A DNA stretch of 61,415 bases, filler included, from Planctomycetota bacterium (GCA_026991575.1; 8 parts of 8 records of this genome joined end to end with filler, not necessarily neighbours in it); one strand, 5' to 3'; numbered from the whole stretch's first letter, positions 1-61,415 are shown. Notes: generated from the letters alone by a model not told the origin. A program made the numbers and translations.

Positions 1-436
1 CAGTCGTCAGGGTTCCCGCGCGGTAACAAGAGGCGTGGTCATGCGTTGCAGCTTGGCGGGCAGGCCCGAGTTGCTTCCGGCCTGCCCGCCTGCTCGACAT
101 TGGCGGTGCGTGACGGGTGCCGACTTGCAGTTCGGACATGGCGTGGGTGAGGGAGTAGGAAAGGACTTCTATGCTCACGAGGTCATGAGCACAGGCTTGA
201 GAGGCGAAGGACAGAACGCTCTTGTGGTTGATTGCGAACGAGCGCGTGTGGCGAGCCGTCTGAATTTGGCCACGGGCAATGGGTGTTCGACCGAGAAGTG
301 GGGCGGCAGGAAGGTGACAATGCCGTTGCGGGTAAGCGCGGTCACGGTCCCCTGTAGCCGGTGCCGTCCTGCATGCTTGCTCGTCAGTACACGGTTGCCG
401 GGAGTCTGCCTCTTGTCTCCGTTCCTGAGGGCCCTA

Positions 437-1109
437 GTGCCGTTTTGCCCAAGCGAGTTTCCTTCGAGGGGCGGGACCGGCAGATCGGCGGTTGTACGAG
501 AGGCGTTCTGAAGGCGGAAGGAGGATATGTGTCGACGAGTTTGGGCCGCTGAATCTGGCGCCCCGGCCTGGCATATGCTGGGAGCGTGGGGCCAGCCGAC
601 GCCCGGGCCGGCTGCCGGCGACGTATCGTCGCGACGGCGGGGTGCGGCACTTGCTGGCCCTTTACGATCTGGCGACAGGCCGGCTCGACGGCTGGTTCTA
701 CGAGCGAAAGAGAACCGATGAATTCCTCGACTTTCTGAAGCGGGTCCGGTCTCGTTATCCAGTGGAGGAGACTCTGCATGTGGTGCTGGACAACGACGGT
801 CCCCATCTGAGTTCAAGGGTTCTGGAGTGGGCGGAGGCGAACAAGATGCTCTTTTCCTTCCCCCCGACCAATGCCTCGTGGCTGAACCGAATCGAGTGCC
901 ACTTTGCGGCGTTGCAGAAGTTCGCCCTTGCTGGATCGTACTATCGGTCCCATAGACAGCTGCAAGGGGCAATCGAGAGCGACCTCGCATGGCATAACGG
1001 CGAACGGCCCATTCGTGCGGCAACCCCGCACCCGACGACGCGAACCAAACTCACCGCGATCCCGGGCGCCCCCCCAGACAAGCGGAAACTTCTCTACTTG
1101 AAACGGCAC
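437..1109 (+). mobile_element. Internally deleted IS630-family element (only the C-terminal DDE domain remains)
   Basis: Terminal IRs GTGCCGTTT (437-445, preceded by TA) and AAACGGCAC (1101-1109). The ORF 492.. frame carries IS630 DDE motifs: VDEFGPL, VVLDN..H, PTNASWLNRIE. No N-terminal HTH region. Confidence 0.75.
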
Positions 1110-1493
1110 CATAGCTGCCGCGCAGGGGGCTTGGCAAGTGACCGTCTTCGGAGAGGTGGGACCGCCCGCCGTTCTACATACCGCCATGAGGCAAGGCCGT
1201 GCATGTTGTACGTGGGGGTTTCTGGCAAAAGGGATGCTTGCGCTTTTGGGCCTCGGCGGAGTTCCGTCGTCGCGGAGCCCAGGGCCGTTGGGCACAGGCA
1301 GCGGTTGGTGGACGCCCGGAATGGTACAGCCAGCGGGGCCTGGCGGGGAGGCCGCTATGGGGCATGTGGGCGTATCGACAAGTGGAGCCGGCTGGGTCTG
1401 CCCACGTTGGGGCTGGGTCGGGCCGGAACGCAACCACGAGGACTCCGTACCTGATTGATGACCGTGAATCGCTGGATACCCTCGTGACAATAG

Positions 1494-1799
1494 TTACGGG
1501 CGGTTGCAACAGACAGGTTCCGACGGGATCGGAGCAAAGGGCGTGGAATACGCGACGAGTGTGAAGCCAACTCAGCGGACGCCGCGCCGTATACTGAAGC
1601 ACTCATTTGGGGAGATAGCGTACCGTGCGTAGACCGACAGGTCGAGCTATACTGGAACGACGGTTGGCGCACCGCTGCGGGTCCCCCCAACGCGCTGCCC
1701 CGCGGTCGCTCCACTAGGGATCCAAGCGACGTTTGTTGGGAATGCCACGAGACTTCCGACCGTGACATGCGAATCCTATGGGCTCGGCCGAGCGGCTGA
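1494..1799 (+). pseudogene. Start-less open frame with a CxxCH motif (possible decayed c-type cytochrome fragment)
   Basis: Stop-free frame 1494-1799 encodes ...DVCWECHET... (CWECH at 1734-1748). In-frame stops lie just upstream and there is no start codon. Confidence 0.2.
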
Positions 1800-2271
1800 C
1801 GTCCCGAGCGCGAGTTTCCGTCTACAAGAGCGGCCGCGATGCTAAGCTATGGGCACGACCCATCCAGACGGTGGGGTCCATCGGAACCCGCAAAACGGGA
1901 GTGTGAATCGAGCTTCCAGCGAGCGCGCCATGCTGACTAGAGCCCGGGGGTTTTTCTGTCGCCGCGGGGCGCGGGGACGCTCAACCATCTAGTCGCTTCA
2001 GGAGAAAGATTCGCCTGACTCTGAGGAAAATCTGGAGTTATTCTACCTATGCTCGAGAGCTAAGCGTGAACGGTTGTTAAGGTACCTAACGACCGCCTTC
2101 TCGAAGCCGCGTTGGCGTGCTCTGTCTGCGTTGTGGACTTCCCGACGCTAAAGCGCCGGACGGCCGCGCGCTGGTCAAACGAATTATCGTGGCATGCGGT
2201 GAGGCGGGTCACGATCCCTATGGGACGCACATGTGGCTATGGCAGGGAATACGAGAGAGGGCCACGCAGCC

Positions 2272-2835
2272 ATGGCTGGAGTCACCCAGTTGACGCGACG
2301 GCAAACGCGCATTTTGCAGCTCGTTCTTGTTCTCTATGCGACGGCTACACTCCCCTTTGCCTTGGTCCTACCGGTGTGTACGATTACCCCTACTTTGGTG
2401 CGCGCCGCGCAGCGTGGCGAGCCGATTTCCGGATTGACCTTGTTCATCCTGGGATGGCTGGGCCACGACGTGCGCACTACATCATACTCTGTTCTGGGGG
2501 GTATAGCCAAGCTCGCCGAACAAGGCCACTATGTGGTTGCGCTTCTGGTCGTGTGCTTCTCGGTGCTGTTCCCAGCTACTAAGCTCGTGGTTCTTTGGTT
2601 GTCTTTACTTGGTGTCTCGATTCAGGACCGAGCCCTATATCGCTCCATCGAGCGGTTCGGGCACTGGTCGATGGCGGATGTCTTCATCATCGCCCTACTG
2701 CTCGTTGCTTTGTCTGGCATTCCCATGACAGCTGTCAGCCTGAACCTGGGCTACTATCTGTTCGCCAGCTCCGTGCTGGCGACAATTGCTGCCACATATC
2801 TTAACGCGCGAGCGAAGGCACACGTGGCCACGTGA
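2272..2835 (+). CDS. Paraquat-inducible protein A (PqiA)-family membrane protein
   Basis: Motifs YSVLGGI..L...G.Y..A..V..FSVLFP..KL, WSMADVF and GYYLF. ATG at 2272 follows a purine-rich GAGAGAGG. Confidence 0.8.
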   Translation: MAGVTQLTRRQTRILQLVLVLYATATLPFALVLPVCTITPTLVRAAQRGEPISGLTLFILGWLGHDVRTTSYSVLGGIAKLAEQGHYVVALLVVCFSVLFPATKLVVLWLSLLGVSIQDRALYRSIERFGHWSMADVFIIALLLVALSGIPMTAVSLNLGYYLFASSVLATIAATYLNARAKAHVAT

Positions 2836-3322
2836 GGCTTCGCGTCGCAGTTGGGGCTGCGCCCAGACACGACTCACCGACCGCGGGGGGACAAGCGTTA
2901 CGGGCTTGGACCGGGGGGGCTGTCAAGATCTGTGGGGTGCGCTTCAGCTCTTGTGGTTCAGTCGGCTAGGTGGGACGGTAGCCGGGGTTGCTTGCGGTTG
3001 ACCAAAGGGAGACCGGGGGTCTGCATCTACTGGTGCTTGCGACCGTCGTGCGACAACCGAGGCGCTGTCACGAGGAGCATCGCCTCCATTCCCTGCGGGT
3101 CGTTGTCAACCATGCTTTCGCAGAGGGCGGCTCACATCACGCGTCCAGGGAATGGGTTATGGTGAGTCCCGCGGTGTGTTCCTGGCTACCGATCGGCGTT
3201 GACGCATGGTAGTGCGGATGACGGGGAGCGCGGGAACCTTCCCCTGGAAAGGCGTCGGCGAGGCGTCCAAGCAGAAACTGTGCTTCGCATTCTGACCCGC
3301 CTGCACGGCGATGCGGTACAGG

Positions 3323-3379
3323 GTAGCCGTTCACGGTGCGCAGACGGGTGGCGCGGGGCGAGGATGGAGGTGAGTTTAT
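3323..3379 (-). mobile_element. Isolated IS66-family right end
   Basis: GTAGCCGTTCACGG...GGAGGTGAG is the reverse complement of ~9898-9950, the right end of the IS66 at 8352-9950. Confidence 0.75.
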
Positions 3380-4936
3380 CTCGACTATTGCGGTTCTTGT
3401 CACCCGGCGTGGGCGTGGTAGGGGCTGAGGGACTCGGTTCTTGGGGCAGCAGAAGGAGGGACAAAAAACCTCCCTGGCGATAGGATTCACTGTGAGTGAG
3501 GCCACCTGGGGCTCGGTGACAAAAACCAAGAAACCACCAGCCAGGGAGGGCGAAGATGCGCCTCAGCAACTCGCTCGCTAGCGTGGTTGAGCCCTTCGCG
3601 GTTGCCTTCACCGAGCGGTCGTTCCGTCGCTTCATCGTCCTGTTGCTCCGTACTATTGTATGCAACGGGCGACGCACGGTGGCAAACATCGTCCGGACCA
3701 TCGAGCCGATCGCTGACTTGCACCTCTGCAACTTTTGCCGGTTCCTGTCCGAGGCTCCGTGGAAGTTATGGGTGGTGGGCGGCGTGTTGGCCAGGCAGCT
3801 GGTCAAGACGTTCCGGGCCAAGGTAGGTGTGCTGGAGCTTGTTCTGGATGACACGACCGTCGAACACCACGGCAAACATGTCTGGGGCAAGGGACGCCAT
3901 CGCGACGGGGTTCGCTCTTCGCAGGCACACACGGTAACCGTCTACGGGCACCGCTGGATCGTGTTGGCCCTTCAGGTAGCTGTGCCCTGGACCACGCGCA
4001 AGCTTGCCTTACCGCTTGCCGTGGCTTTGTACCTGCCCAAAGACGTGTGCGAAGCCCTGGGCCGGAAGTACCGCAGTCCCAGCGAGCTGGCGATTGTCCT
4101 GTTGTACAGGGTTTTTGGGTGGCTGCCAGGAGTTCGCTTCACTCTGGCGGTCGACGGCGGGTTCAGCACACACTTGCTCGCCCGCTTCGCAGTGCGTCAC
4201 GCCGACCGCGTCACCCTGGTCGGCAAATGCCATCCACGCTGCCTGCTCTACGCGGCTCCGCCTGTCCGTTCCCAGCGACGCCGCGGTCGGCCACGCAAGC
4301 TAGGCCAGCGACTACCCCGGCCTGTCGACTTTGTCCAGGCTCATCGGAGCAAGGCGCGCACGGCCACCGTGTCGTGGTACGGTGGACACACACGGCGCGT
4401 TGCGCTGCTGAGCAGCACCGGCCTCTGGTATCGCCGTGGTCAGGCTCTGGTACCGATGCGTTGGGTGCACGTCAGGGACCTCGACGGCACCCACCGCGAT
4501 GAGTACCTCTTCTGTACCGCCCCCCAATCTCTCCCCCGAAGAGATCGTCTCCATCTACACCGGCCGCTGGAACATCGAAACCACCTTCCAGGAGGTCAAG
4601 ACCTACTTCCGACCAGAAACCCTCCGCTGTCGCCTCGCCAGGTCCGTCTCCTGCGCCACCCCCCCTGCCATTCGGCCTCTACTCTATTGTCGTCCTCATT
4701 TACGCCCGCCTTCCTTCTACGAGCCGAGGCGCCGAACCGGTTATCCGTTGGCAGGGGAAGAAGACCAGCTGCTACTCCCACATGCTGTCTGTCGTCCGGG
4801 CCCACATCTGGGAGCGCCGTATTTTTGCAAATAACCCCCTCGCACGCCTGTTGCACACATTACCCCCATCATTCCTACGCCCTACGCTCACCGTGCTACG
4901 CATCGCCACGTGACGTTTGAAACCGCAAGAGTTGAC
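3380..4936 (+). mobile_element. IS701/IS4-like element with frameshifted transposase (3556-~4900)
   Basis: Imperfect IRs TCGACTATTGCGGTT (3381) and AACCGCAAGAGTTGA (4921-4935). DDE motifs VLDDT and AVDGGF. The Y..RWNIETTFQEVK motif is in another frame (ORF 4436..4834), giving a frameshift near 4525. Confidence 0.8.
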
Positions 4937-5197
4937 TTCAGCTGCGCTTCCAGATCGCGCACACGACGGGCCAGCCCTTCGTTCTCGTCTTCTAGACGCT
5001 TGATAACCCTCGTCTGCTCCTCGAACAATCGCCGCACCTTCCCCAGCCGCTCCCGCCACGCGCATACCCCCGACGGACCGCCGGGGCGTCTGCGGTCATA
5101 ACTCCTCCCGCATTTCCTGAGACAAGAAATCCGCTTCCATGCTCCACCGGATAGCCCATCGGTCCCCGCCGGTCAATCCGGACGTGTGAACAGATAC
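4937..5197 (-). mobile_element. IS66-family left end with N-terminal coiled-coil fragment, cut by IS701
   Basis: IR GTATCTGTTCAC (minus strand, 5197-5186). The minus frame reads KVRRLFEEQTRVIKRLEDENEGLARRVRDLEAQL, like the N-terminus of the IS66 transposase at 8409, and stops at the IS701 end. Confidence 0.65.
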
Positions 5198-6723
5198 CAA
5201 CAACCGATTCCATGAGCCCCGCCACCCCCACGCCGGATGACAAAGACCGCAATATTCGCGCTTATTGTTTCTACCCTGTCGGTAACACTGATAACTGCAT
5301 AGCCTCGGATTGTGCCCCCCACAACGATAATACCATCTTTGGATAATCGGATCTCCTGCAACAATACCTTGTCGATGTGTACACTTAGCCCGGATTCCCG
5401 CCATCTGGAAGCCAAGTCCTTCGCCAAACGGTTCAGCTGCGCGTGAGCCGTCGCTAGCTCGTCACCGATGGCTCGCTGTAGCTCGAAATTCGCCATCTCA
5501 ACCAAGGCCCTCAGCAGAAAGCCATCTAGTGTTTTCTCCTCGGCGGCCGTGGAGGGGACGAGCACCACACGCTTCGACGTGTCGTCCCAATCCACACGGA
5601 GGGCGAGTCGGACCTCGGGAACCACGACCCGCGGGATGCTGAAGTGCCTGCCCTGGTACTCCACGGCTACATCCCGCGCTTCGAGCTCGAGCTGCCCATC
5701 TTCACGAACCGAGAAGCGAGACAGCGTCCCTACGGACACTTTGCCGCGATCGAACTCTAATGTCCGATCGCGCGCCAACGCGCGATTGAACAGACGGCGG
5801 ATCTCCTCCGCCTCGATCTCCACAGGAACACGTAACTCAAAGCCGTTCCCCAGTTCCGCTGCAGGCCGAACTTCCAGCCTGGGCAATGGTCGTACCCGGT
5901 CCCATGCCTTGGGCCTCTCCTGCCCTATATGCACGTTGATGTCACACTTCAACGCGATGCGGGCCGTCAACATGTGCCCTCTTTGTTCCCAGCCACTGTA
6001 GTAGGCCCCCAGTGGCACGAGGCGAACGAACGTCTTCGGCTCCGACGCAACCTCCACGCCACGCTGTAGCCGCTGACTCACGGCCTCCACCTTCGCTTTG
6101 ATGGCAGCTCGATCCAACGCTGTCTGCAGGCTGCGACGAAGCTGATCCGCCAACCGAGGCGCGTGTCCGTTCAGAGCATCCTGGGCCAATCCCCTGAAAG
6201 GTGTGTTGACTCTGATCCCTAGAATGTTTCCATTTATGAAGGCGCGATCGACATGAAAAGCGACCGACGTAGCCGTGACCTCAGGACGCCATGCCTCTGG
6301 ACGTATGCGCCACTCTGCAGTGGCTATGACCCGTGCAGATAAATCCCGCGACACCAACGACCCGTTGAAGAACAGCACCCTTCCTTGGTATGCGAGCCGC
6401 TCGGCCAGAAGCCTCGTTTCCGCCCGGATCCGATGTGGGCCGTCCGCCGAAAACCGAAGGGCCTCCCGCCGGATGGCCGCTGTTATCGTTTCGTCCGCAA
6501 TCGCCCCGCCAGCCCAGTCACCAGCTTGGTGAAACTCAAAGCGCGACGGCAATTGCTGGTTGGCCAGCGCCTCGAGCTTCGTCAGGTCTATCTGGACCGG
6601 TATCGAGATCCAAGAGGGCAACGATGCCGGCGTTCTGGACGCCTCGTCTCGCCCCGCAGCACCCACATCACTACTCGCGCACACCACAACCAGCGCGCAT
6701 AAGACAGCACGTATAGCCATCAC
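5173..6723 (-). CDS. Secreted DUF4403-like protein
   Basis: Signal peptide, SWISIPVQIDLTKLEALANQQLP-type N-terminus, GGAGG RBS before GTG/ATG. The last codons and the stop come from the IS66 end. Confidence 0.6.
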   Translation of the reverse strand: MMAIRAVLCALVVVCASSDVGAAGRDEASRTPASLPSWISIPVQIDLTKLEALANQQLPSRFEFHQAGDWAGGAIADETITAAIRREALRFSADGPHRIRAETRLLAERLAYQGRVLFFNGSLVSRDLSARVIATAEWRIRPEAWRPEVTATSVAFHVDRAFINGNILGIRVNTPFRGLAQDALNGHAPRLADQLRRSLQTALDRAAIKAKVEAVSQRLQRGVEVASEPKTFVRLVPLGAYYSGWEQRGHMLTARIALKCDINVHIGQERPKAWDRVRPLPRLEVRPAAELGNGFELRVPVEIEAEEIRRLFNRALARDRTLEFDRGKVSVGTLSRFSVREDGQLELEARDVAVEYQGRHFSIPRVVVPEVRLALRVDWDDTSKRVVLVPSTAAEEKTLDGFLLRALVEMANFELQRAIGDELATAHAQLNRLAKDLASRWRESGLSVHIDKVLLQEIRLSKDGIIVVGGTIRGYAVISVTDRVETISANIAVFVIRRGGGGAHGIGCWYLFTRPD

Positions 6724-6735
6724 GATACCTCCGCT

Positions 6736-6986
6736 TCTTCGTCCAAACGATTTGGCCGCCTCAGGTCGTCACGAACAAGACGCTTCACCACACGCTCACG
6801 GCGTCACAATAGGGACGCAGGGCTTCGCCCGCTGGGCCCTTGCCGTTTAACGTCCTGCAGACGCACGAGTACCGCTGGCTGTGCGCACAGGCCAGACTCG
6901 ACCAACGCGTCCTTCTGTCCTTCCTACCACCTGTCTAATCGCAATGAGACAACCGGACGCGCAAACCAACGCATGCACCTGAGGCA
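6736..6986. repeat. ~250-bp repeat, upstream region of the DUF4403 gene (copy 1)
   Basis: Near-identical to 31984-32234. Confidence 0.9.
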
Positions 6987-7479
6987 ACACTCTTCCGACA
7001 AACACGGGCCCCGTTCGTGATTGACCGAGGAGTACCGGTGGACTAGCCACCGCGGCACGAAGATCTAGCAATGGCTGCGAACACCGTCGGCACGACGGAA
7101 GTGGCGGTCTGGGCCGGCAACCAGGGCGCATCGGACCGTGTCCACTGCAGAAACGCCAAGCGAGGCCGGACCGTAACGGTCCATAAGGTGCTCGCTGGCT
7201 AGCGCGCAGCGGCGACGGCATGGCCTGGTGTGGACAGCAAAGAAGGCTTGCATCGAGTCAATGGAACGGTGGAGACAAACTCCGTTGGCCGGCGCAACAG
7301 ATTAGTTTAACCGGATGGCGAGCCGAACAAGGTAGGTAGGGGTTTGCCCGGACGCAGCGCCTCGACCCAGGCGGCCATGTGGTCCTTGGATGAGATGGCC
7401 TGTTACTTGCAGGTTGCGATCACACAGAAGATCCGCTCCGTCAGCCGGGCGCCGCGTTCGCTGTCGTTGCCGTAGCTTA

Positions 7480-7915
7480 TCTTCCTCTCGGTCTCCGGGG
7501 GGCCATGATGTCCGCTCGGCTACATTGTTGGTCGCCTCCAGTTATGGATCACACCGATGCCGCCACAACAAAGGCTCATGCTTCAACAACTGGCGACAAG
7601 AGCCGACCGTCTTGGAATCGTTGGGATCCGCTCCTTCCTGAATATCCCCCAAAACTACTCCGAAGGTGCCTCGGAACAAAGGCACCATGTTTGCTGAGCT
7701 TGATCCGCCCGTCTCTAAGCTCACGATGACGCACAATGTCTAGCCGATCCTTCCACACCGTCCCCACCTCGGCTGCCCGGCTGCCCCGCCCAACGGTTGC
7801 CGTGAAAACGACGCGTCAAATGAGCCAGGCAAAGCCGCCGGTTCAGCGGCTCCAACCAGCTGTACCTACTGTAGCCGTCCGTGCGCACCACTCCCTCCGT
7901 CACGCGACCCACCGG
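7480..7915 (-). pseudogene. Heavily decayed IS66 transposase remnant
   Basis: VVRTDGYSRYSWLEPLNRRLCLAHLTR (ORF 7721..7912) and EATNNVAER near 7515-7540 match TDGYLAYGWL...QLCLAHVKR and EPTNNAAE of the IS66 at 8352. Confidence 0.7.
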
Positions 7916-8058
7916 TGCCTGGATGCATTTCAGATTTGGCGCGCGAGGCTACGGGCGTGTCAAATTGGCCTGGCGCTAGGGGCGGACCTATGGCATGATG
8001 ACGCAGCAGTGGCTGGAGCATGTTTGGATCAGGAGGAACGAAGAGATAGAGGCACGTG

Positions 8059-8351
8059 ATGGGACGGACCGCAGCGAGACGGACCCGGGAGCGTGACCTG
8101 GATCGGGAGCGGGAGCGGATGGCGCCGTTGCTGGAGTCGCTGATTGACCAGGTGGTCGCGGAGGCGAAGGGGGAGGGACTCGATGACACGGCGCACTTTT
8201 CGGAATTGGAGCGGTGTGCTGCCGAGTTCGAGGAGCGGGTGACCCGACGGTAGCTGGAGCGGCTGTCAGAGGAGGCGGCGGCGGTGGTGGGCCAGGAGGT
8301 ATGTTGTCCGACGTGCTGGAAGGAGGCTCGCGTCGGGACGGCGAGGCGGAC
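8059..8351 (+). pseudogene. Transposase-associated ORF remnant (ISKra4-like, CxxC zinc ribbon), interrupted by IS66
   Basis: HFSELE...EERVTRR, in-frame TAG at 8251, then ...VCCPTCWKEARVGTARRT, cut at the IS66 left IR. Confidence 0.4.
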
Positions 8352-9950
8352 GTAACCGTTCACGGACCGGTGCTGACGGAAGGGTCCGAATGGGCTATTC
8401 CGCACAGCATGAAAGAGGGACTCTTACCCAAGGACACATGCAAGGAGATGTCGCCGAAGGATGCCCGCGAGGTGCGGGCGGTGCTGAAGGCACTGGCGCA
8501 GCGGGTCCGCCAGTTACAACGTCGCGTTGAAGAGCAAGACGCCCAGTTACGGCGCAACTATCGCAACTCATCTCAGCCACCGTCATCGGATCCGGTTGGT
8601 CAGAAGCGTCGGCAGAAGGAGCCGACGGGTGGTAAGCGCGGTGCTCAGCCGGGGCGCCCACGGCACGAGCGGCAGTCGGTTCCGTTAGCGAAGGTAGCCG
8701 AAGTCAGGGCGGTCCGTCCCGATAGGTGTCCGTGCTGCGGAGAGGGACTGCACGGGGTGGAGCCGAATCCGAATCCCGAGCGGCATCAGGTAACGGACAT
8801 CTCCGAGCCCGAGGCGCGGACGGCCGAGTACCAGGTGTACTCCGCGGTGTGTCCTCGGTGCGGTCACCGTGCGGTGGGGGAGCTGCCAACGGAGGCTCGG
8901 CGAGCGCTCCGTCCTTATCTGACGGCATTCGTGGCACACCTGAAGTTGGCCTACAGGCTACCGCTGCGACAGAGATCCAGTGTCCGTTGGAGGAGTGGCT
9001 TGGGGTGAGGATGTCGCTGGGGCAGGTGTCCGCGTGTGTGACGGAGGCGGCAGAAGCGTTGGCGGGGCCGTATGACGAGATTGGTCAGGAGGTGCGGTCG
9101 GCGTCGGCGGTGCATGCCGACGAGACGAGTTGGCGAGTGGAGAAGAAGGGGGCATGGCTTTGGGTCGCGGCGACGGACAGAGTGACGTACTACCTGATCC
9201 GTCGGAGCCGATCGCAGGCAGTGGCCAAGGAGCTGTTGGGGCCGGAGACACGGGCGATCGTGCACACGGACGGGTATTTGGCGTACGGCTGGCTGGATCG
9301 CCATCGTCGTCAGCTGTGCCTGGCGCACGTCAAACGGCAGGCGAAGGCGATGCTGGAACGGGGAGGGAGGAGTGCACAGATCGGGGCGCCCCTGCTGAAC
9401 AATCTGGACTTTGTGTTCTTCCAGCATGCCCGGATGTGTCGTGGCGAGATCACGCGTGCCACCATGCGAGACTCGGTCCTGAAGCACGCGCGGTGGTGGA
9501 TCAGACAACTGGTTCAGCACAGGGGGCACGGCTGAAGTGTCCGAAGACCGCGGCGACGTGCCGCTTCCTGCTGCGGCACGAGCCGTCGTTGTGGGTGTTT
9601 TTGTACCACAAGGGCGTTGAGCCGACCAACAACGCGGCCGAGCAGGCACTGCGGTCACCGGTCATCTGGCGGAAGATCGGCTTCGGTAACGACACCCAAT
9701 CTGGTGCTCGCTGCACAGAACGGCTGCTGAGCATTGCCGAGACGTGCCCCCAAATTGGACGCTGTACCCGAACCTTCCTCAAGGAAGCACTGCTTGCCTA
9801 TCGACAAGGAAGACAGCCTCCCCGCCTTCTTCCCAAACCTGCCACGTGACGCCACCAACTACCTCTATACTCAGCAAGCATCACCCACGCCGCTCAACCT
9901 CACCTCGATCCTCGCCCCGCGCCACCCGTCTGCGCCCCGTGAACGGTTAC
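8352..9950 (+). mobile_element. IS66-family element, single-ORF (ISBst12-like) type; transposase 8409-9849 with two frameshifts
   Basis: Perfect 14-bp IRs GTAACCGTTCACGG / CCGTGAACGGTTAC. Motifs NSSQPPSSD, CPCCG, CPRCG, HADETSW, TDGY, LCLAH and EPTNNAAEQALR are split over three frames (shifts ~8975 and ~9530). Confidence 0.9.
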
Positions 9951-10200
9951 GCTCGGGGCACGCTACTGGGACGCGCCTGTAGGGCTGGCTGCGGGCGTGG
10001 TGTATTGCTTTTCCCCCACGGTGCTCGCCTACAGTGCCCTTCTGGCACCTGATGCGTGTGCCGCGGCTTTCGCTGCGACCACGGTCGTCGTCGCGTCCGT
10101 CCGTATTCCCGTGGGCCTAGATCCTCGCCAACGGGTCTCACGCGGTGGGCAGCGCAGCCGGTCCAAACGACCGGCCCAACAAGACTGGGGCCGATCGAGA
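9951..10200 (+). pseudogene. GT39/ArnT-like glycosyltransferase fragment (paralogue of 27329-27580)
   Basis: YCFSPTVLAYSALLAPDA. Nucleotide match to 27329 onward. Confidence 0.7.
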
Positions 10201-10237
10201 ACGATCTGCCCAACAGTCCAATCGCTTCCCCGCCGTG

Positions 10238-10604
10238 CCATGCCTACGCAGCGCAACCGAGCCGGAGCCTGTCCGACCAGCGGCGCGCGCGCGGCGCGCG
10301 CTCACCCTCATTTGCCGACTAGCGCCCTCACGATGCTCAACATAACATATTGTCTTGTCAAGACATGTGGCTAGACCGCACACCAGCCGGCCGCTTTGGC
10401 ACGGCATGTGCCATAAGCGTCCACCATGACAACCACCAACCCCGCCCCACGCCCAACTGTACACCGGGCGCGGGAACAGGGCCGCCTGCGGCCGGCCAAC
10501 CGTAGCCACGGCTGCACGCACCAGGTCGCCAGCAGGAGCCTGCGGTACGGCTACAACTCACTGTTACAAGACAATTGTTACAAGACAATTGACGGTGGCG
10601 GACA
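10238..10604 (+). repeat. Conserved ~370-bp leader upstream of Rpn genes
   Basis: Homologous to ~27613-27964 and, reversed, to ~33887-34255. Confidence 0.85.
10562..10589 (+). promoter_or_regulatory. Tandem 14-bp direct repeat TGTTACAAGACAAT x2, candidate operator
   Basis: 15 nt before the Rpn ATG. Also present twice at ~33902-33929 and once at ~27937. The related palindrome TGTCTTG-T-CAAGACA is at 10351-10365. Confidence 0.45.
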
Positions 10605-11645
10605 ATGGGAGTGCATGACAAAGCGTACAGACAGTTGTTCGCCAACCCCGAAGTGGTCATGGAACTGCTCTCGGTCCTCTTCCGCCTCCTGTGGGACCGG
10701 CCGGTGCCGATTCAGAACCTCTATCGCGCTGCGGAAGGTCATGTGAGTCGGCGTGCGGACCGATCGCGTCTGGCGGACCTGGTGTGGGTTGCGGAGGTGG
10801 AGGGCCGGTACGTGGTGGTGGTGCTTGAATTCACCCGCACCGTGGAGCAGGACATGCTGGGTCGCATGATGGAGTACATGGCGCTGGCGTGGCGGTCGGT
10901 GAGGCGGGAGCTGTTGTTGCGTGGGGTGCCGGCGGTGCCGTTGGTGGTCGGGGTGGTGATTTACAATGGAGAGGAGCGTTGGACGGCGGCGGAGTGGATT
11001 GGGGAGAGATGGCGGGGCCCCAGCATTGGGTACGTCCGGATCGATGTCTGGCACGACCCGCTGGAGCGGTGGGTGGACTGTCCGCTGATCAGCTATGCGT
11101 TTCGACTGCAGCGGGAGCAGGATGCGGAGCGGGTGGTCGAGTTGCTGCGGGAGTTGGCGGCGCACCTGCGGGCACATGGTTTGGCTCATCTGGAGCCTTC
11201 GTTTGCGTACTTTGCGGGGGCTGTGGTGTTGGGTGGGGAGTTAACTGAGGAGGAGTTATCAGCCATGTCGAAGATCGAAGAGGTCAACACTCGGTTGGAA
11301 CAGCTCAAGGAACGATGTCGGCAGCAAGGGTTTGAAGAGGGCCGTCAGCGAGGATTTGAAGAAGGACGTCAGCAGGGCTTTGAGGAAGGGCGTGAGCAAG
11401 GGCTTAAGGAGGGACACCAGCAGGGTTTTGAGGAGGGACACCAGCAGGGCTTTAGGGAAGGGCGTTCACGGGGGCTGACAGAGGGTCAGCGAGCAGCATT
11501 GCTGGCGGTTTTGGAGGCGCGCTTCGCGCCGCTACCCCAGTGGGCACGCGAGCGGATCGAGCAGGCAGGCAGCGAGGAGCTGAGTGAATGGATCCGTCGC
11601 GCAGCAACGGCCGAGTCCCTCGAACGCGTCTTCGAGAACGACTGA
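10605..11645 (+). CDS. Rpn/YhgA-like (Transposase_31) recombination-promoting nuclease with C-terminal DUF4351-like domain, copy 1
   Basis: HDKAYRQLF, ADLV..., LEF, M..R...Y and VIYNG..W motifs. (Q/E)(Q/R)GFEEGR repeats. ARF.PLP...RIEQA..EEL..W.......SLE.VF tail. Confidence 0.9.
   Translation: MGVHDKAYRQLFANPEVVMELLSVLFRLLWDRPVPIQNLYRAAEGHVSRRADRSRLADLVWVAEVEGRYVVVVLEFTRTVEQDMLGRMMEYMALAWRSVRRELLLRGVPAVPLVVGVVIYNGEERWTAAEWIGERWRGPSIGYVRIDVWHDPLERWVDCPLISYAFRLQREQDAERVVELLRELAAHLRAHGLAHLEPSFAYFAGAVVLGGELTEEELSAMSKIEEVNTRLEQLKERCRQQGFEEGRQRGFEEGRQQGFEEGREQGLKEGHQQGFEEGHQQGFREGRSRGLTEGQRAALLAVLEARFAPLPQWARERIEQAGSEELSEWIRRAATAESLERVFEND
11265..11645 (+). CDS. Putative internally initiated small protein (RpnS-type antitoxin), 126 aa
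   Basis: GAGGAGGAG (11247-11255) lies 9 nt before an in-frame ATG (codon 221). Conserved in four copies. Confidence 0.65.
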   Translation: MSKIEEVNTRLEQLKERCRQQGFEEGRQRGFEEGRQQGFEEGREQGLKEGHQQGFEEGHQQGFREGRSRGLTEGQRAALLAVLEARFAPLPQWARERIEQAGSEELSEWIRRAATAESLERVFEND

Positions 11646-11844
11646 AACACTGACCCACAGCTCCAGGTCCCGGCTGGCCGGTCGGATACACGGTGCCCTC
11701 GTCGGCAATGTTCGGCCTCTTGCAGCCACTCAATCAGCAGCTCGTTCGCAGTGTGTGCAAGCCATACGCGGAAGGACACCTTCGCCACATCCCCGGAGCA
11801 ATTCGTGAACCGAAAGGTTGACGGATCCGGCGTGCCTGAGCGGG

Positions 11845-12391
11845 ATAGGACTAGCAAGCACCGGTTGCCCGGTCCCGCCCCCACCGAACTGGACGCACGG
11901 TTCCCCCGCACCCGGCTCTACAGTCGGCGGCCCTACCACAAAGGAGACTTCCGTGAGGCGGTTAGCCACGCGGGACGGCCAGCCGTGTTCGACTTCAAAG
12001 ACGACCGAGTCACCTTCTGCGCGGCTCGCCTCCAGGCCCAACAACGCACACCGGGCTGGGACCTCACCATCTCACACGCCGTCACCCGGGGCCGCCGGGA
12101 GACAACCTCCAGCTTCACGGCCATCGCCAGAGCCTTACTCCAGCTCCGCCACCTTCTTTAGCCATCCCGAGCAGTCACGCTGGTGCCCGTCTGCCGCTGC
12201 ACCTTCCGCTCGCCTCCACTTTCCTGGGGCCCTTCGCTGTACGGGCATTAGCCCGCTTCCTCGCTTGCTTGCCACCCTCTGACTCCTGATGGGCCGCTCC
12301 TCCTGTCGGTTCGGTGCTCCGATTCGCCCCAGTCCGGCGAGCACCAAGCGGACCGCCGGGGGACATCTTACAGGGCCCACCCTATACCCTG
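11845..12391 (-). mobile_element. Group II intron 3' remnant (decayed maturase C-terminus + domains V/VI)
   Basis: Minus strand GAGCCGGGTGCGGGGGAACCGTGCGTCCAGTTC (DV, from 11918), then DVI ending CCTAT. Upstream sequence is homologous to 58198-58370 (LGLEASRAEGDSVVFEV vs LSLEAAHTEGQSVLFEV). Confidence 0.8.
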
Positions 12392-12491
12392 NNNNNNNNN
12401 NNNNNNNNNNNNNNNNNNNNNNNNNNNNNNNNNNNTTAATTAATTAANNNNNNNNNNNNNNNNNNNNNNNNNNNNNNNNNNNNNNNNNNNN
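12392..12491. other. Artificial contig spacer
   Basis: 44 N + TTAATTAATTAA + 44 N. Confidence 0.99.
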
Positions 12492-12771
12492 CCGCACCGT
12501 GGTCGTAGACCCGACGCAGCTCATCGAAGAGCCAGTCCTCTTGGCCATGCACGTGCTCTGCGAGAGCAGTCGTCAGGCTCAGTAGCTGCCGCCCCAGCAG
12601 ATCGAGCTGTGCCGTGTCCAGCTTCGACTCGGTGGTCAGTCGAGCCTGCAGGCGCGAAAGGTGCGGCACCATGAGCCGCAGATAGGCGTGCTGGGTGCTG
12701 CGAACGTACTCGAGGAACTGCCCCAGCGTGGCCCACTGTCGTCCGGTCCAACGGTCGTGAATACGGACCAT
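12492..12771 (-). CDS. Hemerythrin-like / Ric(YtfE)-like protein, 3'-truncated by gap
   Basis: YVRSTQHAYLR..VPHL and L.EHVHGQEDWLF resemble HHxYL...H.xKEE..LF. Confidence 0.45.
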
Positions 12772-13124
12772 CTTGTGCCCTCCCCCGACCGGCCTGCCGC
12801 CAGCCGGTTGCTTGTCTCCGGTTGCCGCGGCGAACCCGTTCGCCTTGAGTGCAACTTCCGTGCCGCCCCCCGCACTGACAGCTCGAGCGCATCAGCCCTG
12901 AGAAAGCGAAGCTCGCGCGGGAGTGCGGATCCGCACACTACTGAGTCGTGCTCAGGAGCACGTGCGGGCCATCTGGGGCCAGAAACGGCCGATTCCGGCC
13001 GCTTGCCACTGTGGCATAGCGTTTGCGACCACGCGGAAGGACGATTCCGGTGCGCGCTGCCGCCACAGACGGCAGACGTGCTGCCCGGACGATGCCGTGA
13101 CCCGAAACCGAGGCCAGCGGACCG

Positions 13125-14564
13125 ATGGGCGCTCCTCAACACAGTGGACGAACTGGTTTGACCAGCCAAGAGCGGCGCACATACCTGCGGTACGCTCGGC
13201 TCAACCTCCCCCGGCACACGTCGTACCCGGCGGTGCCATTCTGGAAGAAGCACTCAGCCGATGACTACCGCCGTGCGCTGGTGGCTGAGGTGCCGCCCAG
13301 CGGCTGGTCACTCTACGTACACGTCCCGTTCTGCCACCAGCTGTGCTACTTCTGCTCGTGCACGCGTGAGATTCTGCCCCAGAGCAACGGTAGAGACTGG
13401 CAGCAGCGCGTCCGCACCTTCCTGCGCGCGTACCGCCGCGAAGTCACTCACGTGGCGGGCCTGGTTATGCGCGAGTTACCCGTCAGGCAAGTCCACCTCG
13501 GCGGCGGCACTCCGAATTACTTGCCAACCGAGAGCCTGGTGGAGCTGATCACGGTGCTGGAGGACCAGTTCCGGATCGCCCCGGACGCGGAGCGTTCTGC
13601 GGAGCTGGACCCGCGCACCTGCACGACCGAGCAGCTCCACGCCTTACGGACCCTGGGCTTTAACCGCGTCTCGCTGGGGATCCAAGACTTTGACCGCCAT
13701 GTGCAGCAACTCGTCAACCGCGTCCAGCCGTGGGAGCAAGTGGCTGAGCTGACCGGTCAGATTCGCAGGCTCGGGTTCCGCTCCATTAACTACGACTTGA
13801 TCTATGGCCTGCCCGGCCAAACGGTCGACAGCTTCCGCCGCACTCTGGAGCTGACCGTCACCCTGCGGCCGGACCGCATTGCGCTGTATCGGCTGGCCGT
13901 CCTGCCGGAAATGTTCCGCTGGCAACGAGTCTTCAAGCCGGAGGACCTACCTGACGGCGAGCAGCTCCTGGAGATGTTCCTGATGGCCGTGGATCGGCTG
14001 ACTACGGCGGGGTACCTGTACATCGGCCTGGACCACTTCGCCCTGCCCGACGACTCGCTCAGTCAGGCGCTGCGTAGCCGCCGGCTCCGCCGCACGTTCC
14101 AGGGCATCACCACCGGCAGCGGCCTGAGCATCCTGGCCTTCGGGCCGTCGGCCATCAGCATCCTGCATGGCAGCTACCACCAGAACCGGAAAACGGTGGA
14201 CGAGTGGCTGGCCGCAGTCGAACAGGACAGTGTGGCCACCTTCCGCGGGATCGAGCTGAGCTGGGACGACCTGATTCGCCGTGAGGTTATCGAGTCGATC
14301 TACTGCTACGGCGAAATCGACCTGGATCGCGTCGCCCGCCGGCACGGCCTGGTCACCGAGAGCTACTTCGCATCGGAACTGGACCGGCTGGAAGAACTGG
14401 TCGCAGACGGACTGGTAGCTCAGTTGGATCGCTACCACTTCAAGCTCACCCACCCCCTTGGCCGGTTGCTGACCCGCGTGGTCGCAGCTGTCTTCGACCG
14501 TTACCTGCCGGCGGACGCGTACCGCAGTGGCTTACGTGAGATTCCCGCGTCGCGCGTAGGTTAA
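13125..14564 (+). CDS. hemN: Oxygen-independent coproporphyrinogen III oxidase (radical SAM)
   Basis: PRHTSYP, LYVHVPFCHQLCYFCSC, GGGTP, IGLDHFA, L.R.FQG.T. Confidence 0.88.
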   Translation: MGAPQHSGRTGLTSQERRTYLRYARLNLPRHTSYPAVPFWKKHSADDYRRALVAEVPPSGWSLYVHVPFCHQLCYFCSCTREILPQSNGRDWQQRVRTFLRAYRREVTHVAGLVMRELPVRQVHLGGGTPNYLPTESLVELITVLEDQFRIAPDAERSAELDPRTCTTEQLHALRTLGFNRVSLGIQDFDRHVQQLVNRVQPWEQVAELTGQIRRLGFRSINYDLIYGLPGQTVDSFRRTLELTVTLRPDRIALYRLAVLPEMFRWQRVFKPEDLPDGEQLLEMFLMAVDRLTTAGYLYIGLDHFALPDDSLSQALRSRRLRRTFQGITTGSGLSILAFGPSAISILHGSYHQNRKTVDEWLAAVEQDSVATFRGIELSWDDLIRREVIESIYCYGEIDLDRVARRHGLVTESYFASELDRLEELVADGLVAQLDRYHFKLTHPLGRLLTRVVAAVFDRYLPADAYRSGLREIPASRVG

Positions 14565-14600
14565 GCCGACGGCGTGTAACGACGGAGGAGCAGACTCGAA

Positions 14601-15398
14601 ATGAAACACCTGGGATCGGTGCTTGTCTATCTGAGTGCAACCCTTGGCACCGCAGCCGCTTTTGCGGGTGCGGAAACTGGACCGGTCTGGTGGTTGCCCC
14701 CCGACTATTCGACCACCGGGCACCACTATGACCGCCTGTTCAACATCGTTCTCTATGAGACGGCGGTTGCGTTTGCCGCCGTGGTCATCGCGCTGGTTTA
14801 TTTCGCCATCCGCTACCGACATCGCGAAGGCCGTCGTGCCGAATACGATCGCGGCGACCAGCCTAAGCACATCATGATCACGCTGGCGCTGGCAATGATT
14901 GTCTTCGTCGCGATTGACATGAACATTGTTCACCGGTCCAACGTCAGCATCGACGAGATTCGTAGCGGGATGCCCGACCCGGACGACGGCCTGGTGGTCT
15001 GGGTCACCGGAGAGCAATTCAACTGGGTCGTGACCTACCCCGGCCCCGATGGTAAGTTCGGCACGATCGATGACGTGACCCTGCGCAACGAAATGCACGT
15101 GCCTGTCAACACCAAGGTGCTCGTCCGGCTCACATCCCGCGACGTCATTCACGCGTTCAACGTGCCCCAGCTCCGGGTGAAGATGGACGCCGTGCCCGGT
15201 ATGGAGACGCGGGTCTGGTTCGAAGCAAAGGAACCGGTCGAACTGGAACTAGCATGCGCCGAACTCTGCGGTTGGGGCCACTACATGATGAAAGGACGCC
15301 TGGTCATTGAGCCGCGCGAGGATTTCGAACGCTGGCTCAAAGAGCAAGAAGCGTTTCTACTGGCAAGCAGCGACAAAGGCGCGCAGTCCGACGAGTAA
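14601..15398 (+). CDS. coxB: Cytochrome c oxidase subunit II
   Basis: Two TM helices, DVIHAF..P....K.DAVPG, CuA motif CAELCGWGHYMM, GGAGG RBS. Confidence 0.93.
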   Translation: MKHLGSVLVYLSATLGTAAAFAGAETGPVWWLPPDYSTTGHHYDRLFNIVLYETAVAFAAVVIALVYFAIRYRHREGRRAEYDRGDQPKHIMITLALAMIVFVAIDMNIVHRSNVSIDEIRSGMPDPDDGLVVWVTGEQFNWVVTYPGPDGKFGTIDDVTLRNEMHVPVNTKVLVRLTSRDVIHAFNVPQLRVKMDAVPGMETRVWFEAKEPVELELACAELCGWGHYMMKGRLVIEPREDFERWLKEQEAFLLASSDKGAQSDE

Positions 15399-15422
15399 CG
15401 TGGTGGTGGAGGACAGGTAGGT

Positions 15423-16180
15423 ATGGAGCAGGCACTAGCCCATCACGATCACGAGCCGAAGAGTTTTCTTACGAAGTACATATTCTCCCGTGATCATAAG
15501 ATCATCGGGATCCAGTTCCTGTTTACCGGGCTCTTCTTCCTGGCCTTCGGCGGCCTCATGGCAATGGCCATCCGCTGGCAGCTGGCGTGGCCGTCCGATG
15601 AGACGCACCCGTTGCCGCTCCTGGCCCGTTGGCTCGGCTGGGAAGCCGGGCACATGCCGCCGCACTTCTACTTGACGCTGATCACAATGCACGGCACGAT
15701 CATGATCTTCTTTGCGATCACCCCGATCGTGATCGGCTTTCTGGGCAACTATCTGATCCCGCTTCAGATCGGCGCGCGCGACATGGCCTTTCCCACGCTG
15801 AACATGCTGTCTGTCTGGGTCTTCATCCTTAGCGGCGTGGTCGTCTTGGGGGCCGTGTTCCTGGGCGCCGGCGCAGGTTGGACCGCCTATCCGCCGTTGA
15901 GTGTGATCGCCACGCCCCAGCTCGGTCAGGACCTCTGGATTCTTGCCCTAGCCCTGATGGGCGTCTCCTCCATGATGGGCGCCATCAACTACGTCGCAAC
16001 GGTGATCCAGATGCGCGCTCCGGGCATGACCTGGGGACGGCTACCGCTAACGATCTGGGGCCTGTTCTACACGGCCGTCCTCAACCTGGCCGTGTTGCCC
16101 GTGATCGCAGCCGGCTTGTTCCTGCTGCTGCTGGACCGGTGGGGTACCTCGTTCTACGTGCCTGCCGGCCTGGTGGTGGA
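15423..16180 (+). CDS. coxA: Cytochrome c oxidase subunit I, partial (cut by gap)
   Basis: DHKIIG, TMHGTIMIFF, GNYLIPLQIGARDMAFP, GWTAYPPLS. Confidence 0.95.
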
Positions 16181-16280
16181 NNNNNNNNNNNNNNNNNNNN
16201 NNNNNNNNNNNNNNNNNNNNNNNNTTAATTAATTAANNNNNNNNNNNNNNNNNNNNNNNNNNNNNNNNNNNNNNNNNNNN
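16181..16280. other. Artificial contig spacer
   Basis: 44 N + TTAATTAATTAA + 44 N. Confidence 0.99.
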
Positions 16281-16492
16281 CCTCCCGCCCATTCACGCAA
16301 GCTGCCTGGGTGATTCGCCCATCCCCTCGGCGGGGTTGTCGCTCTCTGCCCCCCTCGCAAGCACGCAGTTACCTCCCCCTACTGGGGCCAGACCGAACCC
16401 TGGCAGGGCCTTCCACCTCGCCGAACGGGCGCGCTCCGATGCGCACGCCGAGCGGCTGCAAAGCCCCCCTGCCCGTTTGACGTAAGCTGCCC
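16281..16492 (-). mobile_element. Degenerate hairpin repeat (16492-16447) + group II intron 5' end (16446-~16316) + start of a second hairpin repeat (16315-16281)
   Basis: Reverse complement aligns with 32286-32490. It starts GTGCGCATCGG...GGTGGAAG...GGTAACTGCGTGC. Confidence 0.6.
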
Positions 16493-16592
16493 AACCGGTG
16501 CGCCTGCCGCTTCGGCCGCTACCAACGCCGCGCCGGGCATCAAGCCAGCCGATCCCACGACGCCACGCTGAACTACCGGCTCTGCGCCTGTG

Positions 16593-16606
16593 CCGCAAGA
16601 GTTGAG
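16593..16606 (+). mobile_element. Possible lone IS701-type terminal IR
   Basis: CCGCAAGAGTTGAG matches the right IR at 4923-4936. Short match only. Confidence 0.3.
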
Positions 16607-16713
16607 ACGTACCCAGCGAAGCGGGTGGGTTGAGCTGTGGACAACCGCCCGCTACGGTTTGATTTGGACTGGATCCGCGCCGAATGAGAAAGGCATAGCG
16701 TCAAAGGGAGTCC

Positions 16714-18243
16714 ATGGAGAGCACCGATCCGAACACCACGACTGAGCCGGCGGCAAACTGGGCACAGCGGGCACTGTGGGTGGCCGTGCTGGTCGGCATC
16801 GCGCTACGGGTGCGCGAGTACCTGGCCGTTCGATCCTTGTGGTTGGACGAAGTCTTCCTGGCCCTGGGGATCCTTGACCAACCGTGGCAGGATCTGCTGC
16901 AACCGCTGCCGCACAACCAGATCGCCGCGATCGGGTTCGTCGTGGTCACCAAGGCGATCGCAACCGTGCTGGGACCAGCGGAATGGGCCCTCCGCCTGCT
17001 GCCGTGCCTCGCGGGTCTGGCGTCCGTGGTCCTCTGTGCGTGCGTCGCCACCAAGGTCCTGCCGCGGTGGGGTGCGGCGCTCGCGACGCTACTGTTCAGC
17101 CTGTCGGATCGTGGTATCTACTATGCGACGGAGTTCAAGCCGTACAGTGTGGACGTACTGGCATCGCTCGTAGCGCTGTACTGGGGACTGTCCCGGCCAC
17201 CCTGCAGCCGCACCAGGCACCTGGCTCACGCACTGCTGCTGGGAACCGTTCTCCTGTTTTCGTTTCCTGCAGCGCTCGTGATCGCGGCATCCGGAATCTA
17301 TCGACTCATCCGAGCCACTGACCGAAAGCAGGAGCTCCGGTACCTCGGCGTGATCGCACTCGCATGCGCACCGGCTGCGCTAGTCGCTTACCTCTGCGGC
17401 GGCCGCCACGCTACGACGAACCAGTTCCTGTATGACTATTGGGCCTTTGCTTTTCCTCGAATCCCACCCGTCAGCCTGGAAGACCTCAGGTGGTACGTTT
17501 GGACGACGCGGAGTTTGATCGAACACGCGTTCGACGCTTGGAGCTATTTGCTGGTGGCCGCGCTGGCCGGCTACGGAATGTTCCGGATGCGTCACGGAGG
17601 CTTGTTGGCCCTGGCCCTTGGCGTCACCTTCGCAGCCGCAGCCGCTCGCCTGTACCCGTTTCATGGGCGGACCGTTCTGTTTCTCAGTCCGGTGGTGTGC
17701 TACGCGACGTGCGCCGGACTGACGCACCTCGGCCGGCAGCGTTGGCGTGGCCTGCTGCTGGTCGCCGGAGCGATTCTGCTCACGGTCCCGCCTGCCGTCG
17801 TTGCGTACGGGTTTCTGTGGCGGTCCCGCGAACGTGCACCTGCTCGGGAGATGTTCGCCCTGCTCTCCCGCGTCTCACGCAGCCAGCCACAGCAACTGGC
17901 GGTCACGACGTGGGCAGCTGGCTTTATGTACGACTACTACGGACGGCTCTTCTCGCTACCGCGGCGACAGCGTGTCGAGATGCCGGAGTGGAACGGGGAT
18001 CGTGTCTCATATCGACAGTCACTGCTGCGTGCGCTGAAGGACAAGCAAGCCACGTGGGTCGTCTATTACGGTGTGGTAGATTGGCGGCACGGCCCTATCG
18101 AGGCTGTGTACGAGGAGACAGAAGCATTGCTAGAAGCACTGGAAGCCGATGGCAGCCCCACCGTGCTGTTCGCGGGCCCCGGGACCCTTCTGATCGAATG
18201 GCAGCCGCGTGAAGAGAACAGCCGATGCAGTCAGCGGCAGTGA
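16714..18243 (+). CDS. GT-C (GT39/ArnT-like) membrane glycosyltransferase
   Basis: RSLWLDE, EWALRL, YYATEFKPYS, multiple TM segments. Confidence 0.75.
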   Translation: MESTDPNTTTEPAANWAQRALWVAVLVGIALRVREYLAVRSLWLDEVFLALGILDQPWQDLLQPLPHNQIAAIGFVVVTKAIATVLGPAEWALRLLPCLAGLASVVLCACVATKVLPRWGAALATLLFSLSDRGIYYATEFKPYSVDVLASLVALYWGLSRPPCSRTRHLAHALLLGTVLLFSFPAALVIAASGIYRLIRATDRKQELRYLGVIALACAPAALVAYLCGGRHATTNQFLYDYWAFAFPRIPPVSLEDLRWYVWTTRSLIEHAFDAWSYLLVAALAGYGMFRMRHGGLLALALGVTFAAAAARLYPFHGRTVLFLSPVVCYATCAGLTHLGRQRWRGLLLVAGAILLTVPPAVVAYGFLWRSRERAPAREMFALLSRVSRSQPQQLAVTTWAAGFMYDYYGRLFSLPRRQRVEMPEWNGDRVSYRQSLLRALKDKQATWVVYYGVVDWRHGPIEAVYEETEALLEALEADGSPTVLFAGPGTLLIEWQPREENSRCSQRQ

Positions 18244-18712
18244 TTGGTTCGGCCTGAGGAGCGCGTTGCAGCTTACGCATCCCGTGCGTCCGAACGCGCC
18301 GCGGGCTTCGATCGTCCCCAGCTGGCTCCAGCGCTACAGGCGCGGCGGGTCGAGACGGCCGGCCAAATGGGATCAAGGCCGGTCGAGGCGATCCGGCGTA
18401 TGACTTCCGCGCATATGCTGACGCGCACCCCGGAGTGAGATCGGTTCCTTGCGGTGAGGAGGTGACAAGATGCTCCTGCTGGCGTGTCGTGAGTCGGCAC
18501 AAGTTGCCGTGGCCGGGACGGTGCCACGATCTGCCGGAAGAGTGGCGGGGGTTGCGCACGAGCGATGAGGCCGGTTGCTGACGCTTCGAACAAAGACGCG
18601 TCGCCCGTCGGTGACGGCGTCAGTCCGGAGCGCGCCAAACCTGGCCTGGCAAACCGGGCCGAGGGCGGCAGCCCTGCAGAACGGCAAGCGGTGAAGGCAA
18701 CAGTCACCCGAG

Positions 18713-20335
18713 GTGACGGCGGTGATGAATTCGACGTGCAGTTCCAATCAGAAGGGGCCAGAGCGCAGTGGGTCGTTTGCCGGGCTGGCTACGGATGCGT
18801 TGTTACTGTTTGGTGCGGTCGCGCTGGCCGACCTGTTGGCCCGGATCGTGACAGGTTGGCCGATGCGGGCAGACACGACGATCCCAGAGGGGTCGATCAT
18901 CTACTCTGTTCAGCAGCTTCTCGGTGAAGGTTCGCTGTACCGCGACTTCAACCGCCCCCCTTACGCAACGACGGCGTACACCCCTCTTCTTTACCTGTTG
19001 ACCGCATCGGTTGCCTGGCTCTTCGGCGGCAACCAGCCAGATGTTGAGACGTTGTACCGTTGTGGCCGCACCGTTGTGTTGTTCGCGGCGGGCGGGGCAC
19101 TGTGGTGCGTATGGTGGTTGAGCCGCGTCGTCGGACCGGGGCGGCTCCGCTGGCTGGCCCCGCTGGCCGTCGCCTGGTTCGGGCAGCTCTATCCGTGGGT
19201 ATGCACGACACGGCCCGATGCACTGGCGGTCGCGCTCAGCCTCGCGGCGGTTTGCATTGTTGCCAGGAACGGTTCCGCGAGCTGGCGTTCGGTGAGCGTT
19301 TCGGCATTCGTGTCGGCGATGGCCACGGTTGCCAAGCAATCGTCGCTGGCTGCTCCGGCGGCAATCACGCTTTATCTCTTGTGGTCATCCAGGATGGCGT
19401 TGGCGGTGGCATTTGCGGTAACGTTCGGTTCACTCACGGCCCTCGCTTTTGGGTTGTTCCAGGTAATCTGGCCTCACTTTTGGGCAAACGTCTTCGGGGC
19501 AAACGTCGCACCGACAATGCTTGCCCGTTCCGCCATCCTGACTGCGTGGTACGGGTATCACGCCTGGCCGCTTCTTGGGCTGGGTGTCGTTGGGTGGGTC
19601 TGTGCGTTCGGGACCAGCCAGCCGCGCGTGCGGCTGCTGCAGCTGCATGCCATACTCGCTGTGGCCGCTGGAGTCGCGATGTCCGTAAAGGCGGGTGCTG
19701 CTCTGAACTACTTCCTGGAGGCGACCTTTGCGCTGGCCGTGTTTGCTCCCCGCGGTCTCGCCGCGGCTGAGCGGTGGTCGTTGCCCTTCGCCGGCCTGAA
19801 GTGGGGCTTCGTGCTCGCGACGGGCTTCTTCGTCCTGTTTCGCATGTTGGACCGATGGCTTTATCCGCCGCCGGTAGTGTCGACACAAGAGGTGCTGACG
19901 AAGGCCGAAGCCTACGGTCGGCCCGCGCTGTTCCAGGATTCCGGTCTTGCCATACGGTTCGGCACGCCGATCCTGTTGCTCGATTCGTTCAACGCTTCGT
20001 ATCTGGCGGACAGAGGTGTGCTGAACATCAAGCCCCTGGCCCGGCAACTCCATGAGCAATCGGTCGCCGTGGTCGTGCTTTCGCAGGAGTCGCCGTATGC
20101 GTCCGTCTGGGAGGTCAGCTGGCTCCCTGGGCCGGTAGCACGCGAGATTGCCGCTCACTATGAACTGGCAGATTTCGTCGAACCTTCCGGCTGGTTTTAC
20201 CTTCCGAGTGAACCCCGCGATCGCGGCGTCCCGTGCTATTTCCGCGGAGGACGTGTGGGTGACGCGCAGAACCAGGATTCCAGGGAATCTGGCACGTCGC
20301 GGGCTACCGTGTCGTCGGTGGGTTCGGAGCACTGA
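18713..20335 (+). CDS. GT-C-like polytopic membrane protein
   Basis: EG.......G.SLYRD...PPY....YTPL, RPD, KQS; many TM segments. Start uncertain. Confidence 0.65.
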   Translation: MTAVMNSTCSSNQKGPERSGSFAGLATDALLLFGAVALADLLARIVTGWPMRADTTIPEGSIIYSVQQLLGEGSLYRDFNRPPYATTAYTPLLYLLTASVAWLFGGNQPDVETLYRCGRTVVLFAAGGALWCVWWLSRVVGPGRLRWLAPLAVAWFGQLYPWVCTTRPDALAVALSLAAVCIVARNGSASWRSVSVSAFVSAMATVAKQSSLAAPAAITLYLLWSSRMALAVAFAVTFGSLTALAFGLFQVIWPHFWANVFGANVAPTMLARSAILTAWYGYHAWPLLGLGVVGWVCAFGTSQPRVRLLQLHAILAVAAGVAMSVKAGAALNYFLEATFALAVFAPRGLAAAERWSLPFAGLKWGFVLATGFFVLFRMLDRWLYPPPVVSTQEVLTKAEAYGRPALFQDSGLAIRFGTPILLLDSFNASYLADRGVLNIKPLARQLHEQSVAVVVLSQESPYASVWEVSWLPGPVAREIAAHYELADFVEPSGWFYLPSEPRDRGVPCYFRGGRVGDAQNQDSRESGTSRATVSSVGSEH

Positions 20336-20474
20336 ACGCGCACGTTTCAGCCCTCGGATCGACCGCACCGACCGCGGTGCGGGGTCAGCTCGTCTTCGGT
20401 CCGGTCCGCGTGGCAACGGCATCGTCAGACTTCCACGCACTCCAGTTCGTCACCGGATCCACGACGAGGTGCGT

Positions 20475-21479
20475 TCAGGCTTGACCGGTCGCCCGCTTCC
20501 GGCTCGACCTCCGCGCGGCTGCTCTGGCCAGCGCCAGGCAGGTCAACAGCCCAAGCACTCCTAGCAGCGCCCACACCCACAGCCGGCCGTGCCCTGGTCT
20601 GAGCTGCGAAGCCGAAATACCGAAGGTCTCAGGGCGAAAGGCGGTCTCGGGCGGCGCTGTAGCGTCAAGGGAAAGCAACCTGGCCTCCCAGAGGACAACG
20701 TCTTGGGCTGGGACATACGGCCTGCCCCAGGTGGGTACCGGCAAACCGTCGATCATCTGATCATAGTCATAGCGCAGCTCGCAGCGGCGCATCTGATCCG
20801 TGTGCGCCCCTGGATGCCATTCCCATCCCTTCAGCAACCACTGATGGTCGTGGTCCAACCGGAGCGTCAGCCGCGCGCTTCCAAGGCGCGGGTTATGCTG
20901 CAAGAGTCTTGCGACGAGTTCTTCGCCCGCTTGCCGGGGGCGACGCTCGCAGTGAACGATCTGCCAGCCAGTCTCTCCCGAGAACAGCCGGGGCAACGGC
21001 TCACCGTAGAACACCAGCGGGACAAGGGGAAGATACCCTCTGATCACCGGCGCGAGCCTCGGGGCCTCCCCTGTATAGGTATGCCACAGTTCGATGTCAG
21101 TCTTTGCAGAACGACGCGATGACCAAGTGGTCAAGACATGACGGCCCGCTACCTGCTCCGCGGCGAATCGTACCTCGGGTGTATAGACGTAGACAAACCT
21201 GCGAGCCACACCACGTGAGCTGCCGTCCCCGGATCGACGATCCGAAACTTCGACATCCACCCGAACCAGTGGCCATCGTAGGAAAAGTACCGTCGTCTCC
21301 TCGATTCCGCCACGGTGCTTCACTGAGATCGTCCACCGGGCGTTCCCGTATGTCCTCAGCAGACGGCTCCACGCCTCCCGGTAGTTTTCGAATCCGGCGG
21401 GCCCCTGCGCCATCAGCCCGGTCACGAGCACCACCCAGCACGCACCGATCGAATGCAGCATTGCCAACGCCCCCGCCAC
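20475..21479 (-). CDS. Hypothetical secreted protein with C-terminal TM anchor and basic tail
   Basis: Signal-like N-terminus. C-terminus is LWVWALLGVLGLLTCLALA-RAAARR. Confidence 0.65.
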   Translation of the reverse strand: MAGALAMLHSIGACWVVLVTGLMAQGPAGFENYREAWSRLLRTYGNARWTISVKHRGGIEETTVLFLRWPLVRVDVEVSDRRSGDGSSRGVARRFVYVYTPEVRFAAEQVAGRHVLTTWSSRRSAKTDIELWHTYTGEAPRLAPVIRGYLPLVPLVFYGEPLPRLFSGETGWQIVHCERRPRQAGEELVARLLQHNPRLGSARLTLRLDHDHQWLLKGWEWHPGAHTDQMRRCELRYDYDQMIDGLPVPTWGRPYVPAQDVVLWEARLLSLDATAPPETAFRPETFGISASQLRPGHGRLWVWALLGVLGLLTCLALARAAARRSSRKRATGQA

Positions 21480-21884
21480 GATGGCTATCGCTCAACTCCT
21501 CAGACGTCGGGAAGGCCGTGCTGTTACCCACGACGCAGCAAACCCGGCGATCACGGACAGGCTACGCACGGCTGCAGGCGCCCAGGCCAACTCGCGGGCC
21601 GACTCGTGGACAGGCGACACAGCCACGGCGAACTCCGGAAATCAGCGGCGCTATCCGCTGGCCTCGACCTATTCTTCGCTTGGTCCCCTGACCCGTCCGT
21701 CAAGACAGCAGGAGTAAGGTAGTTTTCGATCGGTGCCAGTTTGCTCAGTGCAGGGCGAGTAGCAACCGTCGGACCCGAGCAGCACCCGGACGGGATCGCA
21801 GACGACGGAGCGCTTGGAGCAGCCAGTTGGCGCAAGAAGCAAACGAAGTGCCGTGTTGGCGTGTGCCGGTAGCGGGCCTGGTTC

Positions 21885-23162
21885 CTACAGCTTCGTACCG
21901 ATGCGAAGTCCGAAAACGGCGATTACGTCTTCGGTGGGATTGAGCGTGGGGTGCACGAGCAACTGCAAGCTCGGAGTGATCTCCAGATGGGGGGTGGTGA
22001 ACCGGTAGAACAGTTCGGCCGTAACCTGGTCGCGTGCGTCATCGCCGTACAGATCCCTGTTCGGTTGCCCCCAGTTCAGACCTACTCCGACCAGGTCCTC
22101 GTTGCGACGTAGATGCCCGAAGCCGAAACTAATCGATGACTCCAGCGGACTGTTGGCCCCATCCGACCAGCCTGCCCGCACGAACAACATCGTGTTGTCA
22201 AGAACAGTGTGGACTGCGGAGAAGGCGATCCCCCATCCATCCGGCACGCCGGCTCTGTCACGCTCGTCAGCTTGCCAGATCGTCACGTGCACGTTATCCA
22301 GGAACAACCGTTCGTGAGCGGGGACCCAGCCGATTTCCAGTGACTTGACGGTCTCACGCTCGTGAAACAGCGTCCAAAAACCGTTCGAAATCGAGGTCGG
22401 GTCCGCATTCAAGTCGGCCAGTCCCGCCGCCAGGTAGAAATTCTCATCCAGCCAGCCGGCCACCATCATGCCTAACGCCCCGTCGGGAAGGCTACCAATG
22501 GTGGCCGACCCGGTGGCGAACACCAGGTTCCCGAATCCGTACCAGGGACTGGCCAGGAGGTAGACGTCCATGTAGTCGGTGACGTCCAGAAATCCGGCAA
22601 ACACTAACACCCGTCCGTCGAGACACTTTTGTTTCCAATAGAGGTTCGTCACCCGATAGCCCTGATCCGAGAACGTGGACTGCACCAGCCCTGCATAGCC
22701 AATCTCCGTGCCGAACTCGACTGGGGGCACGCGTGTGACCGAGTGCCGCTGTTCAAGTTTGAAGACCAGGCCCCCGGCGTCAGTAGCCCCTCGATTCACC
22801 CACTCCCAGTATCCGAAGAATCGGAACACACCGCCGAGGCTGTCGTCGTCCCCGTTACTCCCCGTGGCTGCAAACCCGACCAGATGATAGTCGATGCCAA
22901 AGTCCAGGCCATAGTCCCGCTTCAGCTCAGCCCGCCACGCATCCCACGGCCTCAGAGCTGCTTCCTCCGCTCGCGGCACCCGCTCCAACAACCGCGGTAC
23001 CGCGTCCGGTCCAATGAACTGGCTGCTATCGGCAGGCGGCGTCGCCTCCGCATCCGTGGTCTCAGCCTGCTGCGCCGGCGATGGGGAAACCAAAACGAGG
23101 AGTACGCCGATCACGGCCGTAAACTGCGCGCCGAGCCCGCACGGCAAGTCACGCTTCGTCAT
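21885..23162 (-). CDS. Carbohydrate-selective porin, OprB family
   Basis: Signal peptide, beta-strand pattern, QVTAELFYR...ITPSLQL..HP...VFGLR C-terminus. Confidence 0.8.
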   Translation of the reverse strand: MTKRDLPCGLGAQFTAVIGVLLVLVSPSPAQQAETTDAEATPPADSSQFIGPDAVPRLLERVPRAEEAALRPWDAWRAELKRDYGLDFGIDYHLVGFAATGSNGDDDSLGGVFRFFGYWEWVNRGATDAGGLVFKLEQRHSVTRVPPVEFGTEIGYAGLVQSTFSDQGYRVTNLYWKQKCLDGRVLVFAGFLDVTDYMDVYLLASPWYGFGNLVFATGSATIGSLPDGALGMMVAGWLDENFYLAAGLADLNADPTSISNGFWTLFHERETVKSLEIGWVPAHERLFLDNVHVTIWQADERDRAGVPDGWGIAFSAVHTVLDNTMLFVRAGWSDGANSPLESSISFGFGHLRRNEDLVGVGLNWGQPNRDLYGDDARDQVTAELFYRFTTPHLEITPSLQLLVHPTLNPTEDVIAVFGLRIGTKL

Positions 23163-23946
23163 CGACGTACTCCCCCCGCTCCATCGGCCGACTGCTAGCC
23201 ACCCGCGGTTCCGACTCCCGCTCGGTCAAGCGGCCCGTCAACCACCAGTCCTCCCTCTAGCGGCCGTCCGTCCCATCGTTCACCGCCCGAAGGCCCAAGT
23301 ACACCTTGGAAATCCGATTACTTCGTTTGCTCTCGTCCGACCGACGGGCGAGCACGGAAATGGTGATGGGCGGACTGATAGTGTCCAAGGTCGCGCCTAC
23401 TTCTTGGTTTCGGCCGCGGAGCGTCGGGAATTGACCTTTGGCTGGTTTGTCCCTTTCAGCGCGGATCCAGGGCGGGCAGATAGGTTGTGCCTGTGAGTGC
23501 TTCCGTTTCAGCTCGCGCGAGGTGGCGGAATATGGCTAGCCACGGACATCGGTTTGAGCTTTGTCCTGGTTGAGCCGCCGCGACGACTCGGCAAACGACC
23601 TGCGTGCGTCGTGCCGATGCCCTCATGCAGAAGCGACGTCACAATCTCTTCGTCAGCGCGACGAACCCTTGCGGCTCAAGAACCGTATCAGGTTCGTCGG
23701 CATCAGCAGTGCGTGTCGCACGCGACGGGAGGTCGCGAGGACAGCACGTTATCCCACCCCTCGTGCCACTGCGCTTTGGGACCGCGCGATCGGAGGTTCC
23801 CTGCTGAGCCACCGAGCTGTTCTCCAGCGGCCTGTCTTGCGTCAAGTCCACGGGATGTCGCAGGCGAATGCGTGAGTCGGAGAGCGGTGGCTGTGCTCTC
23901 CCGTTTCGGTCCGTATCGGTAGATTCTTCACGAACAGGGCGCGCCC

Positions 23947-25527
23947 ATGATGAGACGATTCTTCCTTCCGCTTCTTGCCAGCACCGTTTTGCTCTGTGCC
24001 TTTGCGTTCTTCTCCTGGTTGAGTCCGGGCTCTGGTGGAAAGGAGGCCAGGGCGGAGTCGTCGGATCGCTATGACCTTGTCATCCTCAATGGCCGCGTCA
24101 TGGATCCAGAAACCGGCTTCGACGGGGTGCGCAATGTCGGAATCAAGGACGGCATCATCCGGACCATCACACGGCGCCGGATCACGGGGCGTGAGGTGAT
24201 CGATGCGAAGGGACTGGTGGTGGCACCGGGATTCATCGACACGCATGTTCATTCGATTACCATGCTGGGTGCCAAGCTCTTGTTGCTGGACGGCGTCACC
24301 ACGGGGCTGAGCACCGAGTTCGGCGTGCTGGACGTGGACAAGTTCTACGACGAACGTGCCGGCAAGTGGCGTCAGAACTATGGTGCGACGGTCGGTCTCG
24401 GCATGGCCCGTATGCTGGTGCTTGACGGCATCGCTGCGCAGGACGACACTGCCTGGTTGCGTGCCACGATGGAAGCGGTCAAGACGGGCAGCAAGTGGTC
24501 GCTCAAGATCGCCACGCCTGAGGAAGAGAAAAAGATCTTTGCCATCCTCAAGAGAGGACTGGACCGAGGGGCTCTTGGGATCGGTATCCCTGTCGGCTAC
24601 ATGGCGGCCGGTTGTACGGCTCGCGAGGTGTACGAAGCGCAGAAGCTGGCGGGGTCCTATGGCCGCATCTGCGCGGTACACACCCGCTTCGGTTCGGGGC
24701 TACCGCCTGACGAGTTTGTGCTGGGCGGGCATGAGATCATCGCGAACGCGATGGTCCTGAGGGCACCGCTCATCTTCCAGCACTTCCACAGCGGCGATTG
24801 GCGGCTGGCTTACGAGATGATCGTGCGGGCCCAAAGGCAGGGCTACAACATCTGGGGTGAAGTGTATCCGTACATCTCGTTCTCCACGCAAGCTGGCGCA
24901 GACTTCCTGGACATCGAGAATCTCAAGAAGAACAACGTGATCATAGAGAAGGCGATCCTGGATCCGTCAACAGGCAAATTCCTGACTGAGGAGCAGTTTC
25001 GCAAGATCCGAGAAGAAAGACCGAACCATCTCGTAATCGTGTTCTCCCGGTCGAAAGAGGACGTGCCCAGGTGGATCGCGTTGGAAGGTGCCACGATCGG
25101 CTCGGATGCCATGCCAGTCCTCGACGCTGACGGCAATGTCCTGCCCGAAGACGCCCCCTACGAGAAGATCGTAGCCCACCCGCGCACGGCCGGCGCTCGG
25201 GCCCGAGCCTTGCGCATCGCACGCGAACACGGCATCCCTCTGATGCGCGTGCTGGCCAACCTCAGCTATTGGTCGGCAAAGCGACTGGGCGACACCGGCC
25301 TGGAGGCGATGCAGAAACGCGGCCGCCTCCAAGAAGGTATGATCGCGGATATTACCATCTTTGACCCAGAAACCGTAACCGATAACGCCGACTACGCCGC
25401 GGGCAAGAACGGTCTGCCATCAAGTGGCATTCCCTACGTGATCGTCAACGGTGTCGTCACAGTCAGGAACGGAAAGCTGGTCAAGAGTGCCCGTGCCGGG
25501 CAACCGATCCGGTTCCCGGTCCGGTAG
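23947..25527 (+). CDS. Secreted amidohydrolase (N-acyl-D-amino-acid deacylase family)
   Basis: NGRVMDPE, APGFIDTHVH, GSD, HPR.AG, G..ADITIFD. Confidence 0.85.
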   Translation: MMRRFFLPLLASTVLLCAFAFFSWLSPGSGGKEARAESSDRYDLVILNGRVMDPETGFDGVRNVGIKDGIIRTITRRRITGREVIDAKGLVVAPGFIDTHVHSITMLGAKLLLLDGVTTGLSTEFGVLDVDKFYDERAGKWRQNYGATVGLGMARMLVLDGIAAQDDTAWLRATMEAVKTGSKWSLKIATPEEEKKIFAILKRGLDRGALGIGIPVGYMAAGCTAREVYEAQKLAGSYGRICAVHTRFGSGLPPDEFVLGGHEIIANAMVLRAPLIFQHFHSGDWRLAYEMIVRAQRQGYNIWGEVYPYISFSTQAGADFLDIENLKKNNVIIEKAILDPSTGKFLTEEQFRKIREERPNHLVIVFSRSKEDVPRWIALEGATIGSDAMPVLDADGNVLPEDAPYEKIVAHPRTAGARARALRIAREHGIPLMRVLANLSYWSAKRLGDTGLEAMQKRGRLQEGMIADITIFDPETVTDNADYAAGKNGLPSSGIPYVIVNGVVTVRNGKLVKSARAGQPIRFPVR

Positions 25528-25678
25528 CGGGCTGGGTAACGACGACTCCGAGTCGGTCCACCGCGGTCCCCTGCAGCGAATGTTACCGTGGTCAAGAGCG
25601 GTGCGACAAACCATGTTCCGGTAAGCGAACCATTAACTAGGTGCATGTTTGTTTCTTGTCGTGTAGCGGGAGCTGTCC

Positions 25679-26797
25679 ATGGTCGCGCCCAATCGATGGC
25701 CACAATTCGCTGCAACCGTTTCTCTGCTGGTGGCCGCCGCTTCGGCCACAGCGCAGGATGTGCGTGCCATTCCGCGAGACGTGGACGAGCTGCTCGAGAC
25801 GCTCCGGGCAGTTCGGGAGCTGTACCTGACAGGATTCAGGATCAGCTATGTGGTGTACGGGACGGGTTATCCGATGGGGCGGCCCACCATGACGGGCGGG
25901 AACCCGAGCAGCCCGGATAAGGTGCTCTGGAGCGAAAGCACAGAAGAAGTTACCCTTTGGCTGGACAAGCCGCGTATCTTGACGCGCGCGGCGATCCTCT
26001 ACCGCTCCTACAAAGGGACTCGCCGCTTGCTTGAACAATATGCCTCAGACGGCATACGGGACCGGTGGTTGCGCGCACCGCTCGACGACGACCCGGAACT
26101 CCAAGCGCTTGCGAACGTTGCACCGGCCGGAACGCTCAGCGACAACTACTTCAACCTCCTCCTGCCTGACTTGAGGATCAGCTACCTCGAGGAGCTAAAG
26201 GAGCTCACTTCCAGGATCCGAATCAGCGGTCCCAGGAACATCGGTGGGATCCGAAGTATCGTGCTCGAGGCACTGCGCGGCAGCGAGCCGTACCGTGGAG
26301 AAGGGCAACACTACGAGATGATCTTTGCGATCGACCGCAACTACATCTGCTGGCAACACAGCACTCATTGGTGGTACCAGGAAGACGACGGATCGTGGCC
26401 CATATCGTCATACCGCAGCGAGGTGCGGGACTGGCTGGAGTTTGAGCCCGGACTGTGGTTCCCAGCGATCACCTGGTCCGTCGGCTGGTCGCCGCCTCCA
26501 GGCCCCGCCGGGCGCGAAAGGTGGGGCGATTACTGGGTCTGGAAGTGCCGCCGTCTGGTTCGGGTTGAACGTCTCTTGGAGCCGCTGTCGTCGGAACAGC
26601 TTGCAGTGAAGTTTCCCCCGGGCACGATTGTGTATGAACTGGACCAGAACGGGGACATCGTCAACAGTTGGGAGGTCCGCACGACCTCCCGGCCTCTGGT
26701 TGGCCCGCACCCGTGGCGGCTGTGGCTGGGGCTGGCCGTCCTCTGTGCCACGCTTGCCTTGATCCTCTTCTACGCCCGCCACCGCGCACGCGCATGA
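25679..26797 (+). CDS. Hypothetical secreted protein with C-terminal TM anchor and basic tail
   Basis: Signal peptide. FPPGTIV motif. C-terminus is WRLWLGLAVLCATLALILFY-ARHRARA. Confidence 0.7.
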   Translation: MVAPNRWPQFAATVSLLVAAASATAQDVRAIPRDVDELLETLRAVRELYLTGFRISYVVYGTGYPMGRPTMTGGNPSSPDKVLWSESTEEVTLWLDKPRILTRAAILYRSYKGTRRLLEQYASDGIRDRWLRAPLDDDPELQALANVAPAGTLSDNYFNLLLPDLRISYLEELKELTSRIRISGPRNIGGIRSIVLEALRGSEPYRGEGQHYEMIFAIDRNYICWQHSTHWWYQEDDGSWPISSYRSEVRDWLEFEPGLWFPAITWSVGWSPPPGPAGRERWGDYWVWKCRRLVRVERLLEPLSSEQLAVKFPPGTIVYELDQNGDIVNSWEVRTTSRPLVGPHPWRLWLGLAVLCATLALILFYARHRARA

Positions 26798-26989
26798 GGA
26801 CGCGACAGGTTCACGCGGCCAGGCACACATCAGAGCCTCGCCCGGATCATCTGCTCCCGGGCAAGTCAGGCGCGTCATGGGGGCATGAGACGTGCCGCTG
26901 TTGAGCCGCATGCCCAAAGCCGACCACGCCGTAGCGTCGCGGCAACGGCAACGCGAGTCCGGCTCCTGGCCGCACCTTCTGCTCAGCTA

Positions 26990-27580
26990 GATCCTCTGCA
27001 CCTATGCCTGCCTCGTGCTCATCGAGAACTTCCAGCACGGTCCCGCGTGGGATGAGCTTGGCCATCTGCCGGCTGGGATTCTGCATTGGCGCTACGGCGA
27101 TTTCCGGCCGTACGCGGTGAATCCACCCCTGGTCCGCCTGATCGCAGTCCTGCCGGTGCTGCACACGCCGGTGGCCAGAGGCCTGGCCCCACACAGTGGC
27201 GACCGTCCGGAGTGGGACGCTGCATACGACTTGATCAAGCTTGCCGGAGACGACTTGTTCGGGCTGTATCACGTCGCCCGCTGCGCTCTGATGCCCATCT
27301 TGCTCCTGGGACCGGTTTCGCTCTACATGCTCGGGGCACGCTACTAGGAGGCGCGTGTGGGGCTGGCTGCGGCCGCGATGTATTGTTTTTCCCCCACGGT
27401 GCTCGCCTACAGTGCCCTTCTGGTACCTGATGCGTGTGCCGCGGCTTTCGCTGCGACCACGGTCCTCGTCGCGTGCGTCCGTATCCCCCGCGGGCTTAGA
27501 TCGTTCCCAACGGGTCTCACGCAGTGGGCAGCGGCCGGTCCAAACGACCGGCTGAACAAAATTGGGGCGGAGCAAAACGA
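26990..27580 (+). pseudogene. GT39-family glycosyltransferase pseudogene
   Basis: PAWDELGHLPAG..HW..GDF..Y.VNPPLVR and FSPTVLA. In-frame TAG at 27345 (TGG in the 9951 copy). Truncated at the 3' end. Confidence 0.75.
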
Positions 27581-27964
27581 TCCGCCCAACAGCCCAATTG
27601 CCTTCCCGCCGTACCATGCCTACGCAGCAAACGCAGCCAATCCTGTCCGACAAGCGCCGCGCGCGCGGCGCGCGCAGCCCCATATTTCCCGACTAACGTC
27701 GTCACAGCGTTCACCATAAGGCATTATCGCACAACGACATGCCTCCACGCCTCACACCCGCCGGCCGCTTTGGCACGGCATGTGCCATAAGCACTCACCA
27801 TCACAAACACCAACCCCGCCCCACGCCCGCCTGTGCACCGGGCGCGGGAACAGGGCCGCCTGCGGCCGGCCAACCGTAGCCAGTGCTGCACGCACCAGAT
27901 CACCGGCGGGAGTCTGCAATACGGCTGCAACTCTCTGTTACAAGACAACTGACGGCGGCGGACA

Positions 27965-28173
27965 ATGGGAGTGCATGACAAAGCGTACAGACAGTTGTTC
28001 GCCAACCCCGAAGTGGTCATGGAACTGCTGTCGGTCCTCTTCCGCCTCCTGTGGGACCGGCCGGTACAGATTCGGAACCTGTATCGCGCAGCGGAAGGCC
28101 ATGTGAGTCGGCGTGCGGACCGATCGCGTCTGGCGGACCTGGTGTGGGTTGCGGAGGTGGAGGGCCGGTACGT
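27965..28173 (+). CDS. Rpn-family nuclease, 5' part (cut by gap)
   Basis: Nearly identical to the N-terminus of 10605..11645. Confidence 0.9.
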
Positions 28174-28273
28174 NNNNNNNNNNNNNNNNNNNNNNNNNNN
28201 NNNNNNNNNNNNNNNNNTTAATTAATTAANNNNNNNNNNNNNNNNNNNNNNNNNNNNNNNNNNNNNNNNNNNN
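28174..28273. other. Artificial contig spacer
   Basis: 44 N + TTAATTAATTAA + 44 N. Confidence 0.99.
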
Positions 28274-28302
28274 TTGAACCTCAGCGGTCCCGGTTACCTT
28301 AC

Positions 28303-30279
28303 TTGCGCAGCCTTAACGACGGCGGCAGGTTCCTGACGCCACCTACGGAGCTCAGTACCTGGCAGCGGCGGCGTGAGTATCTGAAGGCGCAGATCCTGGT
28401 GTCTGCGGGACTATGGCCTGAGGTGCCTCGCGGGCAACTGAACGCTCAGATCTACGGTAAAGAGCTACGCGACGGCTACAGCATCGAACGGGTCGTGATC
28501 GAAACGATTCCTGGCTTTTACCTGACCGGAAACCTGTACCGACCGGCACCGTGGGTGCCGACGCAAGCCGAAGATGCCACGCGCAAGAAGCAGCGTCAGG
28601 CATGGGAAAAGATCCGTTCCGCTGAGAAACGCCCGGGCATTCTCTGTCCGCACGGCCACTGGCGGTACGGTCGGTTCGAACCGGAGGTGCAGCGGCGGTG
28701 CAAGCAGCTTGCACGCATGGGGGCCGTGGTCTTCAGCTACGACATGGTCGGTTACGGCGATTTCAAGCCATTCGGGCACCGTTTCCTGGACGACGAGCTA
28801 CGGCTGATGGGCTTTAGTCTCTTTAGCCTCCAGACGTGGAATTCGCTTCGTGCCCTGGACTTCCTGCTGTCCCTGCCGGACGTCGATCCTGATCGAATCG
28901 CCTGTACCGGGGCCTCTGGGGGGGGCACGCAGACCTTCTTCCTGAGCGCCCTGGACGAACGGGTAAAGGTGGCCGCTCCGGTGGTCATGGTTTCGCAGGA
29001 TATGCAAGGGGGGTCCTATTGCGAGAATGCGGACTGCTTGCGCATCGGCACCGACAATGCCGAGATCGCTGCCCTCGTGGCACCGCGACCACAGCTCTTC
29101 GTGTGTGCACGCGATTGGACGTGGCAGTTTCCCGAGAAGGGCTTCCCGCAGGTTCGGGCCGTTTACGCACTGTATGGCGCAGCGGACAACGTCGAAGTTG
29201 CCCGCTATGATTTCCCGCACAACTACAACCGCACCAGCCGCGAGCGGGTCTACCGTTTCTTTGCCCGCAGACTCTTTGGCATCGACGAGAAGCTGACTGC
29301 TGAGCTGAGCAGCGAGGCAGAACCACAGCAGAACATTACTGCCTGGACGGACGACCATCCCCGGCCGGAAGACTTCGTCACTGCCGATGAGCTCAAGGAG
29401 ACGCTCCGGGAGTTCGTCCTGGATCAAGCGGCGCGAATCTGCCCGGAAACACTGGGTGACCAGTGGCCGTCATTTGCCCACCAGTTGCGCCGTGCGCTCC
29501 GCATCCGTCTGGGACTAGAACCGGTGCGACCCGAGCACGTCACCCCCCGCGTGCTCAGCGAGCAGACCGAGCCATGGGGCAAACAGCGGCTGATCCGGTT
29601 CGGCATTGGGATCACGCCGCGGATCCGCGCGCTGGAGCTGACGCCGCAGCAGGCGGCAGGTCGCGCGCTGCTGCTGGTCAGCGACGCACCAGTGGATCGG
29701 CTCATCAAGTCCGACGACAAGTTGCGGACGGCATTGCTGGCCTGCGTCGCTGACGGATGGCGCGTGCTGGTTATCGAGCCGTACGAGGTCGGCGAGAACC
29801 GCGACCCGTTCCGAAAGCCAGCGGAGCAGCTGCTGCGGCACTTCCTGTGCTACAACCGGTCGGTTGCCGGGGAACGGGTGCAAGATACGCTGACGGCGAT
29901 CGAAATGCTTGCAGAAGGGCACACTGAGGTGGCTCTGGTCGGAGCTGGGTCGATGGGACCGATTGCCCTGCTTGCTGCTACGCAGTCCGAGAAACTGGCT
30001 CAGCTCGCAGTGGACCTGGCCGGCTTTGACTACCGGCTTGATCCGCTGCCACCACGTGAGCTGCTGGTGCCCGGAATTGTGCGACTGGGTGGGCTGCGCG
30101 CAGCAGCGGCACTGATCGAAGTACCGCGTGTCATCCTGTACGGGGCAAGAGGTGCATTCACACCGATCTGTCTTCACGAACGGCTGAAGCGGGCACCGTC
30201 ACAGATGGCTGTAACGATCGCGCAGGAGTCCGTGCCGCCGGCCCAGCTAATCGAGAAGCTCGCCAGCCTACCGAAGTAA
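28303..30279 (+). CDS. Acetylxylan esterase-like alpha/beta hydrolase (true start probably in the gap)
   Basis: CPHGHW, GASGGGTQT nucleophile elbow, HNYN. Confidence 0.8.
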   Translation: MRSLNDGGRFLTPPTELSTWQRRREYLKAQILVSAGLWPEVPRGQLNAQIYGKELRDGYSIERVVIETIPGFYLTGNLYRPAPWVPTQAEDATRKKQRQAWEKIRSAEKRPGILCPHGHWRYGRFEPEVQRRCKQLARMGAVVFSYDMVGYGDFKPFGHRFLDDELRLMGFSLFSLQTWNSLRALDFLLSLPDVDPDRIACTGASGGGTQTFFLSALDERVKVAAPVVMVSQDMQGGSYCENADCLRIGTDNAEIAALVAPRPQLFVCARDWTWQFPEKGFPQVRAVYALYGAADNVEVARYDFPHNYNRTSRERVYRFFARRLFGIDEKLTAELSSEAEPQQNITAWTDDHPRPEDFVTADELKETLREFVLDQAARICPETLGDQWPSFAHQLRRALRIRLGLEPVRPEHVTPRVLSEQTEPWGKQRLIRFGIGITPRIRALELTPQQAAGRALLLVSDAPVDRLIKSDDKLRTALLACVADGWRVLVIEPYEVGENRDPFRKPAEQLLRHFLCYNRSVAGERVQDTLTAIEMLAEGHTEVALVGAGSMGPIALLAATQSEKLAQLAVDLAGFDYRLDPLPPRELLVPGIVRLGGLRAAAALIEVPRVILYGARGAFTPICLHERLKRAPSQMAVTIAQESVPPAQLIEKLASLPK

Positions 30280-30484
30280 CCGTCGACGGCGTGGGTTGCA
30301 ACAGACGGCTTCGGATCGCAGCTACACGGAGCCAACAACAACAGCTTCCCGAACCACGGTTGTTGTCCAAGCCGCTGGCGGCAACAGGCCTGGTCCTAGA
30401 GCCACGTTTGCCTAACAATGTAGCCGCCGAGACCAAGGGGGTGTCGAAGGAAGGCGGTCCCCACTGCTACGGTGCTGTGCAGCG

Positions 30485-31006
30485 ATGGAGATTGTTGCGG
30501 TTCTGCAAGACGCCGAGCAGCGCTTGTTGGAGTGGTTCGGCCTGACCCGCGGCCAGCTCTACGGGATTATGGGATTGCTGGCCGTCGCTTCGGTGGTCAT
30601 GGTCGTTGCAGCAGCCGCAATCGTCCCGGTGCTTATCGTGAAGATGCCCGAGGACTACTTTGTGCGGCCGGATCCACCACGTCCCCGTTGGGCCCAGCGC
30701 CATCCGTTGCTGTACCTGGCCTGGCTCGCGTTCCGCAACGTGGTCGGCTTGTTCTTTGTGGCGATCGGAATCATCCAGCTGTTTACTCCGGGGCAGGGGG
30801 TGCTGTGCATTCTGATCGGGTTATCGCTGATGGTGTTTCCGGGCAAGCGGCGGCTGGAGGGCCGTCTGGTCGGTAACCGCTATGTGCTTCGACCGGTGAA
30901 CGCGATACGCAGACGGGCCGGTAAGCCACCGTTGATTGCGCCCGGATCGGCAGCCGGCCAGGAGCGCAGGCAGTGTGTGAGCTCGGTGCCTCGGGCCGGT
31001 GGTTAG
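30485..31006 (+). CDS. PGPGW-domain transmembrane protein
   Basis: MPEDYF, TPGQG.L.ILIG.....FPGKRRLE, N.IR..AGKPP. Confidence 0.75.
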   Translation: MEIVAVLQDAEQRLLEWFGLTRGQLYGIMGLLAVASVVMVVAAAAIVPVLIVKMPEDYFVRPDPPRPRWAQRHPLLYLAWLAFRNVVGLFFVAIGIIQLFTPGQGVLCILIGLSLMVFPGKRRLEGRLVGNRYVLRPVNAIRRRAGKPPLIAPGSAAGQERRQCVSSVPRAGG

Positions 31007-31406
31007 AGGGGGCCGGTCGACTAGGCGCCGCCGTCGCTGACTTGCACCTCTTGATGGGCTCGCCGATTCCTGGCGGCTGAGCAGACGCACGCGTCGTGGG
31101 CCGACTGGCGTGGCGTGTTCCTGCACACCCTACACACGGAGGTGGAACTGCATCATCCCCGCAGGGCGGACCTGCGGGCAGCGGGCCGAGCCAGGTCGGC
31201 CGGAAGCTCGCTCTGGTACGCAACTGCGGGCTCCTTCAGCCGGGTGGCGCCTTGACTTCCCGGCCACGATCCTATCTGCACCTGGCACCGACGCGCTGTG
31301 TTGGCCTTCCGGTTTGATCACCATTGCCCTTTCCCAGAGAAGTGCGCATGCTGCACAGCAGCAGATCCACGCTGAACACGGACGTAGCGTTCACGAGGCA
31401 GGACAC

Positions 31407-31883
31407 ATGTCTGGGCGTGGTTGGCGACGAAGGATCCTGGTGGCCGTTGCCATCGGTGTCATGGCAGTTCCCCCCAACAGCGTTGGCACGGCGGCGTCCG
31501 GCCCGGTCCGATTAACTGGCATCAGCGTGCCCGACGGTACCGGCCTACCACCTCGGCGGCCCACAAACAGCGGCGCAGGCCGGAGTGCGGCAAGTCAGTC
31601 CTCGGACGACGATTCCAGAAAAGGGGCGGCACAAGCTGCAGAGCCAGTGGAAGCGGTGTTTGACGCAGGCGGCGGCGAGCACAGCAGCCAGCGTCAACCG
31701 TTGATCGCCTGGCAAAAAGGTCACTTCCGGATCGTGCCCTATGGAATCGGCTGGTTGCACGCCTCCTATGACACGTCCCGCACCGTGTCCGGACCGTTCG
31801 TCCTGTTCGTGCACTCGGACGATACTCAGGGGGAGCCCTCCTTCAGCGTTAGCGCACGCGCGACTCGCCTGGGCTTTCAGATC
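31407..31883 (+). CDS. Secreted/outer-membrane protein (DcaP-like porin?), partial
   Basis: Signal peptide, PYG......YDTSRT, ARATRLG; cut by gap. Confidence 0.5.
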
Positions 31884-31983
31884 NNNNNNNNNNNNNNNNN
31901 NNNNNNNNNNNNNNNNNNNNNNNNNNNTTAATTAATTAANNNNNNNNNNNNNNNNNNNNNNNNNNNNNNNNNNNNNNNNNNNN
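31884..31983. other. Artificial contig spacer
   Basis: 44 N + TTAATTAATTAA + 44 N. Confidence 0.99.
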
Positions 31984-32234
31984 TCTTCGTCCAAACGATT
32001 TGGCCGCCTCAGGTCGTCACGAACAAGACGCTTCACCACACGCTCACGGCGTCACAATAGGGACGCAGGGCTTCGCCCGCTGGGCCCTTGCCGTTTAACG
32101 TCCTGCAGACACACGGATGCCGCTGGCTGTGCGCACAGGCCAGACTCGACCAACGCGTCCTTCTGTCCTTCCTTCCACCTGTCTAATCGCAATGAGAAAA
32201 CTGGACGCGCAAACTAACGCATGCAGCTGAGGCA
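31984..32234. repeat. ~250-bp repeat (copy 2 of 6736-6986)
   Basis: Direct alignment by eye; few substitutions. Confidence 0.9.
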
Positions 32235-32312
32235 CGCCTGCGCGTGGGCCGTTCCGTGTGCTGACACCCGGTGTTGCCGCTGGCCGGGCAGGGAGCTTCC
32301 TGCCCCGCGCCG

Positions 32313-32456
32313 GTGCGCGTCGGAGCACGCTCGTTCAGCGCGGTGGAAGTCTTCGCAGGCAGTTTCGTCTGGACCCTGTAGCCGAAGGTAACTGCGTGCT
32401 TCCGAGAGGCTTCCGAGAGGGGCGTGCAGACCAACAACCCCGCGGAGGGGATGGGT
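32313..32456 (+). mobile_element. Group II intron 5' end remnant
   Basis: Starts GTGCG and contains GGTGGAAGTC and TAGCCGAAGGTAACTGCG, which resemble group II domain I motifs. Preceded by a degenerate hairpin repeat ending GCCG (32286-32312). Second copy at 16446 (-). Confidence 0.6.
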
Positions 32457-32457
32457 G

Positions 32458-32600
32458 ATTCAACCCAGCAGCTTGCGTGAATCGGCGGCAGGGGGGCTTT
32501 ACGCCCCCCTGCCGCAAGGTTGATCGGTAGCGCCGGCGCATCCCAAGAAGTTCCTTCGCCGCCGAGCCGCGGGCAGGATCGATCCCGCCCGCGGCTCGGG
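32458..32600 (+). repeat. Two-hairpin interspersed repeat, complete copy
   Basis: TTCAACCC...GCGGCAGGGGGGC-TTTAC-GCCCCCCTGCCGC (13-bp stem, 32485-32515), AAGGTTGATCGGTAGCGC, then a second stem CCGAGCCGCGGGC..TCGA..GCCCGCGGCTCGG (32562-32599). Confidence 0.85.
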
Positions 32601-32662
32601 TGCTGCGATTCGCTTCAGCCGTCGGCGTGGGCGAGGAGATTCCGCTGAGGCTACCGACTGTG

Positions 32663-32736
32663 GTGCCGAATGCGGGAGAACCGTGCGCCCGGTTCGGAGG
32701 GGGCGGGCTCCGGGCAACCGAGCCTGCTACCCCAAT
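32663..32736 (+). mobile_element. Group II intron domains V/VI remnant
   Basis: GTGCCGAATGCGGGAGAACCGTGCGCCCGGTTC (AGC triad changed to TGC), then DVI ending CCCCAAT. Same 3' flank as the 11845 copy. Confidence 0.75.
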
Positions 32737-32941
32737 CCCGGTCAAGCAAGCGGCCCAGTCCATCGGCCGTTGAGCTCACGAATTGCTCCGCGGACGAGGC
32801 GGAGGTGTCCTTCACCGTAGGGCTTGCACACACTGCGAACGGCCTGCTGATAGAGCGGGCGTAAGAGGCGAACCATCGTTGGTGAGTGGACGGTGTGTCC
32901 GGACGGTCACCAGGGACCTGGAGCTGTGCGTTACATGTGTT

Positions 32942-33886
32942 TCAGTCTTTCTCAAAGACGCGTTCGAGAGAGTCGGCCGTTGCCGCGCGACGGATCCACG
33001 CGTTCAGTTCTTCGCTGCCTGCCTGCTCGATCCGCTCACGTGCCCACTGGGGTAGCGGCGCAAAACGCGCTTCCAACACCGCCAGCAATGCTAATCGTTG
33101 GCCCTCTTCGAGCCCTTGCAGACGCCCCTCCTCAAATCCTCGCTGATGGCCCTCTTCAAACCCTTGCCGTCGACATCGTTCCTTGAGCTGTTCCAACCGA
33201 GTGTTGACCTCTTCGATCTTCGACATGGCTGATAACTCCTCCTCAGTTAACTCCCCACCCAACACCACAGACCCCGCAAAGTACGCAAACGAAGGCTCCA
33301 GATGAGCCAAACCATGTGCCCGCAAGTGCGCCGCCAACTCCCGCAGCAACTCGACCACCCGCTTCGCATCCTGCTCCCGCTGCAGTCGAAACGCATAGCT
33401 GATCAGCGGACAGTCCGCCCACCGCTCCAGCGGTTCGTGCCAGACATCGATCCGGACGTACCCAATGCTGGGGCCCCGCCATCTCTCCCCAATCCACTCC
33501 GCCGCCGTCCAACGCTCCTCTCCATTGTAAATCACCACCCCGACCACCAACGGCACCGCCTGCACCCCACGCGACAACAGCTCCCGCCTCACCGACCGCC
33601 ACGCCAGCACCATGTACTCCATCATGCGACCCAGCATGTCCTGCTCCACCGTGCGGGTGAATTCAAACACCACCACCACGTACCGGCCCTCCACCTCCGC
33701 ACCCCCCACCAGGTCCGCCAGACGCGATCGGTCCGCACGCCGACTCACGTGGCCTTCCGCAGCGCGATAGAGGTTCCGAATCTGCACCGGCCGGTCCCAC
33801 AGGAGGCGGAAGAGGCCCGAGAGCAGTTCCATGACCACTTCGGGGTTGGCGAACAACTGTCTGTAGGCTTTGTCATGCACTCCCAT
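32942..33886 (-). CDS. Rpn-family nuclease, full copy with 3 C-terminal repeats; internal start at 33226 (94 aa)
   Basis: Near-identical to 10605..11645 outside the repeat tract. Confidence 0.9.
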   Translation of the reverse strand: MGVHDKAYRQLFANPEVVMELLSGLFRLLWDRPVQIRNLYRAAEGHVSRRADRSRLADLVGGAEVEGRYVVVVFEFTRTVEQDMLGRMMEYMVLAWRSVRRELLSRGVQAVPLVVGVVIYNGEERWTAAEWIGERWRGPSIGYVRIDVWHEPLERWADCPLISYAFRLQREQDAKRVVELLRELAAHLRAHGLAHLEPSFAYFAGSVVLGGELTEEELSAMSKIEEVNTRLEQLKERCRRQGFEEGHQRGFEEGRLQGLEEGQRLALLAVLEARFAPLPQWARERIEQAGSEELNAWIRRAATADSLERVFEKD

Positions 33887-34513
33887 CGTCCGCCACCGTC
33901 AATTGTCTTGTAACAATTGTCTTGTAACAGTGAGTTGTAGCCGTATCGCAGGCTCCGACTGGCGACCTGGTGCGTGCAGCCGTGGCTACGGTTGGCCGGC
34001 CGCAGGCAGCCCTGTCCCCGCGCGCGGTGTACAGTTGGGCGTGGGGCGGGGTTGGTGTTTGTCATGGTGGACGCTTATGGCACATGCCGTGCCAAAGCGG
34101 CCGGCGGGTGTGCGGTCTAGCCACATGTTTTGACAAGACAATACCTTATGTTGAGCACCGTGAGGGCGCTAGTCGGCAAATGAGGGTGAGCGCGCGCCGC
34201 GCGCGCGGCGCTGGTGGGACAGGCTCCGGCTCGGTTGTGCTGCGTAGGCACGGCTCAGCGGGCGGCTGGGCTGGTGGGCGGATCATTTCAATCGGCCGCT
34301 GTTTCTTCTGGGGGGTCGGTTCGACGGGATGCCCTACCCAGGGCGGGTGGGCGCCGCCGGCGATGATCTGAGCCTGCGGGGATGCGGATGCACCCGACGA
34401 GAGAGGGGTATCTTGCCCCGGGCGTCAGGGACGTGGTTGCCTTTTTCGTGATTCGCGTTGGCGGGTTGGTTTCGGGTGCGTTGGCAGCCGGTTTTGCCGG
34501 CGTCGGAGGACGG

Positions 34514-34587
34514 TTCACCTCGCCAGCTGCCGTGAAGTCGGGGGTGGGAGCTTTATGCCCCGCTGCTGCTCTATTGATGGGTAGCGC
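34514..34587 (+). repeat. Degenerate copy of the hairpin repeat
   Basis: TTCACCTCGCCAGC...GGGAGCTTTATGCCCCGCTGCTGC..TTGATGGGTAGCGC aligns with the 58693-58765 and 32458 copies. Confidence 0.65.
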
Positions 34588-34727
34588 GGAAGGGCTCCGT
34601 GATCGTATCGCTTGCGCACGCCGCGAACCACCTGCCGGTAGAGTGGGCGCCGGAGCCGAAGCTGTCCCCACGCGGACCGTGCGCCTAGTCCGCCAGCATA
34701 GATCTGAAGCTCTGGACCAGAGGTGTT

Positions 34728-35496
34728 TTAGTCGCTGTCAAAGACGCGTTCGAGAGAGTCGGCCGTTGCCGCGCGACGGATCCACGCGTTCAGTTCTTCG
34801 CTGCCTGCCTGTCGATCCGCTCACGTGCCAACTGGGGTAGCGGCGCAAAACGCGCTTCCAAGACCGCCAGCAATGCTAATCGCTGGCCCTCTTCGAGCCC
34901 CTGTAGGCGTCCCTCTTTAAGCCCTCGCTCACGCCCCTCCTCGAACCCCTCCTCAAATCCGCGCTGACGGCCCTCTTCAAACCCTTGCTGTCGACATCGT
35001 TCCTTGAGCTGTTCCAACCGAGTGTTAACCTCTTCGATCTTCGACATGGCCGATAACTCCTCATCAGTTAACTCTCCACCCAACACCACAGACCCCGCAA
35101 AGTACGCAAACGAAGGCTCCAGATGAGCCAAACCATGTGCCCGCAGGTGCGCCGCCAACTCCCGCAGCAACTCGACCACCCGCTCCGCATCCTGCTCCCG
35201 CTGCAGTCGAAACGCATAGCTGATCAGCGGACAGTCCGCCCACCGCTCCAGCGGATCGTGCCAGACGTCGATCCGGACGTACCCAATGCTGGGGCCCCGC
35301 CATCTCTCCCCAATCCACTCCGCCGCCGTCCAACGCTCCTCTCCATTGTAAATCACCACCCCGACCACTAACGGCACCGCCGGCACCCCACGCGACAACA
35401 GCTCCCGCCTCACCGACCGCCACGCCAGCGCCATGTACTCCATCATGCGACCCAGCATGTCCTGCTCCACGGTGCGGGTGAATTCAAGCACCACCA
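34728..35496 (-). pseudogene. Rpn-family nuclease, 5' end in gap, 1-nt deletion near 34811
   Basis: CCTGCCTGTCGATCC vs CCTGCCTGCTCGATCC in the 32942 copy. The homologous tail ...LERVFDSD* ends at 34728. Internal ATG at 35047. Confidence 0.8.
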
Positions 35497-35596
35497 NNNN
35501 NNNNNNNNNNNNNNNNNNNNNNNNNNNNNNNNNNNNNNNNTTAATTAATTAANNNNNNNNNNNNNNNNNNNNNNNNNNNNNNNNNNNNNNNNNNNN
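35497..35596. other. Artificial contig spacer
   Basis: 44 N + TTAATTAATTAA + 44 N. Confidence 0.99.
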
Positions 35597-35854
<258 letters not shown>

Positions 35855-35862
35855 AGCCGGCC

Positions 35863-36279
35863 ATGAGCAGTGAACGATCGGTCCATTGCCTGGTGATCAC
35901 GCCAGAAAAGACCGTCGTGGATGAGCGGGTGGATGCCGTGATCGTGCCGCTGTACGACGGTGAGTTCGGGATCTACCCGGACCGAGCCCCTGTGGTCGGC
36001 CGGCTGGGCCACGGCGAGCTACGCTTGTATGCGGGAGCACTGGTGAAGCGGCTCTACGTCGACGGCGGTTTCGTCCAGGTGAAGGCGAACCAGGTGTCGG
36101 TACTGACACCGACCGCCGCAGCGCCGGAGGAGCTGAACGAGGACGAGGTCCAACAGCGGCTGCAGCAGTACGTGCGGATGGTCCCGCGCACACCGGAAGA
36201 AGAGGCCGAACGGGAACGAGAGATCAACCGGGCCGTGGGACAGCTGCTGGTCATCCACCGTGCTGCCGCCGCCCGCTAA
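35863..36279 (+). CDS. atpC: ATP synthase F1 epsilon subunit
   Basis: ITPE, GEFGI, VDGGFVQV; follows atpD. Confidence 0.9.
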   Translation: MSSERSVHCLVITPEKTVVDERVDAVIVPLYDGEFGIYPDRAPVVGRLGHGELRLYAGALVKRLYVDGGFVQVKANQVSVLTPTAAAPEELNEDEVQQRLQQYVRMVPRTPEEEAEREREINRAVGQLLVIHRAAAAR

Positions 36280-36292
36280 CTGATCGTTCGAC

Positions 36293-39136
36293 TTGACTGC
36301 CCAGGCCTGGCCACGAACAAGCTGGCGGCAAGCGTTCGCCTGGCTGGCCGCCGCCACATCGGTCGCCTGTCTGGTCCTGGGCTATTTCCGTGCCGTGTGG
36401 CTCAGCCCCACAAATTTCATCTACCGCGACGCGGGCCACTTCTACTACCCGCTCTACTTCGTTGTGGCCGATCAATGGGCCTCAGGGCACTGGCCACTGT
36501 GGAATCCGCTGGAAAATGCCGGTACGCCCCTGCTGGCTAACCCTGCCAGTGCCGTTCTCTATCCCGTGCGGATCGTCATCTTCCACCACCTGGGCCTCAC
36601 CTACGCGACCGCGTACAAGACGTACATCCTGTTCCATGCAGTACTCTGCGGCTGGGGGGCCTGGCTGCTGGGACGGCGCCTCCGGCTGAATCATGCAGCT
36701 GCGGTGCTGGCCGCGATCGGCTACGCGCTGGCCGCCCCCGTGCTCTTCCAGTACTCGAACGTCATCTTTCTGGTGGGAGCTGCCTGGACCCCCTTCGGAC
36801 TGCTCGGCACCTTGCGACTCGTGTACGGTCAATCGTTCTCGGGCATGCTGCTGCTAGCCACCGCCCTGGCGATGCAACTGCTGGGCGGCGATCCGCAGGC
36901 AGCTTATACCACCCTCCTGCTGACCCTGCTGGCGCTAGCCGTGCGGCGGCCGAGCTGGGCAGTCGCCGCGCTGGCAACCGCCGCAGCGTGGGCAACAGTA
37001 GCACACGGCGAATCCGAGCTGGCCGCGTGGCTCCTGGGCCTGACGGCGCTCGTGGGCGCAGCCACACAGCACTGGCCACAACGCGCCACGTGGCGCATCC
37101 CCAGACGCACTGTGCTCGTCCCGGTCGTCGCGGCAGTACTCATTGCCGCCGGCAGCACGGCCGCACAATGGATCCCGACGACCGAACTGACCGCCAGGTC
37201 ACGGCGAGCTGCCGAGAGGGGAGGACACAGTCCGTACGGCTTTGAGCTGCCGCCGTGGCGACTCCTGGAGTTCATCTGGCCCGCATGCTTTGGCAGACAG
37301 TTCCCCGAAAACACACGCTGGATCGAGGCCTACTACGCACGCTACTCCGAATGGCTCCGACAGCGCACCGTCAGGCTCCAGCGCCCTGAGTTGGAAGGCC
37401 TTGAACAGGTGCTCCCTATCGAGTACGACCCGGAGAACGATGCCGCTAAGTACCAGGAGTACATTTGGGTGCCGAGCCTCTACGGCAGCATCGTGGTCGT
37501 GCTGCTTGCCCTGGCAGCCTTTTCACTGAAAGCAACCTCGGCCGAAACCCGCTGGCTCTCCTGGGCCGCCCTGCTCTTACTTGTCGCTAGTCTGGGGCGG
37601 TGGGCCGCGCTGTACGTGTTCATGGTCCACGGACTGCCTTTCTTCGACACGTTCCGCTACCCGTCCAAGCTGTTAACGCCAGCCGCGCTGATGATCGCAC
37701 TCCTGGCGGGCGTCGGCTTCGAAGGGCTCCTCTCCGGTCGACTCGCGCGCAGGTTGCTGCGGCTGACCGTCGCAACCGCCGGCGTCTCGGTCCTGGCGCT
37801 AGGTGCCTGGTACCTTGCACGCGAACCACTGATCCAAAGCTGGGCCGGCACCGTGGTCGCCCGCGCCACCTCCTACTACGGACCGCTCCAACTGCAAGCC
37901 GCATGGCGGCACACGGCGTGGTCCCTACTGCACGGAACGCTGGTGTGCGTGCTGTTTGCGGTCCTGCTCTGCGTGTCGCGTCGCCGGCAGTTCCGCCCCC
38001 TAGCGCTCGCCGTGCCGGCGTTGGCCGCAGCCGACGTGTACCTTGCCAACGCTTGGCTGCTGGTGGTAGCGCCGCAAGCCGAGATCGACCGCCGGCCAAC
38101 GGCGTTGCAAATTATCGAAGCGGACGCCGCCAGACGCGGCATAGGCGACGGGTACCGCGTTTACCGGGCTGCCAGCTTCTCGCCACGCGCCTGGTGGACG
38201 ACAGCCAGCAGCGAACGCGAGATTGAAATCTTCCGCTGGGAAAAGGACACGCTTCAACCGAAGTACGGTGAGATCTGGCAACTGCGCTACGTCGTCACGG
38301 AAACAACGATCGATCTCTACGACTATTGGTGGTTCTTCGCCCCGTTCTTCAGCAACGTTCAGCCGGGACGCGTGGTCTACTACCCGAAACGCGGCTACGA
38401 TCTCTGGGGTACGCGCTACCTGGTGCTTCCCACCCGCTTTCTCCCATACGACGAGGACACCGGTCTGGCAAGTCTGGCCGAAGGCTGTGAGGTTGTCTAC
38501 CGCAGCACGGATCCCGACGAGGATTACCAGGTGCTCTTCAACCCCAACGCGTTCCCGCGGGCATGGCTGGTTCACCGGGTGCATTACTGGCCCCAGATCC
38601 GCGGCTTGCGCCGGGCCGATCGTATGGAACTGATGCGGCGACTGCTGTACCCTGGCCCGAACCGCTGGTGGTCAGAGCGATCGTTGGACAAGGAGCCGTT
38701 TGACCCCCGGCGCGAGGCGTTCGTAGAAGCGGATCGGCCGGACGCGCTGCCGCAGCTGGAAGCTCCGCGCGGTGACGATCCGGAGCACTGCACGCTGGTT
38801 CGCGAAGAGGCAGGCGAGCTGGAGCTGGAAGTGAAGGCAACCGCTCGGGCCCTCGTCGTCGTCGCCGACGTCTTCTACCCCGGGTGGCGTGCCTACGTAG
38901 ATGGTCGGCCCACGAAGATCTACCGCGTCAACCGGATCATGCGGGGGGTCGTCGTGGACCCGGGCGTGCATCGCGTACTGTTTCGCTATGAGCCGCACAG
39001 CTTTCGGCTGGGCATGCTCGGCACGCAGATCACGCTAGCGGCCGTGGCACTCTGCGGCAGCGCGATGTTGCTCGTGCGGGGTCTGAACCGGCTCCGCCGT
39101 GCGTTTGTCGACCCACCTGCGCCCGATTCGACCTAG
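36293..39136 (+). CDS. YfhO-family (GT-C) membrane protein
   Basis: RD...FYYP, PLWNP....G.PLLANP, FRYPSK, YPGWRA.VDG. Confidence 0.85.
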   Translation: MTAQAWPRTSWRQAFAWLAAATSVACLVLGYFRAVWLSPTNFIYRDAGHFYYPLYFVVADQWASGHWPLWNPLENAGTPLLANPASAVLYPVRIVIFHHLGLTYATAYKTYILFHAVLCGWGAWLLGRRLRLNHAAAVLAAIGYALAAPVLFQYSNVIFLVGAAWTPFGLLGTLRLVYGQSFSGMLLLATALAMQLLGGDPQAAYTTLLLTLLALAVRRPSWAVAALATAAAWATVAHGESELAAWLLGLTALVGAATQHWPQRATWRIPRRTVLVPVVAAVLIAAGSTAAQWIPTTELTARSRRAAERGGHSPYGFELPPWRLLEFIWPACFGRQFPENTRWIEAYYARYSEWLRQRTVRLQRPELEGLEQVLPIEYDPENDAAKYQEYIWVPSLYGSIVVVLLALAAFSLKATSAETRWLSWAALLLLVASLGRWAALYVFMVHGLPFFDTFRYPSKLLTPAALMIALLAGVGFEGLLSGRLARRLLRLTVATAGVSVLALGAWYLAREPLIQSWAGTVVARATSYYGPLQLQAAWRHTAWSLLHGTLVCVLFAVLLCVSRRRQFRPLALAVPALAAADVYLANAWLLVVAPQAEIDRRPTALQIIEADAARRGIGDGYRVYRAASFSPRAWWTTASSEREIEIFRWEKDTLQPKYGEIWQLRYVVTETTIDLYDYWWFFAPFFSNVQPGRVVYYPKRGYDLWGTRYLVLPTRFLPYDEDTGLASLAEGCEVVYRSTDPDEDYQVLFNPNAFPRAWLVHRVHYWPQIRGLRRADRMELMRRLLYPGPNRWWSERSLDKEPFDPRREAFVEADRPDALPQLEAPRGDDPEHCTLVREEAGELELEVKATARALVVVADVFYPGWRAYVDGRPTKIYRVNRIMRGVVVDPGVHRVLFRYEPHSFRLGMLGTQITLAAVALCGSAMLLVRGLNRLRRAFVDPPAPDST

Positions 39137-39206
39137 CCAGGTAAGCCGGCCGGCACTGGCGGCCCTGGCATCGGCCACGATTGGCCGCCTCCCGGCTTGC
39201 CTCCAG

Positions 39207-40169
39207 TCATATATGCCACTCCAGCGGTGCGCCGCCAAGGTCCGCCTTCGGACTGCCCGTCTTGCTCTTGAACCTCAGCCTCGGCTTCTCCATCGTGACT
39301 ACCGTGTAGGGCGCAACGCTCTCGATAAGCCAGACGTTTGAGCCGATGACTGAGTGGTGACCAATGACGGTGTCACCGCCCAGGATAGTAGCATTCGCGT
39401 AGATGACGACATCGTTCTCGATGGTCGGGTGCCGCTTGTGGCCGCGCACAAGCTTACCTCGTTCATCCTTCGGGAAACTCAATGCCCCCAGGGTTACGCC
39501 CTGGTAGATCTTCACGTTGTCACCGATCTCGGTCGTCTCGCCGATCACCACGCCGGTGGCGTGGTCGATGAAGAAGCTGCGTCCGATCTTGGCGCCCGGA
39601 TGGATATCGACACCGGTTCGGGAGTGCGCATATTCGGTCATGATTCGCGGGATAAGCGGTACGTCGAGCCGATATAGTTCATGCGCCAGCCGGTAGATGG
39701 TGACCGCTTCGAAGCCCGGATAGCAGAAGACGATCTCGTCGATGCTCCGTGCTGCGGGATCTCCGTCGTACGCCGCCTGTGCGTCGTCCTCCAAGACGCT
39801 ACGCAACTCAGGGATCGTCTCCAAAAACGCTAGCGTTTTCTGTTCGGCAAGCGCTTCCAGCTCGTCGCAATCCAGCGACGCGTGGCCGTTGTGTCGCAGA
39901 GCACGGCTAATCTGTTCGGTTAGGATGTCGTAAACGCGGTCAAGCAAGTCGCCGACATAGAAGCCAACGTTGCGCAGGTTCAAGTTCTGCCGGTGGCCGT
40001 AGCCCGGGTAGAGGATCTCCTTCAGCAGCTCGATCGCCGCAACGATCGCTTCGCGGCTCGGAAGGCTGGAATGCCCCAGGTGGTGGATTTTTCCCACCTG
40101 CGTGTAGGTAGCCACAATCCGATCGGCCAGCTCGGGAAGTCGGTTCTTCGGTCGGGTCACTACTGCCAT
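39207..40169 (-). CDS. cysE: Serine O-acetyltransferase
   Basis: [32 protein letters not shown]. Confidence 0.92.
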
Positions 40170-40734
40170 GGCACTAGCCCCCCGGTCGTCGTGGGCCTTG
40201 GGTGGTGGGAAACAGCCAACAGAGAAAGGAACACACTTGGGTGTAGCTCAATGGCTCTGTCCGGCGAACGCCGGACAGCAACAGGTGCAGGTGAGGCGTT
40301 TTTCGCAGCGCAGAGTGGTGGGGAACATGGGGGTGTAACTTTTGCAATTGCTCTGCGTCACTTCCAGTCTATGGTTCCTTTGCTGTCTTCGGCAAGTAGG
40401 CGTCGTTAAAATCAGCAGATTCCGCGCCAGACCGGCATGCGTCGCGGTCGCAAGCCCCTTCAACGACCTACGGCGTGGACCGCAACAAACGGTGGTTGCC
40501 ACTGGCAATCCCGGTCAGGAGCCGGTTGCGCAGGATAGCCCCTGCCACGTTTGGCAAACTGCTCGCCACTGTCTCGCCCTTCAAAACACGTGCGGCCCGG
40601 CCGTAGTGATTGGCCGGGCCGCGTGTGCATCGGTCCAATTGGTCGTCGGGCAACGGTACCGACCGTTTGCGCCAGGGAGCCTGCGCCACTGCCGCTGCCG
40701 CCGCGGCCGTGGCCTCGGGACGCAGTCAGCGGTC

Positions 40735-42870
40735 CTAGGAGGTTGCCTTCTGAGCCTCCCGCTCGCGTTGCGCCTGCTCGATGATCTGCTGCTGGATGTG
40801 GGCCGGAACCACATCGTAGTGGCTGGGCTCCAGTGAGTAGTACCCCTGGCCACCGGTGATGGAGCCAAGCACGCGAGAGTACTCCATCACTTCGGCCAGT
40901 GGCACCTGTGCACGCACCACTGCCATGCCTCCCGGCAGCGTCTCGGTCCCCTGGATCCGGCCTCGACGCGAGTTTAGATCCGACATCACGTCGCCCATCT
41001 TGTCCATGGGGACGACCACTTCCATGTTGACGATCGGTTCAAGCAGGACGGGCTTGTCCTTCATGAACGCCTCCTTGAACGCCACGCTGCTGGCGATCTT
41101 GAAGGCCGCTTCGGAGCTGTCGACCGGGTGGTCCTTCCCGAAGTAGACCTCCACGCAGATATCCTGCACCGTATAACCTGCCAGCACGCCCGACTCCATG
41201 GTCTCACGCACGCCTTTCTCCACAGCCGGGATGAACTGATTCGGGATGACGCCGCCGACGATGGAGTCGACGAAGAGCAGGTTGATGTCTTCGTGGTAAT
41301 TGTAGTTCCTGGCCTGGGGGAATCTCTCTTTGGTGACGTACTCAGCGGGATCGATCTTCTGGCCACGCGGAAGCGGGAACAGCCGCAGGTGGACCTCAGC
41401 GAACTGACCGCGGCCACCGGTCTGTTTCTTGTGGCGGTAGGAGCCTTCGGTCTTGGAAGTGATTGTCTCGCGGTAGGCGATCTTCGGGGTGCGCACGTTC
41501 ATCTCCAGACCAAACCGCCGCTTGAGCCGCGAACGGATCACTTCCAGGTGCAATTCGCTGATGCCGCTGATCACTAGCTCGCGCGTCTCTGTGTTGCGGA
41601 AGACGCGGAACGTGGGGTCTTCTTCCGTGACCCGTGCTAAGCTGCTGGAGATCTTCTGTTCGTCGCCGCGGCTTTTCGGCTCGACAGCGAGGCTGAACAT
41701 CGGTTCTGGCAGGGGGGGTTTAGGATAGACGGCGCCGCCGGTATCGCCCAGCGTATCACCCCAGGAGAAGTCCTCCACTTTGGCGACCGCGCACAGGTCG
41801 CCGGCGATTGCCTTCTCCAACGGGCTCTGTTGCTTGCCCTGGATCCGCAGCAGCTGCGCGATGCGGCTCTGTTTTCGGGTTCGCTGATTGACCACGGAGC
41901 TGTCGCTGGCGAGTACGCCGGAAAAGACGCGGATATAGCTCAGCTTGCCCACAAACGGATCGGTTTGCGTTTTGAACACCCAGGCAATCGGGGGGCCGTC
42001 TTCCTTCACCTCCAAGGGAATCCGTTCCACGCCCTGGTCGGTTTTCTTTTCCAGGTATCGCTCCAGTCCGTCGGGGGGCACGGCGAACTGCCCGATGGCA
42101 TCCAGCAGCTCTTTGACGCCCACAAGCGAGTCGGCCGATGTGCAGAGGATGGGCACCAGGGTCCCGGCGGCAATGGCACTGCGGATCGCCCCGGTCAGTT
42201 CCTCGGCTCCAAGTTCCTCACCCTCAAGGTATCTCATCATCAGTTCTTCGTCGTTCTCCACGGCCGCGTCGATGAGCTTTCCACGCTCCTCATCCAAGTC
42301 CACGGGCAGTCCGGCAGGCAGGTCGTTCGGCGGCGACAGCACGCTGATGACACCCTTGAACTCGGCGCCCAGGCCGGTGGGCACGTTCAGGAACACGCAG
42401 TTGGCACCGAGCACTTCGCGGATGGCGGCAAGCACACCGTTGAAGTCGATGTTCTCCAGGTCGCATTTATTCAGCACGATCATGCGTGCCAGGCCCTGCT
42501 CCATCGCGCGTGCGTTCACCTTGCGCGTGTTGACCTGCACGCCGACCGAAGCGTCGACCACAATCAGCGCTGTCTCCACCGCCGGCAGGGCGCTGAACGT
42601 GGCACCGGCGAAGTCTGGCGAGCCTGGGGTGTCGATGATGTTGATGTGGTTGCCCTGCCAGTCGCAGTAGAGCACGTGTGATTCGACCGACTTCTGCCGC
42701 TCTTTTTCCTCGTCGTCAAAATCGCTCACGCTCGTTCCGTCGTCCACGCGGCCTAGTCGGTCGACGGCTTTGGCCGTGTAGAGCATCGCGTCGACAAGCG
42801 ACGTCTTGCCGCTGCCGGTGTGTCCTACCAGGGCAACATTGCGGATGTCGGCAGTCGTGTACTTCGCCAT
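40735..42870 (-). CDS. fusA: Elongation factor G paralogue (EF-G2-like)
   Basis: GHTGSGKT, DTPG, NKCD, KKQTGGRGQF, H.VDSSE. Effector region is RQKSV rather than RGITI. Confidence 0.9.
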   Translation of the reverse strand: MAKYTTADIRNVALVGHTGSGKTSLVDAMLYTAKAVDRLGRVDDGTSVSDFDDEEKERQKSVESHVLYCDWQGNHINIIDTPGSPDFAGATFSALPAVETALIVVDASVGVQVNTRKVNARAMEQGLARMIVLNKCDLENIDFNGVLAAIREVLGANCVFLNVPTGLGAEFKGVISVLSPPNDLPAGLPVDLDEERGKLIDAAVENDEELMMRYLEGEELGAEELTGAIRSAIAAGTLVPILCTSADSLVGVKELLDAIGQFAVPPDGLERYLEKKTDQGVERIPLEVKEDGPPIAWVFKTQTDPFVGKLSYIRVFSGVLASDSSVVNQRTRKQSRIAQLLRIQGKQQSPLEKAIAGDLCAVAKVEDFSWGDTLGDTGGAVYPKPPLPEPMFSLAVEPKSRGDEQKISSSLARVTEEDPTFRVFRNTETRELVISGISELHLEVIRSRLKRRFGLEMNVRTPKIAYRETITSKTEGSYRHKKQTGGRGQFAEVHLRLFPLPRGQKIDPAEYVTKERFPQARNYNYHEDINLLFVDSIVGGVIPNQFIPAVEKGVRETMESGVLAGYTVQDICVEVYFGKDHPVDSSEAAFKIASSVAFKEAFMKDKPVLLEPIVNMEVVVPMDKMGDVMSDLNSRRGRIQGTETLPGGMAVVRAQVPLAEVMEYSRVLGSITGGQGYYSLEPSHYDVVPAHIQQQIIEQAQREREAQKATS

Positions 42871-42928
42871 GGCGGCTCCGTCTCTTCTTTCGAACGCACT
42901 CCGCTAGCCTCAACCGACCATCGGCCGG

Positions 42929-43681
42929 TCAACGTCCGAGCTGATGTACCGTCTTGATCGCGTCGCTCAGGGACAGTCGCCCCTCGTAGAGCGCCTTGCC
43001 AATGATGCAGCCGGCTAGCGGCATCTCTGCCAGCCGGCGGACATCTTCCACGCTGCTGACGCCCCCAGAGGCGATCACCGGGTGGCGCGTTGCCTGCACG
43101 GTGGCAGCCAGCTGGTCAAACGCCGGGCCACTTAGCATGCCGTCCCGATCGATCGCCGTCACGACCACGCCCGCAAGCGGCAGCGGGTCGATCCGAGCGA
43201 GCAGCTCGGTCGGCTCCAGCCCCACGGTCGCCGTCCAGCCATGCACGGCCGGTCGGCCCTGCTTGATGTCCAATGCCAACAGGACCTGGCCAGGAAACCG
43301 TTCGGCCATCGCCGTAAGCCACTGCGGTTCGCGGATCGCCCGGCTTCCCAGCACCACGTGCCGAACGCCAGCAGCCAGAAGGCGAGCCGCGACCACTTCG
43401 TCACGAACGCCGCCGCCGACCTGGCAGGGAACCTTCACGGCAGCAACGATCGCCTCGATCAACGCAAGGTTACGTGGGTGGCCCGAGCGAGCCCCGTCCA
43501 GGTCCACCAGGTGCAACCGCTCCGCGCCCGCCTCGACCCAGCGGCGGGCCACGCTTACGGGATCATCATTGTAGACCGTTTTCTGCGAATAGTCTCCCCG
43601 TTGCAACCGGACACAGTGGCCGTCCAACAGATCAATGGCCGGAATGACGTAGAAACGGTTCGCTGCAGAATGCGAGCCCAT
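42929..43681 (-). CDS. hisA: ProFAR isomerase
   Basis: IPAIDL.DG.CVRL..G, LHLVDLDGA, QVGGG.R, IASGGV, GKALYEG. Confidence 0.95.
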   Translation of the reverse strand: MGSHSAANRFYVIPAIDLLDGHCVRLQRGDYSQKTVYNDDPVSVARRWVEAGAERLHLVDLDGARSGHPRNLALIEAIVAAVKVPCQVGGGVRDEVVAARLLAAGVRHVVLGSRAIREPQWLTAMAERFPGQVLLALDIKQGRPAVHGWTATVGLEPTELLARIDPLPLAGVVVTAIDRDGMLSGPAFDQLAATVQATRHPVIASGGVSSVEDVRRLAEMPLAGCIIGKALYEGRLSLSDAIKTVHQLGR

Positions 43682-43707
43682 AGGCGCTGCGTCTCTCTGC
43701 TCACGGG

Positions 43708-44340
43708 TCAGCGTCTCAGGACAGCCAGCTCGCGGACAAAATTCGCCAGCAGCCGAAGCCCGGCACGCTGGCTTTTCTCCGGATGGAACTGCGTCGCCAG
43801 CAGATTGCCCCGCCGCACCATGCTGCAGAAGCGGATCCCGTACTCCGTCTCGCCTGCCACCACATCACGCTCTTGCGGGTCAACGTAGTAGGAATGCACG
43901 AAGTAGAACCATTCACCGTCAGCGATCCCCTCGAAGAGCCCGTCTCCGGGACGACAACGCCAGACCTGGTTCCAGCCCATGTGGGGCACCTTGCCAACGT
44001 CCGGCGGGAACCGTCGAACGACGCCCTTCAGATAGCCCAGCCCTTCCTGCTGGCCCGCCTCCTCGCTCCGTTCGAATAGCAGCTGCAGTCCCAGGCAGAT
44101 CCCCAAGAAGGGACGACCGCTCTCGAGGTACTCCCTGAGCGGCTTGAGCAGGGCCCGGCGGCGCAACTCAGCCATCGCATCGCCAAACGCGCCCACGCCG
44201 GGCAACACGACAGCATCGGCAGCAAGCACACCTGCTGGCTCGGCCGCGATCTCAGCCGGCGCACCGATCCGTTCGAACGCCTTCTGCACGCTGCGAAGAT
44301 TGCCCATGCCGTAGTCAACGATCACGATGCGCTGGCGCAT
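43708..44340 (-). CDS. hisH: Imidazole glycerol phosphate synthase glutaminase subunit
   Basis: DYGMGNL.SV, PGVGAF, GICLG, PHMGWN, YFVHSY, QFHPEKS. Confidence 0.96.
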   Translation of the reverse strand: MRQRIVIVDYGMGNLRSVQKAFERIGAPAEIAAEPAGVLAADAVVLPGVGAFGDAMAELRRRALLKPLREYLESGRPFLGICLGLQLLFERSEEAGQQEGLGYLKGVVRRFPPDVGKVPHMGWNQVWRCRPGDGLFEGIADGEWFYFVHSYYVDPQERDVVAGETEYGIRFCSMVRRGNLLATQFHPEKSQRAGLRLLANFVRELAVLRR

Positions 44341-44879
44341 CCGGACGTCCTCGAAGAGTCGGGTTGCAATCTCGGCATTCTATGATCAGTCTGTCGTTGG
44401 CACGCCGCGCACGTCGTCCCGCGTGCGTACCTCCTGCCCTGGGCGGCAACGCGCCGGGAGCTGGAGCTCTGTGCGCAACGCCGCTGCGTGCAACCCCAGA
44501 TGCGGCTTGCCCGGCCAAGGGCACAACCAGACACGCATCGGAACTCAGCCCCCCCAGAGCTCCCCCGGATCACCAACGCCATGGTGGATCACGGCCTGCC
44601 CCTGAAGACCTCGGCAGGGGGGGCCTTCGTCGTGCTCATGCGCCCCCTCCCTGGCACACCAGGTGGCGGTCCCCACGAGCCGGCAGTCTGCCAAGCCCCC
44701 CTCCCCTCCCGCAGCCCGTGACCGTCATAGGGGGCTTCCTTTCAGATGCATTAGCCCCGGGCCCGCGGACTTGACAACCGTACAGGAGGTGCCGATCAAT
44801 TTAGTGACACTGTGTAAGGCGTCGACGCGGGTACAGTCGCCGAGGCCATCTGGGTCTCGCAAAAGAAAGGAGGTGCATC

Positions 44880-45296
44880 ATGGGGCGTAAAGCGACGGCA
44901 CTGCTCTTCGCAGCATCTGCTCTGTTCACCTTCGGCATCGCTGCGGCAACTCTCGCTCAGCAGCAGCGGAACGGTTCCGCCGACCAACAGGACGTAGCTA
45001 AGCCGCTGCCGTACGTGGTCCGGGTACGCTTGCCGAACTACTTCGGCCAGGTGGGCTTGAGCCGCGAGCAGCGGCGTGAGCTGCGCAAGATCTGTGAGAA
45101 GTTCGACCGCCAGATCGCCGAACTACGTTGGAAGATCCGCCAGATGCAGCAGGAGATTCGCAAGCTCAGGGAAGAGAAGGAAGCGGCATGCCTGGAGAAA
45201 CTCACCGACGAGCAGCGTCAGCGATTGGAACAGCTGAAAGCGGCGGCTGCGCGCCGCAGGGCTGCGCGCCGCAGCCAAGCCGGCGATGACATGTAA
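44880..45296 (+). CDS. Hypothetical secreted helical protein (Spy/CpxP-like LTxxQ)
   Basis: AAGGAGG RBS, signal peptide, RLPNYFGQVGLS.EQR and LTDEQR. Confidence 0.7.
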   Translation: MGRKATALLFAASALFTFGIAAATLAQQQRNGSADQQDVAKPLPYVVRVRLPNYFGQVGLSREQRRELRKICEKFDRQIAELRWKIRQMQQEIRKLREEKEAACLEKLTDEQRQRLEQLKAAAARRRAARRSQAGDDM

Positions 45297-45474
45297 CCGG
45301 CAAGCTAGCGCGAGCGCATGATCGTCCATCTGTCTGCTGGTTTGCAAACCTTCTGACCCAGAGGCCTACAACAGCCCGCGTCCCGGAAGCCGGGTGGCTC
45401 GACGCGGCATACCGAGCCACCCGGCCGCGTTTTTCTGGCGCGTACCGCTACGGCTTCGTTTGCGAACCGGCCAC

Positions 45475-46416
45475 CTACTCAACAGCTTGCCCGGACGCGG
45501 GCGCCACGTCGAGTTGCAGCGGACGACCATCCAGTTGCCACGACGGTTCGACCCGCCCCAGCAGGTGATACAGCGCCGTAGCCGCAACATCGGGCAAGAA
45601 TGCAGCACGCGTTAGCCGCTTGCCGATGAAAGCCCGCCCAGACGCGATGATGAAACTGGTGCGCCGTTTCACGTCCTTCGCCCCCCCGCCATGTCCCTTG
45701 CCCGACCCGCCATGGTCACTTGTCACAAGAACCAGCCAATCCTCCGAACGGCGTGTCGGCCGTGCATCCAGCGCCGACAGCACGCGATCAATCCGCCGAT
45801 CAATCGCCTCGATGGCCGCCCGGTACCGGTCCAACTTTGGATCGAAGCCGTAGGTGTGACCGGCGTGATCTGCGTCGTCAAAGTGCACGAACAACACGCG
45901 AACAGCGCGGTCCTGCAGCAAGGCTACCGCGCGATCGGCAACCTGATCGTCCGACCCGTAGGCTTCGTCCACGTCCGCGGAGCCGCGCACCAGCTGTGAC
46001 TTGATCGGCTCCCAGTGAACCACCGAGGCAAGCTTGCCGCGGAAGCCGGCCGCACGCAAGCGTGCGAAGAAATGCGGGAAGCGGTCGATTCGGCTGCCCC
46101 GGAACGAGTTGTCTCGAATGCCGTGCTTCTCGGCCCAAACGCCCGTGACGATCGCCGCCCACCCGGGGCCGCTGACCGAGTCAGCGATGGTCGGCCTCGG
46201 CGGCAGACAGCTGGCGCGTACGAAAATACCACCGTCGATCAACCGGTCTAACGCCGGCGTCCGCGCCGCCTCGATCCCGTCCGGCCGACAGCCGTCGATG
46301 CCGATGACCAGCACGGCCGGTTCCACCTGCGTTTGCCGCCTACCGTCTGCAGCAACGAACGCAGCAAGCAGACCTGCCAGAATGCCACCGAGGACCAAGG
46401 ACCGGGTGAATCGCAT
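45475..46416 (-). CDS. Alkaline phosphatase superfamily (nucleotide pyrophosphatase/phosphodiesterase-like)
   Basis: IGIDG.RPD, SGPGW..I.TG....KHG, D.AGH..G, TSDHGG; signal peptide from ATG 46416. Confidence 0.85.
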   Translation of the reverse strand: MRFTRSLVLGGILAGLLAAFVAADGRRQTQVEPAVLVIGIDGCRPDGIEAARTPALDRLIDGGIFVRASCLPPRPTIADSVSGPGWAAIVTGVWAEKHGIRDNSFRGSRIDRFPHFFARLRAAGFRGKLASVVHWEPIKSQLVRGSADVDEAYGSDDQVADRAVALLQDRAVRVLFVHFDDADHAGHTYGFDPKLDRYRAAIEAIDRRIDRVLSALDARPTRRSEDWLVLVTSDHGGSGKGHGGGAKDVKRRTSFIIASGRAFIGKRLTRAAFLPDVAATALYHLLGRVEPSWQLDGRPLQLDVAPASGQAVE

Positions 46417-46761
46417 GGTGACCTTCACTCCAGGACCGGGTTGCCGTATCGCGAACCTCGAACACGCAGAGCCCTGTCGCCGCCCTACCCGGGCAGGCTT
46501 CGCATTGTACCGCAGCGGGCAACCGCGGCCCTCTTGTGACGTTTTCGGGAAGTCCGCCACCACGGTCCCGGGACGGGGCGGCCGTGGTGGAGTCGGGGCT
46601 AGGCGGGAGAGTGGCGAACAGATCTACATGTTGGCATGCGTTGACATGGCTGGACCGAATCTGTTAGCCTAGTTCGTGCGGTGATCGGGTTGAGCGTGCG
46701 GCCGGCGCAACCGCTCGGCCAGGGCGAGTTTGTGGGTAGTGCGCAGAGAAGGAGCGCAGCG

Positions 46762-46871
46762 ATGCTGACGATTGTCACCAACCGACGTGCTGGGTGCTGC
46801 GATGGGCTGAGCCGCCGTGATTTCATTCGCATCGGGAGCTTTGCTGCAGCGGGCCTCAGCTTGCCAACGCT
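46762..46871 (+). CDS. DUF1501-family protein, N-terminal fragment
   Basis: AGGAG RBS. MLTI......CDGLSRRDF.RIG (Tat-like motif). Confidence 0.7.
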
Positions 46872-46971
46872 NNNNNNNNNNNNNNNNNNNNNNNNNNNNN
46901 NNNNNNNNNNNNNNNTTAATTAATTAANNNNNNNNNNNNNNNNNNNNNNNNNNNNNNNNNNNNNNNNNNNN
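46872..46971. other. Artificial contig spacer
   Basis: 44 N + TTAATTAATTAA + 44 N. Confidence 0.99.
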
Positions 46972-47696
46972 CGGTGAGGCGGGAGCTGTTGTCGCGTGGG
47001 GTGCCGGCGGTGCCGTTGGTGGTCGGGGTGGTGATTTACAATGGAGAGGAGCGTTGGACGGCGGCGGAGTGGATTGGGGAGAGATGGCGCGGCCCCAGCA
47101 TTGGGTACGTCCGGATCGACGTCTGGCACGACCCGCTGGAGCGGTGGGCGGACTGTCCGCTGATCAGCTATGCGTTTCGGTTGCAGCGGGAGGAGGATGC
47201 GGAGCGGGTGGTCGAGTTGCTGCGGGAGTTGGCGGCGCACTTGCGGGCACATGGTTTGGATCATCTGGAGCCTTCGTTTGCGTACTTTGCGGGGTCTGTA
47301 GTGTTGGGTGGGGAGTTAACTGAGGAGGAGTTATCGGCCATGTCGAAGATCGAAGAGGTCAACACTCGGTTGGAACAGCTCAAGGAACGATGTCGACAGC
47401 AAGGGTTTGAAGAGGGCCGTGAGCGAGGATTCGAAGAAGGGCGTCAGCAGGGGTTTGAGGAAGGGCGTGAGCAAGGGCTTAAGGAGGGACGCCAGCAGGG
47501 CTTTGAGCAGGGGCGTCTACGGGGGCTCGCAGAGGGCCAGCGATCAGCATTGCTGGCGGTGTTGGAAGCGCGTTTCGCGCCGCTACCCCGGTGGGCACGC
47601 GAGCAGATCGATCAGGCAGGTAGCGAAGAACTGAGTGCCTGGATCCGTCGCGCAGCAACGGCCGAGTCTCTCGAACGCGTTTTTGAGCACGACTGA
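46972..47696 (+). CDS. Rpn-family nuclease, 5' end in gap; 6 repeats; internal start at 47340 (118 aa)
   Basis: Near-identical to the other copies. GAGGAGGAG lies before the ATG. Confidence 0.9.
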
Positions 47697-47893
47697 AACA
47701 CATGTCACCCACAGATCCAGGTCCCTGCTGGCCGTCCAGGTCCACCTTCCGCTCATCGGCGAGGTTTCGCCTCTTGCGTGCTCTCTATCAGTAGGTGGTC
47801 CACGGCGTCTGTCAGTAGCACGGTGACAGCCACCTTTGCCAGGTCAGCGGAGCAACTCTTGACTTAGGCGCTGGTGGGTCAGGCCGCTTGTTT

Positions 47894-47942
47894 GAGCGGG
47901 CATGGGGCTCGATGCCCTCACCCGCAAGGTCGATGGGATAGC
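47894..47942 (+). repeat. Degenerate copy of the hairpin repeat
   Basis: GAGCGGGCATGGGGCTCGATGCCCTCACCCGCAAGGTCGATGGGATAGC aligns with 59022-59074. Confidence 0.6.
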
Positions 47943-48505
47943 ATGGCGAGTCCAGGACTCCTTGTCTCGCGCCGTGGCGCCGCGGTCCGCGGCCGCAGTG
48001 GCGGGACAGAAGAGAACTCACGGGAACACTGCGGGCGCGACACAATCGACTTCCAGCCGGGAGCCGAAGAGCCCCTCTGCTCGTTTGAAGTAGGTTGCCT
48101 GCTCGGTCGGGCTCCCGGTTCGCCCATGACGGACACCGCCTCCAGCGGCTCGGTGGCGGTAGCCGTCTACCGACTGATTCCGGCACAGCGGTGAGGGACC
48201 AAGTTGCCTGACGGTGGGTGGAGGTGCTGGTCCGCGTGTTGGACGATGAACGCGAATACAAGCGTCGCAGGGAGGCGACCCGCTGTCAGGCCGCGCGCCA
48301 CCTGTCGGAGGCGGTTTTCCCGCGCTGGCGCGTGTTCCTTGAGCAAATCTGACGAGCACGTGTGAGATAAGAAGGCATGTTTTGGTCACAGTTGGTTCGA
48401 TCGCCGGGTGCAGTCCAGAAGGCCGCGCTAGACGATCCGGCGGACCACGTTTGTGCAGGTGCTGAATTGCACCTTGAGACCACTCTTGCTCGTTCCTGAG
48501 CCAGC

Positions 48506-49609
48506 CTATGCCTCCTGTGGTGCGCGGCGGCCGTGCACATAGAGGTCTTCGCCGACGCGGCGTACCAGGTCGTACTCGTAGCGTGGAGCCGAGTGGAGTT
48601 CGGCGAAGCCGGGTCCGCCGACTGCGGTGAGGGCTGCGGCACCGCCGAGCACCTTTGGCGCCACGAACACATGCACCTCGTCCACTTCACCGGCCCTGAA
48701 GAAGCTACCCAACACCTCAGCGCCCCCTTCGACAAGCACGTGCGTCATTCGACGCTCACCAAGGCATCGCAGCAGCTCCAGCGCCCGGACCGCGAGGTCT
48801 CGTTGGCTCAACCGCAAGCACTCGCATCCCACCTCTTCGAGCCGCCGGATCCGATCCTCTGGAGCGTCCGGTCCGACCGCGACCACCACGGGCGACTGGT
48901 CTCGCGTTCTGATCAACTGCGACTCAAGTGGAAGCCGGGCAAAGCTATCGAGCACAACGCGCACCGGAGTCCGCGGGCCCGGCGGCCTGGCCATCAGTAA
49001 TGGGTCATCGGCAAAGACGGTGTTGATTCCGACGATGATGGCATCCATTCGACCGCGCAGCTCGTGAGCCAACTTGCGTGACTCTTCGCTCGAAATCCAC
49101 TTTGACCGGCGGGTGACCGTCGCAATCTTGCCGTCCAGCGACATCGCCCATTTGGCATGCACGTAGGGAATTCCGCGGGTGATCAGCTTAAGGTACGGGG
49201 CGTTCACCCGGCGAGCGGCCTCTTCCAACACTCCCACTCGCACCACGACGCCGGCCCGCTTCAATGCCTCGATCCCCTTGCCGGCAACAACGGGGTTCGG
49301 GTCACGCAGCGCGACGACCACGCGGCGTATGCCTGCCCGTACGATAGCATCCGTACACGGGGGCGTCTTGCCATGGTGGCAGCATGGCTCCAGCGTTACG
49401 TACATCGTGGCACCTGCGGCGTGCTCGCCGGCGGCACTCAGTGCGGCCACTTCAGCGTGGGGCCCACCAAACTCCTGGTGAAACCCTTCTGCCACCACCT
49501 TCCCCTCGCGCACGAGCACGCAGCCCACGACCGGGTTTGGCTCCACTCGGCCCCTCCCCTGCTCGGCCAGTTCCAGGGCGCGACTCATGTACCGTTCATC
49601 GTCGTTCAT
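48506..49609 (-). CDS. ribD: Riboflavin biosynthesis deaminase/reductase
   Basis: PNPVVGCV, HAE, TLEPC.H.G.TPPC, SLDGKIA, VEGG. Confidence 0.95.
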   Translation of the reverse strand: MNDDERYMSRALELAEQGRGRVEPNPVVGCVLVREGKVVAEGFHQEFGGPHAEVAALSAAGEHAAGATMYVTLEPCCHHGKTPPCTDAIVRAGIRRVVVALRDPNPVVAGKGIEALKRAGVVVRVGVLEEAARRVNAPYLKLITRGIPYVHAKWAMSLDGKIATVTRRSKWISSEESRKLAHELRGRMDAIIVGINTVFADDPLLMARPPGPRTPVRVVLDSFARLPLESQLIRTRDQSPVVVAVGPDAPEDRIRRLEEVGCECLRLSQRDLAVRALELLRCLGERRMTHVLVEGGAEVLGSFFRAGEVDEVHVFVAPKVLGGAAALTAVGGPGFAELHSAPRYEYDLVRRVGEDLYVHGRRAPQEA

Positions 49610-49641
49610 CGTTCTACCCTCTCCTCTACCCGACTCCCATT

Positions 49642-49778
49642 GCTTCGCCGCAAAGCCCCCCTGCACGGCCCAGTTCGCGTCATCACCGCCGATGACAGCA
49701 GGTTCCACGATCCCCTGCCCGTGGCTCGGGAAGGCAGTCCCACTGGAACTACCCCCCCGTACTCGCACTGCGTCCGAC
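49642..49778 (-). ncRNA. Structured intergenic RNA, probably 6S RNA (SsrS)-like
   Basis: The ends pair into a rod (GTACGG/CCGTGC, TAGTTC/GAACTG) with an internal hairpin GTCATC..GATGAC. The 6S assignment is from recalled resemblance only. Confidence 0.4.
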
Positions 49779-49891
49779 CTGATCTGGATATTCTTCGGCC
49801 GATTCGCTGAGGGTCGGTAGCGGCAACCGTGAAGCTGGGCGAAAGAAGAGGGTTGCTGCCCCGGGGGAGCAAGGGCCTGCCAAAGCTTACC

Positions 49892-50986
49892 TCAGCGACC
49901 GGCACCACCGCTACTGGCCGCCCCAGCTGCGGCCAGGGTCGCCGGGTCGCGGTGCCGCAGCCGCAGTTGGCCACACGCAGCCTCGATGCGGCGTCCTTTC
50001 GTCTTGCGGACATGCACAACAATGCCGCGCCGCTTCAGGTAGCGGGCAAACTCCCGCACTGCGTGCTCTGTCGGCGTCCGGTACGGCAGGCCGGCCACCG
50101 GGTTGTATGCGATGAGGTTGACATGCACCGGGCGTCTACCCAGCAGATCAGCCAGTTGCTGGGCATGTTCGAGACGGTCGTTCAGACCGCCGAGCAGGAC
50201 GTATTCGTAGGTGACCTGACGACCGGTGCGAGCGAAGAAGTAGTCCGCCGCAGCGATGACTTCACGGATCGGGAACCGCCGGTTCACGGGCACGAGTTGG
50301 TCGCGGAGATGGTCGTTGGGAGCATGCAAGGAAACGGCCAGGTGGAACCGCACCCCGCGATCAGCCAACTTCCGAATCGCAGGAGGCAGCCCGACGGTCG
50401 AGATCGTAATCCGTCGCTGGCTGAGCCCGAGGCTTTCCGGGGAGCAGATGGTGTCCAGCGCGGCCAGGAGGTTGGGCAGATTGGCCAGCGGCTCCCCCAT
50501 GCCCATGATGACCGCATGTGTAATGCGCTGCTGCTGGCCGAGGGTCCACTGAGCATGTAGGAACTGTTCCACGATCTCATGGCTTTCCAGGTTGCGGTCC
50601 ACGCCGGCCAGCCCACTGGCGCAGAAGACACAGCCCATCGCACAGCCGACCTGCGTGCTGACACACACCGTACGGCGGTCTGCTTCGCGCATCACGACAC
50701 ACTCGACCGCGCGACCGTCGGCCAGCCCCACGAGCAACTTAGCTGTGCCTTCCTCGGCAGCCTGGTCGGTGCGCAGCACGCGGGTCTCCAGGGGTAGGAA
50801 CGCGCTGGCAAGCTGCTCACGTAGCCGCTTCGGAAGGTCACTCATCGAGTCAAAATGCCGTGCCCGGCATTGCAGGAGCCACCGACGGAGCTGGCGAACG
50901 CGATAGGCTGGTTCCCCGCGGGACTGGAGCCAGTCAACGAGTCGTTCTGGCGGAACGCTGAGAATTCCGGGTCTTGATCCAGACAT
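49892..50986 (-). CDS. rlmN: Dual-specificity 23S rRNA/tRNA methyltransferase (radical SAM)
   Basis: CVSTQVGCAMGCVFCASG, MGMGEP, SLHA, AACGQL. Confidence 0.95.
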   Translation of the reverse strand: MSGSRPGILSVPPERLVDWLQSRGEPAYRVRQLRRWLLQCRARHFDSMSDLPKRLREQLASAFLPLETRVLRTDQAAEEGTAKLLVGLADGRAVECVVMREADRRTVCVSTQVGCAMGCVFCASGLAGVDRNLESHEIVEQFLHAQWTLGQQQRITHAVIMGMGEPLANLPNLLAALDTICSPESLGLSQRRITISTVGLPPAIRKLADRGVRFHLAVSLHAPNDHLRDQLVPVNRRFPIREVIAAADYFFARTGRQVTYEYVLLGGLNDRLEHAQQLADLLGRRPVHVNLIAYNPVAGLPYRTPTEHAVREFARYLKRRGIVVHVRKTKGRRIEAACGQLRLRHRDPATLAAAGAASSGGAGR

Positions 50987-51122
50987 GATAGCCGGCGATG
51001 GTGTTTGCGTCGCAGCAACCCTGGTAGCAGATTTCATCCGCGCACGCATTCTATACAATGCGGGAGCTGCCGGGCCGTCGATTGGCCTAGGCGGCGTACA
51101 CTGTGCTGGGGGAGAGCCGTGC

Positions 51123-52001
51123 ATGAACCGATCTGCCGGGTGCAATTCGGCGGTGATTCGCTCGATCGTGGACTCGGGCCTCTGTCAGCGGCTGGCCACC
51201 GACCGCGCGTACCGCATCCCTGGCCGGCATTTCCACCTGTTCGGAGCCCTTTGGCATCCTGACGGCTACCTGCTCATTGCCGACTTCGGCCGAGACGCCC
51301 TCTGGTTCTGGCAGCCCGGCAGCTTCCCGAAGGCATTCCGCCGACCCGCCGGTGGACCTGCCTCACTGTGCCTTGACCCGGTCGGTCGCCTGATCATCTA
51401 TGAGCGTCACTTCAACACGGTGACGCGAACCGATCCGGACGGAGCGGTCGTTATTCTGCTGGAAACGGAACGTTTGGGCAACAACGTGGAGGTGACAGCC
51501 GCGGTCGGTGACCGGGCGGGCAACCTGTATGTGGCGTTACAGAGCGAGACCGTTGCGGGCTTCGGGTCAAAGGGCAAGCACGCTCTGCTGCGCGTTGGTC
51601 CGGATCGCAGTGAGGAGCCGTTTGGACATGAAATCGACGGGCCGCTGGCCGTCGCCTGGTCTGAGCAGCAGCAGGTGCTGTGGGTCGTGGCCGGGCCCGA
51701 GGGCCAGCTGTGGCGCGTGGCTCAACGCGACGGACAGTGGCAGGTTGAGTGTGTGACGACGGTTTGGCAGGGCGAACAGCTGGAGTATGCCGGGCTGGCT
51801 GTACATGCGGACGGGACCATGGCGGTCGCGTCCAAGGCGGGGGTGGTGCTCCTGGCAGACGGAGGCCGCGAGCGGCTGGGCGAGTTGGAACTGGTCGAAC
51901 CCGCAGCCGCTTGCTCTTGGGGGGGGCCGCACGGCCCCGGTGATCTCATCGTGACCGCAGGTTGCTCGGTTTACATCCTGCCCGGCATCGGGCAAGCCTA
52001 A
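51123..52001 (+). CDS. SMP-30/gluconolactonase-like beta-propeller protein
   Basis: Propeller-type repeats (W...G.LL..D, D.AGNLYV, WGG...L.VTA..SVY). Start uncertain. Confidence 0.6.
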   Translation: MNRSAGCNSAVIRSIVDSGLCQRLATDRAYRIPGRHFHLFGALWHPDGYLLIADFGRDALWFWQPGSFPKAFRRPAGGPASLCLDPVGRLIIYERHFNTVTRTDPDGAVVILLETERLGNNVEVTAAVGDRAGNLYVALQSETVAGFGSKGKHALLRVGPDRSEEPFGHEIDGPLAVAWSEQQQVLWVVAGPEGQLWRVAQRDGQWQVECVTTVWQGEQLEYAGLAVHADGTMAVASKAGVVLLADGGRERLGELELVEPAAACSWGGPHGPGDLIVTAGCSVYILPGIGQA

Positions 52002-52007
52002 CGGGCG

Positions 52008-53579
52008 GTGGCGCGCTGGAAAGCAGCCGTGTTCGACACGATTCTGAAAGGTGGCCGGGTCGTGGACGTCGATCAGGGCGTGCTGCGGCCGGCTGATGTC
52101 GGCATTCTTGGCGACCGCATTGCGGCAGTGGGCGACCTGGCAGCAGCCTCAGCCAGACAGGTGCTGGACTGCACGGGGCTGGTGGTCAGTCCAGGGTTCA
52201 TCGACGTGCACGTCCACGGTGACGCCATACTGCTGGCCGACCCGCTGCACGAGCCGGCGGTGCGGCAGGGCGTGACAACTTACATCATCGGCCAGGACGG
52301 CAGCTCGTACGCGCCGGGCTCCCGGCGGGTTGTCGAGTACTTCAGGCGATACACGGCCGGCTTCAACGGCAACCCGGACATTGGCTGGGACTGGTCCGGC
52401 GTTGCTGACTACCTGGATCGCTTCCGTCGACGGGTTGCAATCAACGTGGCGTTTCTGGTGCCCAACGGGAACCTGAGGTTGGAGGCCGTGGGCGGGGCGA
52501 ATCGAGCGGCCACGCGGGAGGAGCTGGACCGTATGGTCGGCTTGCTGGAAGAAGCGCTGGACGCCGGGGCAGTCGGCCTGAGCAGCGGGTTGGAGTACGT
52601 ACCGAGCGGATTCGCAACCACGGAGGAGCTGGTTACCTTGTGCCGCGTGCTTGCCCGCCGCGGTCTGGTCTATGTGAGCCATATCCGTAGCTATGCGCCT
52701 GAGCGCGTCATCGACGCGCTGGAGGAGATGCGCCGCATCCATCTGGAAAGCGGCGCTGCGGTTCACGTGTCGCATTTCAACGTGAAGGAAGCGCTCCTGG
52801 AGTGGGTGGACGAAGCGGTCGCTTCGGGGGTTGACTTGACGTACGACACCTATCCGTACACGGCCGGCAGCACGATCTTGGCCATGATGGCGCTGCCGCA
52901 GTGGGTCCAGGAAGGAGGGGCGGAACAGACGCTTGCCCGCCTGGCTGATCCCGCCGTGCGGGCCAAGTTGGCCGGGTGGTTTGAAAACCCGCCCGTGTAC
53001 CGGTATGAGAACGTGAAGCTGACCTACATTGACGCAGCCGAGTACCAGCAGTACGAGGGGTGGATGCTGGTGGATGCGGCGCGTGCGGCGAAGCAGTCGC
53101 TGGTAGACTTTGTCTGCGACCTATTGCTGGCGGCAAAGCTTGTCGTGGGCATCGTCTACTTCCAGACGCACCGCGACGAGCGCGACGTGCTGGCGTTGAT
53201 GCGCCACAGTGCGCACATGGCAGGCAGCGACGGCATCTTCGTCGGCAGCTACCCGCACCCCCGCGGCTGGGGGGCATTTGCGCGCTACGTGGGCCGCTAT
53301 GTGCGGGACGGTCACTGGTCGCTGCTCGACGCGGTGCGACACTGCTCGACACACGCTGCAGAACGGTACCGTTTACGCGACCGCGGCCGGATCGCGCCCG
53401 GTCATGCAGCGGACATCGCTTGCTTCCGACCCGAAGAGTTCGCGGACCGGGCCACGTTTGACCAGGGGCGCACGCCGGCTGCTGGCATGGTTCATGTACT
53501 AGTCAATGGCGTACCGGTGTTGCTCAACGGAGAGCGCACCACGGCGCTACCGGGCCAGCCGCTCAGACCATCGCCCTAG
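52008..53579 (+). CDS. N-acyl-D-amino-acid deacylase
   Basis: PGFIDVHVH.D, QGVTT...GQDG, GLS.GL.Y.P, GSDG, HPR.WG.F. Confidence 0.9.
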   Translation: MARWKAAVFDTILKGGRVVDVDQGVLRPADVGILGDRIAAVGDLAAASARQVLDCTGLVVSPGFIDVHVHGDAILLADPLHEPAVRQGVTTYIIGQDGSSYAPGSRRVVEYFRRYTAGFNGNPDIGWDWSGVADYLDRFRRRVAINVAFLVPNGNLRLEAVGGANRAATREELDRMVGLLEEALDAGAVGLSSGLEYVPSGFATTEELVTLCRVLARRGLVYVSHIRSYAPERVIDALEEMRRIHLESGAAVHVSHFNVKEALLEWVDEAVASGVDLTYDTYPYTAGSTILAMMALPQWVQEGGAEQTLARLADPAVRAKLAGWFENPPVYRYENVKLTYIDAAEYQQYEGWMLVDAARAAKQSLVDFVCDLLLAAKLVVGIVYFQTHRDERDVLALMRHSAHMAGSDGIFVGSYPHPRGWGAFARYVGRYVRDGHWSLLDAVRHCSTHAAERYRLRDRGRIAPGHAADIACFRPEEFADRATFDQGRTPAAGMVHVLVNGVPVLLNGERTTALPGQPLRPSP

Positions 53580-53590
53580 CACGGAATCTC

Positions 53591-54136
53591 ATGCGGTGGA
53601 TCATCGGTGTGGATCGCAAGCAGGCGGCCGCGGCGCTTGGCTGGGTCAAAGCGCTCGCGGCCCAATTTGACCTCAGCCGGGTTGCCTGGATCCGCATCGA
53701 CATGGGCAGGGGCCGGTATCGCGGAGTCTATGGCCGATGCTGGTGGCCGACGAAGAAGCTTCCGATGTTCCGCATTTCCTGCCAGGTGCCCGGGCCATAT
53801 CCGACGGTCGTTCAGACGGTGCGTAAGCCGCTGTATCCGGGCCCGGACGGCCGTTGGCCGCCGGTGCCCAAGGGCTGCCACGTGCGTGGCTATGGGCGGG
53901 ATCCGCGTACGGGCCGTGTCTGGCTGAAACTCGGAGCACAGACGTTGCTTCGAGACATCAACGAAGGTATCGTCTGGATCTTTGGCCACGAGCTGTATCA
54001 CTTCCTGAGGCAGACACGACAGATTGCTGGCCGGAACACTGAAGCGTACGCGGACGAGTTCGCCGACTGGTGCCTGCTGAGATTCCGCTGCTGTGCGGAC
54101 CGGCCACCGGCGGCGGCTTCTTGGCGGTCGCAGTAG
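53591..54136 (+). CDS. Hypothetical protein with HExxH (zincin-like) motif
   Basis: FGHELYHF...NTE..AD; 11 nt after the previous gene. Confidence 0.6.
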   Translation: MRWIIGVDRKQAAAALGWVKALAAQFDLSRVAWIRIDMGRGRYRGVYGRCWWPTKKLPMFRISCQVPGPYPTVVQTVRKPLYPGPDGRWPPVPKGCHVRGYGRDPRTGRVWLKLGAQTLLRDINEGIVWIFGHELYHFLRQTRQIAGRNTEAYADEFADWCLLRFRCCADRPPAAASWRSQ

Positions 54137-54211
54137 CTGCCGGGCGGCAGCCGCAGCGGCGCTGCCGGGTCGCAGAGAACGGCCGCGGAGTCTGGGGAGC
54201 GTGCGGCCCGG

Positions 54212-54613
54212 TTACCGCCGGCACTCGTGGCCCGGCTTACCGCAGTCGGAGCCCTCGAAGACGCTGCACCCGATCAGCTCATCTTCTGGAATGATGCCCA
54301 CGACATGTCGGTGGTGCACCATCATCACGCCGGCGCGACAGATGATGTTCCCGTCGCGCGCATCGCGCACGACGACGTCTTTGAGCGGGACGTACCGCTG
54401 CTGTTGGCTGGCGGCCGAGTTCAGCGCGTCGCTGAGCCGAACCCGCTCGGGGTAGTAGATCGTGCCTTCGATCCAGGTGTGCGTGGTGAAAAGGACAACG
54501 CGCTGCTTGGTGCGGTGGTACTCGGCCGCCTTGTCTTGCGCCTTGCTCAGCTCCCGCTCACGCAAGGCGTGTGCGGCCTTGCTGGCAATTCGTTGGCGTT
54601 CCATGGCAGTCAC
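54212..54613 (-). CDS. Hypothetical protein (DUF6812-like)
   Basis: V...T....IEG.I......RLSDALN...YVPL.DV.V. Confidence 0.6.
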   Translation of the reverse strand: MTAMERQRIASKAAHALRERELSKAQDKAAEYHRTKQRVVLFTTHTWIEGTIYYPERVRLSDALNSAASQQQRYVPLKDVVVRDARDGNIICRAGVMMVHHRHVVGIIPEDELIGCSVFEGSDCGKPGHECRR

Positions 54614-54910
54614 ACCTCTGGACGGCTAGGCAACTTCCCTACTGGAAGCGTAGCTTGCGTTTTGCCGGCCCGCCCGCTATTGTGCCGTGACTGCATCTCG
54701 CCATGCGGCCTGCGGACCGCCTCGGATCAGAACGCATGTGGTGGTATGGCCGTCCGGATCGGTTAGAATGGGCCTCTGACCGGAAGGCGAACGGTTGTGA
54801 CTGGCAAGGCCGCATACCGGGGTGGGTATCGGGCTCCTGGTTGTGTGAGCCGCTACGGGTTGGTTATAATGCCCGCGTGATCGCGGTCAGCACAGGCGAG
54901 GTGGTCGCTG

Positions 54911-56167
54911 ATGGCTGGAAACGGTGAGCGCGCTGGTTGCCGGACGAGCACGATCGACGCTACGCACCCGCCGATGAGACCGGTCCTGAAACACGGCAGC
55001 ACCACTGTGCCCGTCACGCTCGCAGATTACGTCCTCCTGTGCCGTATCGGCGAAGGCGGTATGTGCCGTGTGTACAAGGCGTACGATCTGCGCGATGGCC
55101 GGGAGGTGGCTCTGAAGATTCTGCGGAACCGGTATGCCCGCAACCTGGACGAACGCAGCCGGTTCTTCCGTGAAGTGAAGGTGCTGCGGCGGCTTGATCA
55201 TCCTAATGTTGTGCGTGCCTACCGCGGTGGTCGCCGGGGAAGGCATTGCTATGTGGCCGTCGAGTATGTGGATGGCCGGGACGCTGGCGCCCTGTTGCGC
55301 AAAGGCCCATTCCCGCTGGATGAGCTGGTCCGCGTCGCGATCGAAGTGCTTCGGGCCCTGGATCATGCCCACCGCAGAGGTGTCCTGCACTGCGACGTGA
55401 AGCCGGAGAACATCTTGATCCGTCGCCAGGACGCCTGCGTGAAGCTTGCCGACTTCGGGCTCTCGCTTTGGTTGCGGCGAGCCGCTCGCGGAGTCCCCCC
55501 GAAGATCACGTACGGGACCCTCCAGTACATGCCCCCGGAACAGATTCGCGATCTGGAGTCCGTTGACCAACGCTCCGACCTATACGCGTTCGGAGCTACC
55601 ATCTACCATCTGCTCACGGGCCGTGTGCCCTTCCCGGCCCGTACGCTTCGCCAGATCGAAGAGCAAAAGCGAGCCGCTTCGGTCCGCCCGATCGGTGCGG
55701 TTCGCCCCGATGTGCCCCCGGCGCTGGAACGGTTGGTACGTCGTCTGCTGGATCCCGTGCCGGCACGAAGACCGAGCACAGTAGCCGATGTGCTCGAAGT
55801 GCTCGACGCGCTGGATTTGACAGCAGAACAGTTATCCTGGGCCGTGGACCGGGACCAGCACAGCAATCCGGACGATCCGGACGCAACCGCCTGGCAGCTG
55901 ACCCCTGTCGACAGCGGCGCCAGCAGCGAGTGGTTCATCCACGCGGAGACGGGCGAAGTGATCCCGATCGGCAGCTCGGCGCGCGTGGAGCAACTGGTCA
56001 GGGAGCGCAGGATCAGTTTGGACACGCTGGTCGTGCGTGGCCATACGGGTGCCGAGCCGTTGCCGCTGCATGCTTACGACCGTTTCCAGCATTTGCGCTA
56101 CGACATCGGCGTGCCCCCCACGCTATCGTCGGCTCGCCCGACCGCAGCTTCCTCCACTGCCTACTAG
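54911..56167 (+). CDS. Hanks-type Ser/Thr protein kinase
   Basis: IGEGGM..VY, VALK, HCDVKPEN, DFG, GT..YMPPEQ, SDLY. Confidence 0.92.
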   Translation: MAGNGERAGCRTSTIDATHPPMRPVLKHGSTTVPVTLADYVLLCRIGEGGMCRVYKAYDLRDGREVALKILRNRYARNLDERSRFFREVKVLRRLDHPNVVRAYRGGRRGRHCYVAVEYVDGRDAGALLRKGPFPLDELVRVAIEVLRALDHAHRRGVLHCDVKPENILIRRQDACVKLADFGLSLWLRRAARGVPPKITYGTLQYMPPEQIRDLESVDQRSDLYAFGATIYHLLTGRVPFPARTLRQIEEQKRAASVRPIGAVRPDVPPALERLVRRLLDPVPARRPSTVADVLEVLDALDLTAEQLSWAVDRDQHSNPDDPDATAWQLTPVDSGASSEWFIHAETGEVIPIGSSARVEQLVRERRISLDTLVVRGHTGAEPLPLHAYDRFQHLRYDIGVPPTLSSARPTAASSTAY

Positions 56168-56365
56168 GTCGATCGCCATGTCCGACCGCGCGGTACACTT
56201 CTATGGTTTCGGCACACGGTGCCGGAGTCGCCGGCTTTCGCGATGCGGTCTGCACCAGGCTGCGTCTGTCGTCCGGTTACCACGAGCCTCCGCTGCGCTG
56301 CGTAGCGCGGTGGCACGACGGGTGGACCGGACCGCCGAGCGGCGTCGGCTTCTGTCAGAACGTGG

Positions 56366-57772
56366 ATGGAGGCACACCTGGCCGTGAGTGCCATTGGTCC
56401 CGAACTGGTTGTCATCGCGTTGATGATCATCCTCAACGCGTTCTTCGCGGCCTACGAAATCTCGCTTGCTTCCATCTCCCTGGGACGCCTGGAGGCGCTC
56501 GCCCGTGAGAAACGTCGCGGTGCTCAGGCTGCGCTTGCGATGCGCAAGGACGTGGAGGCCAGCTTGGCCGCCATCCAGCTCGGAATCACGCTGGTCGGCG
56601 CAATTGCGGCTGCGGTTGGCGGGGTCGGCGGCAGCGAGTCGCTGGAACCGTGGTTGACGGAGCGTGTCGGACTGGGTCCGCAGACGGCGCGCGTGCTTGC
56701 GCTGGCGCTGGTCGTCGCACCACTGACGTTCGTGACCATCGTCTTCGGCGAGCTGGTGCCCAAGCTGTTCGGCCTCAGGTACAAAGAATGGCTCGTCCTG
56801 AAACTGTCCCCGCTGATGTACGCGTTCACGCTCAGCGTCTGGCCGGCGGTGCGGCTGTTGGAAGCAACCGCCGAGGGAACCGTCGCCCTGGTCGGACGCA
56901 TCTGGCGGCCGCGCAGCACCGGTGAACAACGGGTCGAAGCGGCAATCCTCCAGGAGTTGCGGTCTCTGGCAGCTGACGCTCGCATGGCGCGGTTGATTGG
57001 CACGCGCGAAGAGCGGATTATCCTCGGCGCCAGCCGATTGGCGCACCGGCCCGTGCGTGAGATCATGATCCCGACCGAAGACATGGTCACCCTCCCGGTG
57101 GACATTTCCCCCTCCGAAGCGCTCGTGCGTGCCCACCAGGACATGCACACGCGCTACCCGGTGACCGAGGAACCCGGCAACCCACAGACCGTGATTGGCT
57201 ACGTGAACTTCAAGGACATCATCTTGATGTTGCGCACGAACCCGACGGAAACGTCCCTTCGCTCCTGTCTCCGGCCGCTACCGTCGTTCCCGCATACGCA
57301 GTCGATCTCGCTCTGTCTCGAACAGATGATCCGCAATCGGGCGCATATCGCGTTGATTCGCGACGGTGCCGGGCAGGTGGCAGGCATGATCACGCTGGAG
57401 GACATCGTCGAGGAGCTAGTCGGCGAGATCGAGGACGAGTTTGACCGGGTGCCAGCTAGCATTGTGGAGGCCGCTTCAGGCTGGCTGGTCGGTGGCGGCA
57501 CGACGCTTGAGGAGCTAAAGCGGCGGTGTGGCGTGGTGCTGACCGAGGAGACGGCCCCTGATCGGTTCAAGCAGACGCTGGATGACTGGGTCGAGCAACA
57601 GCTTGGCCGACCACCGCGGGGCGGGGACATTGTGCGGTGGGGCCCGTACGAGATTCGCATCCGCAAGGTTCGCCGCCACAAGGTGCTCGAGGCGCACATC
57701 GTAACTCGTCCACGAGGCCAGGCTCAGCCCGACCAAGGCAGCCGGCCGCAGCCCGCTTCGGGAACGCGCTGA
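56366..57772 (+). CDS. CNNM/CBS/CorC-domain (hemolysin-family) Mg2+/Co2+ transporter
   Basis: FF.A.E.SL, QLGIT, VFGELVPK, HTRYPV, G.ITLEDIVEELVGEI.DE. Confidence 0.92.
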   Translation: MEAHLAVSAIGPELVVIALMIILNAFFAAYEISLASISLGRLEALAREKRRGAQAALAMRKDVEASLAAIQLGITLVGAIAAAVGGVGGSESLEPWLTERVGLGPQTARVLALALVVAPLTFVTIVFGELVPKLFGLRYKEWLVLKLSPLMYAFTLSVWPAVRLLEATAEGTVALVGRIWRPRSTGEQRVEAAILQELRSLAADARMARLIGTREERIILGASRLAHRPVREIMIPTEDMVTLPVDISPSEALVRAHQDMHTRYPVTEEPGNPQTVIGYVNFKDIILMLRTNPTETSLRSCLRPLPSFPHTQSISLCLEQMIRNRAHIALIRDGAGQVAGMITLEDIVEELVGEIEDEFDRVPASIVEAASGWLVGGGTTLEELKRRCGVVLTEETAPDRFKQTLDDWVEQQLGRPPRGGDIVRWGPYEIRIRKVRRHKVLEAHIVTRPRGQAQPDQGSRPQPASGTR

Positions 57773-58097
57773 CCGTTGGTGAGCCCCCGCCGTCGTACCG
57801 GCGCGCCATCGATGGCCTCGCCGCCGTGAGGATGGCTGCGCGTGGGTGCACACAACCAACTTTCAAGTTCAAGTCTTGAGCACTACGCCCCAGGGCCAGC
57901 GTCTGGTTTCGGAGCGGGTCTATGGTGGGCGGTGGTCGGGCTGATGGTGTAGCGGGCGGTGGTCGACTCTGGCCGCAGGCAGCTGGTGGGGGCTGGGAGG
58001 TGGTGGTTGGTGTGTGGAGTGGGAACGTTTTTGGGCCGATAGTAGTCAGATGGAGTGGCAAGCAGGCAGGTTGGGAGGCCTGGTGGCCGCTGCCGTA

Positions 58098-58197
58098 NNN
58101 NNNNNNNNNNNNNNNNNNNNNNNNNNNNNNNNNNNNNNNNNTTAATTAATTAANNNNNNNNNNNNNNNNNNNNNNNNNNNNNNNNNNNNNNNNNNNN
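58098..58197. other. Artificial contig spacer
   Basis: 44 N + TTAATTAATTAA + 44 N. Confidence 0.99.
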
Positions 58198-58447
58198 GGT
58201 GGAGAAGCTGGAGCGAGGCTCTGGCGGAAGCCGTGAAGCTGGAGGTTGTCTGCCGGCGGCCCTGGCGACGGGGTGTGGGACGGAGGTCCCAGCCTGGTGT
58301 GGGTTGTTGAGCCTGGAGGCAGCCCACACAGAGGGTCAGTCGGTCCTTTTTGAGGTAAGACCGCCGACCGGAGAGCGGTATGCGGGAGAACTGCACGTAC
58401 GGTTCGAAGGGGGCGGGCCCCGAGCAACCGGGGCTTGCCACCCCTAT
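58198..58447 (+). mobile_element. Group II intron 3' part (maturase tail remnant + intact-looking DV/DVI)
   Basis: GAGCGGTATGCGGGAGAACTGCACGTACGGTTC (DV from 58373, AGC triad), DVI ...CCACCCCTAT; upstream GLLSLEAAH. Confidence 0.85.
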
Positions 58448-59191
58448 CAAGGCTGATGGATAGCGCGGGCGCATCTGCAAGAGATTTCTTTCTTTCCTGG
58501 CCGCGGGCGGGTTCGACCCCCCCGCGGCCCGGGCGGTCCGATTCCATTGGGCAGGCGCTGTGCACAGAGAGACTGCGCTGTCGTCCCGGAGGGAGCGCGA
58601 TGCCACCTCGCCGACGCCGCAGACGGCCGTCCGCGGCGTCGGGGCTTCTTCAAATGGGAAACAGAAAAAAACAAAACCTCGTACCACCCGCCCTACCCAT
58701 CAACACAGCGGCAGGGGGGCATAAAGCCCCCCTGCCGCCATTTCACCGTAGGCGGCGGGTTGAACGGTTCTGCAGCGCAGGCGGACCGAACCGGCGCCCG
58801 GGCCGTTTGGCGGGCGCAGCCGGGCGCGACGCAAGCCGCTGGGTATGGCAGCAACGGGTGCGGGACGGGCGCGGTTCGCATCGTTGCGACGAGCGGTAGA
58901 AGCTGCGCGTGTGGCGGCCGGCGGATGGTTCAGCGGTGCACGCCACGGCGCCGGGCGACCACAAGAGTAGCCCGGACCCTGCGACCGGAATTGCTGAGTC
59001 AACCCGCCAGCCGGCTTCGATGAGCGGGAGGGGGGGGGGTTTCGTGCCCCCCTCCCGCAAGGTTGATCGATAGCGCCGCCGCACCCAAAGACTAATTGTT
59101 CCCACCCGAGCCGCGGACGGGTCGATCCCGCCCGCGGCTCGGCTACCCAGCACTGCCCTGCCGCCGCGGCTCACGCCCGCGGCGGCAGGGC
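58448..59191. repeat. Cluster of three hairpin-repeat copies in alternating orientation
   Basis: 3' half at 58448-58531 (+), full copy at ~58611-58765 (-), full copy at 58999-59142 (+), and an extra 15-bp-stem hairpin at 59155-59191. Confidence 0.85.
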
Positions 59192-59370
59192 GACGAGGGA
59201 TTCAAGAGGATACCACCGGCGGTACTCGATGAACTTGCGATAGGCGCAGCAAGCCCCGCTCGCCCTGGCTCTGCCCCTCGCAGGCTCGACTCACCCGCTA
59301 TCTGATGCAGAGGCCTGGTTTAGAATGGCAGAGGAGTGGCCCGCCGCAGTGTCAGCGAGGCATCCTGCCA

Positions 59371-60678
59371 ATGGCCCGAGTCGAAGAGAAGACCCAGGTC
59401 GGCAACTACTTCATCGCCAACTACCCGCCCTTTTCGTTCTGGAAGCCCGAGTACGTGCCGGACGCTCTGGAGACGATCGCTCGCCCCCCACGGCAGGCGG
59501 TCCCACTGGGCCTGTACCTGCACATCCCCTTCTGTCGCCGCCGCTGCAAGTTCTGCTACTACCGGGTCTACACGGACAAGACTGCGGCCGACGTGCAACG
59601 CTACCTTACCGCGTTGGCCAGGGAATTGGCTCTGTACGCGGCTAGCCCGGTCTGCCGCGATCGGTCGGTTGAGGTCGTCTACTTCGGTGGCGGGACTCCG
59701 AGTTTTCCCAGCATTCGCCAGTTGGAGCAACTCTTCGCCGCGCTGGATCGACTGTTTCCATGGAAGCAGGCACGTGAGATCACGTTCGAGTGCGAACCCG
59801 GCACACTGACCGAAGCGAAGGTCCGCGCGTTACGGTCGCTCGGTGTCACGCGACTCAGCCTCGGCGTGGAGCATTTCAACGACGCAATCCTCGCCGAAAA
59901 CGGCCGGGCTCATCTTTCCGCCGAAATCCGGCGATGCTGGCAGTGGATCCGGCAGGCCGATTTCCCTGAAGTCAACATTGACCTGATCGCGGGGATGGTG
60001 GGCGAAACCTGGGAAAGCTGGCGCGATTGCGTCCGCGAAGCCATCGCGCTCGAACCCGATTGCGTGACCATCTACCAGATGGAACTGCCGTACAACACGC
60101 TCTACTCCCAGTCGATCCTCCGCGACGGAGCCCCCGTCCCCGTGGCCGACTGGCCCACAAAGCGAGCATGGGTCGAGTACGCGTTCGAGCAGTTTGAACG
60201 CCGCGGCTATACGGTGACGAGTTGCACGACCGTAGTGCGCGATCCAGAACGGTTTCGCTTCCGCTACCGAGAAGCACTCTTCACGGGAGCAGACCTGATC
60301 GGCACCGGAGTGGCCAGCTTCGGCCACCTGCAGGGCGTGCATATGCAGAACGAGGATCGATGGGACAGCTACCTGGCAGCTCTCGACGAGGATCGCCTAC
60401 CGTTGCGGCGCGCGTTGCGACCAACTCGACGGCAACTGTTCATTCGTGAATTCGTCCTGCAGCTCAAGCTCGGAGGCATTCGCCGCGAGTATTTCCGCGA
60501 GAAGTTTGGCATGGACCCTGTGGTTGAATTCGACGATGTGATTCGAGAATACGTTGAGCAGGGCTACGTGAAGGTCACGGACGACGAGCTCCTCATGACC
60601 CGCCAGGGACTGCTTCGCGTCGATGCGTTACTGCCTGAGTTCTTCGAGCCCGAGCACCGGGGAGCACGATACACGTAA
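59371..60678 (+). CDS. HemN-like / HemW-like radical SAM protein
   Basis: NYPPFSFW, LYLHIPFCRRRCKFCYY, GGGTPS, NIDLI.G. Confidence 0.85.
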   Translation: MARVEEKTQVGNYFIANYPPFSFWKPEYVPDALETIARPPRQAVPLGLYLHIPFCRRRCKFCYYRVYTDKTAADVQRYLTALARELALYAASPVCRDRSVEVVYFGGGTPSFPSIRQLEQLFAALDRLFPWKQAREITFECEPGTLTEAKVRALRSLGVTRLSLGVEHFNDAILAENGRAHLSAEIRRCWQWIRQADFPEVNIDLIAGMVGETWESWRDCVREAIALEPDCVTIYQMELPYNTLYSQSILRDGAPVPVADWPTKRAWVEYAFEQFERRGYTVTSCTTVVRDPERFRFRYREALFTGADLIGTGVASFGHLQGVHMQNEDRWDSYLAALDEDRLPLRRALRPTRRQLFIREFVLQLKLGGIRREYFREKFGMDPVVEFDDVIREYVEQGYVKVTDDELLMTRQGLLRVDALLPEFFEPEHRGARYT

Positions 60679-60804
60679 GGCCAGATGCACTTCCTCTGTC
60701 GCAGGAACCGGCGATCCGTACGATCGGCCGAACGCAAGGGGCGGTTGGATCAAGACGACCGAACGCACTCAACCCGTGGAGAGGCTGAATCAGTCCCGTG
60801 GGGC

Positions 60805-61415: not shown

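Follow-up and report, generated by a model that had tools for sequence, protein, structure and literature searches.

Group II introns of class C (IIC) have no endonuclease (En) domain and land behind terminator stem-loops, other inverted repeats or attC sites; the stem-loop substitutes for a missing IBS2, according to the available portions of PMC1702495 and PMC4424553. The same portion of PMC1702495 gives as criteria of the class an IBS1-EBS1 pairing of 3-4 bp, a CGC triad in domain V (DV), a distal stem 2 bp shorter and an abbreviated ribozyme. Palindromic repeats and attC-like structures have been connected with other group II introns as well. The extract of PMC1525189 scores a Pseudomonas putida group II intron at 2/9 with REPs, a weak association, and the part of PMC7923331 at hand places IIB/class E fragments beside attC-like structures.

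The window analysed here is a stretch of 61,415 bases made of eight contigs (C157, C160, C161, C163, C167, C168, C169 and C177) joined by linkers of the form N44-TTAATTAATTAA-N44. The source assembly, labelled G000, comprises 4.96 Mb in 191 contigs. The window holds pieces of a group II intron beside copies of an interspersed repeat, R. A reading of the window from its sequence alone (the sequence-only reading) had proposed an intron lineage that homes to this repeat and always enters at the same nucleotide, on the 3' side of the base of its hairpin 1, and a census of junctions, rebuilt insertion sites and covariation of EBS1 argue that it was right. We put at about 0.85 the probability that the intron is a group II retroelement with an En-minus RT/maturase, that it uses class C-like sites, and that its insertion base is set by a 5-bp EBS1-IBS1 pairing.

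Intron pieces in the window and the genome

The features of the window that bear on the intron and the repeat are these:

11845-12391, minus strand: ORF-less intron copy, 3' part, running into the contig edge (C157); DV/DVI sub-threshold
16281-16446, minus strand: mosaic element, 5' 166 nt, running into the contig edge (first base of C161)
16447-16500, minus strand: degenerate R left arm and hairpin 1 as 5' exon; 11.0 bits with the left-half profile
32280-32312, plus strand: 5' exon of the mosaic element, hairpin GGGCAGG-GAGCTT-CCTGCCC then CGCGCCG; 3.1 bits with the left-half profile
32313-32736, plus strand: mosaic mini-element of 424 nt, dead (in C167)
32942-33886, minus strand: YhgA-like (Transposase_31) gene; PF04754, E=2.2e-10
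58198-58447, plus strand: last 250 nt of an ORF-less intron copy (C177:1-250); 3' splice site after 58447
58448-58654, plus strand: right half of R as 3' exon; right-half profile E=7e-19, model positions 1-96
58655-58775, minus strand: R2, a short repeat variant with an empty site; left-half profile match at C177:512(-)
58956-59200, plus strand: complete empty R copy; junction 59057|59058 (C177:860/861)

Because the window consists of joined contigs, the apparent intron ends at 58198 and 16281 mark the limits of contigs and do not reflect truncation in the genome. Pieces abut the start of C177, the start of C161 and the end of C157, which is why no intact intron is visible, as had been observed; the element at 32313 is the sole piece lying within a contig.

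The piece at the start of C177 ends in DV/DVI (58371-58447), where RF00029 scores 43.1 bits against a gathering score of 40. The match stops exactly at 58447, the 3' end named beforehand, and the linker CAAGGCTGATGGATAGCGC and hairpin 2 follow directly, also as described. The repeat half at 58448-58654 runs from this linker through hairpin 2 (~58498-58533) and a conserved stretch to a terminator-like GC hairpin with a T-run. The R2 copy at 58655-58775 (-) is convergent with it, and its junction lies between 58709 (-1) and 58708 (+1), reading ...CCCCCCTGCCG|CTGTGTTGATGG; the corresponding 3' exon, CTSTGTTGATGG, also stands directly after the intron in C19 and C48. In C157, the copy at 11845-12391 matches nt 347-588 and 1881-1970 of the reference intron, reaches 25.2 bits with RF00029 at 11840-11920 (-) in a permissive scan (below threshold), and is followed, in place of R, by a 3' exon that corresponds to the conserved tail region of a paralogous YhgA-like gene.

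Two intron 5' ends starting with GTGCG had been cited, at 32313 (+) and 16446 (-), each after a hairpin-like stretch. Both exist, and both belong to mosaic dead elements whose own 3' exon is not the R linker. The element at 16281-16446 (-) contains intron nt 1 to ~108 and then an R left arm. The element at 32313 starts with intron nt 1 to ~108 (32313-32420), continues through a small hairpin into a complete R core (~32457-32647), and closes with a decayed DV/DVI (32676-32736, plus strand), for which RF00029 gives 21.1 bits, below threshold, and in which UGC replaces the AGC triad. The EBS1 loop is absent from its alignment; together with the UGC triad, this marks the element as dead. As 3' exon it has the tail region of a paralogue of the YhgA-like gene.

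The 5' exons of both elements had been called degenerate versions of hairpin 1. For the exon before 16446 (-) this is reasonable, since its 11.0 bits are equalled by 3 of 2000 random 90-mers. Before 32313 the hairpin-like stretch is there, but its likeness to hairpin 1 is weak: 3.1 bits, exceeded by 5 of 2000 controls. Two repeats had been given as empty. Their junctions do read ...CCCCCCTGCCG|CAAGGTTGATC at 32514|32515 and ...CCCTCCCG|CAAGGTTGATC at 59057|59058, but the copy at 32504-32525 sits inside the element that starts at 32313, about 170 nt beyond that 5' end, and is the empty site of the element's R core.

In the whole genome, RF00029 finds 16 places at E up to 10 and exceeds its cut-off at four: C48 (54.6 bits), C19 (47.2), C177 (43.1) and C93 (41.7). 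C19:13745-15714 is a complete intron of 1970 nt (GTGCGCG...CTACCCCTAT), the reference used here. Its ORF, the RT/maturase reading frame expected in domain IV of a group II retroelement, encodes 412 aa with RVT_1 (1e-42), GIIM (1.8e-13) and a YADD motif; Pfam gives RVT_1 and GIIM only, with no endonuclease domain. Nucleotides 658-1808 of the reference match nowhere else in the assembly, so C19 is the only RT-bearing copy assembled; the remaining copies have no ORF or are decayed. The 250-nt piece in the window holds ~94 nt that are absent from C19 and recur in 10 further places, C140 among them, indicating that an ORF-less derivative has multiplied. The last 127 nt of C140 are identical to the first 127 nt of C177 and are shared by no other contig. 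Joined, the two give one ORF-less copy of ~825 nt with a degenerate 5' end, GTACAC.

RF00029 detects DV/DVI with the catalytic triad and a bulged branch-site A. The 5' part scores 24.3 bits with RF02003 (D1-D4-4) against a gathering score of 49 (E=0.02), and its assignment to the intron would rest on continuity with the complete copy and on the covarying EBS1 hairpin. Judged by its sequence, the group II intron in this genome is real.

Several other observations concern the genome at large. C93:3616-6200 (-) is an intron with a DV/DVI of 41.7 bits and without anything before ~nt 374 of the reference; directly upstream, in place of the missing 5' part, is a 338-aa ORF that by eye resembles an IS-type transposase. 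PF07596 (DUF1559-type) occurs at 34 places in this genome and at none in 14 control genomes; we take the family to be tied to planctomycetes, consistent with a planctomycete host. At 26828-26906 (-) a weak resemblance to the RpsF leader stays below threshold, with 24.2 bits where 37 would be needed.

The repeat and its junctions

R had been described as a short unit of two hairpins. Alignment of 29 copies corrects this: the unit is ~300 nt long and has additional conserved sequence as well as an end that resembles a terminator. The unit begins with a small hairpin, a left arm (..GAATCAACCCGSCAGCTTGCTTCRATGG), hairpin 1 (a 13-bp G/C stem) and the linker (CAAGGTTGATGGATAGCGC...), and continues with hairpin 2 (a perfect 14-bp palindrome), ~70 conserved bases and a terminator-like GC hairpin with a T-run. 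The variant R2 consists of the left arm, hairpin 1, CTSTGTTGATGGGTAGCGCGGGC and a T-run, and is often convergent with R. Compensatory changes preserve hairpin 1, whose three fully paired variants account for 19, 14 and 14 of 62 sites. RNAalifold applied to 23 copies recovers hairpins 1 and 2 and nothing else. A long-range ATCAACC/GGTTGAT pairing was dropped, as one variant (C48) supports it and several break it, and the idea that hairpin 2 is a disguised domain V was rejected for its perfect palindrome without a DV bulge.

This genome contains 76 pieces matching R. A search of 20 relatives found none in 19, including the intron-bearing G001, and a marginal 42-nt match in G013; R appears to be a repeat specific to this genome or lineage. 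An Rfam scan of two R copies with their surroundings gave no convincing family (best Ms_IGR-5, 26.5 bits against 45), and the group II models gave no match to R at E up to 10. With its two covarying hairpins, R may represent a family of small RNA genes or an element of MITE type. Examples outside the window are C179:11150-11480 and C118:16772-18317. Copies of R are embedded in larger mosaics. One sub-family of R forms the 3' part of an element of ~1.45 kb, which extends ~1030 nt leftward to a sharply defined shared start (GGAGGCGGTTGCGATGTCCGCAAG; boundary at C118:18317) and contains an ORF fragment resembling a transposase N-terminus by eye; this element is also present in C117, C184, C153 (twice), C154, C16, C135 and C182.

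For the census, profiles of the left and right halves of the site were searched against the genome. Among 76 left-half matches, 62 reach the junction: 50 are empty and run into the linker, five lead directly into GTGCGCG (C70, C80, C122, C146 and C170) and seven do otherwise, two of these being empty sites missed by the filter and most of the rest the reverse strand of the palindromic hairpin. Right halves start at the junction in 40 of 71 matches, 39 of them after the hairpin and one (58448) after the intron 3' end. The junction base is identical throughout, G|C in 5/5 intact occupied and 50 empty sites, and this single shared base excludes chance. In folds of hairpin 1 the -1 base is paired in 55/62 sites and the +1 base in 44/62, so that the intron splits the last base pair of the stem. 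All five occupied sites end in GCCCG, compared with 8/50 empty ones (Fisher p=3.7e-4; the five are not independent events, because the final ~43 nt of exon are the same within the pairs C80/C146 and C70/C170). GCCCG is the hairpin 1 variant that pairs best with CGGGU; the commoner endings among the 50 empty sites are TCCCG (18) and TGCCG (15). The first 3' exon base is C in 47/50 empty sites of this genome.

Starting from the intron gives a complementary view. Its 5' exons score against the left-half profile in 16 of 21 cases, compared with 68 of 2000 random 90-mers; five reach 40-55 bits, C26 23.8 and C86 16.7, and the profile finds no match in the 5' exons of C19, C75, C121, C48 and one C16 copy. 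A linker-like 3' exon follows only 6 of 19 intron 3' ends, being of R2 type in C19 and C48, of R type in C177 and degenerate in C27, C26 and C16. Another six of the 19 share a YhgA-gene flank (C149 twice, C167, C157, C173 and C143), and the rest are unrelated. The sequence-only reading had combined junctions of different copies to rebuild the empty site; the reconstruction also succeeds on single copies, namely C19 and C48, each on one contig, and C140+C177 across the 127-nt overlap.

The YhgA-linked remnants and the mosaics have a history of their own. Decayed introns occupy the same position 3' of YhgA-like genes, suggesting that gene and remnant were duplicated together. The region past the 3' end of the gene at 32942-33886 is the 3' flank shared by the six decayed copies, and because this flank is common to copies of different internal structure it points to duplication of a larger segment. 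YhgA-like genes are multi-copy (32942-33886 (-), 34790-35494 (-) and the flank of 11500-11845).

The build of intron nt 1-~108, small hairpin and complete R core is combined with a decayed DV/DVI in C167, C139 and C149. A young 5' sub-family of the mosaic (C70, C146, C170 and C80) is 95-99% identical over 148-175 nt; its members stand behind an intact hairpin 1, in R copies with different upstream sequence, and all reach contig ends. Four of the five fresh occupied sites thus lead into the mosaic type without EBS1, and the shared ~43 nt of exon mean that gene conversion competes seriously with homing as the explanation of these four. A mosaic would result from one deletion running from intron nt 109 to the next tandem R. 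Head-to-head arrangements were also seen, at C70:1-651, C146:12315-13335, C92:1-800 and C173:27635-28907, in which an inverted intron from nt ~99 abuts intron nt 82-110 and an R unit across a palindromic junction. Target-site duplication, template switching and twin priming were considered for the mosaics and head-to-heads, and none fits cleanly.

Choice of the insertion base

Aligning domain I of the copies in this genome with that of G001, a relative from another genus, revealed a 5-nt loop, CGGGU at intron nt 175-179, as EBS1; IBS1 is the last five exon bases, GCCCG. The RT lineage (53-63% identity) also supplied copies from genomes of the same class, seven from G220, seven from G194, four from G081 and two from G199. 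Across the six genomes the loop varies in step with the exon end:

G220: EBS1 TAGGG, exon end CCCTA, pairing 5/5
G194: EBS1 TAGCA, exon end TGCTA, pairing 5/5
G081: EBS1 GTGGC, exon end GCCAC, pairing 5/5
G199, copy 1: EBS1 TGACC, exon end GGTCA, pairing 5/5
G199, copy 2: EBS1 TGACC, exon end GGCCA, pairing 4/5
G001: EBS1 GAGTG, exon end CACTC, pairing 5/5
G001: EBS1 TGCGC, exon end GCGCA, pairing 5/5
G000 (this genome): EBS1 CGGGT, exon end GCCCG, 4 Watson-Crick pairs and 1 G-U

A check of EBS1 pairing, proposed together with the homing hypothesis, therefore came out in its favour: the domain I loop can pair with the end of the exon, and in five other genomes the two sequences change together. 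In 12/12 aligned sequences EBS1 occupies the terminal loop of a conserved hairpin. Exceptions occur. Two of four readable G001 copies do not pair (C175, GAGTG against CGGTC; C162, TGCTC against CGGTC), and the RT-bearing copy in C19 forms only 3 bp with its own exon (CTACCG), behind a hairpin that is not hairpin 1.

A hairpin stands upstream of the junction in 26/26 copies of the other genomes (G220 7/7, G194 7/7, G081 4/4, G199 2/2, G001 6/6), and the spacing from GC hairpin to 5' junction is 2-3 nt at every junction in G220, G194, G081 and G199. The seven target hairpins of G220 make up a REP-like family: their stems differ by compensatory changes, and each ends in CCCTA|; one intron sequence thus stands behind stems of different sequence, which makes a fixed IBS2 pairing impossible. 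In G194 the same hairpin, CACAGGCTGGAAGCCTGTGCTA|, occurs at 5/7 sites. The near-identical copies of G220 and G194 have unrelated 3' exons, which fixes the 3' boundary of the intron, and the +1 exon base is C in 6/7 copies of G220, 7/7 of G194 and 2/2 of G199. The recognised target appears to be a GC hairpin plus a 5-nt IBS1, not R as such, and the rule of insertion is hairpin, 5-nt IBS1 and C at +1. Target hairpins also occur in short tandem arrays, upstream of the intron 5' end in G001:C384 and in G194:C14; one array has a period of ~33 nt (GCGGCAC-NGGA-GTGCCGC ACTCCAAAGAACCAAA), and the other repeats GTCGCAGGCTGGAAGCCTGCGCTACGAGGAAGCA.

These data suggest a model in which the intron would select DNA as IIC introns do, a few bases after, or at the foot of, a GC-rich stem-loop. 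The exact base would be set by the 5-bp pairing of EBS1 CGGGU with IBS1 GCCCG, with C as nearly always the first 3' exon base. Hairpin 1 of R is the commonest hairpin with the right end in this genome, and for this reason the intron recurs at G|C before the linker. It may be the hairpin itself that is recognised. Apart from the RT-bearing copy in C19, the family consists of ORF-less derivatives, which were probably mobilised in trans at some time, and of decayed stumps. By analogy with En-minus introns, insertion may proceed by reverse splicing into single-stranded DNA, with priming at replication forks.

The same junctions might have arisen without repeated homing, had the intron entered R once or a very few times and occupancy later passed between R copies through duplication, unequal recombination or gene conversion. 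Several observations fit this: the ~43-nt identity of 5' exon ends between C80 and C146 and between C70 and C170, where the intron side is 95-99% identical; the nature of the six decayed copies, segmental repeats with a long 3' flank that includes a YhgA-like gene; and the lack of EBS1 in the mosaic copies, which would leave them unable to home alone. Yet occupied R copies have different left arms, and intron copies with R-like exons on both sides (C19, C48, C26, C27, C16 and C140/C177) are strongly divergent. Spread from so few entries would also leave unexplained why EBS1 is complementary to exactly this site and, in the other five genomes, changes in step with unrelated ones, and why near-identical copies in G220 and G194 carry unrelated 3' exons. 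We consider it improbable as an account of the family, and prefer repeated homing to the hairpin.

Derivation in the opposite direction strikes us as very improbable; here the hairpins and linker of R would have been domains of a small ancestral intron, with the 424-nt element as its representative, and the empty sites would be pieces of intron instead of targets. The mosaic does have intron-like ends, its R core lies between such ends at a fixed junction in at least nine copies, and its 424 nt are close to the size of the smallest known introns. However, 39/40 right halves and 50 left halves have no adjoining intron sequence, R was not found in 19/20 relatives even though G001 among them has the intron, and the complete intron and its relatives have a different domain I after nt ~110. 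R also matches no group II model at E up to 10, and its hairpin 2 lacks the DV bulge. Nor do we see more than the faintest chance that the assembly, which is fragmented and probably metagenome-derived, produced the junctions artificially through chimeric joining at repeats: many copies do stop at contig edges, including those at 58198 and 16281 in the window, and the head-to-heads of C70, C146 and C92 lie near contig ends, but junctions lie deep within contigs C19, C48, C26, C27, C16, C86 and C173, and the same rule holds in the complete single-contig genomes G220 and G081. Homing to a hairpin with a paired IBS1 thus remains our preferred reading.

Comparison with known systems

Hairpin plus five paired bases predict the insertion base in six genomes, which amounts to a natural experiment on how an En-less intron chooses DNA. 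Lineage-specific interspersed repeats can serve as harmless landing pads that sustain an intron family, and introns and R together explain many contig breaks in this assembly. A wider reading, which we regard as tentative and on balance unlikely, is that these introns form a separate En-minus lineage, widespread in planctomycete-like genomes, which combines stem-loop targeting with a non-IIC ribozyme (AGC triad, large domain I, a 5-bp IBS1 possibly within the stem) and uses lineage-specific REP-like repeats as safe pads, with stump-plus-repeat chimeras spreading in the present genome. If true, this would conflict with a generalisation in the literature by which class C alone deviates from site-specific homing; and should the RT turn out not to belong to class C, stem-loop targeting would have arisen, or persisted, beyond its supposed sole class.

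The lineage resembles class IIC introns such as B.h.I1 of Bacillus halodurans and GsI-IIC in its En-less RT/maturase, insertion after a stem-loop, short IBS1, absence of a fixed IBS2 and intergenic sites. Among solved structures the IIC RTs are nearest to its RT (6ar1, 2.2e-68; 7uim, 1.6e-61), ahead of a IIB RT (5e-44) and LtrA (3e-38). In contrast to IIC, the DV triad is AGC, not CGC (DV, GAGCCGUAUGCGG-GAGAACCGCACGUACGGUUC), and DV falls short of the Rfam consensus by just 1 nt. At ~745 nt (~594 before and 151 after the part that ORF-less copies lack) the non-coding RNA is long; the smallest near-complete copy, in C48, is estimated at ~650 nt with its 5' end placed by eye. Whereas IIC introns pair 3-4 bp, IBS1 spans 5 bp in G220, G194, G081, G199 and G001, and 4 Watson-Crick pairs plus 1 G-U here. 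In this genome IBS1 lies wholly within the 3' strand of the stem, with the +1 base also paired in 44/62 sites, and the hairpin belongs to an interspersed repeat with no T-run directly after it, again unlike IIC.

As with the IIC-attC introns (S.ma.I2), the target is multi-copy structured DNA recognised as a stem-loop, in the terms of the excerpted PMC4424553, but no integron context was seen and hairpin 1 is a perfect 13-bp stem, not a bulged attC. With REP-associated elements (ISPpu9/10 and IS1397 in the available text of PMC1525189) it shares the use of an interspersed palindromic repeat as landing pad; the REP case comes with no pairing rule in that text, whereas the site here is exact and explained by EBS1. 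A title/abstract keyword search of the open-access literature found no pairing-explained exact insertion of an intron into an interspersed repeat. One RT-bearing copy among many ORF-less ones recalls the cyanobacterial ORF-less copies served in trans, and repeats acting as a perpetual harmless homing site recall the nested introns of Methanosarcina acetivorans, both as outlined in the sections of PMC4424553 at hand; mosaic stump-plus-repeat elements are, by contrast, absent from the description in those sections. Taken together, the targeting is class C-like in an RNA that lacks the IIC hallmarks tested (AGC triad, long), and on present sequence evidence hairpin-seeking appears to be a variant of a known intron habit rather than the mark of a new kind of element.
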